Positions 1 to 64,000 of a stretch of DNA of 64,000 bases are shown one piece after another. The notes beneath the pieces were generated by a model that saw nothing but the letters and a program-made list of their open reading frames with translations, searched no databases and had not been told where the DNA came from. Made by a program: the position numbers and the translations under genes. Origin of the DNA: a virus (lineage: Duplodnaviria; Caudoviricetes); IMG/VR virus record IMGVR_UViG_3300028172_000069, one strand, 5' to 3'. Each line of letters opens with the position of its first letter. Position 1 is the first letter of the stretch.

Positions 1-3000
1 CGCAGGTAGTCGATGAACGAAGCTGTGGTCAACTGCTTGACGACCTTGTGCTTCGCAGTCTTCTGCCCTTTCAGCTTGTGGCTTTCGTCGATGATGACGT
101 AGTTGAACTTGAAGGCCTTGATGAACTCCAGGTTGGTGCCAACGTCGATCACGGCGTTACCGATAACCACCGACATCTTGTTGTTGCGCAGGAAGTTGAA
201 ACCTGCAACGCAGATGGTGTTCGGTGGCGCAGTCGCGATGATTTCCTGCAGGCGGTCAGCACCCCAACGGTTGAAGATCGCACCGTTGATCGGGATCATG
301 TTCCACGTGTCACCAGCGAACTGGCGCATGTCGTCACACCAGTTGAGGATCAGACCGTCTGGGCAGAGCACCAGTGGCTTGACCTTCTTGTTGATGGACT
401 GCAGGTCCTTGATGATACAGGCCATGTCGCCCAAACCAATCGAGGTCTTACCGCCACCAGGCGCAATGTCGAGCACAGCAAACTTCGGCGGCTCTTTCTT
501 ACGCAGGAAGCGGTGAGTGTCCAGCTGGTGTGGGAACACGGAGAACTTTTCGGTCGAGCCAGCGAAGTGAATGTCTTCCACACCGACGCTAGTGTCGCGC
601 TCAATCGACTTGATGCCTTCTTCGGCTTCTGCCTCGATGGCCTCGTAGTTCTGCGCGTACTTGCCGAAGACAATAGCAATCGGCTTGACCTTGTCGAGGA
701 TGGTGCCCGAGTTAGGACGTAGCGCAGTGCGCTTGACCATCTTCGGAGTTTGACCTTCCTCGGCAATGTTTTCTTCGGTCACCATCGACTTCTCACCAGA
801 GGTGAGTTGCTCAACGGTCAGCGAGTTGATGCCGTCCAGAATCTGCTTGAGGACGTTACCACCGATGAAGTTGAACAGGCGAGCGAAGTGATGCGCGGGG
901 CTACGATCTGGAACGAAGTAGTCTTCGTGATCCGCGATCTGTTCGTTCGTGGTGAAGTAGTCCATGTCGGCACCACCACTCTCACGCACGTCGTTGTATA
1001 CCCACGAACCAGACTTGCCACTACACGCGTCGGTGGTACGAGAAATCAGCTCTTGGAGAAGCTCGATATCCTTGTCCTGATTGCGGCCAGCGCCCTTGAT
1101 TTCACCCGCCTCGCTCAGCAGACCTTTGTAGATACGGTCTTGGCGACGTGGGGTTTCCTCGTCGAGCTTCTGAATGCCCAGGTCGTTGAACGCTCTGGTA
1201 ATCAGTTCCTGCAGGCCCGGCACTTCGTTCTTGTACGCGTGGAAGAAGTACGTCAGGAAAATGTCGTGGAACAGGCTATCCTTGATGAAACGGCCTGGTT
1301 CACCCGAGCTGCCGTAGTAGAAGCTCGGAGGGTTTTCCATACCCAGCGGATCGGCGTGGGTCATGAGAGCCAATGCGTCGGCGAACGACTTCTGCATCGG
1401 CGCTTCGCCTTCCTTGGCCATGTTGTAGCCGAGGTAGTCAGCGATGGTCAACGCATCAGGTTTCACTGCACCGATCTGCTGGCGGCAACGCACGATGCCA
1501 GGACGACCAGAAGCGTACACACGGAGACCGTAGTCCCAGTCGTAGCTCAGCAGGCTGTCTTCAAAGCCGATCAGCTTCTTCCAGTTCTCCTGCACTTCCT
1601 GATAGACGTTGTACGGGATACCGTAACGCGCCAACTTGTCGTACGGTTCGCTGAACAGGCTGGAGCTGATGCCGTACTGCGCAGCGATCTTGCCCACTTC
1701 GTTACCCAGGCGTTCGAACTCCTGGATGCCAGTAACCTTGGAGCGATCAGCGGCAGTCGGCAGGTAGGCCAGGGTACCATCAGGTGCAACGTACAGACCG
1801 TCTTCGTTCGCACGGGTCGACTCAACGGACATACCGCTGGCCTTACGAGCGTCGGTGACAGCAGCCATCTTCGACACTGGCAGGACGTAGCGCGGGATGT
1901 TGCGAATCTTCATCCGGCCGTCGGTCAGGGCGTTCTTGGCAGACGTGCCCTTCTTGCGCAGGTACTGGGAAGCCCAGATGCTGAACCAGTTGTCGAAGGT
2001 GGTGTAATTGAGCTGCTCCGACTTCTCGGTTTGCGTGATGAACGCGGCAGTCGGCTTGTCGAAGGTAAAGGTGATAGTCGAACCCACCTTACGGTTGAGC
2101 AGCGACGCCTCTTCGGTGACGTTGTCCTGCACACGCTTCTTGAGCAGGGTCTCCGAGTTGAGCAACTCTTCTGGCGGGTTGGTTGCCAGCAGGTCGCTGT
2201 ACTCTTTCGACAGTGCTTCACCAGCCATGCTCTCCGCATGCAACACCAGAGTCAGGCGGCAGAAGCGCTCGGCGAAGGTCTTGCCATCGCTACCGAAGGT
2301 GATGTTGTCGAAGAAGTTGACACCCAGATCAACACCCAGTTCCTTCTCAAGGATGGACTGGAGTTCGGTGAAGTCAAAGTACAGCGGCAGGTTGACGCGC
2401 TGCGGCTCGAACGATGCGTACTCTGCACTGGCGCCGAACAGGGTAGCCAAGATACCACGCGCGGCCTTGATGACAGCCAGCGAGGTGTTGGTGCTGTACG
2501 ACTGGAGCTTGTTCGAGTCGTAGCCCATCTGGGTACGGTTCGATTCCAGGTAGTCGCCATAGCCCAGGTCCGAGCACATCAGGATGGAGTCGTGCGTCGA
2601 GCGCAGCAGGTTGACGTCCACACCGCCAGCGTACGTGGTCGAAGGAGTCACCGAGTGCTTGTTGCCAGCCATCATCGCGCCAATGAGCGAGTACATCGAC
2701 GCGGTCAGTGGGCTGGAGCCGTCAGCTTCGGTCTGCAGGATTTCACGGAAGCGGATAGCGTCAGCCGCCATTTCCTGAATGCGTGCAGTCCACTGAGGCT
2801 TGTTGCTTTCCATGGCGAACAGCGTGCGGCCGTTCTCCAGCAGGCGACGCATGAACGTGAACAGGACGTTCAGGCTGTTGGTGACCTCGGAGAGTTCTTT
2901 GAACAACTCCAGGATCGACGCGCGGCTCTTCCGGAAGAAGAATGCGTTGAAAGCCGAGTACAGCTTCGGTTCGAGGCTGACTGGTTGCAGCGACTTGATA

Positions 3001-3188
3001 AGCTGCGTGGAACCGACGTTGGAAAGCGACACCATGTTCGCTTCAAAGTCGGAATCTGGGGTTGACGCCAGCACCTTGTACATCTCGGCCAGTTCACTAC
3101 GGAACTCACCTTCTCTCGCTTCGGCCTGCTGGGCATTCGCGAGGTCAATCGCCGCAGAAATGCGGTTCAATTCAAATGTGGAACCCAT
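1..3188 (-). CDS. Large SNF2/SWI2-family SF2 ATPase/helicase, >1060 aa, C-terminus runs off the window
   Basis: Manual translation from ATG 3188 (GAGG RBS) is open to base 1. Q-motif VFPHQ, Walker A LDIAPGGGKTS (~440-475), motif Ia LVLCPDGLILNWCDDM, Walker B IIDESHK. Not in the ORF track; plus ORFs 48-722 and 750-3065 are its antisense shadow. Confidence 0.92.
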   Translation of the reverse strand, partial: MGSTFELNRISAAIDLANAQQAEAREGEFRSELAEMYKVLASTPDSDFEANMVSLSNVGSTQLIKSLQPVSLEPKLYSAFNAFFFRKSRASILELFKELSEVTNSLNVLFTFMRRLLENGRTLFAMESNKPQWTARIQEMAADAIRFREILQTEADGSSPLTASMYSLIGAMMAGNKHSVTPSTTYAGGVDVNLLRSTHDSILMCSDLGYGDYLESNRTQMGYDSNKLQSYSTNTSLAVIKAARGILATLFGASAEYASFEPQRVNLPLYFDFTELQSILEKELGVDLGVNFFDNITFGSDGKTFAERFCRLTLVLHAESMAGEALSKEYSDLLATNPPEELLNSETLLKKRVQDNVTEEASLLNRKVGSTITFTFDKPTAAFITQTEKSEQLNYTTFDNWFSIWASQYLRKKGTSAKNALTDGRMKIRNIPRYVLPVSKMAAVTDARKASGMSVESTRANEDGLYVAPDGTLAYLPTAADRSKVTGIQEFERLGNEVGKIAAQYGISSSLFSEPYDKLARYGIPYNVYQEVQENWKKLIGFEDSLLSYDWDYGLRVYASGRPGIVRCRQQIGAVKPDALTIADYLGYNMAKEGEAPMQKSFADALALMTHADPLGMENPPSFYYGSSGEPGRFIKDSLFHDIFLTYFFHAYKNEVPGLQELITRAFNDLGIQKLDEETPRRQDRIYKGLLSEAGEIKGAGRNQDKDIELLQELISRTTDACSGKSGSWVYNDVRESGGADMDYFTTNEQIADHEDYFVPDRSPAHHFARLFNFIGGNVLKQILDGINSLTVEQLTSGEKSMVTEENIAEEGQTPKMVKRTALRPNSGTILDKVKPIAIVFGKYAQNYEAIEAEAEEGIKSIERDTSVGVEDIHFAGSTEKFSVFPHQLDTHRFLRKKEPPKFAVLDIAPGGGKTSIGLGDMACIIKDLQSINKKVKPLVLCPDGLILNWCDDMRQFAGDTWNMIPINGAIFNRWGADRLQEIIATAPPNTICVAGFNFLRNNKMSVVIGNAVIDVGTNLEFIKAFKFNYVIIDESHKLKGQKTAKHKVVKQLTTASFIDYL

Positions 3189-3195
3189 GATAACC

Positions 3196-3582
3196 TCACG
3201 CTTTATGCCCACGGGAGTCGAGGATGGCTTGCCAGTACGGCGGCACTGGTTGCGTCTGCTCGCCTGCAATCACGATCAGCACCTGCACGATGGACAGCCG
3301 AGTGATCGGCTTGAACTGCGCGAAGTATTTGCTATCGTAGGCGATGAACAGGTCAGTAACCCGCTCTTTGTGCAGCTGGTCGTACACCTGCTTCTTGAAC
3401 GCGGTGACTTCACCATCGCTCGGCAGATTGTCCTCGGAAGGCATGCGCTCGTACAGTAGGTCTTGCTGCGCCGTAGCCAGAGCCTTGCTCAGCGTGTCCA
3501 CGATCTTGATTGCGTCTGCGCTCTTGGCGTCGGCCGCCAAGTCCGTCAGAGCTTTCTGGACTTTATCAAGTGCTTCGCTCAT
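3196..3582 (-). CDS. Hypothetical protein
   Basis: ATGA overlap with the upstream gene; MSEALDKVQK start. Confidence 0.7.
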   Translation of the reverse strand: MSEALDKVQKALTDLAADAKSADAIKIVDTLSKALATAQQDLLYERMPSEDNLPSDGEVTAFKKQVYDQLHKERVTDLFIAYDSKYFAQFKPITRLSIVQVLIVIAGEQTQPVPPYWQAILDSRGHKA

Positions 3583-4262
3583 GCGAAAACTCCCATCATT
3601 GATTTTCGCCAAAGTCCTTTTAGAGCAACGTCTAGGCGTTGGTAAAGAGGCACAATGACACCAAACTTCGCTTCATACTTGATGATCAGGTCTTTCTCGG
3701 TGCGTGCCATGAGCACACGTAAGTCCGGCGACTCAAAGGCAATGAAGAAGTCGCGATCCTTCATCGTCTGGAGCTTAGGAAACTTGCGCTTGTCACCGTT
3801 GGGCATGGTAGCCATCAGTTGAATGGGCATGTCCTTGTACAGCAAACCTTGGGTACGCTGAATCAGGTACTTCAGGTCGAAACGCTGCGGCCGTAAAACG
3901 ACTGTACCCACAAACGTGGGTTCAAAAGCGGCGCAGATGCTTGCAGCTTCCGACAGCAAGATAGACTGCTGATGGGAGCGCACGCGCATGTGGTCAAGAA
4001 TGTTGGTCTTACGCAGGAAGCCACGCAACAAACCCGATGGCTTACGCACGTCCACGAAGTCGGTGACCTTGTTCGCGAGCCGTGTTCGTGCACCTGCCTG
4101 GTTGATGAGGATTCGGAAGCACTCTGGAACAGCCTTGTCCGAGTTAGAGTACACTCGAAGTTGGGAGACTGCCTTCATGTTCAAGAATGCGTCCCAAACA
4201 GGACGATAATCCTCAGTTACGTCCTTTGGAAACTCGACGTCTTTCACGATTTTTAGCTTCAT
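3579..4262 (-). CDS. Hypothetical protein
   Basis: Operonic ORF; probable start MKLKIVKD (track starts at 4307). Confidence 0.7.
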   Translation of the reverse strand: MKLKIVKDVEFPKDVTEDYRPVWDAFLNMKAVSQLRVYSNSDKAVPECFRILINQAGARTRLANKVTDFVDVRKPSGLLRGFLRKTNILDHMRVRSHQQSILLSEAASICAAFEPTFVGTVVLRPQRFDLKYLIQRTQGLLYKDMPIQLMATMPNGDKRKFPKLQTMKDRDFFIAFESPDLRVLMARTEKDLIIKYEAKFGVIVPLYQRLDVALKGLWRKSMMGVFA

Positions 4263-4587
4263 GGAGGATGAGGTTCTTGGCAGCTTTGTGGCTTGGACGT
4301 GCAGCATGGCAGTACGGACACAAGGCTCTCAAGTTGTAGAAGGCAGTCTGACCGCCTTTCGACACCTCGATGATGTGGTCAACCTGCAACCCGTACTCGG
4401 ACTCAGGCCGACTGCACTTCTGGCACTTGTGTCCGGCACGCCGTTTCACTTCTGCGCAGATAGCGGCCCAGGTCCAACGATCACCATATGACTGCTCCTT
4501 GGTGCGACGTATCTTCGCCACGGTGCTTGCTTTCTTCGGCCCCGAGGTGATACGCGCTTTCGATTTGTGGACCTTAGGCCGCTTCAT
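4213..4587 (-). CDS. HNH endonuclease
   Basis: CxxC...VDHII.VSKGG....NL.ALCPYCH HNH/zinc signature. Confidence 0.9.
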   Translation of the reverse strand: MKRPKVHKSKARITSGPKKASTVAKIRRTKEQSYGDRWTWAAICAEVKRRAGHKCQKCSRPESEYGLQVDHIIEVSKGGQTAFYNLRALCPYCHAARPSHKAAKNLILHEAKNRERRRVSKGRN

Positions 4588-5444
4588 GTGAGTACCGTCC
4601 GTACACGCTCAAGCATGGCTTGGTAGCCCAATTGAATCTTGTCTGACTCGTCTTTACAGAGTCCTTTGAGGCTGGCGATCAACTGCTCTTGCTGGTCACG
4701 GCTCTTAACTGTGGCCTTGATGTTGGTGTGCATCTGGTAGAACAGGTGAACGAACGATTGGCCGACGAGCGTCAGGAAGGAGCCGTATGCACGGTTCTCC
4801 AGTTCCAGAATCTGCTGGCTCACGTCTTTCGCACTACGGATGTCCGCAATCACCTCTCGCATCTGCGAATACAGCGTGCTGAGTGCGTACACGTCCCGAC
4901 CGTTAGGGTTGTCCAGCATCTTGTCCTCAAAGAGGCCGATGATGGTCTGCAGGTTCTCGAACATTTCACGGTACTGCGAGTCAAACTCATCCGTGTTCTT
5001 GTCGAGTGGAACCATTGCGAATTCTTTGTCCAGCTTCTCCTTGCGCTTCACCATCTTGGTGACTTGGCGCATGGTTGCGTCGCCATCGACAGCGCGGATT
5101 TTCTTCTCCCGTACCCGTTTCTTCTTGGGCTCCTTGGGAACAGCTTCACCGTCTGCCTTTTTCTTCTTGTGAGAACGCTTTGGCTTCTCCGCAATGGCGA
5201 GGTCAAGGTCATCCTCAGGCTTTTTCTTCTTGTGCGAACGTTTCTTCTTCGGAGCTTCTTCGGCATCAGCAACGAGCTTGGCTACGCGCTCCTTCTTGGC
5301 ATCAGCCGAGGTGCGTTTCTTCTTACCCGTCTTGGCGCCACGTCGAGCATCGTCTGGAACGTCGCGATTTACAAAGCGTCCACGTTCGTCCACGTCGCCA
5401 GAGACGTCAAATTTAGAGTCTTTCGATCTTTTTGGCATACGCAT
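4584..5444 (-). CDS. Hypothetical protein, basic N-terminus and helical C-terminus
   Basis: 286-aa ORF overlapping the HNH start; two KRSHKKKK repeats. Confidence 0.75.
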   Translation of the reverse strand: MRMPKRSKDSKFDVSGDVDERGRFVNRDVPDDARRGAKTGKKKRTSADAKKERVAKLVADAEEAPKKKRSHKKKKPEDDLDLAIAEKPKRSHKKKKADGEAVPKEPKKKRVREKKIRAVDGDATMRQVTKMVKRKEKLDKEFAMVPLDKNTDEFDSQYREMFENLQTIIGLFEDKMLDNPNGRDVYALSTLYSQMREVIADIRSAKDVSQQILELENRAYGSFLTLVGQSFVHLFYQMHTNIKATVKSRDQQEQLIASLKGLCKDESDKIQLGYQAMLERVRTVLT

Positions 5445-5449
5445 GACCT

Positions 5450-5476
5450 AAAAAGGGGAACCCGGAGGCTCCCCTT
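5450..5476 (-). terminator. Rho-independent terminator
   Basis: Minus strand AAGGGGAGCC-TCC-GGGTTCCCC-TTTT. Confidence 0.75.
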
Positions 5477-5496
5477 GACCGCTAGGAAGCCACTGA

Positions 5497-6360
5497 TTAA
5501 CGAACGTGGCTGGTGAAGCGAGCCCAGAACTTCTCGAAGTATTCCGGACGGCGAATGAACATCTTGCGGTAGTATTCGCGGATGCGCTCGATGCTCAGGC
5601 TACCAGCAGCCACGGCCTCGAACTCGGCAGTCTCGTCGGCTTCGATATCGGCAGCTTTGACGCAGGCAACGACCAAATTGCGGTCGATCTGCTCCATGTC
5701 GTTTTCACGGTCAACAACCAGCAGCACGCTGGCAGTCGATTCTTCGGTCTCGTACACAGAGGCCAGAGCGAAGCCCATGGTGACGCGGCCGTCGTGGTTG
5801 ACGTAGGTGATCAGGTCACCGCCTTCGACTTCGTTACGCGCGGTGCCGAGATTGGCAGTCGCCACGGAAGTTTCACGTTCCCAGGTGGTGGACGAGGCGA
5901 CGCACTGCATCAGACCCTTCATGACTTCCAGATCATCGCCGGCGTGCGACTTGATCAGGATTTCGCCAGCGTCGGTCTTCTTCGCGCTCCAGAGACGCTC
6001 CTCGGAATCGAGGTACATGTTGGATGCGATGGACTCGAACTGGTCACGGTTTTCGTCGGAGAGCACGATGCGCTCTTGCAGCAGACCAACAACACCTTCG
6101 ATGGTCTTGGTGGTGCCGTCAGACGCTACGGTGACGAAGGTGCCTTCGATCGGAGACAGCTTGCCGTTCAGCTTGCGTACGGCGGCTGCGATATCGGTAG
6201 CACTGGCAGTAGCCAGAATGGTGCCGGTGATGCGAGCGAACTTGTTACCAGCGCAGGCAGTAGCGCGACGCAGGTTGAGTTCAGGGCCGCCTTTGCGGAC
6301 AGTGCGAATTGCTGCGGTGACATTGTTGCGGGCGTGTTTATGTGCGGACATGGTGGACAT
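5497..6360 (-). CDS. Hypothetical protein (possibly virion)
   Basis: 287-aa ORF with GGAG RBS. Confidence 0.75.
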   Translation of the reverse strand: MSTMSAHKHARNNVTAAIRTVRKGGPELNLRRATACAGNKFARITGTILATASATDIAAAVRKLNGKLSPIEGTFVTVASDGTTKTIEGVVGLLQERIVLSDENRDQFESIASNMYLDSEERLWSAKKTDAGEILIKSHAGDDLEVMKGLMQCVASSTTWERETSVATANLGTARNEVEGGDLITYVNHDGRVTMGFALASVYETEESTASVLLVVDRENDMEQIDRNLVVACVKAADIEADETAEFEAVAAGSLSIERIREYYRKMFIRRPEYFEKFWARFTSHVR

Positions 6361-6372
6361 TGGCTGTCTCCG

Positions 6373-6822
6373 TTAGTCGAGGGTGTAGACCGTTTTATTG
6401 GCCGAGTTTTTCGTTGCACGCAGCTTCTGCCGACGTGGCTTCACGCCAGCATCAGCGAGGCCAACGTGTACCCAGCTACCGAACTCTTGAATGACCTGAT
6501 CGAATTCCAGATCAGAGTCGCGGATAGCCACGTACAACTGCTCAACGGTCATGCCCGGCACGCGGATATCAGCGGCCAGAGCTTTCGAGTGGCTGGAGGT
6601 ACTGACACCGCCAACCATACGATTCAGTGCATCACCGCGGTAACCCGAGGTGATATCAATGCGCTTCAACTGCATGGAATCGCGCAGCTTCTGCAGGAAC
6701 TCTGCGAGGCGTTGGATGTTCGGCAGCAGCGCCTTGGGCACGGTGTTGTCGAGCCCATGTTGAGTAGCGGTATCCGAACGCTCGAACTCAGCGAGCTTGA
6801 AGTTGGGAGTGAGTTGCGACAT
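6373..6822 (-). CDS. Peptidase M15A-family endolysin/peptidoglycan peptidase
   Basis: NFKLAEF, ITSGYR, SSHSKALAAD (SxHxxxxAxD) and WVHVG zinc motifs; AAGGAG RBS before ATG 6822. Confidence 0.9.
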   Translation of the reverse strand: MSQLTPNFKLAEFERSDTATQHGLDNTVPKALLPNIQRLAEFLQKLRDSMQLKRIDITSGYRGDALNRMVGGVSTSSHSKALAADIRVPGMTVEQLYVAIRDSDLEFDQVIQEFGSWVHVGLADAGVKPRRQKLRATKNSANKTVYTLD

Positions 6823-6841
6823 TGGCTGTCTCTCCTTGAAA

Positions 6842-8059
6842 TTACGTGACATTGCGCAGCCACGACGTGTTGCGACCATAGCCGAACTTCGTGGTAGGTG
6901 CGTTGATAACAGACAGGCGACCCAGTTGGCGGCTGCCGTCGATGAACTGTCCACCTTGCGAACCATCACCAGAGTTGACGCCAGCGCGGGCGAGCAGCTT
7001 CTTGGCAGGCTTCACATGGTTGTCGAGGGCAGATTCGATACGACCCAGAGCAGACTCAATCGCAGGCGTACGGTCCACGTTCAAGCTCACGGTCTGACCC
7101 GAGAAGTCGAACGCCATTGCACCTTCTGCTTGAAGCTGTGCGCCAAGCGCGTAGTAGGCGCTGCACTGCAACCAACCGTCGAAGATCAGGCCCTGCATGT
7201 TCGTGCCTGTGAAGGACGTCAATTGTGGCGGGAACGAGTTAAACAGGTTCAGGCCACGGGCGAGATACTCCAGCAGGTCGCTCTGCGTGTAGTCCAGCTC
7301 AGGGATCACGTTGCTCAGGCGCGCCTTGTTGATGTACTGCTCCAACGATGCGCAACCCACGAGAATCTGAGGTGTGATGACCCAGACCTTGAAGGTGTAC
7401 ATGGTCGGCGTGAACGCTTTGAGCGGCGTGTGTTCGACAGTCAGCAGCAACGGCTCCAGCTTCGGCAGACCAGCAGCGTTCGGCAAGCGTACCATCGTGC
7501 GATTGGAGAAGCACTCCATCGCTACGCCAGCGTTATCCCAAGGCAGGTTGACCATGAGTGGCTGGTTGTTGCGGTACAGGCTGAAGGTGAGCATATCACC
7601 AGCGACTGCAGGTTGTGCTGGCGTACCCTTGCGTGGGTTTGCTTCGACCTTCTTCTTACCCTTGTTGAATGCGAACGGGAGCGCCACGTTCAAGCTGGAA
7701 CCATCACCGTAGAGCACGACGATATCACCAGTGCGCTCTTCGGAATCGGGGCTGACCTGAATGCCATGAGTGATGCGGTACGACTCACCGTCGTTACCCT
7801 TCATGATCCAGACAGCTTTGAGCTCCACTACATCAGTGAGGCCCATCATCGGAATCGGAAGGTCTGCACGCCAAGCGCCAGGCTCACGCGCATCGACCGT
7901 CGCAATAACCTCTGCGATGATCGACTTGTCCGTGTCGTACAAGCGTACCAGAGGGCCCGCCGTATCGTTTGCTGGATGGACTGGCTGCTCAAACTCGTCG
8001 AGGATAACCTCGATAATCGGCAGCGTGACGCCCTCCATGCACTTATGGATGTTAGCCAT
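6842..8059 (-). CDS. Hypothetical protein, possible head-completion/neck protein
   Basis: ~405 aa; C-terminal ALGAQLQAEG..FDFSGQTVSLNVDR segment recalls myophage neck proteins (weak, from memory). Confidence 0.55.
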   Translation of the reverse strand: MANIHKCMEGVTLPIIEVILDEFEQPVHPANDTAGPLVRLYDTDKSIIAEVIATVDAREPGAWRADLPIPMMGLTDVVELKAVWIMKGNDGESYRITHGIQVSPDSEERTGDIVVLYGDGSSLNVALPFAFNKGKKKVEANPRKGTPAQPAVAGDMLTFSLYRNNQPLMVNLPWDNAGVAMECFSNRTMVRLPNAAGLPKLEPLLLTVEHTPLKAFTPTMYTFKVWVITPQILVGCASLEQYINKARLSNVIPELDYTQSDLLEYLARGLNLFNSFPPQLTSFTGTNMQGLIFDGWLQCSAYYALGAQLQAEGAMAFDFSGQTVSLNVDRTPAIESALGRIESALDNHVKPAKKLLARAGVNSGDGSQGGQFIDGSRQLGRLSVINAPTTKFGYGRNTSWLRNVT

Positions 8060-8981
8060 TGCCTTTACCTGTGCAAATGTCGAGAACGATGCGCTCAACG
8101 TTAACGGCTACACCAGCGTCAATGTCGTGGCGATCCATGGATGAAACGAAAGGCGCAACGAGACTACTCACCGAAGTGGGTTGTTTCTGCACCATGTCCA
8201 GTACACCAGAACGCACGATGTGCTGGACTTCTTCAAAGAAGGGCTTGACGTTGGGATCGTCGATCTTCTTGAAGAACTTCGTCTGATACGTCAGGAAGTA
8301 GCGCACGAATTCATCACTGGTGTCCAGCTCCAGAACATCAGGAGCCCTATCCCAGAACTCACGCGCATACTTCCAGTCTTCCCATGGGTAACGCCACATC
8401 ATCTGCGGGATGGTCTTGAAGTACAGGTTGTCGTGGATCAACTTCACGTCGTCGCTACGCAGGCTGAAACTGTTTCGATCCAGCGCAATCGCTTTGGTGA
8501 AGCCGCCACAAATCTTGTACAACCATTCCAGCTGACGGCGCAGGGTGTTGTTCAGCCTGCACTGCACGCACAAATCAATCGGCAAGTTGATCGTCAGGTA
8601 GTCGTGACCTTCTTGCAGGTTCGGACCCCAGAGAGCAGTCATACCTGTGTTCCAGATGATCTGGCGGGGCAGCGCGAACTCACGTTGACGGCGCGTCATG
8701 GCGAAGGTGAATGACACGGGTCCTCTGCGCACGCGCGCATGTGGCTTGAGCATCGGACCGTAGCTCATATCCGTGAACCCGCTGAACACGTTGACCAGAG
8801 TGAACGTGGTATCACGAACCTTCACCGTTGGGCTATTCTCCAACTCCTGTTTCAGGTAGTCGAGGATGGGCTTGAACAGGATGTTGTGGGCGCGGTAGTT
8901 GAACGTCCCTATGTAGGACGAACCACCCCACGGCCATGCTGACAGTCGAAACGACAGCGGGTCAGGGAAATGTTGGTACAT
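8052..8981 (-). CDS. Hypothetical protein
   Basis: 309-aa operonic ORF. Confidence 0.7.
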   Translation of the reverse strand: MYQHFPDPLSFRLSAWPWGGSSYIGTFNYRAHNILFKPILDYLKQELENSPTVKVRDTTFTLVNVFSGFTDMSYGPMLKPHARVRRGPVSFTFAMTRRQREFALPRQIIWNTGMTALWGPNLQEGHDYLTINLPIDLCVQCRLNNTLRRQLEWLYKICGGFTKAIALDRNSFSLRSDDVKLIHDNLYFKTIPQMMWRYPWEDWKYAREFWDRAPDVLELDTSDEFVRYFLTYQTKFFKKIDDPNVKPFFEEVQHIVRSGVLDMVQKQPTSVSSLVAPFVSSMDRHDIDAGVAVNVERIVLDICTGKGNG

Positions 8982-8983
8982 GA

Positions 8984-10036
8984 TTAGCCTCGCTGGGTAA
9001 TCACGAACTGCCAGTGCTTGTCTTCGGTCCAGGTGCTGTGCAAGCGATTGGAACGACCCAGCTTGCGACGAACTTCAACATCGGACGCGATGACGGCGAA
9101 GATTTCAGTCTCCTGCGCAGGTGTCTTCTTGTTGAACTTCACCCAAACGTTGATGGCAGTTTTGCTGATCTGCACATCCTTGACGAAGTCCAGTGCCTTG
9201 AGAGCTTTGGTGATGCGTGTTGCATCGACCTTGAACGCAAGAGCACCTGTGACGGCCACGACACCTTCGGACGCGAACAGGAAGCGCACGTCGTTCTTGA
9301 TATCCTTGACCGCATCGCCCACGTCATAGTTGAACGGTGCTTGGAACCGATCAAGGATGTTGACGTGTGTGGTCAGCACGTATTCGCGGCCGACGACAGC
9401 GAGCGAGCAGGTGACCACAATCCAGAGCTTGGACTCGGTGTACTCAGTCGCTTCGTGGTACTGGACGAAGTCGATGCGGTCGTCTTCACTACCAACGAGC
9501 ACCATTGGGTCGAGAGCAACCTTGGTGTCGGCGTACACGCTCAGGAAAGCGTTGACCGCGTCTTGTGCCTTCTGGAACTCTTCTGCCACTTCACTTGGGA
9601 TGTGCTTGTTGGCAAAGTTCTCCACGGCCTCGAGAGCGTTGTTGTACTCTTCGGTCATGGCGGCGTGCTGGGCAAAGATTGCCTTGGCAGCACGCGAGTT
9701 GTTCGGGTTGTCGGAGCGCGACAGCTTGGTGACGATGCGATCCAACTCGTCAATGTCGTCGCTGTCCTGCAGTGCGCCGATGTGAGCTTTCAGCTTGGTG
9801 AAGCTGGGTGCCTTGAACGAACTCAGACGCAGGCCACCACCAGTCTTGATGCCGTCACCTTCGGTCACGTCGATCTTGTAGTCACCAGCGGCCGTTGCAG
9901 TGTTGCGACGGAAGCCGAACAGGGACTTCATGAAGGAGCGCAGACGCGCGGTGATTAGCCGATACTTCGGCATCTTCTTGGTGGCATAGTCAATGAGCTG
10001 CTGGTCGCTCATGCCTTCAATATCAATGGCACTCAT
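8984..10036 (-). CDS. Hypothetical protein (possibly virion)
   Basis: 350-aa ORF, ATGA overlap. Confidence 0.75.
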   Translation of the reverse strand: MSAIDIEGMSDQQLIDYATKKMPKYRLITARLRSFMKSLFGFRRNTATAAGDYKIDVTEGDGIKTGGGLRLSSFKAPSFTKLKAHIGALQDSDDIDELDRIVTKLSRSDNPNNSRAAKAIFAQHAAMTEEYNNALEAVENFANKHIPSEVAEEFQKAQDAVNAFLSVYADTKVALDPMVLVGSEDDRIDFVQYHEATEYTESKLWIVVTCSLAVVGREYVLTTHVNILDRFQAPFNYDVGDAVKDIKNDVRFLFASEGVVAVTGALAFKVDATRITKALKALDFVKDVQISKTAINVWVKFNKKTPAQETEIFAVIASDVEVRRKLGRSNRLHSTWTEDKHWQFVITQRG

Positions 10037-11034
10037 GGCTTCTCCAGTATGGAATTCATTTGGGTTACTTGGGAGCGCGACAGTGCCAGCATCTTGGTCA
10101 AGCGATTGAGCGCACGTTGGTCAATCACTTTGCGCTTGGCGATGATGAACTGCAGGCGCTTACTGCCCGGCTCATTGTTGAAGCGGTGGAGAATCTCCAT
10201 GGGCTTCTGAGCCAAGGCAACCTTGATCAAGGGCAGGACCGCGCGCAGGATATTGCTGATATCGACTGGACGAACGGCCGAGTCTAACCACAGGTTCAGG
10301 GAATCCGTGATATCGACTTTGGTGACGCCTTCAATGCGCAGCAGTTTCTCTTCCTTGGGCTTGGGAGCCGCAGCAGACTGATAGTTCAGCGTGCCTTTGA
10401 GGAAGTAGTTGAGGTCTTTGGTCGACGACACTGGGATGTTGTCTGTCTCGACGAAAGGCGAATACGGGAGGGAGACATAGAACTGGCCGTCTTCTTCCTT
10501 GAGCTTGATGCAGACCTCAGGCGATACGAACCCGCTATTGGCGCGCACGTCACGGGCGACAAAAGCCACATAAGTGGCATCTTGGTCTGCCATGTGGATC
10601 GAATACAGCTTCTCGCACAGCGGGCGCAGGAAGTCGTGAATGACATTGGCTAGGTCATTCATGCGTTCGCCAATCAGCGGCCGTGAAGCCGAGTTGACTC
10701 TGGAGATTAGCGTCCGCTTGAGGTCAAGCAGATCAGCGTTGAGAATTCGGATAGCGGAGATACAGCGCTCGCGCTTGGCATCGTTCAGATGCTGCACCAT
10801 AGACATGGCGCATTGCAGTTCAGCTTGCGTCTGCAACACCCAACTGAGGCTTTCATACAGCTTCGACAGCGGGCCGAATTTGACTTTCGTCCGCTCGGTG
10901 CTGTTGAGAGTTTGCTGAGCACGCAAGGCAGTATTGATCCGACCAATGACAGTGATTAGCTCATTGGCATTTCGAGCCTTACGAATGTCCACGACATTCT
11001 GGCTGGTATCAATTGACTTTGGTTGTAGTTGCAT
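10033..11034 (-). CDS. Hypothetical protein (possibly virion)
   Basis: 333-aa ORF, preceded by CTAATTTATT motif at 11064-11073. Confidence 0.75.
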   Translation of the reverse strand: MQLQPKSIDTSQNVVDIRKARNANELITVIGRINTALRAQQTLNSTERTKVKFGPLSKLYESLSWVLQTQAELQCAMSMVQHLNDAKRERCISAIRILNADLLDLKRTLISRVNSASRPLIGERMNDLANVIHDFLRPLCEKLYSIHMADQDATYVAFVARDVRANSGFVSPEVCIKLKEEDGQFYVSLPYSPFVETDNIPVSSTKDLNYFLKGTLNYQSAAAPKPKEEKLLRIEGVTKVDITDSLNLWLDSAVRPVDISNILRAVLPLIKVALAQKPMEILHRFNNEPGSKRLQFIIAKRKVIDQRALNRLTKMLALSRSQVTQMNSILEKP

Positions 11035-11063
11035 CGGAATGCTCTGCCACGTTAGTTCGTGAC

Positions 11064-11073
11064 AATAAATTAG
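11064..11073 (-). promoter_or_regulatory. CTAATTTATT putative phage late-promoter motif (representative copy)
   Basis: Recurrent sense-oriented motif upstream of genes/RNAs; see findings. Confidence 0.45.
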
Positions 11074-11093
11074 CGATTTGGACCTCAGAAACG

Positions 11094-11131
11094 AAAATAC
11101 CCAGGCCTCTGTTAGGAGACCCGGGTATTTT
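11094..11131 (-). terminator. Rho-independent terminator after the H1-like gene
   Basis: AAAATACCCGGGTCTC-CTAACA-GAGGCCTGGGTATTTT hairpin with U-tract. Confidence 0.8.
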
Positions 11132-11155
11132 GGTGTAGCTTAGCCGGCGCGGGAA

Positions 11156-12160
11156 TTAACCGCGGGCGACTTTACGCGCGCGAGTCGAGGTCTTCGCGGC
11201 TGGTGCTTTTGCTGCGGTCTTGACGGCTTTCTTGGCCGGAGCTTTTACTGCCTTGGTGGCGGCCGCTTTGGTCGCTTTCTTGGCAGGAGCTTTAACGGCT
11301 TTGGTAGCCGCGGCTTTGGTAGCCTTCTTGGCCGGAGCCTTCACAGCTTTCTTGGCTTCGGTCTTGGCAGCAGGTTTAACTGCTTTCTTGACTTCGGCTT
11401 TGATTGCCTTCTTCACCGGAGCCGACTTAACGGCTTCTTTTACGGCTTTCTTGGCCGGAGCCTTGACTGCCTTGGTGGTCGCTGCCTTGGCCGGAGCCTT
11501 GGTGGCGCGAGTCTTTTTCGCTGGAGCAGCGGCAGCAGCAGGAGCAGCCTTCACCTTACGGTGCGGGTTGGCGCCTGGGTGCTTTTTCGCCAGCTTCGAC
11601 TTGATGCTCTCGATGGTCTTCTTGTGCGAAGCCGACAGCTTGGTACGCTTGGTAGCCAGCTTGGCTTTGGCCGCGGCGAACTTGGTGCGCAGGGCAGCAG
11701 CTTTCGCTTTGCGCTTGTCAGCCGGCAGGCCTTTCAGAGCAGCGCGAGCTTGCTTGTACTTCGCGGACAGTTGCTTGCCAGCGGCGGACAGAGCGGTGCG
11801 AGCGGACTTGGCCTTTTCGCGAGCCTTGCCAACGGCTTCTTTCGACTTCGACTTGGCAGCGCCGTGAGACTGCTGCTTTTTGAACCAGGCGCGGTACTCT
11901 TTGGCGGCAGCGCGCGGGTCGCGGCCTTCTTTCTGAGCGCGGCGGATGGCGCGTTTTTCACCGGCTTCCAGGCGCTCGGCCGGGGTGCGGGTTTTGCGCT
12001 CGGTACGAGCTTTGGCGTTGGTGGCGGCTTTGGTCGATTGGCGAGCTTGCTTGGCTTTCTTGGCCTTGGCTTTCGCTTCTGGACTGTTGTCCACTTTGAC
12101 CATCTTCGGCTTGGCGAACTTACCAGCCTTCGGGTCTTTTACGGCACGGGTCTTTGCCAT
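11156..12160 (-). CDS. Histone H1-like / AlgP-like Lys-Ala-Pro-rich DNA-binding protein
   Basis: Repeats KAVKAPAKKATKAAAT; GGAG RBS before ATG 12160. Confidence 0.85.
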   Translation of the reverse strand: MAKTRAVKDPKAGKFAKPKMVKVDNSPEAKAKAKKAKQARQSTKAATNAKARTERKTRTPAERLEAGEKRAIRRAQKEGRDPRAAAKEYRAWFKKQQSHGAAKSKSKEAVGKAREKAKSARTALSAAGKQLSAKYKQARAALKGLPADKRKAKAAALRTKFAAAKAKLATKRTKLSASHKKTIESIKSKLAKKHPGANPHRKVKAAPAAAAAPAKKTRATKAPAKAATTKAVKAPAKKAVKEAVKSAPVKKAIKAEVKKAVKPAAKTEAKKAVKAPAKKATKAAATKAVKAPAKKATKAAATKAVKAPAKKAVKTAAKAPAAKTSTRARKVARG

Positions 12161-12332
12161 TTTGGCAATCTCCATCTGGGTAAGGGTTGTATTTTGCATC
12201 GAGGACGCAGGACACAACCTTAGCGCCAAGGTATGCAAGTCTCTCGATGTAGAAAAAATTAGCATTATCTACAGCAAGAGACGAGCGCACAGAGAAAACC
12301 CAGGAATGTTTTTGGAATGTCCTAGGAATCTC

Positions 12333-13394
12333 CTAGGAGTCCGTTTGGATTCCCAAGGAGTTCATGGCATCCCGTACTAAATCCCGGGCATACTTGATTT
12401 CCTTCTTGTTGTGGCCGGCCGCCGCCAAGTAATCCTTCAGGCCGTGGGTAGGTTTCACCCGTGGACGAGCAACCACCTCACCAACGTGTTCCACAATCTC
12501 CCCATCGTCCGTCTTCTTGGCCTTGGTCTCGGCGTTGAAGAAGCCACCGGTGATGTTCGGGTAGTTGATTCGCAGGTCGGCCGGGATCAATACGTCAGGC
12601 GCAATGAGGAGCTTGTACCTGATGTTGTTGTCCTGCCGAAGCTTGGCAAAGTCGGCCGGCGATTCAATCAACACGGTCTCCAGTCGGAAGTTCGGCTGGT
12701 TGTCGATGAACCGATGGCGGAACTGCATTTCGTTCTTTTCGCACTTGGCCTTGAAGTGGATGAAGCCCTTCGGTAGGCTCTCACCGAAGTTCTTCTGGAA
12801 CGGGTTACCGTTGAACACAACACGTCGGGACTTGATGTGCTGGTACTGGTGGATGTGGCCACTGATCGTGAAGTCGCGCTTGTGGGCTGCGAACTCATGC
12901 TTGGTCTTCAAGGAGCGACCGTTGTCACCGATTGCTCCATTGTATTCGACGTGGGCGAAGTTCAACGCGCCTTCCTTCTCGGTCAGCGTCTCGTAACACG
13001 GCCATGCACAGAAGTTGACCAACTGTCCGTCGATCCGATCCTGATCAGGCTTCAGGAAGATACGGAACGATTTGAAGAACTTGTGCTCACACAACAACTG
13101 GAGCAGGTCGCAGGACGTCGTGGTGGAGTCACTGCGATCGTGGTTGCCGCCGATGTAGTAGCTGTTCAGAATCCCGTCGTACTTCTTCAAGAACAGGAGC
13201 AGCGACAGGTAGGTGGACTCCGGCATGTGCGGCGTGTCGGAGATATCACCTGGGATGAAGACGTGCTGAATGCCTTTGGACAGCGCGTACTTGTAGATTT
13301 TCTCCACCTCTCGGAGCTGTCGTTGGACAGCATCCAAGAAGTGCTTGTTCATCCCGTCAAGGTGCCAGTCGCTGGTTGAGAGAGCTTCGAGCAT
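12333..13394 (-). CDS. sbcD: Mre11/SbcD-like (T4 gp47-like) nuclease
   Basis: SDWH, GDISD, GNHD, HVEY, GHIH metallophosphoesterase motifs; Rad50 nearby. Confidence 0.9.
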   Translation of the reverse strand: MLEALSTSDWHLDGMNKHFLDAVQRQLREVEKIYKYALSKGIQHVFIPGDISDTPHMPESTYLSLLLFLKKYDGILNSYYIGGNHDRSDSTTTSCDLLQLLCEHKFFKSFRIFLKPDQDRIDGQLVNFCAWPCYETLTEKEGALNFAHVEYNGAIGDNGRSLKTKHEFAAHKRDFTISGHIHQYQHIKSRRVVFNGNPFQKNFGESLPKGFIHFKAKCEKNEMQFRHRFIDNQPNFRLETVLIESPADFAKLRQDNNIRYKLLIAPDVLIPADLRINYPNITGGFFNAETKAKKTDDGEIVEHVGEVVARPRVKPTHGLKDYLAAAGHNKKEIKYARDLVRDAMNSLGIQTDS

Positions 13395-14254
13395 TATGCG
13401 GTATCCGTGGAAATGTATGGGAGCTGGAAGTCCACATCACTCAGGAAGCCGGCCGCGTTCTCATGGCCAGAGCCAAAGAACTCCTCAGCAATGCGCTGAG
13501 CGACACCGTTCGTTTGTGGTGCAGATCGTACACTCCATTTACGCTTTCCATCGCCCCAGTCTTCGTAGGCAATCGCCACCATGTGAATCGGCAGTAGCGA
13601 GTCCAAGACCAAGGATTGCAGCACGCGGTTGCAGTTCACGACAGGGACCATGTAACCTTGCAGTGAAGCAAAGCGTGCCTTCGACGTGATCTGCGGGATT
13701 GCCGTGTTGCTGATGAAAGCGTGGACGGAACGCCCGGCAAGAACGAGGTTGTTCACTTCCTTGTTGTCGAGAATGAGCGAGGTCCAGTACGCAATGGTCT
13801 GTTCCTTGGTCATCACGCCGTAGAAGAAGTAGTCGTCCTCGATTGTCTTGTGAACGTGGAGGTCGTGATTGCGCACCAGCTCCACAACCTTCGGCATCGG
13901 GTTCTGCGTGTAGTGTTTCCACGTAGCCGACGCACCAGACTCATGGCTGTGATACGCCACTGTGATCTTGTCCTCGTTGGCCTTACACAGCGCTTCAAGA
14001 ATCGGCACCGCTTTCGCGTGGTGGTCGATCACCGTAAGGTGCTGGCAAGTGTCGAGGATATTGAGCATCATGCCCAGGTCGTCATGGCAGAAATCTACCA
14101 TGATTACCTCTGCACCGTTGGGAATCTCAGGCAGAGGTACCTTGTAGTTCACGGGATGATACGTGATGGTTGGATCACGTTCAAAGTAAGACACAACGGC
14201 GGCGGCCATGATGCCGTCATTGCATTCTGCGTGGTAAAGAACGACCTTGGGCAT
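13394..14254 (-). CDS. DHH-family phosphoesterase (NrnB-like)
   Basis: YHAECNDG, VDF, IDHH and GSGHENAAGF motifs. Confidence 0.88.
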   Translation of the reverse strand: MPKVVLYHAECNDGIMAAAVVSYFERDPTITYHPVNYKVPLPEIPNGAEVIMVDFCHDDLGMMLNILDTCQHLTVIDHHAKAVPILEALCKANEDKITVAYHSHESGASATWKHYTQNPMPKVVELVRNHDLHVHKTIEDDYFFYGVMTKEQTIAYWTSLILDNKEVNNLVLAGRSVHAFISNTAIPQITSKARFASLQGYMVPVVNCNRVLQSLVLDSLLPIHMVAIAYEDWGDGKRKWSVRSAPQTNGVAQRIAEEFFGSGHENAAGFLSDVDFQLPYISTDTA

Positions 14255-14262
14255 GATAGACC

Positions 14263-14991
14263 TCAACTCTTGGCTACGATGGCGCGCATGTAGTTTATCT
14301 CATACGCGCTGATGCCATAGCGACGGGCTAGGTCATTCGACTCCCCGCCTTCACGCATAGCCTCCTTGTAGATCAAGGCGGTCTCGGAAGACAGGATTTC
14401 GTTGAGCCGTGCGCGCTGCTTTGGCGTTAATGGACTTCCCTTCAACTTATCCAGGTTGTTGTTGAGTGTCACCAGTGTCCGAGTGGAGCACATCCAACCA
14501 CAGACGAGCTCCTTGATCGGAGTTTGGTGCGTAGCCCTGGGAAGCTGATAGATGAATGTCATCAGTTGGTTGAGCAGAGTCCGCAGCGTCTTCACTTCAT
14601 CCACCGACGCTTGAACGATATCGAACCCAGTGCGCGCAAGCGTAGTGGGCTCTACATCCAAATTGAGATTCAGAGGAGAGCACTCAAAGCCGTCGATGTG
14701 AATGTCACCGCCGATTTTGAAATCCATACGCGGGATGTTGAAAGCGCTAAGCGCAATTGGTGTATCGAACACTAGGAAGGTCACATCCTTGAAGGAAGCG
14801 TGACAAACCAGATTACGCCGTAGGTCCTTCAAAGAGAACGCGACGACGTACTGGACGCCGTCAGGTTTCTTTTTAGGCAGCTTTCCTTCGGGCTCGATCA
14901 TCAGAACGTGGCTTCTTTTTACGCCCTTTTCTCGATTCAGCCTCACCAGCACTTCGTCTGGCGCGTGGCACCCGAAGCTCACCATCTTCAT
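14263..14991 (-). CDS. Hypothetical protein with possible C-terminal HTH
   Basis: GGAG RBS before ATG 14991; DLARRYGISAYEI at C-terminus. Confidence 0.65.
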   Translation of the reverse strand: MKMVSFGCHAPDEVLVRLNREKGVKRSHVLMIEPEGKLPKKKPDGVQYVVAFSLKDLRRNLVCHASFKDVTFLVFDTPIALSAFNIPRMDFKIGGDIHIDGFECSPLNLNLDVEPTTLARTGFDIVQASVDEVKTLRTLLNQLMTFIYQLPRATHQTPIKELVCGWMCSTRTLVTLNNNLDKLKGSPLTPKQRARLNEILSSETALIYKEAMREGGESNDLARRYGISAYEINYMRAIVAKS

Positions 14992-17299
14992 TGTAGTTCT
15001 CCATGACCTGTGAAACGCCTTTGTGTTTGACAACCGTCAGGTACGCGCATTCGGTGTACAGGTGTTTATCCAGAGGAGTAATCAGGAACACATGCGGCAC
15101 CAGCGAACGCAGTGCTGGCAGGTAGCGCTCAACGAACAACGACCGAGTGGTCGGGTCCATGTGGCTATCTGGTTCATCCAGTACGGCGAAGTTTGTACGA
15201 CGATCATCTTCCACCATAATGAGCATTACAAAGAACCAGAGCAACCTGAAACAGTCACTCTCGGCACCAGAGAGCAAGCGGACGTCAGTCGGCTTCTTCC
15301 CGTTGCCACGGTCAACGATGCAATGCACACCATTCTCCTTTGCGAAGACGTTGAACTTGAACGGCTCGGCAAAGATCAGGTGGGAGTTGCGATTGAGTTG
15401 CTCCTCGATCTGGAAGAGAATCTCGTTCGCGGCGTTTACTTTCAAGCCCTTGGCGGAGTACGCCTTCTCCAGCGACTTAATGAGGTCGCGTTGAGCAATG
15501 ATGGGCTTCAGGTCTTCCAGCTTCACAAGGGCGTCGTTGCGCTCGCGCTTGAGCACCTTGAACTCACTGGCTTTGGAACCGTAGGAGCTTACAATGTCCT
15601 GCGCACGGCTGTACTTGCGCTCGACTTTTGCATACCGCTGCTTTGCCTCTGCTAGCTTATTAGACAACGAATCTACATCAATAGTTCCGTAATCTTCCAA
15701 TAAACTTTCAAGCACGGAGTCGATGCGTGCAATCTCCGAGTGATCTTCCAGCATGGCGCGTAGGTCCTTCCGAGTGTAGTTCGGAATCGCCTTAGGCTCC
15801 TTCGGCTGTTTCAGTTCACCCAGTCGATCTTTCAACTTCTGCGCTTGGCGGGCATCGTTCAGCTTCTCACGGAGCTCGTCAAGCTTGGCATCGCGCTTGC
15901 GATACTTCTCACGGCGCTCAACGAACTCTTCCTCGTTGAACTCCAGCTTGCGGCTTTTGGTACGCAGTTTGGCGAGCACCACGGCGGCGTCAGCGATCTT
16001 GATGGACCGCTTGGCTTCCTTGATCTTGCCTTTCGCCTGATCAATCTGCTTCCTGAACTTCTTGACGTTAACCGTCTGCTGGCAAGTTGGACACTCACCA
16101 TCTGCACAGTCATCGACAATCGAAGCCAGTTGCATCACAGGTTGGTATTGCAGGAGCACGCGCTCGAACTCGGCAGTGCCGAATGCGACAGCAACGTTCA
16201 CCTCTTTGAGCTTACCACCAACGGCCTTGTAGGCTTCTTCCGCCTCTTCCAAGTCTTTGGCGATCTGCTTGACCTGCTGGCGCTTGCTATGCGCTTCGGT
16301 CAACCACTCTTCTTCCTTCTCCAGCTCCTTCTCGATCTTGGCCATGTGCGCCTTTAGCACAGCAGGCGCGCTCACTTCACCGATTTCGGTAAGCTGGTTG
16401 GTGTATTGCTTAACCTGAGCGCGGAACGACTTCAGGTCGGACTCGTACTCGGCCAGGTCTTCGTGCAGTTGCAACTCGGCCTGTGCAGCTTTGCGTGACA
16501 GCTTGGGCTTGAGCTTCTTCCGTTGCTTCTTGAGCTTGGAGATTCGCTCGCTTGCGGCGATGGCACCCTTGAGCTTTTCGATCTTGGAGTGCAGCTTCTT
16601 GGATTCGTCACCCAGCGCCTTGATGACACCACGTGCTTCTTCCAGCTTCTCCGCCTTCTCCTTGTCCCAGTCGAGACGTTCGAGGATGCCGTTGATTTTC
16701 ACCAACTGCGCATTCACCACGTCAAACTCGACCTGCTTGTTCTTGATTTCGCCCAGCTTCTGGGTGAAGTGCCGCTTCAACCGATCGTACACGTCCAGTT
16801 GGAACAGCGAGGTGATGTACTGGAGACGCGCCGCTGGCTTGTCGCTTTGGAACGACAGCGGGCGTTGCGACTGCAGGTACACATACGAATAGAACTCATC
16901 CTCAGTCAGCGGGAAAATCCGCTCAATCTCCTTCTTCTGGAGAGGGATGGTTCTGACTTCTTTGTCGGTGCCGTCACATTCAATGATGAACTTGGAATTT
17001 GTTTGAGTGATCGAATAGGGCTTGCCGTCATTTCCGATAAGCCCAATTCGGATGCTCGACTTCGCCGTCTCAAGCATATCTTTCTTGCTTTTGGTGGTGG
17101 CGAGGGGAGCGGCTTCATAACGAAGGTTTGGCACAGAGGACAACAGCAGGGACTTGCCCGCACCGTTGCTGGTCTCTGTGGAAATGCGACTATCCTTATT
17201 ATGGCCAGTGATGACCGTAAAAGGATGTCGGGTAATGTCCAGTTTCACTTTTTTGAAGTTGACGACGTCGGTGAGTTCAACGTCAGTCAGCTTGAGCAT
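14873..17299 (-). CDS. sbcC: Rad50/SbcC-like (T4 gp46-like) ABC ATPase
   Basis: Walker A NGAGKS, coiled coil with CPTC zinc hook, signature LSGAE, Walker B/D-loop VLDEPDSH. Confidence 0.92.
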   Translation of the reverse strand: MLKLTDVELTDVVNFKKVKLDITRHPFTVITGHNKDSRISTETSNGAGKSLLLSSVPNLRYEAAPLATTKSKKDMLETAKSSIRIGLIGNDGKPYSITQTNSKFIIECDGTDKEVRTIPLQKKEIERIFPLTEDEFYSYVYLQSQRPLSFQSDKPAARLQYITSLFQLDVYDRLKRHFTQKLGEIKNKQVEFDVVNAQLVKINGILERLDWDKEKAEKLEEARGVIKALGDESKKLHSKIEKLKGAIAASERISKLKKQRKKLKPKLSRKAAQAELQLHEDLAEYESDLKSFRAQVKQYTNQLTEIGEVSAPAVLKAHMAKIEKELEKEEEWLTEAHSKRQQVKQIAKDLEEAEEAYKAVGGKLKEVNVAVAFGTAEFERVLLQYQPVMQLASIVDDCADGECPTCQQTVNVKKFRKQIDQAKGKIKEAKRSIKIADAAVVLAKLRTKSRKLEFNEEEFVERREKYRKRDAKLDELREKLNDARQAQKLKDRLGELKQPKEPKAIPNYTRKDLRAMLEDHSEIARIDSVLESLLEDYGTIDVDSLSNKLAEAKQRYAKVERKYSRAQDIVSSYGSKASEFKVLKRERNDALVKLEDLKPIIAQRDLIKSLEKAYSAKGLKVNAANEILFQIEEQLNRNSHLIFAEPFKFNVFAKENGVHCIVDRGNGKKPTDVRLLSGAESDCFRLLWFFVMLIMVEDDRRTNFAVLDEPDSHMDPTTRSLFVERYLPALRSLVPHVFLITPLDKHLYTECAYLTVVKHKGVSQVMENYNEDGELRVPRARRSAGEAESRKGRKKKPRSDDRARRKAA

Positions 17300-17305
17300 G
17301 TTCGA

Positions 17306-18442
17306 TTAGCCTTTGTTCTCGATCACGAAACGGCCGAGATAGGTTTGCAGGAGCACCGATTCGTCGATGCTGGTCGAGTTGAGTTGCAGCTCCAGTTCAA
17401 CGATGGTGTGCTGGAGCATCACCAGGCCCTTGAGCCCGTACTTGATATCCATTTTCTTTGCAAGCTGCTCGAAGATGCGCCCGGAGTACGGCAGGAACTT
17501 CGCCGTCTTGGTCTTTGCGCCAATCAGGTAGTCGAGCAGGGCGCGTGTCTTGTACACGATGCCGCGTGGGTTCTGCGCTTTACGGATGATGGCGATCAAC
17601 CCAGGCAGGTCGAGGTTCATCGTGGCCGCAACGACAGACGCTGCGGCCTTGTCGAGGTCTGCTGCCGACGATTCGACGTATGCCTTGAGTGCACCTTCTG
17701 CGTCGAGCTTCTTGCCGCCGAAGCCTGCGAACATCACAGCTTCAAGGTGGGCAATGGCGTTGCGCATACTGCCGTCGCACATGGCAGCGATCAGCTCCAG
17801 CGCCTTCTTACCTTCCTTGCCTTTAACGAAGTCCATCTTCTCTTGCTCGACGATGTACTGCAGGCGAGAGACGATGTGCTCTGGTTCGATGCGGTTCAGG
17901 TTGATCTTGGTGCAACGACCTGCGATGGTGTCGACCAGTTTCTCCGGGTTCGTCGTGCAGAGAATCCAGATGGTGTGGATGCTCGGCTCTTCGATAGGAA
18001 CCAGCAGCGCTTCTGCGGACGCACCGGTGAGCTTGTGAGCCTCGTCGATGATGAACACGCGGTAGTTGGTGTGCGGCGCAGCGTTGGCACCACGGACGAG
18101 AGAGCGAATGTCCTCGACCTTACCGTGAGTACCTGCGTTGACGATGGTGACGTCTGGATGCTTCTCGCCCAGCTTGTACGCCATGGACTCACGGACGTTC
18201 TTCGGATCGTCGGCGTTCATGTACGTCGCAAGGATACGCGCCAGTGTCGTCTTGCCAGTGCCTGTGACACCGCTAATCAGGATCGCGCCCGGGAAACGGT
18301 TGCGCTTAATCATACCCTTGATGATGGAAACGCTGTCGTCTTGACCAACAACGTCTTTGAGTGTGCGCGGTCGGTGAGTAACGGCGAGAGACTGAGTGGC
18401 TGATGCCGTCTCTTCAATCGCAGCCTTCTGCTTCTTCGCCAT
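17306..18442 (-). CDS. dnaX: DNA polymerase III gamma/tau-like clamp-loader subunit
   Basis: HRPRTLKDVVGQ, GVTGTGKTTLARI, IIDEAHKL, LCTT, GSMRNA. Confidence 0.92.
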   Translation of the reverse strand: MAKKQKAAIEETASATQSLAVTHRPRTLKDVVGQDDSVSIIKGMIKRNRFPGAILISGVTGTGKTTLARILATYMNADDPKNVRESMAYKLGEKHPDVTIVNAGTHGKVEDIRSLVRGANAAPHTNYRVFIIDEAHKLTGASAEALLVPIEEPSIHTIWILCTTNPEKLVDTIAGRCTKINLNRIEPEHIVSRLQYIVEQEKMDFVKGKEGKKALELIAAMCDGSMRNAIAHLEAVMFAGFGGKKLDAEGALKAYVESSAADLDKAAASVVAATMNLDLPGLIAIIRKAQNPRGIVYKTRALLDYLIGAKTKTAKFLPYSGRIFEQLAKKMDIKYGLKGLVMLQHTIVELELQLNSTSIDESVLLQTYLGRFVIENKG

Positions 18443-18446
18443 GCTA

Positions 18447-19013
18447 TTAGAGCTCCGTATCTTCGCGGAAGAAATGGTAGGCCATCGTGTACAGGATGTC
18501 CTCGAGTTGATGTATGCTGGTGTAATGATGGTTTACACTACCCAGCGCAATTCGCAGATCAATAACGCCCACTTCGTCGCTCAGGTAGTACGCGAGTCGC
18601 AGCTGGGTGAAGTACCGATTGAGTTCTTCGATCGGATAGTCCACGCCTCGCCACCGAGCCGTCACGAAACGAAACACCACTTTGTCGTCGGTCAGCATAG
18701 TCACGTAGTTGGTGACGTTGCGTTTGCGCAGCATATTTGCAGGCATAGCCAACGATAGGCTCTGCAGGTCCTCAGCTGTAGCAGTGCGATGCACCGTCTG
18801 AGTTCCAATGGGCGAGCGGATGTAGTCCATCCACTCCTCAACATCTTCGAAGGCGTCGTCGTTGATTGTCAGGACGATGCCGTTTTCCACAGAGCCATGC
18901 GCGCTGAGGCGTTCAAACTTGAAGCGGTTGAACGCAATGTCACGCGGGCGATTGCCGAGAGTAGCGATCGGCATAATGTTCGTAAGGGACTTCAAGGTAG
19001 CGAGGTCGTTCAT
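18447..19013 (-). CDS. Hypothetical protein
   Basis: 188-aa ORF, GGAG RBS. Confidence 0.7.
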   Translation of the reverse strand: MNDLATLKSLTNIMPIATLGNRPRDIAFNRFKFERLSAHGSVENGIVLTINDDAFEDVEEWMDYIRSPIGTQTVHRTATAEDLQSLSLAMPANMLRKRNVTNYVTMLTDDKVVFRFVTARWRGVDYPIEELNRYFTQLRLAYYLSDEVGVIDLRIALGSVNHHYTSIHQLEDILYTMAYHFFREDTEL

Positions 19014-19025
19014 CAGTGAACTCCT

Positions 19026-20051
19026 TTAGATGCTCTGGAGCGCCTTCAGGGTTTTCTCCATAGCCTTGGTAATGTCTTTAGGCATCGTCTTCCCAGTCAT
19101 GTGGAATGCGAATGCCTCTGCAAAGAACTCGTCCGGGCTCACCATGGAGTATTCGGACAGATCAGGACGCGACTCCACGATCGTTGTACGCTTCGGCCAC
19201 ATCGAGGCGAACTTCTCGCTGTCCTCAAGATAGAGGATTTCGAGGCTGCGGCCGTCGAGCTTGTGGTAGCGCTTGTAGTGGCTGAGCACTTCGCGGAACA
19301 CCAGAGAGTCTTGATCTTCAAGCTCTTTATAGAATTCCTTGAACGTGCCGCTGAACTCGATCAGTTCACCAAGCATCGACTCCAACCGATCTTTCAGGAT
19401 GCTGTTCAGCTCCAGACGCTTGTGGTAGAGCTTGATCCAGCGCGCCTTGTACGCACCAGGCACCATGCGGAACCAGACTGCGTGCGCGTACTCGTGGTAC
19501 AGGACATACTCGTTGTACGCACGGTCGGTGAACGTGTCTGGGTACAGGTCGATGCCGTCAGTGAACTCGCTCATGGAGCGCTTGATGTGGTAGCAGCCTG
19601 CGTACTTTCCACGCTTCGGGAACAGCTTGATGCTGCCAAGCGGGAAGATGTTCAGGTTGTTCTCCAGCATCGCATCGTAGGTACGACGCAGCGCAGACTT
19701 GAGCGCTTTCTTCTCCAGGTCTTCCAGCACACGGAAGAAGTGCATCGGTCCGTACTTGGAATCGACGCTGGTGATGTATGGGTTGATCTTCACGCCGAAC
19801 GCATTACCACCTGGCTTCGGGTTCAGACCGAGGTTGGCAACCAGTGTTTGGTCATCGTACTCAATGGTCTGGTGTTCTTCGTCAGCCAGAGTGCGGTCGA
19901 TCACTGCGCGATTGCGCTCAGGGTTGATCGCGAGGCACAGATGATGCTTGGTGCCAACACGCACGATGATGTAGCTGTCCTTCTGGATCGCCATCATCGC
20001 AGGAGACTTGGACTTCTTCTCCTTTTTCTTCTCTTTGTCTTTCTTGGCCAT
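19026..20051 (-). CDS. Putative zinc metallopeptidase (HExxH)
   Basis: VLYHEYAHAVW plus downstream SPDEFFAEAF (third-ligand Glu). Confidence 0.7.
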   Translation of the reverse strand: MAKKDKEKKKEKKSKSPAMMAIQKDSYIIVRVGTKHHLCLAINPERNRAVIDRTLADEEHQTIEYDDQTLVANLGLNPKPGGNAFGVKINPYITSVDSKYGPMHFFRVLEDLEKKALKSALRRTYDAMLENNLNIFPLGSIKLFPKRGKYAGCYHIKRSMSEFTDGIDLYPDTFTDRAYNEYVLYHEYAHAVWFRMVPGAYKARWIKLYHKRLELNSILKDRLESMLGELIEFSGTFKEFYKELEDQDSLVFREVLSHYKRYHKLDGRSLEILYLEDSEKFASMWPKRTTIVESRPDLSEYSMVSPDEFFAEAFAFHMTGKTMPKDITKAMEKTLKALQSI

Positions 20052-20060
20052 GGGAATTCC

Positions 20061-20663
20061 TTACGAGCTGATCCAGCCACGTGGGTTGTTGGCAGCGCGA
20101 ACGAGAATGTCCACACGCTCTTGCGGGGTTTGCCCGCGTGGATAGTAACCGCCACGTGGATCGTCACGGAAGTGCGCTTCACGGAACATGGCGATGCGGG
20201 CTTCGACAAACTCGTCGAGTGTCTTGATGCCGTACTGCGGCTCTGCAAGCGAGCGGCGGCTGTAACGCTCAACACTGCAATCGCTACTGTCCTGATCGTA
20301 CCACATCAGAAAGTAGCTGTTGTCGGTTTCGTACAGTACCAACCAGTCGTCGCCTTTGGCCTTGAAGTGGTGTTTCGCGGTTGCAGCATCTGCAAACGCT
20401 TGGTAGTTCTCGACAGTAGGTGCGATCCAGTTGGCATCGTTGTCTTCGTCATTGTCAACGCGCTCACCCTCTGGCTTTTCAAGACCGTAGCGCGCCAGCA
20501 GGAACGCGACGTGGTTCTTCCCGTAGTTTACCAGACCATCGAGAAACGAACTAGCAACGTAGTCGTAGCGGGTGTCGAAGGCGATACCTCCATCGCGCAT
20601 GATCTGCGCAGTTGGATAGTCGTATTCCTCCATTGGGAAATCTTTCAGCTTGTACTGAGACAT
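20061..20663 (-). CDS. Hypothetical protein
   Basis: 200-aa ORF, GAGG RBS. Confidence 0.7.
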   Translation of the reverse strand: MSQYKLKDFPMEEYDYPTAQIMRDGGIAFDTRYDYVASSFLDGLVNYGKNHVAFLLARYGLEKPEGERVDNDEDNDANWIAPTVENYQAFADAATAKHHFKAKGDDWLVLYETDNSYFLMWYDQDSSDCSVERYSRRSLAEPQYGIKTLDEFVEARIAMFREAHFRDDPRGGYYPRGQTPQERVDILVRAANNPRGWISS

Positions 20664-20665
20664 GG

Positions 20666-21301
20666 TCAGCCCTCGGAACGAGTCTTGCCAACGATGCCGT
20701 AGTAACCGCCGATCGCTGGGATGAAGATTTGATTGTCGAACTTCTTGTGGTGCTCAAGCGGATCGAGGCTGAACATCACTTCACCTTCCGACGTTGGAGC
20801 ACGCAGAGTACGCACGCCGTAGCGCTTGCAGTCGTCAGCCAAACGGATCACGATGAAACGGGGATCGACATGGGTCTGCTGGATTGCACGGCGAGCGATG
20901 TAGTCGTAGGCACCTTTGCCTAGGTCAACGAAGCGAGCGAACAGGTCGATCACATGCTTGTCTTCGCTGATGTGGTAGCCTTCTTTCGGGTCGAGGCCTT
21001 CGAACGCGAGGAAGGTGTACACGGCGGTCGCGCTTGGCGATGCCGAGTCGAAGTATTCTTCAACCAGCTTGGCCACACCTTCTGCGAACTCGATCTGGAG
21101 AGGCGTCAGTGCTGGACACTCAGCAGGACGCTCAAATTCTGGACGATCAACACCGCCGTCCATGATCTTGTCGTAGGCTGCGCGCAACTGTGCCTTGTTC
21201 GGATGATCGAACGTTGGGTACAACTCGGCGCAGGCTTGTTTGAAGTACAGCTCGGCCGTGTTCAGGTTGATCCGAGTGTACTTGGTCATCACGGTGCTCA
21301 T
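20666..21301 (-). CDS. Hypothetical protein
   Basis: ATGA overlap with the upstream amide-ligase gene. Confidence 0.7.
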   Translation of the reverse strand: MSTVMTKYTRINLNTAELYFKQACAELYPTFDHPNKAQLRAAYDKIMDGGVDRPEFERPAECPALTPLQIEFAEGVAKLVEEYFDSASPSATAVYTFLAFEGLDPKEGYHISEDKHVIDLFARFVDLGKGAYDYIARRAIQQTHVDPRFIVIRLADDCKRYGVRTLRAPTSEGEVMFSLDPLEHHKKFDNQIFIPAIGGYYGIVGKTRSEG

Positions 21302-22155
21302 TCGTCGTCCCACCCTGTATCTGGTTCGCTTACTGCTGGACCGTGAGTACGCACCAGCTCGTTGTAGATGCCGACTACAGACTTGTAGCCTTTGGTGTTC
21401 AGTGGGCTTTCGAGCAGATGCTCCTCGAAGCCAGCCTTGATGCCAGTGTCACCCAACTGAAACGGTTGGTGAACGTACACACGCACGCGCTCGAAATACT
21501 CCTCGAATGCCATGCGGCTGACTGCCTTCTGAATAGGCTTGTTCAGGTCAGCAGGGGTCGCACCCTGGAAGATTTTCAGAATCTTCGGTGTGAAGAAGAT
21601 CGGGCAGTACGCAAGGTCACCGCCGTTCTCTGCACACCACTTCTCGATCAAGCCCTTCTGGAAGGCTTTGTTGGACGAGAATGCGAGCGCACGGAATTCG
21701 TCTTCGCGCCCAGCGTAGTGCTGGCAGGCTTTGCGACTCAGGCAGTACAGGCTGTCTGCACCGTGACCAGTGAAGAACACGTCTTCCTTGATCTTGGGCA
21801 GCAGATGGTACATTGGCCAGAAGCACTCGAAGTCGGTCTTCGATCGGCAGCCAAACTCGGCGAGCTTCACGACGTCCTTCATCAAACGCTTCTGACCAGT
21901 GGGCAATGTGACTTTGGTAAACGGCAGTCCGAACTCTTTCGCAGTCAGTTGGGCGATGCGCACGTCGCGGCTCTCGACACCTTCGAGGTGGAAGCTGTAC
22001 ACATGCGGCTTCAACCCAGCCTCAAGGCAAGCGAACAGGGCGCAGTGACTGTCCACACCGCTGCTCATTGGCACGGCTACCTTCTTCACGCCGTACGACG
22101 CTGCCCGTTCAACAAGGGCTTTACGGAGCTTTCTGGCTCGCGTCTTCTGATCCAT
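21298..22155 (-). CDS. Asparagine-synthetase-C/PP-loop ATP-dependent amide ligase-like protein (CmoY-like)
   Basis: VAVPMSSGVDS PP-loop and FFTGHGADSL (AsnB TGEGADEL-like); no glutaminase domain; neighbours cmoA-like and C5-MTase-like genes. Confidence 0.75.
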   Translation of the reverse strand: MDQKTRARKLRKALVERAASYGVKKVAVPMSSGVDSHCALFACLEAGLKPHVYSFHLEGVESRDVRIAQLTAKEFGLPFTKVTLPTGQKRLMKDVVKLAEFGCRSKTDFECFWPMYHLLPKIKEDVFFTGHGADSLYCLSRKACQHYAGREDEFRALAFSSNKAFQKGLIEKWCAENGGDLAYCPIFFTPKILKIFQGATPADLNKPIQKAVSRMAFEEYFERVRVYVHQPFQLGDTGIKAGFEEHLLESPLNTKGYKSVVGIYNELVRTHGPAVSEPDTGWDDE

Positions 22156-22163
22156 GATCGCTC

Positions 22164-22616
22164 CTAGCGTTTCTTCTTGCCTTTGAATTTTACCCAGTGA
22201 TTACCCTGGAGTCCGCCTTCAAGTTTGTGCAGGCGAACAATGTCACCGTTGGACTTGATGCCCACGATGTAGTAACCCAGGTACTTGTCCTTCGTCACTT
22301 TAAGGAAGGCGGCTGGCGACGTGCGCAAAGGCATGCCGCTGATATCCTTCTTCTTGGTGATCGTGTACGCCACGTAATCGCTGTTGGTCCAATCGTCCAG
22401 CAACTTCATCATCACGTCTGGCATCACGAACTTCATATCGTTGCCGTTGACGGCATAGAAGAACGTGTTGGCATCGCCCTTACCAACGGTGTACATGATG
22501 CCTGCTTGGGTTGCAGACACTTGCCACTGATGAAGGCGACGCTCATTCGGGCTCAGGCCCTCTTCCATTTTCCACAGCGTTTTCACACGCTTGCGGAGCA
22601 ATTGGAGTTCGCGCAT
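22164..22616 (-). CDS. Hypothetical protein inside the modification cluster
   Basis: 150-aa ORF 3 nt after the cmoA-like stop. Confidence 0.7.
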   Translation of the reverse strand: MRELQLLRKRVKTLWKMEEGLSPNERRLHQWQVSATQAGIMYTVGKGDANTFFYAVNGNDMKFVMPDVMMKLLDDWTNSDYVAYTITKKKDISGMPLRTSPAAFLKVTKDKYLGYYIVGIKSNGDIVRLHKLEGGLQGNHWVKFKGKKKR

Positions 22617-22619
22617 TGC

Positions 22620-23405
22620 TTAGTCCTTGATGGCGATGTAGCCCACGAAGTTGAGGTTGCGGAAGAACGTCTCGACGCTACGGAAGCCAGCGGTGCGCAG
22701 CATTTCGATATTGTTCTCATGGGTCACTGGGACCTGAACACCTTCGAGGGCTGCACGCTTGCGCTCAATGTCTTCCCAGCTATAGCCGTTGTCGTGCTTG
22801 TACTCATGGTAGGCATCGACCAGCAGTTCTTGCATCACTGCCGTGTTGCCCAGCACCTTCTCTACCATGAAGAAGGCACCGCCAGATTCCAGACCATCGT
22901 ACACGCCCTTTAGGATGGACGGTCGGAAATTGATCGGCACGAAGATCATGGTAAGGATCGACAGCACGAGGTTAGTCGGCAGCGTCTGCACTTTGTGGAA
23001 TTCCACACTGCCACTCATGTGCGCACTCGGCCAGCGAATGGCGTCGGCAATCTCTTTGGCCTTCTTGCGCAGGTCGTAGCTGCACGGGTGTACGTTGAAC
23101 TGGTCGGCGAAGCGCCCACGCATTTCTTCAAGCATCGGGTCCGAGATTTCGCTCAGATAGAACTGGGCTTCTGGGAACGCACCAATGAACTTGGCACTCG
23201 CTTCACCGCGGCTTGCACCGAGGTCAATGACGTTGCACGGTGTCTTGACGAAGTTCTTGCCCAGTCGCCACACCAATTCACGCATCGAACCATAGCCGGG
23301 GATGCTGCGCTCCAGCATGTTGTCAAACTTCTTGGCGACGTCCTCGTTGAACTCCCACTTCTGGCCGGGTACGTGATCGTCGCGCAGGGTTTCGATTGGT
23401 TGCAT
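22620..23405 (-). CDS. cmoA: Carboxy-SAM synthase CmoA-like
   Basis: WEFNEDVAKKFDNMLERSIPGY, DLGAS, MVEK, ERKRAALEGV, AGF..VETFFRNLNF.GYIAIK parallel E. coli CmoA motifs; GGAG RBS before ATG 23405. Confidence 0.88.
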   Translation of the reverse strand: MQPIETLRDDHVPGQKWEFNEDVAKKFDNMLERSIPGYGSMRELVWRLGKNFVKTPCNVIDLGASRGEASAKFIGAFPEAQFYLSEISDPMLEEMRGRFADQFNVHPCSYDLRKKAKEIADAIRWPSAHMSGSVEFHKVQTLPTNLVLSILTMIFVPINFRPSILKGVYDGLESGGAFFMVEKVLGNTAVMQELLVDAYHEYKHDNGYSWEDIERKRAALEGVQVPVTHENNIEMLRTAGFRSVETFFRNLNFVGYIAIKD

Positions 23406-23448
23406 GTCCGTAACTCCATGTTTGATGCCCATGTGGGCTTACTGGTCA

Positions 23449-23455
23449 TTTACAG
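23449..23455 (-). promoter_or_regulatory. CTGTAAA putative phage promoter motif (representative copy)
   Basis: Directly after a terminator and 44 nt upstream of cmoA; recurrent motif, see findings. Confidence 0.5.
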
Positions 23456-23467
23456 TTTCAAGGCCAC

Positions 23468-23493
23468 AAAAAGGGAGCGCGATGGCTCCCTTT
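23468..23493 (-). terminator. Rho-independent terminator
   Basis: AAAGGGAGC-CATCGC-GCTCCCTTTTT. Confidence 0.75.
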
Positions 23494-23502
23494 GTGCGAG
23501 GC

Positions 23503-24516
23503 TTACAGCTTTTCGAGGATATTGCGGCGAAGCTCGCGGCAAACGTGGTACATCATGAGCGGTGGTACCGAGCGGCCGATGCGCTCAAACTGCTGCTTGT
23601 AGGTACCAGTGAAGATGAAGTCTTCGGGGAAGGTGAAGATGGTCTTCAACTCGTCGATGGTGTACTTACGGCGCTCACCGCTCAGCGTCTCGATGAATCC
23701 ACCTGAGGAGAATCCAGCAGTCTCGCTGTTGGTGCCATCCGAAGCCACGATTGTAGGTGACGGGATCGACGCAGGCACGTACTTCAGGTCACCCTTGTGC
23801 TTCGACTTCAGGTACGCCACGTGAGGTAGAACGTCATTCACGTTGATGGCATACTTGTGCGGCGTTGGGAATACAGGGTCGAAACCTTTCTTCACCAGAT
23901 CGTCACGCACGCCGACGAAGATCACACGCTCACGGGCTTGCGCCACACCAAGGTATGCAGCGTTGAGCACTTGCGCACGCACGCTGTAACCGATCGCCTT
24001 CAAGTCACGGAGAATTTCGACGAAGTAGCCTTTCGCGTCACCCTCGACCATGCCTTTGACATTCTCGCAAACAAATACCTTCGGCATGAAGGCTTCCAGC
24101 TTGCGCATTTCCTCGTAGAAGAGGTCGTCTGTGCGCTGGTAGACGTTCTCGCTGTACAGCTTCTCCTTGCCCCAGTCATCACTGCCAGTACCAGACGTGG
24201 AGAATGACTTGCACGGTGGGCTACCTTCCGAGAAGTCGAGCTGGCCACGTTTCAGGCCAAGCTCTTTGCGAATGGCTGCCCAGTCAACCTTGCGAATGTC
24301 TTCGCCGATGACCATGGTGCCTTTGTGGTTCTTCTGGTAGGTTTCGATGGCCGGCTTGATGAACTCGGTAGCCGCGAGCACTTGGATGCCCGCCATCTTC
24401 ACGCCAGTAGACGAGCCGCCACAGCCACTGAAAGAACTGATGCCTTTGAAGTGCTTGGGCAGCGCGTTGATCTTCTTCATCGAAGGGATCTTGGGAATGC
24501 GTTTCTCATTGGCCAT
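23503..24516 (-). CDS. DNA cytosine-C5 methyltransferase-fold enzyme, probably a carboxymethyltransferase (CmoX-like)
   Basis: Motifs I FSGCGG, IV SPPCKSFS, VI ENV, VIII QARERVIFVG; motif X is GRSVPP rather than GN(S/A)V. Confidence 0.88.
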   Translation of the reverse strand: MANEKRIPKIPSMKKINALPKHFKGISSFSGCGGSSTGVKMAGIQVLAATEFIKPAIETYQKNHKGTMVIGEDIRKVDWAAIRKELGLKRGQLDFSEGSPPCKSFSTSGTGSDDWGKEKLYSENVYQRTDDLFYEEMRKLEAFMPKVFVCENVKGMVEGDAKGYFVEILRDLKAIGYSVRAQVLNAAYLGVAQARERVIFVGVRDDLVKKGFDPVFPTPHKYAINVNDVLPHVAYLKSKHKGDLKYVPASIPSPTIVASDGTNSETAGFSSGGFIETLSGERRKYTIDELKTIFTFPEDFIFTGTYKQQFERIGRSVPPLMMYHVCRELRRNILEKL

Positions 24517-24526
24517 GGCTGCGTCC

Positions 24527-25333
24527 TTACTTCTTTTTCTTCGCTGGCATTTTCAGCTCTGTTTTCTTCGGAGCCGCGAGCTTGGATTTCTTGGGCTTGT
24601 CACCCTTGTCCTTACTCTTGACCTTCTCTTTGTCTTTCGACTTTTCCTTCTTGCCGTCTTTCTCTTTCAGCTTGAGCTTCGGAGCTTTCGGCTCAGCCTT
24701 GGCCGCAGGCTGCGACTTGGCACTGGTGTTGAACTGGAATTTGCACTTCGGGCAGCAATGCTCGAACTCGAAGCTGTCCTCGCCGAACTCTTGGAACGAC
24801 TCCTTGCCTTCGCCATCGTTGTCGATTTCGCGACCTTTGGAGTCGAGCGTTGGCATCTTTGGCATCAAGCCACGCAGGCTCAGTGGGTCGATACCCAGAA
24901 CGTTCACGTCGAACGACTTGCCGGCGTCGAGCTTCTCCAGCATAACGCCCAGCTTGGTACGGTCGAAGTCGCCACCGTGCGCGTTCGCTGCGATGTTGGC
25001 CGCCATCTCGGATTTCTTGTCGCTCCAGTCCACGATGCGTAGTGGGATACGGATTTCGCCGCTCGCAGTCTTCGCAACGATGTGACCTTCTGCAACGGTA
25101 CCGAAGGCGTCCTTCACAGGCTTTGTGACGATCTTGGTCTTGACGTCCTTACCGCGCAGACGCTTCAAGCGCTGGTGACCGGAAATCAGGTTCTGGGTCT
25201 TCTTGTTGAAGACGACGCCGGACAGGTCACCGTAGGTAGTCATGGACAGGTGCAGGTTGTCCAGTCGCTTTTCACTGATGACACGCGGGTTATACTTGGC
25301 CTCTTTGAGGTCCTTGATGGTCAATTCTGCCAT
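24527..25333 (-). CDS. ParB/Srx N-terminal-domain protein with CPKC zinc finger and basic tail
   Basis: YNPR...SMTTYG..VVFN...LISGHQRL; HCCPKC. Confidence 0.85.
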   Translation of the reverse strand: MAELTIKDLKEAKYNPRVISEKRLDNLHLSMTTYGDLSGVVFNKKTQNLISGHQRLKRLRGKDVKTKIVTKPVKDAFGTVAEGHIVAKTASGEIRIPLRIVDWSDKKSEMAANIAANAHGGDFDRTKLGVMLEKLDAGKSFDVNVLGIDPLSLRGLMPKMPTLDSKGREIDNDGEGKESFQEFGEDSFEFEHCCPKCKFQFNTSAKSQPAAKAEPKAPKLKLKEKDGKKEKSKDKEKVKSKDKGDKPKKSKLAAPKKTELKMPAKKKK

Positions 25334-25348
25334 TTGCTTAATAGCCTG

Positions 25349-25582
25349 TTAGTTCTTGGGAATTGGGTAGCAGTCGGTCGCGACACCGTCCGTGCCAGTT
25401 GCGATGAAACACTCGATGCCGGGCCGCGGCGAGTAAACTTGCTTTTGCACGGAAGTCGCTGCCATCCAACGACTCCATGCAGTGAACCCGTAGATCATCA
25501 ACATGATGAATACTACCACGCCCGCAACAGCCAGAAGGATGAGGGCGAACGTTTTACGGTCGTTTTGTGCTGAATGTGCCAT
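25349..25582 (-). CDS. Small membrane protein
   Basis: One long hydrophobic helix; GGAG RBS. Confidence 0.7.
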   Translation of the reverse strand: MAHSAQNDRKTFALILLAVAGVVVFIMLMIYGFTAWSRWMAATSVQKQVYSPRPGIECFIATGTDGVATDCYPIPKN

Positions 25583-25616
25583 AGCATTCTCCAGTGGTTT
25601 GTCTGGAGTTTACAGT

Positions 25617-26120
25617 TTAGATCACCACTCCGAGTTCCTCACGCATGATGCGCAGGCACTCATCCTTCTGCATGAACATCCAGCGCTTCGGTAACGGGAT
25701 GCGCTTACCAGAGCCCGTCATGAGCAGCACGCAGAACTTGAAGCCGCGCTCTTGGCATGCCTTGGCCTTAGCCTTGTTCATGCTCCAGCCGCGCTTCTTG
25801 TTGTTGATCAGGCCCATCGTTGCCTTCGACTTCACTTCCACGATGATGTTGTGGTTGCGAATGAAGATATCAGGCATGTAGGTACGCCAGCGCTTGCCGT
25901 ACTTGTAGCGAATGTTCAGGGCGTTACCCATTTCGCACTCGGTACGAATGTCGGCCGGGTCGAATCCGCCTTTCTCGACAAGGTACTCCAGCGCTTGTCG
26001 CTCGTAGCCTTGAACCAGCAGTTGCCGACCGTGGAACTCATAGTGGTACTGCTTGTACTTCTCGGAACGCTTCTGTCTGCGTTTCTTCATCGGTGCGTTG
26101 TTTCCAAACAGACCTTGCAT
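25617..26120 (-). CDS. PD-(D/E)xK endonuclease
   Basis: VQGYE..AL...TYMPDIFI..NIIVEVKS; GGAGG RBS. Confidence 0.8.
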   Translation of the reverse strand: MQGLFGNNAPMKKRRQKRSEKYKQYHYEFHGRQLLVQGYERQALEYLVEKGGFDPADIRTECEMGNALNIRYKYGKRWRTYMPDIFIRNHNIIVEVKSKATMGLINNKKRGWSMNKAKAKACQERGFKFCVLLMTGSGKRIPLPKRWMFMQKDECLRIMREELGVVI

Positions 26121-26178
26121 ACGGTAACCTCCCAGTCAATGCTGGAAAAATTACCAAGGGAAATGAAAACGGGAACCA

Positions 26179-26472
26179 CTAGGGCTCCCGTATTGCCATT
26201 GCGCGTATGGCACTGCGCAGTCTGACTGGATCATTGCTATGTACAGGGTTCTCGAAGAACTCGCGCAGTGGTTCCTTGTACGGTCCACGTGCGAAGAACA
26301 CCAGCACGGTATCTGTCACTTGGATGCGCACGTTGTCGTGCGGAGCCTTGCGCTTGAACGTAGTTGCTGACTGGTCGAACTCACCAATCACTGTACCCAT
26401 ATCGTCAGCCAGCGTGGTCAGTTTCGAGAACACCTCCGCTGCTCTCTCGGAGGAAGGAAACAAGTTCGTCAT
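26179..26472 (-). CDS. Hypothetical protein
   Basis: 97-aa ORF, AAGGA RBS. Confidence 0.6.
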   Translation of the reverse strand: MTNLFPSSERAAEVFSKLTTLADDMGTVIGEFDQSATTFKRKAPHDNVRIQVTDTVLVFFARGPYKEPLREFFENPVHSNDPVRLRSAIRAMAIREP

Positions 26473-26803
26473 ACGTGCGGTCCTTGTTGAATGGGTCGAA
26501 TATCAGGACGTCCGGATGTTGTCGCAGGACGTAGTCACAGAAGTCCAGATAGCCTTGCGCGTCCACGTCATGCGTGGATGCTGCAACGTGGAGAACATCG
26601 TGCCTGCGTATTTGGGAGCAGACAACTTCGGGGAATCTTGGCAGGGTAGCGTATACCTGAATGTCGAACTCAGGATAGGTGCGCTCGCTACTCGCCGCAG
26701 CATGGGTGATAAACAGGTCTAGACCAGGGACGTTCTCTTTCCAGAGTTCCTCCAGCAGGCGAGTGCGCGTTGCGCTGTCGTCCCACAGAATGTTCAGCTT
26801 CAT
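26405..26803 (-). CDS. Hypothetical protein
   Basis: Start MKLNILW after a terminator; AAGGA RBS. Confidence 0.6.
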   Translation of the reverse strand: MKLNILWDDSATRTRLLEELWKENVPGLDLFITHAAASSERTYPEFDIQVYATLPRFPEVVCSQIRRHDVLHVAASTHDVDAQGYLDFCDYVLRQHPDVLIFDPFNKDRTYDELVSFLRESSGGVLETDHAG

Positions 26804-26827
26804 GCACTCAGTCCTTTTACAGATACC

Positions 26828-26851
26828 AAAAAGGCGACCCGAAGGCCGCCT
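26828..26851 (-). terminator. Rho-independent terminator (UUCG loop)
   Basis: AGGCGGCC-TTCG-GGTCGCCT-TTTT. Confidence 0.85.
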
Positions 26852-26870
26852 CAGAGGATGTTGCGTTTGC

Positions 26871-27044
26871 TTACAAGCGTAAGCCACTCACCACTCCCAG
26901 CGCGCTCAGGAGGTAGATGATGGCAATGATGATGAAGATGACGATGACGACTTGCTTGATCCGCGGAGGCAGAGGAAGCAGGGTGAGCAGATAGTAAATC
27001 AGCACACCGACCAGCACCAACACCAAAAGGCCTACAAGAGACAT
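26871..27044 (-). CDS. 57-aa two-helix membrane protein (not in ORF track)
   Basis: AGGAGG RBS; MSLVGLLVLVLVGVLIYYLLTLLPLPPRIKQVVIVIFIIIAIIYLLSALGVVSGLRL. Confidence 0.8.
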   Translation of the reverse strand: MSLVGLLVLVLVGVLIYYLLTLLPLPPRIKQVVIVIFIIIAIIYLLSALGVVSGLRL

Positions 27045-27069
27045 AGCAACCTCCTATGCAGCCCGAGTG

Positions 27070-27765
27070 TTACTTCGGATTGCCGGTGACGATGCGTTGA
27101 TGGTAGCTGTTCAGCACGTCAGCTTCGTCGTCGCTGATCTTGCCATCATCAGGCTTTACCGCCAGGCGCTTTTGGCCGTGATGGTCTTCGGTCGCGAAGG
27201 TGGCCAGACGGTTGTCTTTGCGATACACCGCCGAGCTGGTAGCACCGCCGTACGACAGAGCTTCGAAGGCTTTGGCCGAGGCTTCCTGAATGTCCAGGTC
27301 TTCTTCACGCTGGCCGTTGATTTCGACAGCGTAGTCCTTCGGCAGCTTCTTCTCTTCGGCCTTGGCCGCGGCTTTCTGCTTGGAAGGTTGCAGGTCGCGA
27401 ATGTCTTCTTTCTCGACCTTGTCTTCCGCAGAAGCGTTTGGATCAGGCTTGATGATCGGCTGGTTACCAGCGTTGCCGGTCGATGCCACTTTGGATGCGC
27501 TGCTGCCTGCACCGGTCGCGTTCACACCCTCGGTGCCAACGGTGTGGCTGGCGTATGGGTATTCGCGCGATGGGTCCTTGTCAGCTTCCTTGGTGACGTC
27601 AACATGGACTTTGACTTCGCCGTCTTTCGGAGCAACGTTCTGGTTGTTGCCCTTCACGTCGCCAGCACTGGTAGTGTTGGGATCGTTGCTCTCACCGCCG
27701 TTGAGTTTGGCCTGAGCCTCGTCGTTGGCTTTTTGAGCTTCTTTCGGGTCTTTGTCGGTAGTCAT
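27070..27765 (-). CDS. Hypothetical low-complexity protein
   Basis: GAGG RBS before MTTDKDPK. Confidence 0.7.
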   Translation of the reverse strand: MTTDKDPKEAQKANDEAQAKLNGGESNDPNTTSAGDVKGNNQNVAPKDGEVKVHVDVTKEADKDPSREYPYASHTVGTEGVNATGAGSSASKVASTGNAGNQPIIKPDPNASAEDKVEKEDIRDLQPSKQKAAAKAEEKKLPKDYAVEINGQREEDLDIQEASAKAFEALSYGGATSSAVYRKDNRLATFATEDHHGQKRLAVKPDDGKISDDEADVLNSYHQRIVTGNPK

Positions 27766-27876
27766 GGCAGTATCCTCAGTGGTTGGACATTGCGAAGAAG
27801 ACATTCTGTCTCCTCCTATTAGATTAGACGACATACCCAGCAGAAAGTTCCGTGAAAGTTGACGAACGGTAAAAAT

Positions 27877-27902
27877 AAAAAGGGCCACCCGAAGGCAGCC
27901 CT
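27877..27902 (-). terminator. Rho-independent terminator (UUCG loop)
   Basis: AGGGCTGCC-TTCG-GGTGGCCCT-TTTT. Confidence 0.85.
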
Positions 27903-27908
27903 GAGAGG

Positions 27909-28346
27909 TCATGCGGCGATGCTAAACACTGGTACTTCGGTTGGCGAGGCAGTGTAGGCTTTGCGCCCGCCGATGCGCACACCAGCGTAGAACATCCAAG
28001 CACGCCAGCGAGCTACGCCTTCTGCCCGCAACGCACGGTACAGGACTTGGTCACACTCCTTACGGTTCGGGTAGTAGATCGACCCGTCCGCTTGGCGAAT
28101 GCCGTAGCCTGAGTACAACCAGTCGTGAATCGTGGCGGCCTTGTCACCGTAGTTGGCGAGCAGGGCGTAGAACACGAACAGCCAGATGTTGTGCAGCACG
28201 TCAATCGAGGCGTAGTTGGTCTGGAAGCCTTTATCTACCTCGATCTTGCCGAACACAGAGTCCTGATAGGTGAACACGGCGAGCATCTGATACAGCCGCC
28301 GTTGGAGCTCGCGTGTGTCAAAGTGGGAGAATACGCCTGATGCCAT
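27909..28346 (-). CDS. DUF1353-family protein
   Basis: GFQTNYASI, AATIHDWLY, RKECDQVL...G...WRAWMFYAGVRIGG. Confidence 0.8.
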   Translation of the reverse strand: MASGVFSHFDTRELQRRLYQMLAVFTYQDSVFGKIEVDKGFQTNYASIDVLHNIWLFVFYALLANYGDKAATIHDWLYSGYGIRQADGSIYYPNRKECDQVLYRALRAEGVARWRAWMFYAGVRIGGRKAYTASPTEVPVFSIAA

Positions 28347-28374
28347 GATATACCTTCGGTAGCGTGTGGAAATG

Positions 28375-28399
28375 AAAAAGGCGACCCGAAGGCCGCCTT
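28375..28399 (-). terminator. Rho-independent terminator (UUCG loop)
   Basis: AAGGCGGCC-TTCG-GGTCGCCTT-TTT. Confidence 0.85.
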
Positions 28400-28722
28400 A
28401 GTGTCCACTGTTTCCCGCACACCAGCACTGTCGCCCGAACAACACTGCGGTCTGCGGAGAGGCTGTAGACGTGCCTACTCAACGGGCCCTTCCCCCGTAC
28501 GCAACAACTGCCGAGCCGGAAAACCCTGGGCAGTTATCGGTAGTCTCCGCTTTCGCGGGCTCATGCTGGAGCTAGGCTCCGAATGGGTGCAGGCTCTTAC
28601 CCTGCTTGGTGTAGAGGCTCGGCGGCGCGGCGCTTGGGGAGGGCTGGCTTCAAGGAGCATGGCAGCTGGATGAGTGTCTACCAATGGTGCCTTACGGCTA
28701 CACGCATTACCTCTCACGAGGA
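28400..28722 (-). ncRNA. Putative structured ncRNA between tRNA and terminator
   Basis: Three GNRA hairpins on the minus strand, a 7-bp helix, no convincing ORF. Confidence 0.4.
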
Positions 28723-28729
28723 GAACAGT

Positions 28730-28803
28730 TGGGACGTCTGGGACTTGAACCCAGGACCACGCCGATTAACATTCCGGTGCTCTACCGACTGAGCTAACGT
28801 CCC
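28730..28803 (-). tRNA. Atypical tRNA-Asn(GTT) with tRNA-Lys-like body, no encoded CCA
   Basis: GGGACGT/ACGTCCC acceptor, D and T arms intact; anticodon arm CCGGA-ATGTTAA-TCGG is imperfect. Confidence 0.75.
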
Positions 28804-28804
28804 A

Positions 28805-29113
28805 TTAGTCTTTGAGTGCAACTCCGACACTCACTGCCAGACAGAACTTGCCATCGGGATTCGTGAAGAACGATCCGCCATAGGTGTAAGCCTGTCTGGT
28901 TTTGTTCTTGATCTTGCGCAAGTGATTCTTCATCAACTTGCGGATCGAGGAAAGAAGCAAGCGACGGTCGCTGGTGTCGTTGACCGCCAGCACTTCGTTG
29001 ACCGTGACATACTTGTCGCCGAGCTTCGGAACTTGACCCTGGTCCAAATGGACAATGTCCAATGAGCACGAGGTAAACAGCAGTTTGATTTCTTCCGCAG
29101 TCATCTGACTCAT
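28805..29113 (-). CDS. Hypothetical protein between tRNAs
   Basis: 102-aa ORF. Confidence 0.6.
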   Translation of the reverse strand: MSQMTAEEIKLLFTSCSLDIVHLDQGQVPKLGDKYVTVNEVLAVNDTSDRRLLLSSIRKLMKNHLRKIKNKTRQAYTYGGSFFTNPDGKFCLAVSVGVALKD

Positions 29114-29220
29114 GGATCAGTTTCCAAAGCAGCGTGTAGGCAGGGCCAGTAACCGGTAATACCGTCACTGCTCTGATGTACTAGCGAATAGCGTTCTATC
29201 AGAACTCTGGCCCACAAAAA

Positions 29221-29296
29221 TGGTAGGACGTCCGAGACTCGAACTCGGGACCCTCGGATTAAAAGTCCGGTGCTCTACCAACTGAGCTAACGTCCT
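29221..29296 (-). tRNA. tRNA-Lys(TTT)
   Basis: 76-nt cloverleaf, loop CTTTTAA, CCA encoded. Confidence 0.95.
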
Positions 29297-29478
29297 AGAA
29301 AACAATCCCGCTTGCACAGACGAGTGGGCTTCTGTACTTGTGAACAGAGTCAGGGCGGGTACCTGTGGTCATTGCCAATACAGCGCCGTCCACGAGTTTC
29401 AGGCCGCATCAACAATCTAACTCTGGTTCGCTACCTCGGGCACGGCCAGCTTTGCAGCGCCCACTGAGGTTTTGAATA

Positions 29479-29554
29479 TGGCTCCCGCTCCTGGACTCGA
29501 ACCAGGGACGCCACGGTTAACAGCCGTGTGCTCTACCGACTGAGCTAAGCGGGA
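29479..29554 (-). tRNA. tRNA-Asn(GTT)
   Basis: 76-nt canonical cloverleaf, CACGG-CTGTTAA-CCGTG, G73, CCA. Confidence 0.97.
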
Positions 29555-29728
29555 AGGGTAAAGTGTGCGGTTTCGTGCGCATCGCCAAGGATAAACGTGC
29601 AAATCGTATCTTGGCTAACAGGCACAGCTCGTTCAAATTGCGAAGCAGCCTCCGCGTACGGTCAGCGCTCTTTTACGTTTCCCAGTAATCCACCACAAGC
29701 TTGCTGGGTGTGCTCGCTTTGCAACGAA

Positions 29729-29944
29729 TCAGGCATTGCCGGTATACGCGACAAACACCTGCATGTTTTCTTTCACCTCGACAGGACTGCCTCGAGGTGT
29801 GAGGACACCACCGCCGTGACCTTTAACTGACCAGGTCACTGTGTACACCACGCTCGGGTCTCGACCGTCGAGTTTGACGGCTTCTTCGTAGCTGATGGTG
29901 CGGCAGACAAACTCATGCGGCTTTGCATTCACAAAAATTTGCAT
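29729..29944 (-). CDS. Stand-alone ubiquitin-like (multiubiquitin-type beta-grasp) protein
   Basis: IFVN.KPHE....ISYEE.VKL.....YTVTW....GGGVLTP.GS.VEVKENM.VFV matches the bacterial multi-Ubl pattern as recalled. Confidence 0.75.
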   Translation of the reverse strand: MQIFVNAKPHEFVCRTISYEEAVKLDGRDPSVVYTVTWSVKGHGGGVLTPRGSPVEVKENMQVFVAYTGNA

Positions 29945-29961
29945 GGCGGTGCTCTCGGATG

Positions 29962-30038
29962 TGGCGACTCCAACGGGACTCGAACCCGTGACCTCTGGCG
30001 TGACAGGCCAGCATTCTAACCGACTGAACTATGGAGCC
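29962..30038 (-). tRNA. tRNA-Asp(GTC) copy 2
   Basis: 77-nt cloverleaf, CTGTCAC loop, CCA. Confidence 0.97.
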
Positions 30039-30043
30039 GAAAG

Positions 30044-30120
30044 TGGCGACCCGGACGGGACTCGAACCCGTGACCTCTGGCGTGACAGGCCAGCATTCTA
30101 ACCGACTGAACTACCGGGTC
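30044..30120 (-). tRNA. tRNA-Asp(GTC) copy 1
   Basis: 77-nt cloverleaf, CTGTCAC loop, CCA. Confidence 0.97.
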
Positions 30121-30326
30121 TATGATCGTAGCTTGCTCAACAAATTAGCTATCTGCAATTTCGCGCTCGGCAGCATAAGGGCAATGCTGAGCCCGATAGG
30201 TGCGACGTGTGCGTACTTCACAAGTGTGTTGGTGAAATACAACGCAACACCGACTAGCACGTAGGCAGTCCAAACACACGCATCGTACCGCGTTTCGCAG
30301 AATGGCTTGAAGATTCGCTTGAGCAT
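30120..30326 (-). CDS. Small membrane protein
   Basis: 68 aa, two hydrophobic segments; stop codon overlaps the tRNA-Asp 5' G. Confidence 0.55.
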   Translation of the reverse strand: MLKRIFKPFCETRYDACVWTAYVLVGVALYFTNTLVKYAHVAPIGLSIALMLPSAKLQIANLLSKLRS

Positions 30327-30369
30327 GTGTATTACCAAAAGCAGAATTGTGTGGCTCTGCTTTACAGAA

Positions 30370-31161
30370 TTGGTGCCAGCAGGTAAACTTACCGCACGTA
30401 CTCGTTGCTGGGGCGGGCAACGTGGACCAGTGTGCGTACCAAGCAGCGTGGCATTACCTTATCGAACAGCTTGGGTGCCGTATTCCCAAACGCTCTATCT
30501 GACGTGCTGCATTTCATCGGCTCCGCGTAGGTACCAGACGAATGATTAGGTGCCTCAGACTCGTTACCGCGTCAGAACCAGAAGGAGATTAGAGTTCACC
30601 ATGTGCCAGGAGTTGAAATTGGGTAGCCCGGTCATTCGACCGTAGCATCTGTTCTCTATCCTGCGCGCAGCGGGCGATCCTGTAACGTCTCTTAAATTCT
30701 CAGTAAGAAGTCGAGCCTGAGGCGAAAAATGAAACCCACCTAGAAGATGGAAGGCTTATGCTAATGTCGCGGCGGAATTCCTGCTGTCACTACCCAAAGC
30801 TGAAGGGCTTGATCTGGCTGGCTCGAAGCTGCGTTGTGTTGGCTTTCTTTCCTTTACACTTCTAGGTGGGAGTGGTTGCGACTTCCGAAGAAGCCGAGCG
30901 AGCAACTGATTCCTGGGTTAGAGGCCCAACACCGCATCCAGTAATACAGAAGGCAACCGTGCGCTTGATAGGCGATCACTCTAGTCCCTTGTACGTTGCG
31001 CAGAGACAAACGCAACGGCACGCCAACGCAAGACTCACGCGGCCTATGCTCCGCAATTCATCCATTAACCACAGCAGGAAATTCCGTGGTGACGGTCCGG
31101 GAAATCGCCCCTTTGACCGCTGAACTCAGCCGCACAGCTTATCAGGCCGTTGGCTGTCGCA
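30370..31161 (-). ncRNA. Putative large structured ncRNA downstream of the hammerhead (3' boundary uncertain, 30370-30550)
   Basis: Long-range 15-bp and 12-bp helices, UUCG hairpin, no credible minus-strand ORF. Confidence 0.6.
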
Positions 31162-31223
31162 GACTCCGTAGAGTTTCGTGGGCCTTTCACCCATACACGG
31201 ACTTGAACCGTTCATCAGTGCGA
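31157..31223 (-). ncRNA. Type I hammerhead ribozyme with an inserted hairpin
   Basis: TCGCA-CTGATGA-[ACGG-TTCAAGT-CCGT]-G..stem II..C-GAAA-CTC-TACG-GAG-TC-TGCGA; full core plus stems I and III. Confidence 0.82.
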
Positions 31224-31239
31224 GTAATGAATTAGCATT

Positions 31240-31500
31240 TCGAGATTGGCCTGCACCGTACATCTGGCTTCGTGCAAGCCTCTCCTCGATTCAGCAACCG
31301 CAGCCAATGGCGGCGCCTTTGTGGTTTGTGCGGGATGGGATCGCTGGCCGGATCAGGTACCCATCCCTATCTACATCGCGCAGCCTGACTTCCGGCAGGC
31401 GATGGTTCTGTTTGTGGTTGCAGCGCTTCACCCGATTCCGGCGGGTGTTGCACTGTCTGGAGCCTGACGCTGCACAGGCTCAAAATGAAGATCAGCAAGG
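31240..31500 (-). ncRNA. Putative structured RNA (dense hairpin array)
   Basis: Four 6-8 bp GC-rich hairpins in 150 nt; non-coding. Confidence 0.45.
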
Positions 31501-31507
31501 TGTGTCC

Positions 31508-32008
31508 TTACGCAGGTTGTTCGACGTGCTCGGTGAGACGGCCGAATGCCAGTTTGTGAACAGCAAACAGTTCGGTACCGTCTGCACCGTTGAAGGCGCG
31601 CTTGACGCTGGCGTGCACCACGTTTGCCAGTTTGAGATACTTGACAGTTTCACCATCAGCTCCAAACTGACGCAGGATGATCGCGTCAAGCTTGGTGGTC
31701 TTGAAGGCTTCGATACCGTCGAGCACTTCCTGTTCGGCTGGAACGAAGTCGCTGAACGCAAACTCCGCAGCTTGCATCATTGCACCCGCAGCAGGATCAG
31801 ACGCAAAGACGAAATCTTGTTCGGTGATCTTCACAGTTCTCAGGTTCAGCTGGAGTGCCTGAATGGCATTCACCAGAACTGGCGCCACTTCCTGAGAACA
31901 GTCGATCCGCCACAGGTCAAAGTTGTCGTTCAATGCGATCTGTTTGATCGCGGTAACGTCATCCAAACTAACCTTGCCTGCAACGGTAAGCTGTACTGAA
32001 TCCGACAT
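31508..32008 (-). CDS. Hypothetical protein
   Basis: GGAG RBS before MSDSVQL; CTAATTCATT 20 nt upstream. Confidence 0.7.
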   Translation of the reverse strand: MSDSVQLTVAGKVSLDDVTAIKQIALNDNFDLWRIDCSQEVAPVLVNAIQALQLNLRTVKITEQDFVFASDPAAGAMMQAAEFAFSDFVPAEQEVLDGIEAFKTTKLDAIILRQFGADGETVKYLKLANVVHASVKRAFNGADGTELFAVHKLAFGRLTEHVEQPA

Positions 32009-32047
32009 AGCAATCTCCGTGCTTGTCAATGAATTAGCAATCGCGGT

Positions 32048-32713
32048 TTACACTTCCGCCTTGCGTGGAAGGATGATCCAGTCGTTGGCGGTCACGTCCG
32101 ACTGACTGGCAACCCAGGCAACGCAGTCACCCTGCGCCGTGTACATATCAATGTGGTCACGGTAGCTGATGACCTTGCCCTCTGGGAAGATGCTCGCCAA
32201 CGGCGCGCGGTTGACCGTGAAGGTCGACGCAGGCACGTAGTAGATGAACATATTCTTGCCGTTCCAGTTCTGGCGGCAGGCACGATAGCCAGCCTTGATC
32301 GCTTCGACAGCAGTGCCGAAAGACTGCGGCGCTTGGCTTTCAACCAGGGAATCGAAATCCTGAACTTCTGGGAAGCACGGGTGGTGATCGTCGGCGCGAC
32401 GGGCGAATGCGACCTTGAGCGTGATCGTGGTCTGCGGCACTGGCGGAACTTTGGTGAGCAACACCTGCGATACGTGACCTTCGAGGAAGTACACGGCAGT
32501 CGCATCACCCTTGAGTTCGCGCAGCTTGAGCTCCAGACGTGGAATCACCTCACGCACATCGTCAGTATCGACGGTGGCGGATACGTCGGTGTAGTCAACG
32601 ACGCGGGTGTTACCTGCGACGTCCATGTAGGTACCGTGATCGAGGCCGCGGATCACATGCAGACCCAGCGGCTTCAGGATGTTGAGCAACAAATCTTGTT
32701 CGAGCGGAATCAT
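32048..32713 (-). CDS. Two-domain protein with C-terminal Tad2-like (DUF2829) domain
   Basis: SFGTAVEAIKAG....R.NWNGKNMF...WVASQSDVTANDW. Confidence 0.82.
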   Translation of the reverse strand: MIPLEQDLLLNILKPLGLHVIRGLDHGTYMDVAGNTRVVDYTDVSATVDTDDVREVIPRLELKLRELKGDATAVYFLEGHVSQVLLTKVPPVPQTTITLKVAFARRADDHHPCFPEVQDFDSLVESQAPQSFGTAVEAIKAGYRACRQNWNGKNMFIYYVPASTFTVNRAPLASIFPEGKVISYRDHIDMYTAQGDCVAWVASQSDVTANDWIILPRKAEV

Positions 32714-32720
32714 GTTTGCC

Positions 32721-33374
32721 TCACAGTAGGTTGTCGAGTTCGTCACAGATGAAACGATCGCGGTGGAGCTCCATCGGGAAAGAGTCACGCACACACTTGA
32801 GTGCATACATTATCTTTTCCATGGTAGGTTCGGTAAGCAACTGAACCAGCATGACACGTGGCGCGAGCAGCGTCAGGTAGCTGCGCTTCCACGGCATTCT
32901 GCGCGCCATCACAACATCGCGGACGAGTTGTAGGTAGGAACCCCACTGCACCAGATCGTCATACAGTGCGCCAACGTTCAGAGCCTTCAACGTGCTCTGG
33001 TAGAGCTGGTAGCCACGATAGATGCGCCGCGCATTAGGATCGAGTCGATTCATCCGCAGGAACATCAGCGCCTCGGATGAATGCTCAGGCCTGAACAGCA
33101 TGAAGTGGCGGGCGTTGCAGACGTGCATGAACTGCCGGCGCTCAAAGAAGTCGCGGGTGTAGTCATGCGCCTCGATGAACAGGACTTCCGCGCTCGGGTC
33201 AACCCACGGGCTCAAGGCGTTTTCGAGATATGCCTCAGCGTTCCGACCTGCATCAGGCGGAGCACACGACACCGTCGCAGTTGATCGCAGGTAGTTGCCA
33301 AACTCCAGAGCGTTGAGTCCAACAACCATGAGCGGGCGATTGAGTTCTTCGACTCTGGCCAGTTGGAAGTTCAT
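32721..33374 (-). CDS. Hypothetical protein
   Basis: ATGA overlap; MNFQLARVEE. Confidence 0.65.
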   Translation of the reverse strand: MNFQLARVEELNRPLMVVGLNALEFGNYLRSTATVSCAPPDAGRNAEAYLENALSPWVDPSAEVLFIEAHDYTRDFFERRQFMHVCNARHFMLFRPEHSSEALMFLRMNRLDPNARRIYRGYQLYQSTLKALNVGALYDDLVQWGSYLQLVRDVVMARRMPWKRSYLTLLAPRVMLVQLLTEPTMEKIMYALKCVRDSFPMELHRDRFICDELDNLL

Positions 33375-33700
33375 ACGCCTTCCTCCGGCACCAACACCTG
33401 CATGTAATGCGTGCTGTGCTCCATGATGATCTGGCGAGCGTAGAAGTCGAACAGCCAAATGGCGTACCACCAAGTGACAGGCTCCTTGCTCAAGTCCATG
33501 AACTCGAGGTCGAAGAACTCACCGTTGGCAGGATCGAACGTACCGTCCTCGATCTGGTCGAACAGGACTTCGCACTTGGTTGCGTCAACAATGGCTTGCG
33601 CCACGTTCAGGTAAATCTCGTTGTACGCCTTCTGCCAGAGGTAGGCGAACAGGTAGTAGGCAACGAGCAGTCCACCGACAATCCAGATACTGTTCATCAT
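33371..33700 (-). CDS. Hypothetical protein with N-terminal membrane anchor
   Basis: 109 aa, hydrophobic N-terminus. Confidence 0.65.
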   Translation of the reverse strand: MMNSIWIVGGLLVAYYLFAYLWQKAYNEIYLNVAQAIVDATKCEVLFDQIEDGTFDPANGEFFDLEFMDLSKEPVTWWYAIWLFDFYARQIIMEHSTHYMQVLVPEEGV

Positions 33701-34515
33701 TCCACTCCATAGAATGCGTGGAGGATCCCCACCAGAGTCGTGAACACGTAGGTCAGTTCACGTTCCAGCAGGAGCTGTCGCAGATAGTGCTTCAGGTCAT
33801 CCGGCTCCGTGATCACGCGGTCCCAAATATCCGTCAGCAGGACATTGACGACGCTCGCTTCCACTTCAATGAACGGAGCCAGCGCGGCCTGTGAGCGTAG
33901 CACCAGCGAGTCGCTATCGCTGAACAGCAGGTTCTGGCGGATCAGTGCCGACTGCTTGATCGCTGCCCGGTACTCGGTGCGAGTGATAAACTCCACGCCA
34001 CCTGGCCGTTCATAGCACTGGGTCAACATCGACACGCCAGTAAGGGCAATGTAGATCACGTCCCGAATCACATGCACGCGAGCCTGCGACAGGTAGTCGA
34101 AGCCCAGCTCGTCGATCATCAGCTTGGACTTGATCTTCGGCCCCACAAGGTCCAGCGCGTAACGTGCGAGCTTCACGGAGGCGGCAAGCGCTTCCAAGTG
34201 CTCAGCGAGTTCGCGGCCTTCTTGAGTATCGACGACTGGCGTGTAGAGGTCATACTCTTGGCCGAAGCGCGGAATGTTGCGAGCCGCGAGCTTCATGCTT
34301 GGAGTTGAACAGCCTCCGTATTCCAGTAGCGCAACGGTGCTCCGCGTTGAAATCGGGAACAGCAAACCGACGGGCAAGCCGTTTGCATAGTGGACGCTGT
34401 GCGCTTGCGGGCATTTGTCCAACAGACTCCGCGGATCAGCGATTGCTTCCTCGCCTTGAGTGAGTTTCACCGCATCAACAATTGATTTCTCCGTGACACG
34501 TAGGTATAGTCCCAT
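33697..34515 (-). CDS. Hypothetical protein
   Basis: 272-aa ORF. Confidence 0.7.
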   Translation of the reverse strand: MGLYLRVTEKSIVDAVKLTQGEEAIADPRSLLDKCPQAHSVHYANGLPVGLLFPISTRSTVALLEYGGCSTPSMKLAARNIPRFGQEYDLYTPVVDTQEGRELAEHLEALAASVKLARYALDLVGPKIKSKLMIDELGFDYLSQARVHVIRDVIYIALTGVSMLTQCYERPGGVEFITRTEYRAAIKQSALIRQNLLFSDSDSLVLRSQAALAPFIEVEASVVNVLLTDIWDRVITEPDDLKHYLRQLLLERELTYVFTTLVGILHAFYGVE

Positions 34516-34639
34516 GTTCGAGTTATCCAGCTTTGTCGCATAGCGACGAGTTCTGATTTGTGCGAACTTTTCAGCCGCACGCCTTTTCGACCGCGGGCGA
34601 ATAGCTTCCTTGTTACCTCACCCTAGCGAGTAGGCTCCT

Positions 34640-35010
34640 GAAAGCCGAAGGCTAAAGAAAAGACCACGACCTCCGAGCGAAGCGAGAGGTCAAAGAAATC
34701 CCACCGACAGCTACCAGCTACCAGTTCTCTCAACCAATAGCTCTGGAACCTACGTTCCGACCTAAGCACTGAACAACTTTCAGAGGCGACCTGTTCACAA
34801 GGTGAATTCAGGAAGCAGACTTTGGCCTTTCGATTAACGCCGGAGCGTTACGTTAAAGCACTGGAGGCAGTGCCCTAACGTAAATCCCCGTTGGTGTGCG
34901 GTGCTCGAAAGAGCTGGTGTCTTTCGGTACACGCTTCCCTCACTTCGTTCGGTCTGTGCCTTCGGCACATGGACTTTTCTTTCTCTATCGCTTCGCTTCG
35001 CTCCGCTGGT
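34640..35010. repeat. Two opposite-strand clusters of GAA-triloop (GCGAAGC / GCCGAAGGC) elements
   Basis: See findings. Confidence 0.5.
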
Positions 35011-35418
35011 CCGTGCCTGAGTGTCACCCTGATGCGTCTTGGAAGACTTCCTGGGTAGGCGACGAATTACAGAGAAGCGCATTCTGAAAAGGCACCGTGT
35101 GTGCCGAAGGTGGAGAATGGAATGGTCAGATGAGGACGAACGGACGTGAGTGCGAAGATGCGAAGTAACTTCGTGAGTGTTGACAGTTCCTAAAACCAGC
35201 AAACTGAGGGGTCAGTGGTCATTTTTTGGACAATTTGGTTAAAAAATAACCGTCCGCTCTGGAAGCAGCGTGTGGACTGACTTCCAGCGTGGTCGAAGGC
35301 AAACAAAAACATGGTGAGAAACGACAGGTCCTCGTAGTCCTAGCGCAGCTACGCATACGCCTAGGAGGGTCACTTTGGAGCTTCAATGTTTTTCGTCCAA
35401 ACAACTGCACTTTTACAA

Positions 35419-35918
35419 CTGCAATCAGTAGTGCAGCCGCTTGGGTCGATTTGCTGTTTGGTCCATTCCTCGGCACCGCGGTTGCTCGGGGCGTGCACCA
35501 AATGCGAAAAGTTGGGTACTGCTGTAATCAGTAGTTTTGCTGTAATCAGTAGTGCAAACCGACGACTTTGCACGAGGCACTCATTTCCTGACGCTGGCGG
35601 TATGTCTGGCCTAGGCCTAGCGCGATTTCTCACTTTCCGAGGGGTCAAAAACGCTGTACAAAAATTGATCAAATCGCGAATTATATTTTCAAACGGGCGT
35701 TTGAACAGCCCTTCATACACACCAAAGCGAGGTCACTTTGCCAAGAAACGAACCTACACGCTAACCGCGGTCCTCTGTGGCATGGTACAGCGCGATTCCT
35801 CAGGACCGCACTTTTGAGGACGATCCTGAGAAACGCACGAAAGGTCGCGTGGAACTAGCGTATCCTGACGAAACAAGCACCGACGGGATTTTTCGATTTT
35901 AGCTGCAATCAGTCGTGC
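35419..35918 (+). repeat. Four copies of CTG(C/T)AATCAGT(A/C)GT in the 1.4-kb non-coding region
   Basis: Copies start at 35419, 35522, 35540, 35903. Confidence 0.8.
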
Positions 35919-35950
35919 AAATGCAGGTCCCGTGCGGCCAAAGCAGGTTT

Positions 35951-36277
35951 TCAGGAAATTTGAGCGACGTGGTTTTCACCGAGCTGGATCAGCGCGTCGG
36001 AGATTTCCTCTGCTCCGATTTCAGCACTATCGGCAGAAGCGTGCGCACGATTGCGATGCAGTGTCGCTGCAATCTCGGCGCGCACGTGGTTCCACACCTT
36101 CGTGAACTCGGTCGGGTTGTTGCCGATGATAGCGTCGGCAAGTTGGTCGCCGGTCTTCTGGCTCAAGAAAGGCATGACGGTGCGCAGCATGACGCTTCGC
36201 TTGTTCTTCCCTTTCTTCCCACCCTTGCGAGCGAGTGCCAGCATGTTGCCAACGATCTTCAGGTCACGGTTATTCAT
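35951..36277 (-). CDS. Hypothetical protein
   Basis: GGAG RBS before MNNRDLK. Confidence 0.65.
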   Translation of the reverse strand: MNNRDLKIVGNMLALARKGGKKGKNKRSVMLRTVMPFLSQKTGDQLADAIIGNNPTEFTKVWNHVRAEIAATLHRNRAHASADSAEIGAEEISDALIQLGENHVAQIS

Positions 36278-36572
36278 TGATAGGCTCCACTTCGAGGTAA
36301 ATGATTTCGGCACCCTTGTTGCGCAAGGTCATGGTGCCAATGTCGAATTGCTGAACGAGTTCTGGATGCAGCTGGTCGGGCTTCAAGCCGTGCAGAACGA
36401 CACGCCCGATTGTACGGCCACGCAGCTTCACGGCTTCACCGAGTTGGTTACGCACACCCATCAGGTTGGGAAAGTTGTAGCTCGACTCTGGATATGGTGC
36501 ACGGTCACCCGGCTTGCGCACGATCACTGTGGTCACGGTGAGTTGCGGGTTTTCTTGCAGGATGGCTTCCAT
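36270..36572 (-). CDS. Hypothetical protein
   Basis: 100-aa operonic ORF. Confidence 0.65.
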   Translation of the reverse strand: MEAILQENPQLTVTTVIVRKPGDRAPYPESSYNFPNLMGVRNQLGEAVKLRGRTIGRVVLHGLKPDQLHPELVQQFDIGTMTLRNKGAEIIYLEVEPINE

Positions 36573-36584
36573 CTAGGTTTCCTA

Positions 36585-37697
36585 TCAGTAGAGTTTGAAC
36601 CCGTACGCCAACAGGCGCAGGGCTTCGGTGGGTTGCAGCACTCGGGTTGAAACGCTCCACTCAAGGCGTCGCGTGCTCGCGGTGATCTTGCGCTCCTTGT
36701 CACGCACCTTGAGAGCGAGGTTCCGCTTCTTGATAATGATGACGTCACCCGGCTCCACTTCGGAAAGCGATGGCGGCAGAATGACGTTAATGTCGCTGAT
36801 GGTTGTCAGGCGCTCATAGTCCAGAGCCATTTGCTCGGCGCTGATGTTCGCGATGATCTTTGGCACCGACAGGTCGAACTCGATCACGACGTGGGTGAAC
36901 TGCGAAGCCTTAACGAGAAACTCCAACGCCCGACCAGCATGTGCTTTGAAATCGCGCAGGCCCAGCAGCGTACCATCGGTGTTGAACAGCTTACCTTGTG
37001 GCAGGTACTGGATGTTGTCGCGCACGCTGAACGTTACGCCAGCGAAATACTTCGGCACGATGGTCTTGAACTTCACCCAGCCTTGGCCGATGCTGTGCGC
37101 CTTGAACTTGTGCGGCTGCTCGGTGCTGTCAAGGAAGAACCCATCAATGTCAGCCACTTCGTAGTTCGTGAACAGGAAGCGCTGCTTGCCATACGCTTTG
37201 TACGGCGGCACCATGCCTGTGCGGTAGCAGATGCCACAGTTTACGCTGCCGCCACCGAGCGCAGTATCGTCGTATTGCTGCGGCCCGTCGTCGATTTCCT
37301 CGAAGTGCGTGTGGCGTTCGCCGGTGACGTCAATCACCTCGTCGGCCGCATCGTTGAACACCTTCTCGGCAATCGACTCACCAAACACGTCGTCGTCCTG
37401 GAACTTCAACTTGATGCCGGAGTTGTCGCTGTGCTTGTGCGGAATCACAGGCGCCACGCCGGTGTCGTAGTCGTGCGACCCCAACGGCAGGACAGCCGTC
37501 TTCTCGCAGGTGCACGGCACACCGACGCGCTGCTGAATGCTGTAGTAGTCGACCTCCACACCGTCAACGGCCAGCGAGTTCTCCACCTGACGGTTGAAAG
37601 GTGCAACGGTTTCATCCAGCCTGCGCTGGGCAATGTCTTGCGTGAAGTTCTTGGCATTCACGCGACTGATCGTGCGGGTACCACGTTTGATCGCCAT
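36585..37697 (-). CDS. Probable virion neck/head-closure-like protein
   Basis: GAGGAG RBS; PCTC...CGICYRTG cysteine pattern seen in myophage neck proteins (weak recall). Confidence 0.55.
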   Translation of the reverse strand: MAIKRGTRTISRVNAKNFTQDIAQRRLDETVAPFNRQVENSLAVDGVEVDYYSIQQRVGVPCTCEKTAVLPLGSHDYDTGVAPVIPHKHSDNSGIKLKFQDDDVFGESIAEKVFNDAADEVIDVTGERHTHFEEIDDGPQQYDDTALGGGSVNCGICYRTGMVPPYKAYGKQRFLFTNYEVADIDGFFLDSTEQPHKFKAHSIGQGWVKFKTIVPKYFAGVTFSVRDNIQYLPQGKLFNTDGTLLGLRDFKAHAGRALEFLVKASQFTHVVIEFDLSVPKIIANISAEQMALDYERLTTISDINVILPPSLSEVEPGDVIIIKKRNLALKVRDKERKITASTRRLEWSVSTRVLQPTEALRLLAYGFKLY

Positions 37698-37786
37698 AGT
37701 GACTCTCCTCTTTGGGTAGTAAATTACTCCGTATGGTCGAGGTGCGAAATACTTATTTTGCCTCAAAGACTGATGGAGCGTTACCA

Positions 37787-38452
37787 ATGACTGAGTTACG
37801 CATCCTTGCAATGGACCCAGGCACCAGCAACTTCGCAGTGTCGATCATGCGCGTGCGGTACGTTCAGGGAAAGTTTCAATTCAAGTGCGAAGGCACGGCG
37901 ATGCTGGACAAGGCGCGCCTGCTCAAGGACATGAAGACCATGCGAGCCTCGCTCAAGCAGTTCGAGGACTACGTGCGCCCTTTGTTCGAAGGCCAGTATG
38001 ACATTTTCGTGGCTGAGCGCTTCCAAGCCCGTGGCGGCAAAGGTCCAACCATCGAATCGGTGAACTGCATGCTCGGCCGTATGGCTGGCATGAGCGAGCA
38101 CATCGAGACAGCAGACTTCATCACCGCTGGCGTCTGGAAGAACGAGTTCAACCGCCATGCAGACCTGAAGGAAATGTATCTGGACCTTGCTGAACTGCGC
38201 AAGGAGAACCGGGCCAACAAGCTGCCAGTGCCTATCGCCATTCACCAGCTGGACTCCATGTTGCTGGGTATCTACGCCGCGTGCAAGAAGCTTGGCATCA
38301 AGCCATTCAACTTCGTTAACACCCGTGCGAAGGAGGAGAAGCTCCTGCGTCGCCTGGCGTGCGCTCCGGCTCTCACCTGCCTTGCCCCAGCGCTCAAGGT
38401 TCCACGTCGCACAAGTCGGCGCAAAACCAAAAGTGTAAGGAAGCGTGCCTAA
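37787..38452 (+). CDS. RuvC-like Holliday junction resolvase
   Basis: ILAMDPGTSNFAVS, FVAERFQ, HQLDSML. Confidence 0.82.
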   Translation: MTELRILAMDPGTSNFAVSIMRVRYVQGKFQFKCEGTAMLDKARLLKDMKTMRASLKQFEDYVRPLFEGQYDIFVAERFQARGGKGPTIESVNCMLGRMAGMSEHIETADFITAGVWKNEFNRHADLKEMYLDLAELRKENRANKLPVPIAIHQLDSMLLGIYAACKKLGIKPFNFVNTRAKEEKLLRRLACAPALTCLAPALKVPRRTSRRKTKSVRKRA

Positions 38453-38502
38453 GGAACTGTAAAGGGAGACCAAGGAACGCTCAGGCGTTTAGGAGGTTTC
38501 CC

Positions 38503-39081
38503 ATGTTCAAATGTCCGCTCGACGAAGAGTACCGATTTCGGACTCAGTGTCGCATTACCACCTGCAAGATGTACAACGAGAAGACCAAGTGCAATTGCCT
38601 GAGCTTGGACACCAACTTCGCTGCTCACGATAAATCCATCAGTGACTCCGAGCTGGTCCTCTACAAGTTTCCAGACAAAACTCCGCGTGAGGTCTCCTCG
38701 ATACGCAAGCGCGCAGTCAGCCGAGTGCAGGCTGTCGTTGCGTTGCACACCCTCACCACAAAAATCCGTGCGAAGGAGCGACCTGAGGCGGGACTCAACA
38801 CCAAGCTGATGAAGCTGCTCTCTGGAGAAGCCAGAAGGTTGTTGAAGAAGTCCTTCCGCAGCAAGCTCTTCCGTATCAAACATCTGGACTTTGAAGTCTG
38901 GATGATCCCATTCGTGCTCGACAAAGAGTACGCAAACGAAGTCGTGCCTGATTTCGACCGCTTCGCCATCCATTTGCTTTTCCGATGGACTGCGAAGGAG
39001 CTTGAGATTGTTGCAGACTCCCTTAATGAAGCGAGGAACCATCGTGGCCAAAGTAAAATTCACTCCCAGAACCATTCGTGA
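38503..39081 (+). CDS. Hypothetical protein with Cys-rich N-terminus
   Basis: AGGAGG RBS; CP..C....C....CNC. Confidence 0.7.
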   Translation: MFKCPLDEEYRFRTQCRITTCKMYNEKTKCNCLSLDTNFAAHDKSISDSELVLYKFPDKTPREVSSIRKRAVSRVQAVVALHTLTTKIRAKERPEAGLNTKLMKLLSGEARRLLKKSFRSKLFRIKHLDFEVWMIPFVLDKEYANEVVPDFDRFAIHLLFRWTAKELEIVADSLNEARNHRGQSKIHSQNHS

Positions 39082-39649
39082 AGCTGAACGCGATACCGAC
39101 GACAGCCGCCTGTTCGTACTGAACCGCAGCAATCCTGCCGGTAACATCAACTTCAACGTCACCGACAGCGCTGGCGAGCGTATCGTGGTCAGCCTGCCGT
39201 TGACCTCGGCTCCTGTCGACCTGTCGAACTTCGTCGAGAAGGTGAGCATCCTGCGTAACCCGGACTTCCGTCGCATGGTCTCCAAGACCGCGATCGTCCT
39301 GATCGACAACGACGAAGCCGAGAAGTTCATCACCACCGACGAGCGCGGCATCGCCGAAACCAAGCGTATCTACCAGGTCATCGAAGGTGACGAAGACCTC
39401 GAAGCTGGCATGGCTCAGATCGCGCAAGACCTGAAGCTGAAAGCCAGCCTGGGCGTCGAGTCCGAAAACCCTTTCATCGAGTCCATCGTTCTGCGCTCGA
39501 AGAAAGACGAAGAAGACGTTGCCGACCTGATCAGCGAAGTGGACAGCAAGAAGCACACCCTGACCAAGGAAGACTTCGAGTACCTGGCCGCACACGCCGG
39601 TCACAGCGACCTGAAGGAATACGCCAGCTCCGAGCTGGAAGACCTGTAA
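39044..39649 (+). CDS. Hypothetical protein
   Basis: GAGG RBS, GTG start, strong codon bias. Confidence 0.75.
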   Translation: MAKVKFTPRTIREAERDTDDSRLFVLNRSNPAGNINFNVTDSAGERIVVSLPLTSAPVDLSNFVEKVSILRNPDFRRMVSKTAIVLIDNDEAEKFITTDERGIAETKRIYQVIEGDEDLEAGMAQIAQDLKLKASLGVESENPFIESIVLRSKKDEEDVADLISEVDSKKHTLTKEDFEYLAAHAGHSDLKEYASSELEDL

Positions 39650-39668
39650 CGTCGGCGTTCGCGCAAAG

Positions 39669-39698
39669 AAAAGGGAGACCATGTGGTCTCCCTTTTTT
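39669..39698. terminator. Bidirectional terminator between convergent genes
   Basis: AAAAGGGAGACC-ATGT-GGTCTCCCTTTTTT. Confidence 0.9.
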
Positions 39699-39768
39699 AG
39701 GTCTCCGATTGGAGAAAAGTTTGTAGATTGGACGCCAAAAAATAGGGAGGCCAAACGAATGGTCCTCC

Positions 39769-40038
39769 CTATAATGGATACAGCAACATATCGAGCCAAC
39801 CACTTCGCACCTTGAACATGATGCCAAACGTTCTGCCCACTATGCGGTGGTAATTGAACTCAAGGTAATCAACCCTCCTTCGTATTTCGTCCTCCTCATG
39901 TTTCGTGACTTGCACATTCCGATATTCTCGAAACAGCGTGGTCATATCTTCCAGCAGGCACCGATGATAGTCCCTGCTGATCTGCGAATCACTCAAACTT
40001 CCGATGTTCAGCCTGTCCGCGTTTGTTAGCTCAATCAC
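39769..40038 (-). CDS. Hypothetical protein
   Basis: Probable GTG start overlapping the primase stop (track starts at 40113). Confidence 0.55.
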   Translation of the reverse strand: MIELTNADRLNIGSLSDSQISRDYHRCLLEDMTTLFREYRNVQVTKHEEDEIRRRVDYLEFNYHRIVGRTFGIMFKVRSGWLDMLLYPL

Positions 40039-41050
40039 GATAGACGATCTTTTTGACTTGGTCGATGATCTTTTGCGAGGCGTTGTCTGGGTCGAGCTTA
40101 ATGAGTTCACCATTCTTGTCAGTCTTCCTTGGGAGCTTCAGGTACTCGCAAGGAATGCCCGCTTCCTCCGCAAACTCTTTCACCAGCTTCGCCATCTTGC
40201 GACCCGCGTTGTCATTATCCGGCATGACGAACAGGCGCTTGATACCAAGTGACACGATCAACTGCATTTTCTTCTTGTCCATCATGTTCGCACCCAAAAT
40301 ACCCAGAGCAGGAATCTTGTTGCGCATCATGCGAAGCCAGTCACGTGGACCTTCGACAAGTACCAGCGAGTCGCAGCCCCAGAGCTTCTTCTTGTCGATG
40401 TAGTCGTAGCCTAGCAGCCCGTAAGACTTTACCCAGTCACCTGTGGTTGTCAGGTAGGACAGCCCGTTCTTTTGCTTCTCGAAGAACGCCCGAACACCGC
40501 CGCGATACCGTCCGTTAGTGTAAACAGGAAAGACCAACATCAGTTCCCCGCCGTCCATCTTGGTACGACGTTCTTCGTTGTAGCAGTAGCCGCCAATGCG
40601 ATGCACCAGCTTGCCTGGGTACGAACGCCACTCGCGCTCTTTGGGCCATGGGATTACGGCGTTACCTACTTCGTCAAACAGTCGCTGGATCGACAGGTTG
40701 TTGGCACCCATCATTTCCATCTTGCGCTTCTCGAAGCGTTTCTTACCGCCTTCCGTATTCCCCTCGAAGTGCTGCCACTTCTTAACCGAAGTCAGTCCAG
40801 CCTTCTCAGCAAACTTGTTCCACCCACCGTACTCGCCACAGCCGAAGCAGTAGAACGAACCTATTGGAACGTCCGCTTCGTTGCTCAGGTTGATCGAACA
40901 GGAGGGTGTATTCTCGTCGTGGAAAGGACACAGCACATGGACGTTATTGCCCATCTCTTTGGTACGACCGCCGTACGTCTCCAGCTCACCAGTAACGTGA
41001 GTCAGGGCGTCTACGATCTGGTCAACCACCTTCTCAGTCTTCTTAGCCAT
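40031..41050 (-). CDS. dnaG: DNA primase (CHC2 zinc finger + TOPRIM)
   Basis: CPFHDENTPS...FYCFGCG; LVEGPRD; MPDNDNAG. Confidence 0.93.
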   Translation of the reverse strand: MAKKTEKVVDQIVDALTHVTGELETYGGRTKEMGNNVHVLCPFHDENTPSCSINLSNEADVPIGSFYCFGCGEYGGWNKFAEKAGLTSVKKWQHFEGNTEGGKKRFEKRKMEMMGANNLSIQRLFDEVGNAVIPWPKEREWRSYPGKLVHRIGGYCYNEERRTKMDGGELMLVFPVYTNGRYRGGVRAFFEKQKNGLSYLTTTGDWVKSYGLLGYDYIDKKKLWGCDSLVLVEGPRDWLRMMRNKIPALGILGANMMDKKKMQLIVSLGIKRLFVMPDNDNAGRKMAKLVKEFAEEAGIPCEYLKLPRKTDKNGELIKLDPDNASQKIIDQVKKIVYRD

Positions 41051-41109
41051 AGTAGCCACAAATCGTCTAATTTCTCTCTGTTTACAGAAAAACACGCATA
41101 AGGATAGCT

Positions 41110-42147
41110 ATGTTTTCCTCAATCAGCCCCAAGACTCTCTGGAGCGGGATAGCTAGACCCAGTGTCGTGAAGGCCTCACTGTTCGGTGAAATGTACGAGA
41201 AGACCATGGATACGGAGATTGTGACCGACTACGGTCGCGGTCCAGAGTATCGGCCATCGTCGTTTCCAGGCTGCCCAATTCATCACTTGATGCGCTTTGC
41301 CGCAGGTGCTCACCTCGGATTCTTTCGCGGTCGCATGACTGCATCCGGTGGTTACTTCACCTCTGTCGGTACAGCAGCGCACGAGAACATCCAGTATTAC
41401 ATCGGCCAGACTGGTAAGGTCTGGGGTGACTGGAAGTGCAAAAACCCAACCTGCCAGAAGCGCCACGACGCACAGGACTTGTTTGACGAAAAAGGCAAGT
41501 GCTGGCGCAAGGGTATTCTGACCCGCAAGAACACCACGAACAACAAGTGCCCCAAGTGCAAGCACCCAATGGAGTACGTTGAGAAGTGCATCAACTACAA
41601 CGGCCTCAAAGGCCACATCGACGCCATCGTCAAACTCGCTGGTGGCGGTTGGTGGGTTGCTGACTACAAGACCTGCACCAAGAACAAGCTCAAGAAGAAA
41701 TCGGAGCTGCCGCACAAGGCTCACTTGAAGCAGATTCCCACGTATTGCTACGTGCTGGAGAAGAAGTACAAAATGCCCATCAAGGGGTTCAGCGTCCTCT
41801 ACCTGAGTCGTGACAACCCCTTCGAGTTCCATGAACACGCTGAGTTCTGGAATGATCGCTGGCGCGAGCGTGTGCGCAAGGTCATCAGCACCGAGAAGCG
41901 GAAGTTTCAGGCGGGCGTCGCAGCATTCAAGAACCGTGATCCGAAGATCGCCATCAAGTCCAAGCCATGCAGTTGTCAGGCGGAGTACGAGCGGGAGATT
42001 GACTTCTACGACCCGTGCCCGTACCTCGACATATGCTTCAAGCCCGGACTGGAGAAACACCTGAAGCTCATGCTCAAAGAGTTCCCGTATACTGACAAGG
42101 CACGGGATCGAATAATTGCACGCCTACCAATTGAGGTAACCTCATGA
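41110..42147 (+). CDS. Cas4-like PD-(D/E)xK exonuclease
   Basis: RPSSFPGC, GTAAHE, GHIDA...ADYKT, QIPTY, C-terminal C.C......CPY..IC. Confidence 0.82.
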   Translation: MFSSISPKTLWSGIARPSVVKASLFGEMYEKTMDTEIVTDYGRGPEYRPSSFPGCPIHHLMRFAAGAHLGFFRGRMTASGGYFTSVGTAAHENIQYYIGQTGKVWGDWKCKNPTCQKRHDAQDLFDEKGKCWRKGILTRKNTTNNKCPKCKHPMEYVEKCINYNGLKGHIDAIVKLAGGGWWVADYKTCTKNKLKKKSELPHKAHLKQIPTYCYVLEKKYKMPIKGFSVLYLSRDNPFEFHEHAEFWNDRWRERVRKVISTEKRKFQAGVAAFKNRDPKIAIKSKPCSCQAEYEREIDFYDPCPYLDICFKPGLEKHLKLMLKEFPYTDKARDRIIARLPIEVTS

Positions 42148-42614
42148 AGCTCACCTTCCCACTTGCTGCCGAAGCAAACTCCAATATGTACGCCACCGTC
42201 GATCAACGGGCTGGGCGCGCACAGCAACTCCTGCCCAGCGACGAGGAGCTTGCTGAAATCGAGAAGCGCCGCGCTGAGGAAGAGGCGGAGAACAAGCGCA
42301 AGGCAGTGAAGAAGAAACCTGCCGGCACCACCGACAAGGAAGACGAAGGCGACGATGAATCCGCCGACGACGACAAAGACGTTGGTGATGACGACGAAGA
42401 TTCTGACGATGATGCCAGCGATGAAGACGACGCTGGTGATGACGACGAAGGCGAAGAAGGTGATGAAGACGACGAGGAAGAAACCGAAGAGGCCGAAGCA
42501 TCTGCACAACCTCGCAAGGTCGCTCGTGGTCAGACTCCCCACTTCGTCCACATGGATACTGCGGGCTTCCTGCCCAAGGATCAAAAACCACGTCGCGTAA
42601 ATCGCGGCGAATAA
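42144..42614 (+). CDS. Acidic low-complexity protein
   Basis: D/E-rich central tract. Confidence 0.7.
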   Translation: MKLTFPLAAEANSNMYATVDQRAGRAQQLLPSDEELAEIEKRRAEEEAENKRKAVKKKPAGTTDKEDEGDDESADDDKDVGDDDEDSDDDASDEDDAGDDDEGEEGDEDDEEETEEAEASAQPRKVARGQTPHFVHMDTAGFLPKDQKPRRVNRGE

Positions 42615-42629
42615 CAGAGGGTCACCCGA

Positions 42630-43121
42630 ATGAAGATCAGTGTTCCAATGAACGTCGAAGTGAACGCAGCAGGCGGTCGCCACGAAGCTCTCGCAGCCGT
42701 TGGCAGCAATATCGTCTCTGGCTTCCCCGGCATTGGCAAGTCGACCGTGTTCCGGGATGAACGCCTGCGCGTTGCGGACAGTGACTCGTCCACCTTCGAC
42801 AAGACGCACTTTCCTGCAAACTACATCGAGCACATCCAGAAGACGGCGCCCACCGTCGACTACATCCTGGTCTCCAGCCACGATGTGGTGCGCGCTGCGC
42901 TGGTTGAGCAGAACATGCCCTTCGTTCTGGTGTACCCGTCGCGTGACCAGAAGACCGACTACCTGAAGCGCTACGTTGAGCGCGGCTCTCCGGCGGCGTT
43001 CATCAAGCTCATGGACGAGAAGTGGGACGACTTCCTTGCCCAGTGCGAAAAGCAGACTGGTTGCGTCCACCTCGTACTGCAACCCGGCCAATATCTGGCT
43101 GACGTTATTTACGCCCAGTGA
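42630..43121 (+). CDS. Small P-loop NTPase/kinase-like protein
   Basis: IVSGFPGIGKST Walker A. Confidence 0.75.
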   Translation: MKISVPMNVEVNAAGGRHEALAAVGSNIVSGFPGIGKSTVFRDERLRVADSDSSTFDKTHFPANYIEHIQKTAPTVDYILVSSHDVVRAALVEQNMPFVLVYPSRDQKTDYLKRYVERGSPAAFIKLMDEKWDDFLAQCEKQTGCVHLVLQPGQYLADVIYAQ

Positions 43122-43129
43122 TCGAAGAC

Positions 43130-43153
43130 AAGCCCAGCCTCGTGCTGGGTTTT
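43130..43153 (+). terminator. Rho-independent terminator
   Basis: AAGCCCAGC-CTCGT-GCTGGGTTTT. Confidence 0.75.
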
Positions 43154-43213
43154 GTCATTTTCACGGTTACTGTAAACCACTTGAAAGCACCCATCATCAA
43201 CCGAGCATCGAAC

Positions 43214-45229
43214 ATGGCAAAAGACAAGGTCAAGAAGCGTAAGTCCGCTTCGCAGGACGGCTTCATCATTGCCGAAGGCCTGAACGGCATCCGGCTGAAC
43301 CCAACAATGTACCTCGGTAACCTTGGCCACGACATGGCCTACCGAGTCATCAAAGAAGAAGTGGACAACGCCTACGACGAAGCAGTCGCTGGTCGCAACA
43401 AGTTGATCGAGGTGATCCTCGACTACGACGCCGACTTCCACATCGTGGCTGACGCCGCCGGTGGTATCCCCACCGACTACAAGAAGCTGGAAGACGGCAG
43501 CAAAGAGACCATCATGACGGCAGCGTTCACTCGCGCCCATGCTGGTGGCAAGTTCAACAGCGATGCGTACAAGACCTCGGCGGGTACTCACGGTGTTGGT
43601 GTTGCAGCCGTGAACGCCGTGTGCGAGTCCCTGCGTGTCTGGTCGATGTACAAGGGCAAGTGCGCGTTCCAGTCGTACTCGAAAGGCAAGATCACCACCG
43701 AAGGCAAAGACCCAGTCAAGGTCAAAGGTGTTGACAAGGACGTCGCGTCCCGCCTTTCGATGAAAGCTGCGAAGTACGGCACCATCATCGCCGGCCAGCT
43801 TGACCAGACCGTGGTGAGCGAGTCTGCACGTCGCGGCAAAGCCCTGCCTAAGGACTATGTCCATGCCCGTCCGCAAGCGAAAGCCGTTGCGCACTGGTTG
43901 AAGAACATGGCCAACTTGAACCCAGGTCTGGAGATTCGCTTCTCCGTGATCAAGGGCAAGCAGCGCAAGGACTTCAAGTTCATCAACAAGAAGGACCTGG
44001 CCTGGGTCCCGAAAGCCATGTGTGACGAGCGCGAACTCAACACCATCGGCAAGCCGTTGACGTTCAAGTCCGACAACATCAGTTGCACCGTCGTCTGGGC
44101 AGATCATCCAGACAGCGACAACTTCCTGACGTTCGTAAACACCTCGCCGACTGTCGATGGTGGCTGGCACGTCACTGGCTTCACCGCTGCACTCATGGCT
44201 GCAATCAAGCCTTACCTGCCAGCGCCGAAGAAGACCAAGAAGGGTTCGAGCAACGGCTTCTCCAGCAGCGACTTGCTTATCGGTCTGGTCGGTATGTTTG
44301 ACTGGCGGATGCACGGCGCCATGTACACCTCGCAGGTGAAAGACAAGCTGGCATCGAAGGTGGACAAAGAAGTTCAGACCGTCATGTTCCCAGTGTTCGA
44401 GAAATACTTCGAGCAGAACAAGAAGGTCGCTACCACGATCATCAAGCGCGCCCAGGCAATGAACAAGGGCCGTGAAGAACTCGCCGCCGTTGTCAAGTCG
44501 ATGGCTGATGTGAAGAAAGGTGCCAAGGGTGCCAGCCTTCCGTCCGTGCTTGCAATGGCAGACAAGGCGAAGCCTGAACACCGCGAACTCTTCCTCGTAG
44601 AAGGTGACTCGGCAGCAGGTACCGCGATCAATGCCCGCAACTCCGACTATCAGGAAGTGCTAGGTGCTGGCGGTAAGCCACTGAACGCCCTCAAGGCTGC
44701 GCTCGCGAAAGTTCTCGGTCACGAAGAAGTCCAGAACATGCTGATTGCCATGGGTGCCGATATCAAGACCCTGGACCCTAAAGCAGAAGCGCCGGTCATC
44801 AGTACCGACAACCTGCGTACGGCCAACTTGATCTTCCTCGTCGACCCGGACCCGGACGGCGGCCACATCGCTGTGCTGTTCCTCGCTGCGATCTACCGCT
44901 TGATGCCGAACCTGTTCCGTGAAGGTCGCGTCTGGTGCGTGTTCGCTCCGCTGTATGCCTGCCTGCATGACGGCAAACTCTACGGCGGCATGACCTTCCA
45001 AGAGTGTCGCGCTGCGGCTCCGAAGGCTGTAAAAGACAAAGACATTACCCGTATCAAGGGCTGGGGTGAGGTTGACGAAACCTACCTCGAACCGATTGCA
45101 TTCAACCCGAAGACGCGCAAACTCATCCGCATCAACCCGTTCCAAGACCACGAGCAAGAGTTGTGGTTCCGCGGTGTTGTTGCTGAGGACGCTGTGTATC
45201 GTCGTCGCCTGCTGGGGCTGGAAGACTGA
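43214..45229 (+). CDS. gyrB: Type IIA topoisomerase B subunit (GyrB/ParE-like)
   Basis: IRLNPTMYLG, EEVDNAYDE, HAGGKF, GTHGVG, LVEGDSAAG, DPDPDGGH, IKGWGE. Confidence 0.95.
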   Translation: MAKDKVKKRKSASQDGFIIAEGLNGIRLNPTMYLGNLGHDMAYRVIKEEVDNAYDEAVAGRNKLIEVILDYDADFHIVADAAGGIPTDYKKLEDGSKETIMTAAFTRAHAGGKFNSDAYKTSAGTHGVGVAAVNAVCESLRVWSMYKGKCAFQSYSKGKITTEGKDPVKVKGVDKDVASRLSMKAAKYGTIIAGQLDQTVVSESARRGKALPKDYVHARPQAKAVAHWLKNMANLNPGLEIRFSVIKGKQRKDFKFINKKDLAWVPKAMCDERELNTIGKPLTFKSDNISCTVVWADHPDSDNFLTFVNTSPTVDGGWHVTGFTAALMAAIKPYLPAPKKTKKGSSNGFSSSDLLIGLVGMFDWRMHGAMYTSQVKDKLASKVDKEVQTVMFPVFEKYFEQNKKVATTIIKRAQAMNKGREELAAVVKSMADVKKGAKGASLPSVLAMADKAKPEHRELFLVEGDSAAGTAINARNSDYQEVLGAGGKPLNALKAALAKVLGHEEVQNMLIAMGADIKTLDPKAEAPVISTDNLRTANLIFLVDPDPDGGHIAVLFLAAIYRLMPNLFREGRVWCVFAPLYACLHDGKLYGGMTFQECRAAAPKAVKDKDITRIKGWGEVDETYLEPIAFNPKTRKLIRINPFQDHEQELWFRGVVAEDAVYRRRLLGLED

Positions 45230-46851
45230 TGGCCAAGAAAACGAAGAAAGCGGCGATTGCCGAAACACCTGAGAAAGTGAAGAAGACCAAGAAGCCGAAG
45301 AAGGGTGAGAGCGTCAGCCACGACAGCCTACCCATGACCGGCTACTCGCGCTTCCCAATGCTGGGTCATGAAGGCACCGAAATCAGCGACCAGACGCTCA
45401 AGCAGTTCACCGCCGAAGCGATGTTCACCTACGGCTCGTATGTCGTGGAAGAGCGTGCAGTCCCTGACTTCCGTGACGGGCTCAAGCCTGTGCATCGTTC
45501 GCTGCTCTGGTCGCTCGCTGGCTTGAACCTGCGTCCGTCCAACGGCTACAAGAAGTCGGCGCGTACCGTCGGTGACACCATTGGTAAGTATCACCCGCAC
45601 GGTGACGCCGCAGCATACGGCGCGATGGTGACTATCGCAAACACCATGCCACCTGCTGTCGATGGTCAAGGTAACTGGGGCTCGCCGATCAACCCAGCTG
45701 CGGCCCAGCGATACACCGAAGCGCGTATGTCGAAGTTTGCGCACCGCTTCCTGCTGGACTCGAAGTATCTGGAAGTCGTGCCGAAGGTGCCGAACTTCTC
45801 CGGTGACGACGTGATCCCGCTGTATCTGCCCGCGCTGCTCCCGTACGTGCTGTTCAACGGCAACGTGCCAGCGCCAGCGTATGGTGTTCGTGCTGGCAAC
45901 CCGAGCTTCTCCGTGAAGTCCGTGGCGAAGATCGTCATTGCCATGCTCAGAGGCAAAGAGTTCAACGCCAAGAAGCTGGCGCAAGTGCTGGAGATTCAGC
46001 ACGCCTACGGTTGCGAAGACGTGACCGAGGAAGCAGCCTACCTCGAAATGCTCGCCACCGGTAAGGGTAACATCACCTACGCGCCGCTGATGGACTCCGA
46101 GTTCAAGACTCGCACCATCCAGATTCGCTCGTTCGTGCCTGCCGGCCTGTCGTCGATCAAGACCATCGACAAGACGCTCGAAGCTCTCGCCAAGATCAAC
46201 GGCGTGAAGCGTGCGTTCAACAAGCAGGGCAAGAAGACCAAGAACGCCGGCCCGTATGGTGCCATGTTCATCGTCGAGTGCGGCAAGAACGTCGGCGAAG
46301 ACCGCTTCATGGACATCGTCGAGGAAATCGAGCGCAAGGTCACCAGTAGTGTGAACTACCGACTCGGCATCACGATCCGTCGTGAGAATGCCGCCAACAA
46401 GTTCAAGTACATGAACTACCCAGACTTCTTCGCCGCATGGGTCAAGTACCGCATCGGCCTTGAAGTCAAGATGATCCATCACCTGATCGCCAAGGCAGAG
46501 CGCGACCTGTACGTCAACAAGGTCTACCTGTTCGCTGTCGAGAATATGGAGCAGTTGCTCAAGCTGCTGCCGAAGGTGTTGAAGTCTGACGATCCCGAGA
46601 AGACGCTGGCGAAGTCGATGAAGATTCCGCTGGAAGACGCCCAGATCATTCTCGATCGGAAGGTTCGCCAGCTGGCTGCGATGGAAGCCGCGGCGCTGAA
46701 AGCGAAGATCAAGGACATTGAGGCCGAGTTGAAAGTGCTCAACAAAGACCTCAAGCAACCTGGCGAACGCGCAGCTGCCGATACGCTGGATCGGGTGAAG
46801 GCTTATCTCAAGAACCCAGACAAGAACAAGTCTGGCCTCATCTTCGAGTAA
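45229..46851 (+). CDS. gyrA: Type IIA topoisomerase A subunit (GyrA/ParC-like), no C-terminal pinwheel
   Basis: RAVPDFRDGLKPVHR, KKSARTVG, YHPHGD, AAQRYTEAR (catalytic Tyr). Confidence 0.95.
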   Translation: MAKKTKKAAIAETPEKVKKTKKPKKGESVSHDSLPMTGYSRFPMLGHEGTEISDQTLKQFTAEAMFTYGSYVVEERAVPDFRDGLKPVHRSLLWSLAGLNLRPSNGYKKSARTVGDTIGKYHPHGDAAAYGAMVTIANTMPPAVDGQGNWGSPINPAAAQRYTEARMSKFAHRFLLDSKYLEVVPKVPNFSGDDVIPLYLPALLPYVLFNGNVPAPAYGVRAGNPSFSVKSVAKIVIAMLRGKEFNAKKLAQVLEIQHAYGCEDVTEEAAYLEMLATGKGNITYAPLMDSEFKTRTIQIRSFVPAGLSSIKTIDKTLEALAKINGVKRAFNKQGKKTKNAGPYGAMFIVECGKNVGEDRFMDIVEEIERKVTSSVNYRLGITIRRENAANKFKYMNYPDFFAAWVKYRIGLEVKMIHHLIAKAERDLYVNKVYLFAVENMEQLLKLLPKVLKSDDPEKTLAKSMKIPLEDAQIILDRKVRQLAAMEAAALKAKIKDIEAELKVLNKDLKQPGERAAADTLDRVKAYLKNPDKNKSGLIFE

Positions 46852-46859
46852 CCACGAGG

Positions 46860-46881
46860 CCCGGTGTGAGAGCACCGGGTT
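46860..46881 (+). terminator. Probable terminator hairpin after gyrA
   Basis: CCCGGTG-TGAGAG-CACCGGG-TT; short U-tract. Confidence 0.5.
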
Positions 46882-46943
46882 GCCCAATGCCATTCTCTTT
46901 GAATCCTGATTGCTTCAACAAGTTCCGCGCTCGGATGGACCTA

Positions 46944-47462
46944 ATGAGTTTTGAACACCTGCCCCTATCCAGCACCGTGATCGGTGGCGCCAACTTCGTG
47001 ATCCTCGCGAAGTCGCGCAAGGCTGTACGCATCGCCGACCTGTTCGTGATGAAACCAGCTAGTCACGAACACCTGCTCCTGACACCTGAGGGTGAGCGCC
47101 TCGTAAGGATTCAGATCGGAGGGTTTGTCGAAGGCATCGAAGTGATGCGCTTCTCCGATCCAGATGGTAACCAGCACAGCTACCTGACTTCTGCACCCGG
47201 TATTCGATTGTCTGCGACCGACCACTTCCGGTATCCACCGGGCGTGCTTGCTGGCATGCGCCTGCTTCCCAACAAGGAACAGGAGCTCGTCCACATGCAC
47301 TTCAACAAGCGCACGCGAGCAAACATCGAGGCCTATGAGTATACCGTCACGCCAGGTCCTCTGTACATCGGCGCCGGTAAGACACCCACCTTCTTCCCCA
47401 TTGAGGTACTGAAAAATGACGGAAGTGTTTGTGTTCCCGAGCAACAACCCTCAGAACCTTGA
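46944..47462 (+). CDS. Hypothetical protein
   Basis: Start uncertain (46887, 46935 or 46944). Confidence 0.6.
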   Translation: MSFEHLPLSSTVIGGANFVILAKSRKAVRIADLFVMKPASHEHLLLTPEGERLVRIQIGGFVEGIEVMRFSDPDGNQHSYLTSAPGIRLSATDHFRYPPGVLAGMRLLPNKEQELVHMHFNKRTRANIEAYEYTVTPGPLYIGAGKTPTFFPIEVLKNDGSVCVPEQQPSEP

Positions 47463-47943
47463 GTACAACGGCTACATCTACGCATTCCTGCGTCCGTGGT
47501 ATTGCCCTGAGTTGTCCAACCACACGTTCAACGGTGACACCTGGTTCAAAGTCCCGGCGATTGTGCGCGAGACCAAAGACACCATCAGCTACACGGCGCT
47601 GAACAACAAGATCGAAATGAGCGCGCTGATGCTCGTTAGCGACAACGGCCGCCTGATGAAGACCTATCGGACTGCGACTGACCAGAAGGTCCCGCAGTTC
47701 CAGATGCAGGAAATCGAACGCACCTGCTTCGATATTTCCGGCTGGGAGAAGGTCAATCAGGAAGCGTTCCCGTACGCCTTGATGTTCGAAGGTGCGAAGA
47801 TGCAGACGCGGTACAAAGCCCTCAACGGCGCCGCATCCGAAGCGTTCTTCTCGGTGAGCAGCGACAACAAAACCTACCAGGAGATTCGCAAGACGGCGTC
47901 TCCTAAACCGTGCAACTGTGGCAAGAAATACGTGGTGCAATAA
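47416..47943 (+). CDS. Hypothetical protein
   Basis: 175 aa, C-terminal CNCG. Confidence 0.7.
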   Translation: MTEVFVFPSNNPQNLEYNGYIYAFLRPWYCPELSNHTFNGDTWFKVPAIVRETKDTISYTALNNKIEMSALMLVSDNGRLMKTYRTATDQKVPQFQMQEIERTCFDISGWEKVNQEAFPYALMFEGAKMQTRYKALNGAASEAFFSVSSDNKTYQEIRKTASPKPCNCGKKYVVQ

Positions 47944-47995
47944 GGCCTCTGTAAAGCACTGTCACAGTCGAGCATGACTGACTAACGGGAGAGGG

Positions 47996-48649
47996 ATGAT
48001 GCTCAAGACAATCAAACGGTGGCTCGGCCATCACGGCAACCGCCAGATCGGCACTTACATTGATCGCTGGTACATCGTGCCACCTCAGTGGAAGCTGCCT
48101 GTGTGCGTGCGCCTGCAACACATCAAGCGCGCAGACAATGAGCGCATCCCTCATAACCACCCGTACGCCTTCAAGTCGATCGTGGTGAAGGGCTGGTACG
48201 ACGAACAACAGGTCGTCGATCACTACCCAGGGGAGAGCGGCCACATCTTCCGCAACACGCATGTGCGACACGGTCGCTTCAAGCTGTTCACCATCGCGAA
48301 AGAGCGCTTTCACCGCATTGTCCGCGTGTCGAAGGGCGGCGTCTGGACTTTGATCTGGCACCCACGCAACGTCACGCAAGAAGGTTGGGGTTACCTGAAC
48401 ACCGACGGTTCGTACATCACGCACGACGACTACGTCCGTCCACCGGGATACGATCTGCCATACAAGAAAGGCGTCAATCGCGACGGGCCAACTGGCAACA
48501 TTGGCCCAGGCGGCCCAACCGGTGCTCTCGACTTCTCCGACACCCACGAACTGCTCGGCCAGATCAAAGACGCTGCCCAACGAGGTGCTGCTGCGCCTCA
48601 CGTGGCTATCGTCAATCCGAATGCTGTCCGAAAAGGTACGCGCATTTGA
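47996..48649 (+). CDS. Cupin-like protein
   Basis: HNHPY.FKSIVVKGWYDE...FHRI metal-binding cupin pattern. Confidence 0.6.
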   Translation: MMLKTIKRWLGHHGNRQIGTYIDRWYIVPPQWKLPVCVRLQHIKRADNERIPHNHPYAFKSIVVKGWYDEQQVVDHYPGESGHIFRNTHVRHGRFKLFTIAKERFHRIVRVSKGGVWTLIWHPRNVTQEGWGYLNTDGSYITHDDYVRPPGYDLPYKKGVNRDGPTGNIGPGGPTGALDFSDTHELLGQIKDAAQRGAAAPHVAIVNPNAVRKGTRI

Positions 48650-48709
48650 AAACATCTACCTACCAACTCGACTTCCGATTGCGATTATGCAACCAATCGG
48701 AGAGTCACT

Positions 48710-48880
48710 ATGTCCCGCACGAAGAAAGGCAGTAAAGGTCCCGGCTACGAATACTGGAGCCGTCGCCCGTACAACAAAGGCCCGAGTCAGAACAGCGGCA
48801 AGATCGCCAAGCGTATCTGCCACCAGATGGAGCGTGCCATCGCGAAGCGCGAGATTCTGCGCGAACTCCGCGACCAGTAA
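48710..48880 (+). CDS. 56-aa basic protein (not in ORF track)
   Basis: GGAG RBS; MSRTKKGSKGPGYEYWSRRPYNKG...; followed by a terminator. Confidence 0.75.
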   Translation: MSRTKKGSKGPGYEYWSRRPYNKGPSQNSGKIAKRICHQMERAIAKREILRELRDQ

Positions 48881-48885
48881 CAGTC

Positions 48886-48910
48886 AAAGCCCGGCCTCGT
48901 GTCGGGCTTT
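48886..48910 (+). terminator. Rho-independent terminator
   Basis: AAAGCCCGGC-CTCGT-GTCGGGCTTT. Confidence 0.75.
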
Positions 48911-48950
48911 GTCGTCTCTGTGCTCCACACGCGATACCTTGACTATCAGC

Positions 48951-48996
48951 GTAACCGTTAAAGCCCTTGCACTACTGATTTCAGTTATGCTATAAT
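48951..48996 (+). promoter_or_regulatory. Sigma70-like early promoter with upstream GTAACCGTTAA box
   Basis: TTGCAC(48967)-18 nt-TGcTATAAT(48991). Confidence 0.75.
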
Positions 48997-49059
48997 GGTG
49001 ATGCAGAGACGCACCGAGCGTACTGCTTATTGGTTATGACAATAGATGAGGTTACGAAC

Positions 49060-49761
49060 ATGAGTGAAAAGTTTGCACAGGCCATCGCGAGCATCGCCAC
49101 GCCTGAAGACCTGCTTTCCGCCTTGGGTTACCGCGCAGAAGTTGATGGCACCGCACCTGCCGATGGTGACGACGCCGAAGAGTATCCGCGACCCAACACC
49201 GAATACTACCGCAATTCCAACGTGACGATCAAAGCGCACGAACGCGCCTTGTTCAACTGGACCAAGAAGATTGTCTGGAGCGACTGGGTCATCAAGGCCG
49301 ACGGTGAGTGGTCTCACCTGTTTGTCACAGGCGCTGGCGCCAAGCGCCGCATACTCTGCGAAGCCGAGGCTATTGTTCGCGCAGAGCCATTCCCAGCACC
49401 TGTTGACCTTGACGAACTTGACGACGGCATCATGGCCGAAATCGAGTACGGGTGTGAGACGATGCTCGGTGGTCCCGATGCTTGGGTGATGATTGAGTTT
49501 GAGTACGACAAGGGGATCAAGCACATCGCATCCGGCACTTTCAACGAAGCGTTCACGGCCTTCGTCGACCCGAACTTTGACAGCGCCAACACCTCGATCG
49601 CGGAGTTTGTCGCCAAGCTGACACCTGAAGACAGGGCGTTCCGTCTTGGGGTCACGGCTACCAAGTACAAGCGGGATGTGGCACAGCAGATGAAGGTACA
49701 TGCCAAGAAGCTCGCCAAACTCGAAACTCGCCACAAGCGCGTGACTGGCTACTTCAACTAA
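49060..49761 (+). CDS. Hypothetical protein, paralog 1 of tandem family
   Basis: GAGG RBS; shared GTFNEAF motif. Confidence 0.75.
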   Translation: MSEKFAQAIASIATPEDLLSALGYRAEVDGTAPADGDDAEEYPRPNTEYYRNSNVTIKAHERALFNWTKKIVWSDWVIKADGEWSHLFVTGAGAKRRILCEAEAIVRAEPFPAPVDLDELDDGIMAEIEYGCETMLGGPDAWVMIEFEYDKGIKHIASGTFNEAFTAFVDPNFDSANTSIAEFVAKLTPEDRAFRLGVTATKYKRDVAQQMKVHAKKLAKLETRHKRVTGYFN

Positions 49762-49809
49762 CCGCAACACGGTGGGTGTTCACGCACCCACCAACCTGGG
49801 GATTCAAAC

Positions 49810-50703
49810 ATGACCAAGAAAGCTGACAACCTCATCGCCGAACTTTCCACGCCAGAAGCCTTCGTCAAGTTCATGGGTTACAGTCAAGACGTGCATGGTG
49901 AGTGGGGTCGCATCTATCCGTCGCAGCGCGCCAAGATGCCAGAGCAAACTGCGTTCGGCCTCAAAGACTCCATCTACATGTGGAACAAGGTGGTCAACGT
50001 CAAGCGCAAGCCTGTGCTGATGTTCACCTACAGCCTGTCGGGCAAGGCTGTCTCACCACGCTCGCGCACCCTGCGCACCCTGGTGCCGCTGAACACACCC
50101 ATTCGTGATGCGGTGTTTGTGACCGACCTGAACACCTCGGTTGTGCGCCCATCGGAGCACCGTTGTGACTTCGTGATGCAAGGCCCTGCCAACCACTGGA
50201 TGGTGTTTGAGGAAAATCGAGGCGTCGTACTTGGCCTGTTCATCGGTGACTGGACACAGGCGCTCAAAGCCTACCTTGAAGACTCGTCCGAAGCACTGAG
50301 TCAAAGCTACTTGGAGTACCTCGCCAATCTCGGCGTGGGAAAGCTCCGCGAGACGGCTCGCTTCCTGCAGAGCGCCAGAGCAGACGAGTTGTCCTTGATT
50401 CAAACCCAGGCCGACGAAAAAGCTGAGGCGGCAGTCAGCCAGTATGTTGCGGCCATGGTCAAGATCATTCATGCCGACGAGTTGATCGCCAGTCGTAGCG
50501 GCGTCGAAGTGCGCTACCAGTTGCGTGACATTGGTGCCGTAGCTGGTGCTGGCTGGACGTTGAATGTTCATGCGCTGATGAACCGTGTGCTGCACAGCCT
50601 AGGTTCGCGTGCTCGTCCGAAGATCATCTGGCGCAAGCTGGGTGACGTCACCGAACCGTACCTGTACAGCAACACCACACTCAATGAATGGGAGTTTGTA
50701 TGA
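49810..50703 (+). CDS. Hypothetical protein, paralog 2
   Basis: Shared FIGDWTQALKAY motif. Confidence 0.75.
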   Translation: MTKKADNLIAELSTPEAFVKFMGYSQDVHGEWGRIYPSQRAKMPEQTAFGLKDSIYMWNKVVNVKRKPVLMFTYSLSGKAVSPRSRTLRTLVPLNTPIRDAVFVTDLNTSVVRPSEHRCDFVMQGPANHWMVFEENRGVVLGLFIGDWTQALKAYLEDSSEALSQSYLEYLANLGVGKLRETARFLQSARADELSLIQTQADEKAEAAVSQYVAAMVKIIHADELIASRSGVEVRYQLRDIGAVAGAGWTLNVHALMNRVLHSLGSRARPKIIWRKLGDVTEPYLYSNTTLNEWEFV

Positions 50704-51590
50704 GCAAGCCAGTTTTCACCCACCAGAACGAACTGCGTGACTTCTTCGGCTTCACCCGTGATACTCGTGGTAACTGGAAGTCGACCCCGCGTACCGAAAC
50801 TGCCGAGAACGAAATGGGTCTAGATGGTGCCGAACTGGTAATCATGTGGGCCCCAACGCTGTACAAGGCCGATGCCCAGAAGAACATGATGTTCCAGTAC
50901 GCGCACGTCCAAAGCACTCGCGCACGTCGCGCCCGCTATCGTGTTCTGGCACCTGCGAGCACGCCGTTCGACAACTTACCGTTCGCGCTCGATTCGTCCC
51001 ACATGGAAATGCTCTCTGCCAATCCGCCGTTTCATCTTGGGCTGAGCGACACCACGTGGTTGACGATGGACGTGATCGACGGTGAGGTCAACGGTCTGGC
51101 TGTCGGCGATTTCGAGCAGGCGTCCAGACTGTTCTTTGATGCCAGCACTTCGACCCTGTACAGCCACATGATTTCGTACCTGCAGGCACAAAGCGACGAC
51201 GAACTCGGCAAGGGTAAACAGTTCCTGCAGCGCCACCACAAGCGCGAGTTTGACGAACTCTGGAAGGAGTTTGCCAAGACCCGCATGGCTCTGGCTGAAC
51301 GGTACGAAGCGCCGATGCGCAACATCCTGATGGCACAGACTGCAAACATTCTGCGTGACCTGCCGGACGCCGACATTCAGTACACGCTGACCAAGGCATT
51401 CAGCAAGCGCCTCTTGAGCCAAGGTACCGACTTCTGGGCGCTCGCAGAGAAACACCGCCAAAAAGATGGCTCGACGTCAGCATGGATCAAGCGATCTGTA
51501 AATGGTAGTCAACCTGAACTGATTGCCAAGTTCGACTCTCAAACACAATTCTGGCATCTGGTAGATCAAGAACATGACCAAGACGAATAA
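50700..51590 (+). CDS. Hypothetical protein, paralog 3
   Basis: ATGA overlap; AVGDFEQASRLF motif. Confidence 0.75.
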   Translation: MSKPVFTHQNELRDFFGFTRDTRGNWKSTPRTETAENEMGLDGAELVIMWAPTLYKADAQKNMMFQYAHVQSTRARRARYRVLAPASTPFDNLPFALDSSHMEMLSANPPFHLGLSDTTWLTMDVIDGEVNGLAVGDFEQASRLFFDASTSTLYSHMISYLQAQSDDELGKGKQFLQRHHKREFDELWKEFAKTRMALAERYEAPMRNILMAQTANILRDLPDADIQYTLTKAFSKRLLSQGTDFWALAEKHRQKDGSTSAWIKRSVNGSQPELIAKFDSQTQFWHLVDQEHDQDE

Positions 51591-52338
51591 GGGTGGTAGC
51601 GATATCGGTATGATGCTGGGTGCCAAGACACCTAAGCAACTCGCCAACATCATCTGCGAGGTGTTTAGCGTCCTCAACCGTGACGTTGAAGTATCAGACT
51701 CCACGCAGCCGCTGTACTTCACGCGGTACCTCGGGCAGGAGTGGCAGTTCGCTCGCGCCGATGCGCTCAAGTTGATTGTCCCGATCGCCAAGCCAAAGTC
51801 GGTGTACGCCGTCGCGATCATCGACCCTGAACACGGTCAGTTCCAGAACGCACTGTTCATCGGCACCTTCCGCGAAGCGCTTGAAGCCTTCGTCAGCCTC
51901 GACACCAAGATGCTGACTAGCTGGTACTCGGACTATCTGCTCCGCATGACGCCAGACCAGTTGCATGACCTGCGGCAGAACCTGTACAACGCCATGCGTG
52001 AGGAGCTCAAGCAGGAAGACCTTCACCATGAACAACAGGTGCAGTCGATCAACGGGCGCTACCGCAACCAGCTCAACTTCTTCACCTCGATGCACGACCA
52101 AGCACTGGCGAAGCAAGACCTGGAGAACGACGTGTCCTACACGTTTGAAATCGACGGGTACCCAGTGAGCAAGCCGTATGCAACCTACAAGGAAGCACGA
52201 CGCACGCACTCCAAGCGCAACGTGCCGCACCTTGGCTGCATCATTCGCCGTCACGTACCTGCAACCAAGAAGACCAAGGCGTCGGGTAACATCTTCGCCG
52301 CGTGGTCACTCACTCACCGTACCTGGGAACTTGTTTGA
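51574..52338 (+). CDS. Hypothetical protein, paralog 4
   Basis: FIGTFREALEAF motif. Confidence 0.75.
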   Translation: MTKTNKGGSDIGMMLGAKTPKQLANIICEVFSVLNRDVEVSDSTQPLYFTRYLGQEWQFARADALKLIVPIAKPKSVYAVAIIDPEHGQFQNALFIGTFREALEAFVSLDTKMLTSWYSDYLLRMTPDQLHDLRQNLYNAMREELKQEDLHHEQQVQSINGRYRNQLNFFTSMHDQALAKQDLENDVSYTFEIDGYPVSKPYATYKEARRTHSKRNVPHLGCIIRRHVPATKKTKASGNIFAAWSLTHRTWELV

Positions 52339-52610
52339 TGCACCACGTTGGCGAATTTCACAACAACCGTTGGATCACCAACGCCGAGCTGGTCACCGAG
52401 CACCAAGCTTGCATCAACCAAGTGTCACGGTTCTATATTGCGATGCAGTTCCTGATCTTCTTCATCGCATGTAACCTGAACGGTCCGTACAATCCGCTGT
52501 ACGTGACCATTGGCCACGGTATCGCCATTGTGGTCACGCTTGCTGCAAACCGTTACGCGATCAAACTCACCTACCAACAAGCAATACACAACCTCACTAA
52601 GGAAGACTGA
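52338..52610 (+). CDS. Small membrane protein
   Basis: TGATG overlap; two hydrophobic segments. Confidence 0.6.
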   Translation: MHHVGEFHNNRWITNAELVTEHQACINQVSRFYIAMQFLIFFIACNLNGPYNPLYVTIGHGIAIVVTLAANRYAIKLTYQQAIHNLTKED

Positions 52611-53077
52611 TGAACAAGGTTCTGCTCGCTGCACTGATGCTGGCTTCTGCAGGCGCTCACGCAAACATGGGCGTTCGCCCTGTGCCAAGCGTGATCCCGC
52701 ATGAGTTCACTGACCGCGGTACGCCAGAAGCCATCGTCTGCCACAAATCTGATGACGCCTACAGCCTCGTCAAGTTTGCGGGTGACAATGACACGGAAGG
52801 TTTCAAGAAGCATGTGGGCGCGACGTTCAAGTCGAAAGCCTGCTCGTTCCTGAATACCGATGCACAGGTCATCATCAAGGAACACGCCGTCGTCATGACG
52901 GGCAACGGTCCCCTGTGGATCGTGCGCTTCACCTGGAAGAACGTCACCGGCAAGTTTGAAGAACGTTGGGCCTCGGCCAACTACTTTCCTGTCGCGTATC
53001 CGAAGACCCAGTCTTGGGACCTCGAACTGTTCGGTGAGGAGCCTGATGAAATCAAGACTCCGGACAACCCTCAGTGA
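52610..53077 (+). CDS. Exported protein (signal peptide)
   Basis: MNKVLLAALMLASAGAHA signal; two Cys. Confidence 0.75.
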   Translation: MNKVLLAALMLASAGAHANMGVRPVPSVIPHEFTDRGTPEAIVCHKSDDAYSLVKFAGDNDTEGFKKHVGATFKSKACSFLNTDAQVIIKEHAVVMTGNGPLWIVRFTWKNVTGKFEERWASANYFPVAYPKTQSWDLELFGEEPDEIKTPDNPQ

Positions 53078-53364
53078 GATACGTCTGGGTAGTGCTGCTG
53101 TGCCTGTTGGTCTATCAAGCACCGCAGCCAACCCTAATGGCGAAGCCCGGCTTCGGCTGCCGCACTCAAGATGATTGGGTGCGGTACAATGACGCCATCG
53201 GCAAGTCAGACTCCAAGACCATTCGCAACATCCGGCTCGCGCAGCGTTGTGTTGATGTGCCGAGCGGTCCCGTTGAGGTGATCGCACGGTCGCCAGGGTT
53301 TCTCCTGATCAAGGCACACGCTGGGCGCAAACTCTACATACCAAAGGTCTACGTCCTTGAGTAA
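53074..53364 (+). CDS. Exported/membrane-anchored small protein
   Basis: Hydrophobic N-terminus; two Cys. Confidence 0.65.
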   Translation: MRYVWVVLLCLLVYQAPQPTLMAKPGFGCRTQDDWVRYNDAIGKSDSKTIRNIRLAQRCVDVPSGPVEVIARSPGFLLIKAHAGRKLYIPKVYVLE

Positions 53365-54238
53365 GCTCCTGATCTTCGACGGCAGCAACGTGTTCATGCG
53401 TGGCTTCTTCGCCGTCCCGGAAATGACAACCTCGAAAGGGTTCCACACGAACGCTATTAAGGGCACCATCAACATCGTCACCAGTGTTATCAAGGCTCGC
53501 AAGCCAACGCATGTGGCGTTTGTGTTTGACCGTCCGCATCCGACGCATCGCCACAAGATTTACCCAGAGTACAAAGGCACGCGAGAGAAGGACCCAGAGC
53601 AACAAGCTCGGCTCCGACCGCAGCGCAAGCCTGTGTACGATCTGCTGCGCGCCATGGGTATCAAGGTGGTGCACAAGAAAGGCACCGAGGCCGACGACAT
53701 TATCGGCACGCTCGCCCGCCTTGCGCACGACTACGACGAGGACATGGAGGTCGAAGTTGTCAGCAACGACAAAGACTTCGCCCAGCTCCTTCGCAAGCGC
53801 CTCCGGATTTTGAAGTACGACTACCAGGTCAAAGACTACCACGAGATTACCCATCGCAACTGCGCGAAGCATTACCTCGTGGAGCCAAGCCGCGTGCCGT
53901 GCATGTTGATGATGCAAGGCGACAAGGTTGATAACATCCCAGGTGTTGACGGCATCGGCCCAGTCGCGCTCGCCAAGCTTGTCGCATCCGCGGATCGCAT
54001 TGAAGACGCCGATATCCGCGTGCTCAATAAGACGCAGGCCGCAAACTTCGAGGCCGCACGCAAGCAATTCAGACTGACGCGCCGACTGGTGACCATCCAC
54101 CAGAAGATCATCGACTACGACATTGCGAAGTTGGCAATCGGCGAGCCGGACTTGAACGCGGTGCACATCATCTGTAAAGCATTAGAAGCACGACAGATTG
54201 AGAACACCATAGGCCAGTACGCTCGATTCCTGAACTAA
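53357..54238 (+). CDS. 5'-3' exonuclease / flap endonuclease (PolI N-terminal, T4 RNase H/T5 D15-like)
   Basis: IFDGSN, EADDIIGTL, SNDKDFAQL, GDKVDNIPGVDGIG. Confidence 0.93.
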   Translation: MSKLLIFDGSNVFMRGFFAVPEMTTSKGFHTNAIKGTINIVTSVIKARKPTHVAFVFDRPHPTHRHKIYPEYKGTREKDPEQQARLRPQRKPVYDLLRAMGIKVVHKKGTEADDIIGTLARLAHDYDEDMEVEVVSNDKDFAQLLRKRLRILKYDYQVKDYHEITHRNCAKHYLVEPSRVPCMLMMQGDKVDNIPGVDGIGPVALAKLVASADRIEDADIRVLNKTQAANFEAARKQFRLTRRLVTIHQKIIDYDIAKLAIGEPDLNAVHIICKALEARQIENTIGQYARFLN

Positions 54239-54242
54239 GAGC

Positions 54243-54287
54243 GTAACCGTTAACGGCCTAGTAACCGCTTTCTGAGTGTGCTATAAT
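54243..54287 (+). promoter_or_regulatory. Extended -10 early promoter with upstream GTAACCGTTAA box
   Basis: TGcTATAAT at 54282; same layout as 48951. Confidence 0.7.
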
Positions 54288-54349
54288 GGACGCACGAAGC
54301 AAGACGATGCTTCGAGCATATTGGTTACGGACTTAGTTGAGGTTAGTGG

Positions 54350-54562
54350 ATGTCAAAAGTTAACACGACAATGGACAGTCAATCGGGCGTGGTGCGTTGC
54401 TCATTCGGCGCACTCACTGCCACGTATATGTTTGCGCATCTGGTGACACTCGCGGAAATGAAGGCACAGCCAACGGCGTATGAAACCCGTGACCTGTTGA
54501 TTGTCCGCGCTCGGGAGAAGTTCATCGCCCAGCTACGCTCCGCCGCTGAAACCATCGCCTAA
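54350..54562 (+). CDS. Hypothetical protein
   Basis: 70 aa, GAGG RBS. Confidence 0.6.
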   Translation: MSKVNTTMDSQSGVVRCSFGALTATYMFAHLVTLAEMKAQPTAYETRDLLIVRAREKFIAQLRSAAETIA

Positions 54563-54584
54563 TCACACTCAAGAGAATACGAAC

Positions 54585-54797
54585 ATGACCACTCATTCCG
54601 CTTTCAACCTGAACAACATCCACCTGTCGCTCAACCACAAGACCGACACGCTGACCGCCAAGTACGGCGACACCGTGCGTGAGTACAAGCTGGCGGAGTT
54701 TGCAGACGACTACGACGCGCCGCTGGCCGACGTATCGCTGGTAAGCCTCGCGTTCTCTGCACGGGTGAAGTTTGCAACCGCGGCACTGGTCGCCTGA
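54585..54797 (+). CDS. Hypothetical protein
   Basis: Start MTTHSAF. Confidence 0.6.
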   Translation: MTTHSAFNLNNIHLSLNHKTDTLTAKYGDTVREYKLAEFADDYDAPLADVSLVSLAFSARVKFATAALVA

Positions 54798-54882
54798 TTG
54801 TTCAAACTCAAGGGCTTCGCGCAGGAGCCCTTCGGTGTGTGCAATCCGTACACGTATCCAAATCAAACAGGAACTACCGAAC

Positions 54883-55356
54883 ATGACCGCAAAAATCGTC
54901 GCCGCCCAAGCTCAGGCCAAACAAGCTCGCACCGAACTGACCGCCGCCAGCCGTGGCGTTACCAAGGCCTCGAAGACCGTCGTTACCCTTGAAGCCAAGC
55001 TGACTGCTGCTCTGGCTGAACTGAACACCGCAAGCGAGAAAGCCGAAGCTGCCCTCAAGAAGGCCGCCGCCGCGACCAACGCTCTGAACTCCGCTACCGC
55101 AGCGACCAAGAAAGTGCCGGCCGTCAAAGCACCGACCAACGCTCGTGGCACCAAGACCGAGAGCAAGCCAGTCGCCAAGAAGCCTACCCGTGCCGAACAG
55201 CGCGCTGCCGCCAAGCTGGCCAAGCCTGCTACCAAGCCAGCAGCCAAAGCTCCGGCCAAAGCCGCCAAGCCAGCGGCCAAGCCTGCCGTGAAAGCCCCAG
55301 TCAAGGCCAAGGCTGATAACGCCAAGAAGCCAGCAACCAAGGCCAAAGCCGCGTAA
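54883..55356 (+). CDS. Lys/Ala/Pro-rich histone H1-like protein with N-terminal coiled coil
   Basis: KPAAKAPAKAAKPAAK repeats. Confidence 0.8.
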   Translation: MTAKIVAAQAQAKQARTELTAASRGVTKASKTVVTLEAKLTAALAELNTASEKAEAALKKAAAATNALNSATAATKKVPAVKAPTNARGTKTESKPVAKKPTRAEQRAAAKLAKPATKPAAKAPAKAAKPAAKPAVKAPVKAKADNAKKPATKAKAA

Positions 55357-55381
55357 CTGACCGTCACCTGGGGATTCAAAC

Positions 55382-55606
55382 ATGAAAGACGTGGACCTCG
55401 TTGAAGATACGGAGACAAACGAACTGGCGCATCAAATCATGCTGCTGGAGCGGTCCCTTCGACAGAGCACGGGCCAGGTACCTCAAGGTGCCGTGCCGAA
55501 AGTGCGTAAGATCACGCACGCCAAGCCCGAGCCACGTCGCACCCTCAGTATTTCGCTGAGCGACGATCCTGGTATGGCCAAGCTGAATCGCACTCGCGGT
55601 CGGTAA
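55382..55606 (+). CDS. Hypothetical protein
   Basis: 74 aa, followed by a hairpin. Confidence 0.65.
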   Translation: MKDVDLVEDTETNELAHQIMLLERSLRQSTGQVPQGAVPKVRKITHAKPEPRRTLSISLSDDPGMAKLNRTRGR

Positions 55607-55626
55607 TTGCCAAACAAAACGTCAAA

Positions 55627-55650
55627 CTAACGGACCTTCGGGTCCGTTAG
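55627..55650 (+). terminator. UUCG hairpin, probable terminator
   Basis: CTAACGGACC-TTCG-GGTCCGTTAG. Confidence 0.65.
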
Positions 55651-55670
55651 CCATTTCAAGGAACTGAATT

Positions 55671-55991
55671 GTGCGCAACCTCATTATTGCATTAGCCGTT
55701 GTAGCCACGCCGGTCATGGCTGACTCTTACCTGATTTCCATCGACAGCGCCGACATGGCGAGGTTGACGCTCGAACAAAACCTGCCGCTCCCGAAGAACT
55801 CTTCGGTCGAGGGCAACCTGACATGGGGCACCATCGCAGTTGATGGGAAGCACACGCCCAAGTACCTAGACAAGGCGCAAACAATCGTCGTCCTGAGCAA
55901 GGACACCGAGCGCCGTTACCGCGCCAAGTGCGGTCGAGCCATCGCTCCCGCCTGCGTACAAACCATTCTGGCAGAAGAAGGTCATGACTAA
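55671..55991 (+). CDS. Exported protein (signal peptide)
   Basis: MRNLIIALAVVATPVMA signal; AAGGA RBS. Confidence 0.65.
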   Translation: MRNLIIALAVVATPVMADSYLISIDSADMARLTLEQNLPLPKNSSVEGNLTWGTIAVDGKHTPKYLDKAQTIVVLSKDTERRYRAKCGRAIAPACVQTILAEEGHD

Positions 55992-56361
55992 GCAACGCCT
56001 GACGAAAAAGCAGCAAGTGGAAAAGCGACGTAAAGCCCTAGAGGAGCAAGCTGCCGTAAGCAAACTCCTCAAAGGTCGTGGGAAATCGGATAAGCGTAAG
56101 TTAGCAGTCAACGCCCTTCCGACATTGCAATACGAAGACACTACAGGCTTTCGGACCCTACCCTCTGCGAGTACAGCCGGCGCGCAGAAGGCCAACAAGC
56201 CCGTAGACTATTCGGAGAACCCTGAAATGGCTGCCAGAGAAGCGGCTGCTCAGGAGGAGAAAGACAGGAAGCGGAAGCGGCTGGCCCCTGCATACAACAA
56301 GGGCCCTGTAATGTACATAACTGACGATACCAATCCGGCCGAACTCGGTCGTAAACTGTGA
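55984..56361 (+). CDS. Basic hypothetical protein
   Basis: 125 aa. Confidence 0.65.
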   Translation: MTKQRLTKKQQVEKRRKALEEQAAVSKLLKGRGKSDKRKLAVNALPTLQYEDTTGFRTLPSASTAGAQKANKPVDYSENPEMAAREAAAQEEKDRKRKRLAPAYNKGPVMYITDDTNPAELGRKL

Positions 56362-56371
56362 GACTTCAAAC

Positions 56372-57229
56372 ATGAACGTTCAACGTGCTAGCCAAACCGA
56401 AAGCACTACCAATGCCCTTCAATATGCCAACAAGCAGATCGACCAGTTCGTCGCTCGCGGCCGACTGACATTCAGCGAGCTGGCGCTGATCGTCGAAGCC
56501 CTATACGCCATGAGCCGCCTCAGCGGCAGCACGGTGTTTGCGTATGCTCTGCTGTCCCGCGCCAAGGTGCTGCTGCTGGACGATCGTGGGTTCTTCACCA
56601 TCAACGATCACGGTGATGCGGTCGATCACCAGATTCCGCAGTTCCTGCGTGACCTGCCGTTCTACCTGAACCACATGGTGAAGGGTGAGCACGCTGGCGA
56701 ATTCGTTCCACTGTTCGCGCTCGACCTCGACGCCAACACCGTGGTTCTCAAGAACACCATCTGGGTGCGCAGTCAGGAGAAGAAAATCTACCTGCCTGTT
56801 GCCCTTGGTGCAAACGCCGTCGATGCCTTTCAGGTCGACGACAACAAGCACTGCGCCGTAGCAATGCCTGTGCTCCACATGCAACACAACAAGCCACGCT
56901 GCGCAATCATTCAGGTACCTGCTGGCGTCTTCGACGAGGTGCGCGAAATGGTTGATGCAGGCCACAAGACGATCAAGCTGCGCAAGAGCTTCGGTAGCCA
57001 GAAGCCCGGTGTCGAGGCCAGATCGGAACGTGCGATCCTTCCGCACATCACTGACTGGCGCGCTTTCCGTGCCGAGGAGTTTGGCGACTTCTGGAAAGGC
57101 TTCACTGCCTACGCTGGACAAGCCACCAAGCAGAATGCTGGAATGCCGAAGAACGTGGTTGATGCGATCACCCATACGCTGATCGCCATCCAGAAACCGT
57201 TGCCCGAGCTGTCTGCAACGATGTTCTAA
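56372..57229 (+). CDS. Hypothetical protein
   Basis: 285 aa. Confidence 0.75.
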   Translation: MNVQRASQTESTTNALQYANKQIDQFVARGRLTFSELALIVEALYAMSRLSGSTVFAYALLSRAKVLLLDDRGFFTINDHGDAVDHQIPQFLRDLPFYLNHMVKGEHAGEFVPLFALDLDANTVVLKNTIWVRSQEKKIYLPVALGANAVDAFQVDDNKHCAVAMPVLHMQHNKPRCAIIQVPAGVFDEVREMVDAGHKTIKLRKSFGSQKPGVEARSERAILPHITDWRAFRAEEFGDFWKGFTAYAGQATKQNAGMPKNVVDAITHTLIAIQKPLPELSATMF

Positions 57230-57335
57230 GGCGCCTTGCGCAAACACTGTAAACCGTTTAAACTGGCTGCGTGTGCAGCATGTAGCTCACAAGACATTGG
57301 TTACCAACTTAGGTTAGGTTAGAGAGGACTCAAAC

Positions 57336-58787
57336 ATGGCAATCACCAAAGACGATCTGAAAGGCATGGAAGGTAAGCGCATCACCATCGACGGCGTGCG
57401 CCACCGTGTCGCCAAGGTTGCGTTGAAGGCTGGTACCGTGCTGACCGAAGAAGGCGCAGAAGCGCACATGGATGGCATCTACAAACGCGGTCCTGGCTTC
57501 TTCTACGACACTCCAAAGAAAGGCAAGAAGAAAGCGGACAAGGCCGAAGCGAAGCCTGCCAGCACTCGCGCCCGTAGCCGCAACAAGAAGGACGAGGACG
57601 ACGACACTCCGACCGAGTCGCCACGTCAACGCCGTCGCCGTGAACGTCGTGAACGTGAAGCGGCCGAGAATGGCGGCAAGCCAACGTCCACCCGTGCGCG
57701 CAATCGCAACAAGAAGGACGACGATGACGAGCCGGCCACAAACAAACGCGCTCGCAAGGTGAGCCGTGACGAAGACGATGCAGGCTCTCCGGCCAAGGCC
57801 AAGAAAAAGAAAATGTTTACGAGCTTCGAGCAGGCCATCGCCGAGCGCCTGGCTCAGGAGATTCTCGAATACGTAGGCCCTGCACTCGCCACGCACGGTA
57901 CCTACAACGTCGTGCCCGTTGCCGTAGGTGCACGCTTCAACGACGACAGCGCCACCATCAATCTGACCTTCATGTCGGCTGCGAAGTCGGCGAAAGAAAT
58001 CAAGGCGTACATCCGCGATCACCGCGAATCCACCGACGTTGCTCCTGATGACGAGGATGACGACCAGCTGGATGACGACGACCTGGACGACGATGATGCA
58101 GATGACCAGGCCGTGACTGACGAACTTCTCGGCGAGCTGGATGTTGCTGACGCCAAGAAGATTGCACGTAAGCTCGGCCTCACCACCAAGAAGTCGATGG
58201 ACCTCGATGCTGTTATCGCCCTCATCCGTGAAGACGACGACAACGACGACGATACCATCCGTGAAGCTGCCGAGAAGGCGGGCGTTGAACTTCCCGAGGA
58301 AGACGACGACTCGGATGATGATTCGGACGACGATGACGACACCGATGACGATGACGACTCGGACGATGACATTGACGACGACGAGGCGGACGATGATACC
58401 GATACCGACCTTGACGACGATGACGACGACTCGGACGATGACGATGATTCGGATGACACCGATGACGATGATGGTGACGTGTCCGTTGACGACATGGTCG
58501 AAGCCATCACCGAAATCGCGCCGAAGCTCAACGCCGACAAGGTGCGCGGGTTTGTTGAAGCCTACCTGGCCAGCGACGAAATCGAAGAAAAGTTCGGCGA
58601 CGACATGGTCCCAGGTCAAACTCGCCTGACCGCCAAGGGTGACGACACCGAGTTCCTGCTGGTCGGTTACGACGAGGAAGAAGAAGAGGTCAAGCTGCTC
58701 AACCTCAGCAACAACAAGTTCCGCAGCAAGTCCATTGCCGATGCTGCGCGCATGGAAATCGTTGAAGACGACGACTCCGACGACTAA
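57336..58787 (+). CDS. Protein with basic N-terminus and long poly-Asp tracts
   Basis: 483 aa; GAGG RBS. Confidence 0.8.
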   Translation: MAITKDDLKGMEGKRITIDGVRHRVAKVALKAGTVLTEEGAEAHMDGIYKRGPGFFYDTPKKGKKKADKAEAKPASTRARSRNKKDEDDDTPTESPRQRRRRERREREAAENGGKPTSTRARNRNKKDDDDEPATNKRARKVSRDEDDAGSPAKAKKKKMFTSFEQAIAERLAQEILEYVGPALATHGTYNVVPVAVGARFNDDSATINLTFMSAAKSAKEIKAYIRDHRESTDVAPDDEDDDQLDDDDLDDDDADDQAVTDELLGELDVADAKKIARKLGLTTKKSMDLDAVIALIREDDDNDDDTIREAAEKAGVELPEEDDDSDDDSDDDDDTDDDDDSDDDIDDDEADDDTDTDLDDDDDDSDDDDDSDDTDDDDGDVSVDDMVEAITEIAPKLNADKVRGFVEAYLASDEIEEKFGDDMVPGQTRLTAKGDDTEFLLVGYDEEEEEVKLLNLSNNKFRSKSIADAARMEIVEDDDSDD

Positions 58788-58833
58788 CACCACCGGGGTC
58801 TTCGGGCCCCAACCACTAACATGAAGGTGCCGT

Positions 58834-59277
58834 ATGCTGTCTGCCATCAAAATGCTGTTTGAACTGTCCGTCGTTCCTGAGCTGGGTGTGAAGGTTCACC
58901 AAGAGTTCAACTCCGGCCTTGTAGAGCTGGTGCGTTCGATTGGTATTCACGTACGGCACACGCCTGTTGAGTTTGTTGCCTACCGCCCTACCGGTTTGAA
59001 GGAAGATCACTATCTGGTGATTATCCACACCAAGCAAGGTGCAGCGGTCGTGTACCACAATGACGAACCTGTTGGGGATCGCGACAGTGAGGCACTGCGT
59101 CGTATCCTCTTCATGGTTGAGCGTCACCTGCAAATCACGCTCTCCGAGTTGAATACCCAACTGCGCCATCACGCCGTAAACGCGATGGTGCGAACAAACG
59201 CGATCCGTCCGACGGAGCAAACGCTCACCGACATTATTGCCCAGTCGTGGAACGACGAACTCACTGGCAAAGCCTAA
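58834..59277 (+). CDS. Hypothetical protein
   Basis: 147 aa. Confidence 0.65.
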   Translation: MLSAIKMLFELSVVPELGVKVHQEFNSGLVELVRSIGIHVRHTPVEFVAYRPTGLKEDHYLVIIHTKQGAAVVYHNDEPVGDRDSEALRRILFMVERHLQITLSELNTQLRHHAVNAMVRTNAIRPTEQTLTDIIAQSWNDELTGKA

Positions 59278-59295
59278 CTCACTGAGTACAAGAAC

Positions 59296-59694
59296 ATGAT
59301 TAAGCACCTCCGAATGATTATGGCGGACTCCGAAACACCGTTCGCCGTGATGCCGTATGAAATGCTCAACCTCGATCCGGCCATGGACGACCTCGATGCC
59401 ACAGACGATGCGGTGATCGACAAGTTTGCGGAACTGAACGCGGTGATTGGCGTACACTCGCTGGTTGCCATTCCGGCCGTGACGTCCGGCGTTAACGGTG
59501 TGCTGGTCGTCCAATACGGCGATGATGTAGAGCACGACGACAACGCCCAGACGGTGGTTGAGATTTTCTGTGAACCGTTTGTCGATGCGCACGCCGAGAT
59601 GGTTGCCGCCGGTAAGGTGGCTGCTGACGCACCGGACCTGCTGGACCGTATGGGCGCTGCAAAGCTCAAAGGCTTGTTCGGCGAGAAAGTGTGA
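59296..59694 (+). CDS. Acidic hypothetical protein
   Basis: 132 aa. Confidence 0.7.
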   Translation: MIKHLRMIMADSETPFAVMPYEMLNLDPAMDDLDATDDAVIDKFAELNAVIGVHSLVAIPAVTSGVNGVLVVQYGDDVEHDDNAQTVVEIFCEPFVDAHAEMVAAGKVAADAPDLLDRMGAAKLKGLFGEKV

Positions 59695-59717
59695 ACTGTG
59701 CTCAGGAGGTACGAAGT

Positions 59718-61082
59718 ATGAACGCAGATGCACTCAACGCTGTCCTCAACAACCTGTACGGCCGCTCACTGCTGACCGTTGCAACAAACCGTGGCACGAT
59801 GGACCACATGAGGTTCACGTATCACGGCCGCATGGGCGATTCGGAGATTGACATTGTGCCTGCGCTACACACCACAGCGCTGCGGCAAATAGTTCTCGGT
59901 GCCATCAACGGCAACTTGCCGGACATGAACACCGTGGGTATGATGTACGCATCAGGCTTCGGTCTGAGCCAATCCCTGATCAAGGCGGAGGCTTGGGCCT
60001 GCTTCGCCATGATGCAGCCTGCGCCGAGCACGACTTACGCCGCAGCCATTGCTGCTCTAAAGCTTGACTACGAAGCCGCCAAGTCGACGGCCCGTAAAGA
60101 CTTCGTGTGGCCGAACGCCGTCGAGAAGACGATTGACGAGGTCATGCGCAAGTGCAACACGCAACAGAAATACACCGACCAACCGTTGCCGAGTGGTTGC
60201 ATCATCACTCCGCGCCTTGCAGGTGTTCGCATCAACCTGGTGTATCGTGCGTACAAGGTCGGTGATTCGTTCCACGCTTTTCTGTATGGTGGGTTCCTCC
60301 ATCTGGGTGAACGGATCATCTACACCATCGACGAACTAAACCAGCTGGGAGTGCCGCTTGAGCTGGGCATGCACGGCTCGCGCAAGATCATCACGAACTA
60401 TGCGCCGTTCGGCGAGTCCGCCAAGTTGTATGTGGTTCAAGGTACCCTGGTCATCCCGAAGCAGAAGCGCGATTTGCTGCGCGAACACTTCCCTGACTGC
60501 AACACCGTCAGTGCGCTGATGCACAGGTATCTGGAGAGTGTAAAGGATCCTCGCAGCACCGACTTCGATCATGTGGTCATTGAACTGCGGGAGAAGTTGA
60601 ATGAGGTCCTTAAAAAGCTCGTCAAGTATGAGGCCAACCCGAAGCGTTATGCGTCGGAACTGGCCAAGTACCAAAAGCGTAAACAAAAGCTAGAGCAACG
60701 CATCGAGAACAGCGCCGCCGAGATTGCAGCCGAACAGGAAGCATACTCCCGGCGGTTCCCCGAGCACTACTTGCGATTCGTGGCTTCCGGCATCTTTGTT
60801 TACCAGAATGGCAAGCTCATGGCACCACAGCTTCTGGTGAAAGAAAAGGTTCACCTCCAGTCGTTGGGCTTCCGTACACTGCACCATCCTGTAGTCGATT
60901 TCCTGGGTGTGGAATACACTGAGGACAAAGCTCTTTCTGGACTTGATAATATCATTGCTCAGTTCGAGCGGGCATTCGACGATCAGTACACGGTGACTGG
61001 GTTGAACATTCGACCAAGTCCCAAAAGTGTGAACATCAAGCGTTGCTTCTCTTATTCGAAGGTTAAAGGAGTCAAATCGTGA
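59718..61082 (+). CDS. Degenerate NAD+-dependent DNA ligase adenylation-domain-like protein
   Basis: AGGAGG RBS; ITPRLAGVRINLVY, VVQGTLVIP, LRFVASG, LQSLGF, YTVTGLNIR in LigA motif order with catalytic residues changed. Confidence 0.55.
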   Translation: MNADALNAVLNNLYGRSLLTVATNRGTMDHMRFTYHGRMGDSEIDIVPALHTTALRQIVLGAINGNLPDMNTVGMMYASGFGLSQSLIKAEAWACFAMMQPAPSTTYAAAIAALKLDYEAAKSTARKDFVWPNAVEKTIDEVMRKCNTQQKYTDQPLPSGCIITPRLAGVRINLVYRAYKVGDSFHAFLYGGFLHLGERIIYTIDELNQLGVPLELGMHGSRKIITNYAPFGESAKLYVVQGTLVIPKQKRDLLREHFPDCNTVSALMHRYLESVKDPRSTDFDHVVIELREKLNEVLKKLVKYEANPKRYASELAKYQKRKQKLEQRIENSAAEIAAEQEAYSRRFPEHYLRFVASGIFVYQNGKLMAPQLLVKEKVHLQSLGFRTLHHPVVDFLGVEYTEDKALSGLDNIIAQFERAFDDQYTVTGLNIRPSPKSVNIKRCFSYSKVKGVKS

Positions 61083-62146
61083 ACGACATTATCGGTGACG
61101 GCGAACGTCAACAGCAACAACTCGCATCCAGCGCCAAGCCAGTAGACGAAGGCAACACTGCCGGCCTGCCAGTTGATCGCGCCGCACAAACCGTTGGCGA
61201 GACCAACCTGGCTGCAAACGTCGATGACGGCGTCGATCTGGAAGAAGAGTTTGCACCTCGCAGCTTCGAGCAACTCCTGCGCGAAAGCGCTGGCATCGAA
61301 GGCCTGGTGCGCCTGACCGTGAAGCCCGAGCTGAACTTCGTGGTCAACCTGTTCAACGACGAAGTCCACAAGAAGCTGATCGAGCTGAACAGCTACGAGC
61401 TGGACGACCAGAAGTTCAACGTGATCCAGCCGCTGTCGAGCCTGAACGAACGCAGCCACCGCATCGGCGTACTGCGCAAGCCTCTGGCCGAGTTCGTCAA
61501 GGTCCTGGGTCAACTGCTCAACGGCGAAGAGCGCATCGTGGTCAGCGCCGACGGCGGTGGCACCATCCTGAACACCCTGGTGGCCGAGTACATCAAGGTC
61601 GCCGAGAACACCCTGTTCGCAAACTTCCCGGTCTACGAAGGCACTCCGGTGCTGGAGCTGGCGCCTGAAGAAGGCGAAGAAGAAGGCGAACTGCTCGACG
61701 CTCGCAACTACGTTCGCGTCCGTGCTCTGGTCCAACCGCAGCTGGATGACGATGATGCCGACGCGGCGGTGCGCAACGTTACGGTAACTGTGAAGTTCAT
61801 CGTACACCTGCGCATCCCGCTGCTGATCCGCGAGGAAAGCAACAAGTTCGAGCAGGTCATCAAGAAACACATGAAGTACCTGGAGAACGCTGGTATCAAG
61901 GCCGGCATGCCGACCACGATCTACGCGGGCTTCAACTCGCAGGACCTGATCGACGAGCCAGTGGCCGCCTGCTTCAACTGGATTCGCGAAACCGATCCAG
62001 AAGCCAGCGTCCTCAGCTTCCGCAACGTCGCAGAAGGCGGCGACTTCTTCGGCATCCAAGGCTTCGATGCTGACGAGTACGCAGACAACCTGTTCAACGG
62101 TGGCGATTTCCTCGTTGCCTTCAACCTCGAAAAAGATGGTGAGTAA
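61079..62146 (+). CDS. Acidic hypothetical protein
   Basis: 355 aa, GTG start, strong codon bias. Confidence 0.75.
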   Translation: MNDIIGDGERQQQQLASSAKPVDEGNTAGLPVDRAAQTVGETNLAANVDDGVDLEEEFAPRSFEQLLRESAGIEGLVRLTVKPELNFVVNLFNDEVHKKLIELNSYELDDQKFNVIQPLSSLNERSHRIGVLRKPLAEFVKVLGQLLNGEERIVVSADGGGTILNTLVAEYIKVAENTLFANFPVYEGTPVLELAPEEGEEEGELLDARNYVRVRALVQPQLDDDDADAAVRNVTVTVKFIVHLRIPLLIREESNKFEQVIKKHMKYLENAGIKAGMPTTIYAGFNSQDLIDEPVAACFNWIRETDPEASVLSFRNVAEGGDFFGIQGFDADEYADNLFNGGDFLVAFNLEKDGE

Positions 62147-62152
62147 TCAAAC

Positions 62153-62761
62153 ATGGCAAAGAAAGAGAAGAAAGAGAAGAAGGCGCGCAACACCGCGAAC
62201 CGTCTGACCCGTAGCGACAAGATCGCCAAGCGCCTGAAGAACATCAGCGCCAAGACCAGCTTCAAGGTCAAAAGCGCGATGTTCACCTTCACCGTCCTCG
62301 CCAAGCAAGCCGTTGAAATCGGCGGCTTCCTGGTGCAAGACAGCGGTGACACCGTCGTCCTGCGTCACAAGCGTACCAGCGCTTCGCAACGCATGGTCGT
62401 CAGCCGCTTCCACCGCAGCGAAGTGATCGAAGTCTTCGGTGCCGTCGGTGAAGTCTCTTCCGTCACCGTGATCCGCGAAGTGCCGATCCGCGAAGTTGTC
62501 GGTAAGCTGACCGACGACAGCAAGGGCGTCATGACCATCCAGACCGCTGGTGGTGAAACTGTGAAGCTGTATCAACATGACGGTGTTCGCATTACCGTCG
62601 TGGCCGAAGACGAAGCCGGTGCCGAGAAAGGCGAAGGCAAGAAGTCCAAGAAGGACAAGAAAGCCGACAAGGCTGAGAAGTCCGGCAAGAAGTCCAAGAA
62701 GTCGAAGAAAGCCAAAGACGAGGATGATGACCTCGACGATGACGACGACCTGGACGACTAA
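62153..62761 (+). CDS. Hypothetical protein with Lys-rich then Asp-rich tail
   Basis: 202 aa. Confidence 0.8.
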   Translation: MAKKEKKEKKARNTANRLTRSDKIAKRLKNISAKTSFKVKSAMFTFTVLAKQAVEIGGFLVQDSGDTVVLRHKRTSASQRMVVSRFHRSEVIEVFGAVGEVSSVTVIREVPIREVVGKLTDDSKGVMTIQTAGGETVKLYQHDGVRITVVAEDEAGAEKGEGKKSKKDKKADKAEKSGKKSKKSKKAKDEDDDLDDDDDLDD

Positions 62762-62876
62762 GCCCAGCTGATCGGCCGTAAGGCAAATCTGTAAAGTGTC
62801 GTTGTGAAAGCAGCGACACTGCTGCAAACTGTAAAATCTCATTGCATCAAACCTGACAAACAATCTGGAGTCAAAC

Positions 62877-63365
62877 ATGGCTAAGAAATCGAAGTCGAAG
62901 AAAGCGAAAGCCCCAGCGTTCTCCGCAGAAATGCTGACCGCTGGCCTGGCTGTCGCACTGCTGGCTCTCCTGCAGGAAATGAAGGAAGCCGGCGTCGAAA
63001 GCATCGACGATGCCATCGCAGTGGTGGGTTCGACCGTTCCGGAAGATTCGGACGACGATGACGACGATTCGGACGACGATGACGACGACTCGGAAGACGA
63101 CGACTCCGACGACGACGACGATGACGACGACGATTCCGATGATGATGATTCGGATGACGACGACGATGACGACGACGATTCGGACGATGACGACGACGAC
63201 TCGGACGACGACGATGATGATGACGACGACGATTCGGATGATGATGACGATGATTCGGACGACGATGACGACGACGATGACTCGGACGACGACGACGACG
63301 ATGACGACGACTCCGACGATGACGACGACGATGACGACGATGACGACGAAGAAGACTTCGACTGA
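62877..63365 (+). CDS. Poly-Asp protein (about two thirds SDn repeats)
   Basis: GGAG RBS; short folded N-terminus then DSDDDDDD repeats. Confidence 0.8.
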   Translation: MAKKSKSKKAKAPAFSAEMLTAGLAVALLALLQEMKEAGVESIDDAIAVVGSTVPEDSDDDDDDSDDDDDDSEDDDSDDDDDDDDDSDDDDSDDDDDDDDDSDDDDDDSDDDDDDDDDDSDDDDDDSDDDDDDDDSDDDDDDDDDSDDDDDDDDDDDEEDFD

Positions 63366-63559
63366 TTCGGCCTCACCATCGGCGCGCGGCCTAGCCTGCC
63401 TAGCTGCATAAGCGAGCGGCCGCACCGTTTCAAGCGAGGGTGAGTAATCGCCCTCGTGCGTCACAAGTTTGCGCATACTAATTCATTGTATGCTGAAAAC
63501 GCAATTCGACCCCGATAAGAATTCGCGGTCTAATCCCCATTCGAACAGGAATTACTGGC

Positions 63560-64000
63560 ATGGCCAAGAACGACGTCTCCATCAACAAGAAGCAGGAAGT
63601 CTCCCGCCTGCGTAAAGAAGAACGTGCTGCCAAGGGCACCGTTGCTTCGCTCGAAAAAGCCCTGAAGCAAGCTCAGGAAGGTCTGAAAGCCACCCAGGCT
63701 CAGATCAAGGTCGTCGAGAAGCTGGAAGGCGGCGAAGCTGCTCCGGCGAAGTCGAAGTCCGAGAAGGGCGGCAAGAAAGCCAAAGCCGAAAAAGGCGAAG
63801 GCAAGAAAGCCAAGAAAGAAAAGGGCGAGAAAGCCGAAAAGGGCGCCAAGTCCAAGAAAGCCGACAAGGCTGAAAAGGGCGACAAGAAGTCCAAGTCGAA
63901 AGACAAGGGCGAGAAAGCCGAAAAGGGCGCCAAGTCCAAGAAAGCCGACAAGGCTGAAAAGGGCGGCAAGAAAGTGAAGGCTGACAAAGCCGAGAAAGAA
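63560..64000 (+). CDS. Lys-rich repeat protein, partial (not in ORF track)
   Basis: AGGA RBS; MAKNDVSINKKQEV...; 61-nt direct repeat at 63821 and 63905 (KGEKAEKGAKSKKADKAEKG). Confidence 0.8.
   Translation, partial: MAKNDVSINKKQEVSRLRKEERAAKGTVASLEKALKQAQEGLKATQAQIKVVEKLEGGEAAPAKSKSEKGGKKAKAEKGEGKKAKKEKGEKAEKGAKSKKADKAEKGDKKSKSKDKGEKAEKGAKSKKADKAEKGGKKVKADKAEKE

Follow-up and report, generated by a model that had tools for sequence, protein, structure and literature searches.

A candidate large structured non-coding RNA headed by a hammerhead motif in jumbo phages related to Pseudomonas phage PaBG

Genomic context of the region

The window, by which we mean the entire 64,000-nucleotide stretch of DNA analyzed here (IMG/VR record IMGVR_UViG_3300028172_000069), belongs to a jumbo phage related to Pseudomonas phage PaBG, as placed by the proteins encoded next to the region of interest, including a DUF1353 tail-chaperone-like protein with 78% identity to its PaBG counterpart. 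PaBG is a member of Baikalvirus with a genome of 258 kb. All genes around the region are carried on the minus strand, and their order is identical in PaBG, where it consists of a Tad2-like gene, gp317, a 1.5-kb unannotated gap, tRNA genes and the chaperone gene. The 166-aa open reading frame (ORF) upstream of the region is a homolog of gp317, with 25% identity. The features of the locus are the following:

31226–31236, minus strand: promoter-like motif GCTAATTCATT, 2 nt before stem I of the hammerhead
31157–31223, minus strand: type I hammerhead motif, directly before the conserved core, as seen in the comparison of lineages
30975–31161, minus strand: domain B5′, multi-hairpin
30724–30974, minus strand: domain B3′, a GGUUGC/GCAACC helix around three hairpins, including 30895–30880
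30722–30760, minus strand: variable linker that contains a U tract and overlaps with the 3′ arm of the B3′ long-range helix
30552–30723, minus strand: domain C1, an imperfect, rod-like hairpin (about 60 bp) with the closing helix 30723–30712/30563–30552
30364–30551, minus strand: C2, a lineage-specific extension at the 3′ side, with conservation only among close relatives
30335–30363, minus strand: AU-rich hairpin AAAGCAGAG...UUCUGCUUU with U after it, which may be a 3′ end or a terminator
30121–30326, minus strand: small hydrophobic ORF of 68 aa that ends one base before tRNA-Asp and forms the downstream limit of the non-coding zone
28728–30120, minus strand: five tRNA genes (Asn, Lys, Asn, Asp, Asp)

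The first-pass annotation had seen no credible minus-strand ORF in 30370–31161, and this was borne out, with no minus-strand ORF longer than 55 aa in the surrounding zone (30327–31507). The short ORFs of 30370–31161 are interrupted by single-base indels (at 31003, 30547, 30505 and 30374) in the related contig L152, and the substitutions in L152 have no three-base periodicity (17/20/15), which together exclude a hidden gene. The 68-aa ORF shows the opposite pattern, with identities to L152 of 87, 91 and 70% at first, second and third codon positions, and is evidently a real gene because the differences are mostly synonymous or at third positions. This ORF was missed by gene callers on related contigs, and PaBG contains an unannotated small hydrophobic ORF at the matching position (L004:10476–10658) as well as another unannotated ORF with a lipoprotein-like start (L004:9483–9718). 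In L157, the position of the small ORF, between the RNA region and tRNA-Lys, is occupied by a PDDEXK_5 nuclease gene (L157:2917–3354), which marks the 3′ side of the RNA as a place of variable insertion.

The same strand has a second zone poor in genes, about 1.4 kb long, at 34516–35950. Patches with 97–100% identity to L152 (35205–35026, 34847–34788 and 34608–34490) are separated there by variable patches, the L152 counterpart has no called gene, and the syntenic place in PaBG is an unannotated gap of 1.5 kb (L004:4522–6000). Rfam models gave no match to this zone, which may be another non-coding RNA island.

Relatives and sequence conservation

Near-identical copies of the region (98–99%) were identified in IMG/VR, and homologs were found in five further lineages, with one copy per genome that is always situated between the gp317-like gene and the tRNA genes. 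L152, a 208-kb Logan contig, was reached via the neighboring 166-aa protein (only 59% identity), and an exhaustive HMMER search with the same protein identified homologs with 29–32% identity on contigs L157 and L159/L160, which contain the homologous non-coding region. L163, a complete genome of 277.6 kb with one RNA copy, was found in IMG/VR by the exact conserved 18-mer CTTCTGGTTCTGACGCGG, along with two chance matches. The order of gp317-like ORF, hammerhead, RNA and tRNA genes persists even where the identity of the ORF is only 25–32%, and every lineage has tRNA genes downstream of the RNA region.

We built a model for the hammerhead (R1) and, from the closest clade (W) alone, covariance models for domain B5′ (R2) and domain C1 (R3). 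The three distant lineages used for structure tests, L157, L159 and L163, are 58–69% identical to the window, and each was matched once by R2 (E-values of 1e-37 to 1e-41) and once by R3 (1e-18 to 1e-21), at full length and at the syntenic place. PaBG and the 219-kb contig L006 have the hammerhead core in common with the window. Beyond the hammerhead, PaBG retains no more than a weak match to the first domain, which was the best non-self match of R2 (11 bits, E = 0.009) and lies directly after the PaBG hammerhead; a sequence-only profile of B5′ gave E = 0.58, as compared to 0.009 with the structure model, and the match of the C1 model to PaBG (7 bits) was not significant.

Other searches returned little. 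No match was obtained with R1 and R2 in five other related jumbo-phage records collected via the DUF1353 chaperone, near which these phages have neither tRNAs nor the RNA. A blastn search of the region against 50,697 phage records was likewise without match, and the PaBG gap matched PaBG itself only. The exact core word CTGATGANNNGTTCAAGTC in IMG/VR mostly hit a cyanophage coding sequence, the exact 18-mer GGTGAAAGGCCCACGAAA gave only chance matches in metagenome and genome collections, and the contig found with the N-terminal part of the Tad2-like gene as anchor stops before the region. The RNA family is narrow, and is so far restricted to PaBG-like jumbo phages.

The identity of the window to L152 in the non-coding zone was as follows:

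31507–31224, non-coding: 87.7%
Hammerhead: 98.5%
Segment B, 31161–30722: 94.5%
Segment C, 30721–30335: 91.7%

Third codon positions in five flanking ORFs are only 56–65% identical between the two sequences, and the limits of the high conservation match the ORF boundaries. The higher identity of the non-coding stretch indicates that it is under purifying selection. From the 166-aa ORF to the hammerhead, a further 280 nt (31224–31507) are non-coding, too, and have minus-strand structure, with double-sided pair changes in L152 (31443/31433 and 31360/31339) and 5 disruptive changes as compared to 9.7 expected (P = 0.02).

A hammerhead motif at the start of the conserved RNA

The first-pass annotation had described the RNA as ribozyme-led, and the comparison of lineages agrees, with a type I hammerhead directly in front of the conserved core. 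Its elements in the window are:

31223–31219 with 31161–31157, minus strand: stem I
31218–31212, minus strand: core CUGAUGA
31211–31197, minus strand: stem II, a T-arm-like hairpin
31196–31178, minus strand: inserted hairpin
31177–31174, minus strand: GAAA
31174–31163, minus strand: stem III with a UACG loop

Model R1 identified a single syntenic copy per genome in W, L152, PaBG, L006, L157, L159 and L163. A canonical type I parse, with a stem I of 5–6 bp, CUGAUGA, stem II, GAAA and stem III, was obtained in six lineages, and the catalytic core is complete in the window and five other lineages (C3–A9 CUGAUGA; G12–A14 and A15.1 GAAA). All three stems covary across the six lineages: stem I occurs as UCGCA, GUUGCA, GUCGCA or GCGGA, each with a matching partner, stem II as ACGG, GUGG or CGG, and stem III as CUC, CUCU or CCC. 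The cleavage site is GUC or GUA in these six lineages and the conserved RNA begins after it; the GUC site of the window predicts a cut at 31162|31161, that is, exactly at the first base of the conserved RNA. We infer that the hammerhead cleaves itself and thereby makes the 5′ end of the RNA.

The hammerheads of L157, L159 and L163 are of the plain form with a 13-nt stem II, and comparison with these identifies stem II of the window as the T-arm-like hairpin ACGG-UUCAAGU-CCGU. The hammerheads of the window, L152 and PaBG contain a hairpin insert of 19–30 nt between stem II and G12, which in the window is the 19-nt hairpin GUAU-GGGUGAAAGGCCC-AC. Insertions in the hammerhead core are expected to weaken cleavage (PMC3088659). 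The U-U closing pair seen in stem II of L163 corresponds to a variant reported to be active (PMC3088659). This natural series, from plain type I to a hairpin-inserted core, bears on the tolerance of the hammerhead core.

The Rfam hammerhead models did not match the window even at E <= 10, and the L157 hammerhead scored 28.8 bits, which is below the gathering threshold of 48.5. In L006, the expanded hammerhead core (L006:2036–2182, minus strand) is identical over 22–23 nt, and no canonical parse of stem I or stem III was found for it. This core is followed by an unrelated, strongly folded non-coding stretch of 316 nt with a strong terminator at its end (L006:1760–2075, z = -3.4).

Evidence for a conserved fold on the minus strand

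The conserved core spans about 616 nt on the minus strand, from 31161 to about 30546, and is made up of three domains with about 180 conserved base pairs in total. To avoid circularity, the fold was predicted from the window sequence alone and its pairs were then checked in other sequences. Across 31161–30335, the substitutions in L152 break 6 pairs, as compared to 14.5 expected, and none of 2,000 permutations was as low; in segment C (30722–30335), 3 changes were disruptive as compared to 10 expected (P = 0.0005). The pairs predicted from the window alone fared as follows in L157, L159 and L163:

B5′: 85.7% paired, 16 double-changed (slid controls 32–47%, 0–3)
B3′: 77.4% paired, 7 double-changed (slid controls 36–40%, 0–3)
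C1: 87.3% paired, 13 double-changed (slid controls 35–44%, 0–1)

The window-only fold of the three domains thus includes 36 compensatory pairs and retains 77–87% pairing at 58–69% identity. This is the covariation across related phages that the first-pass annotation had proposed looking for, and its reading of the region as a large structured non-coding RNA beside tRNA genes gains a conserved, covarying minus-strand core. The folding energy of the whole region (792 nt) is ordinary (z = -0.15 for the minus strand, +0.96 for the plus strand), and C1 is the only domain of exceptional thermodynamic stability.

The high nucleotide conservation and the inverted repeats could also be explained by an element acting at the DNA level (an origin of replication, a packaging site or sites of protein binding, for example), with a conservation unrelated to RNA. 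We consider this extremely improbable. Base pairs are kept through G-U pairs on the minus strand only, and the ratio of consistent to disruptive changes in segments A, B5′ and C is 24:9 for the minus strand but 9:26 for the plus strand (13:3 and 6:14, respectively, in segment C alone), an asymmetry that argues for RNA instead of DNA and for the minus strand. Dozens of compensatory pairs and a hammerhead consensus on the RNA strand likewise argue against a DNA element, and neither iterons nor an AT-rich unwinding stretch were found.

Domain architecture

Domain B5′ consists of five hairpins and a closing helix, and the later domains contain further elements:

31156–31127, 31120–31092, 31090–31068, 31063–31031 and 31021–30991, minus strand: hairpins of B5′
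31126–31122 with 30987–30983, minus strand: closing helix of B5′
After the enclosed hairpins and before the long-range helix, minus strand: conserved purine-rich strand AGUGUAAAGGAAAGAAAG of B3′
30870–30859 with 30746–30735, minus strand: final long-range helix of B3′

RNAalifold predicted 54 pairs for B5′, of which 16 are compensatory, 57 pairs for B3′ (8 compensatory) and 57 pairs for C1 (13 compensatory). The minimum free energy of C1 is -65.1 kcal/mol (z = -3.63), and none of 200 shuffled sequences was as stable.

All individual motifs in the first-pass annotation were found where it had placed them, and they differ in how far they are conserved. The 12-bp perfect inverted repeat 30735–30746/30859–30870 proved to be a genuine long-range helix, kept with covariation and different sequences in every lineage. 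Perfect inverted repeats of at least 12 bp occurred in 8 of 500 dinucleotide shuffles, and the duplexes of this helix range from -17 to -25 kcal/mol, with 0–1 of 200 shuffles as good. Its arms are:

Window: CCCACCUAG/CUAGGUGGG
L159: CUCACCUGA/UCAGGUGAG
L157: GCUCGUCCUG/CAGGGCGAGC

The second proposed long-range helix (30773–30787 with 31071–31086) is present as a repeat of 10 bp, or 15 bp counting one bulge, but is strong only in the closest clade: L152 has three uncompensated changes, pairing in L159, L157 and L163 is at shuffle level, and the 5′ arm is part of a local hairpin with covariation in four lineages and PaBG. The palindrome CTGCGCGCAG (30661–30670), suggested to drive dimerization, exists but is not palindromic in the relatives; it sits in the 5′ strand of the C1 stem and pairs inside the rod. 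Similarly, the C(UUCG)G hairpin is present with a loop that changes in the relatives, and the two copies of GATCGCC are not conserved there. The GTTGCG/CGCAAC and CGGTC/GACCG hairpins are both present. The sequence GGCACCA that ends the 30370–30535 part in the window becomes GAC-CCT in L152, and a tRNA-like CCA end was rejected on the basis of this lack of conservation and of the absence of Rfam or ARAGORN matches.

Between B3′ and C1, the linker is hypervariable, with 10 substitutions in 12 nt (30755–30744) and a U run that lengthens from 5 to 7 and then 10 in L152/L153. We considered whether the region might encode several small RNAs, one from 31161 to about 30725 that ends at the U tract, and another that comprises C1 with or without C2. 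The U-rich linker (30760–30722) between B and C1 is in line with such a division, as are the separate folding of the domains, with no supported helix that joins B to C1, and the situation in PaBG, which has the first domain and no significant match to C1. Yet B5′, B3′ and C1 always occur together, with constant order and spacing, in the W clade, L152, L157, L159 and L163, and no promoter-like motif lies between the domains. Moreover, the possible terminator-like hairpin at the linker reaches only -8 kcal/mol, no better than shuffles, and a terminator in the middle of the region was rejected for this reason. A division into several RNAs is accordingly judged quite improbable, and we infer that the region gives rise to a single RNA molecule.

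The sequence downstream of C1 behaves differently. The suggestion that 30370–30535 may be a separate RNA was right in so far as the 3′ part is something apart, not conserved in the distant lineages: the last 200 nt (30545–30335) are not alignable and their structure is not conserved there, and for the C2 fold 50% of the pairs were retained as compared to 37–45% in controls, with a poor alignment. The AU-rich hairpin that closes the non-coding zone has a folding energy of -9.5 kcal/mol in the window and -12.2 kcal/mol in L152 (z = -3.8), and the L152 substitutions in it fall in the loop or add a pair.

Candidate transcription signals

The promoter-like motif in front of the hammerhead occupies this position in L152 and L157 too, and near-identical minus-strand copies of GCTAATTCATT precede the 166-aa ORF (32038) and another gene (11074). 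A general form of the motif, GCTAATT(C/T)(A/G)TT, was found at:

32028–32038, minus strand: before the 166-aa ORF
11064–11074, minus strand: before the gene at about 11034
30139–30149, minus strand: before tRNA-Asp

The last of these is a looser copy, 18 nt before tRNA-Asp and inside an unusually conserved stretch of the small ORF. PaBG has a copy after the Tad2-like gene (GCTAATTGACT). From its placement, GCTAATT(C/T)(A/G)TT is a candidate phage-specific promoter element. A scan for sigma-70 promoters gave nothing above shuffles, and no antisense targets of the RNA above chance were found elsewhere in the window.

The region might instead be a cis-acting leader, that is, the structured 5′ part of a precursor of the small ORF and the tRNAs that serves in processing, stability or attenuation; the long-range helix 30870–30859/30746–30735, for example, might compete with a local hairpin before the U tract. 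The location directly upstream of the small ORF and tRNA genes, on a shared strand, would suit a leader, and in L159 the non-coding zone abuts tRNA-Lys. Likewise, the 3′ arm of the long-range helix overlaps the terminator-like hairpin and the U tract, and some local hairpin is possible at the linker in each lineage; this hairpin is, however, weak and no better than shuffles. Furthermore, about 180 conserved pairs in three domains are far above what known attenuators need, tRNA-Asp has a separate promoter-like motif 18 nt before it, and the spacing and content between the RNA and the tRNAs vary from the small ORF here to the PDDEXK gene in L157 and about 1.1 kb in L163. On balance, we regard a cis-acting leader as unlikely.

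A candidate gene for a large structured RNA

Our main reading, to which we assign a probability of roughly 0.65, is that PaBG-like jumbo phages encode in this region a large structured non-coding RNA that has not been catalogued. Transcription would proceed on the minus strand, probably from the motif at 31236–31226 or by read-through from upstream. The hammerhead (31223–31157) at the front of the transcript would cleave itself after C31162 and release the downstream RNA with a 5′-hydroxyl end at U31161. The core would then fold into a five-hairpin domain, a multi-branch domain tied by the long-range helix and a rod-like hairpin of about 60 bp, and in the clade of the window another 200 nt would follow the core, up to the AU-rich hairpin, before the ORF for the small membrane protein and the array of tRNA genes. 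In L159, where a tRNA follows the non-coding zone without a gap, the 3′ end could be made by RNase P. The product would be a stable folded RNA that acts in trans, for instance as a scaffold, a decoy or a catalyst.

A bolder version of this reading, which we put forward tentatively and hold to be rather unlikely, is that the RNA represents a new ornate phage RNA class, a hammerhead-released RNA-only machine that is either a self-assembling scaffold like GOLLD and ROOL or a new catalyst. Such a machine might work alongside the neighboring counter-defense genes (the Tad2-like sponge and the tRNA island).

To our knowledge, very few bacterial or phage RNAs are as large and as well supported by covariation as this one, and every earlier example has given rise to a new field of study. 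For GOLLD, ROOL and OLE, structures have become available only recently and functions are still lacking. PaBG is cultivable, infects PAO1 and carries the hammerhead and the first domain, so that processing, abundance and phenotype are directly testable.

Comparison with known RNA classes

The first-pass annotation had proposed an RNA of the GOLLD or ROOL type or else a new class. A large conserved multi-domain covarying fold beside phage tRNA genes, as in GOLLD and ROOL, is indeed present, but no covariance model of either family matched, nor did any other catalogued family. At the gathering score, Rfam gave no match to GOLLD, ROOL, tmRNA, RNase P or group I introns in the whole window, and at E <= 10 no match to these or to hammerheads in 29900–31700; at E <= 1, neither GOLLD (RF01998) nor ROOL (RF03087) was found in L157 and L159. 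The only Rfam hits in the window, PaBG, L157 and L159 were tRNAs and the one sub-threshold hammerhead in L157.

Several other candidates were rejected. Neither Rfam nor ARAGORN gave a match to a tmRNA, an RNase P RNA or a group I intron, and the idea of a two-piece tmRNA was dropped. An RsmY/Z-like GGA sponge was dismissed because GGA is not enriched by count, and a retron or CRISPR-like element because there is no reverse transcriptase and there are no repeats.

GOLLD and ROOL are large RNAs of phages and prophages that often lie beside tRNA genes and are perhaps co-transcribed with them (Weinberg et al., 2017; PMC5737381), and their multimers have been seen by cryo-EM (PMC12286853). The RNA described here resembles them in its size of about 0.6–0.8 kb, its multi-domain and protein-free-looking architecture, and its location in a phage next to tRNA genes. 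It differs in that the window matches neither covariance model even at E <= 10, in its host range, being from PaBG-like jumbo phages of Gram-negative hosts, and in having a hammerhead in front and a long rod-like hairpin inside. GOLLD and ROOL form multimers, and the candidate palindrome of the RNA in the window is not conserved.

The hammerhead itself is comparable to the hammerheads in phage intergenic regions and operons (Perreault et al., 2011; PMC3088659; Rfam clan CL00010), with which it shares the full catalytic core, the three stems, the GUH site, the intergenic location in a phage and the strand of the neighboring genes. Unlike these, it is of type I with an open stem I, and it contains an insert and a stem II that resembles a tRNA T-arm. 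Finally, while those hammerheads punctuate protein genes, the hammerhead of the window heads a conserved non-coding RNA of 600 nt.
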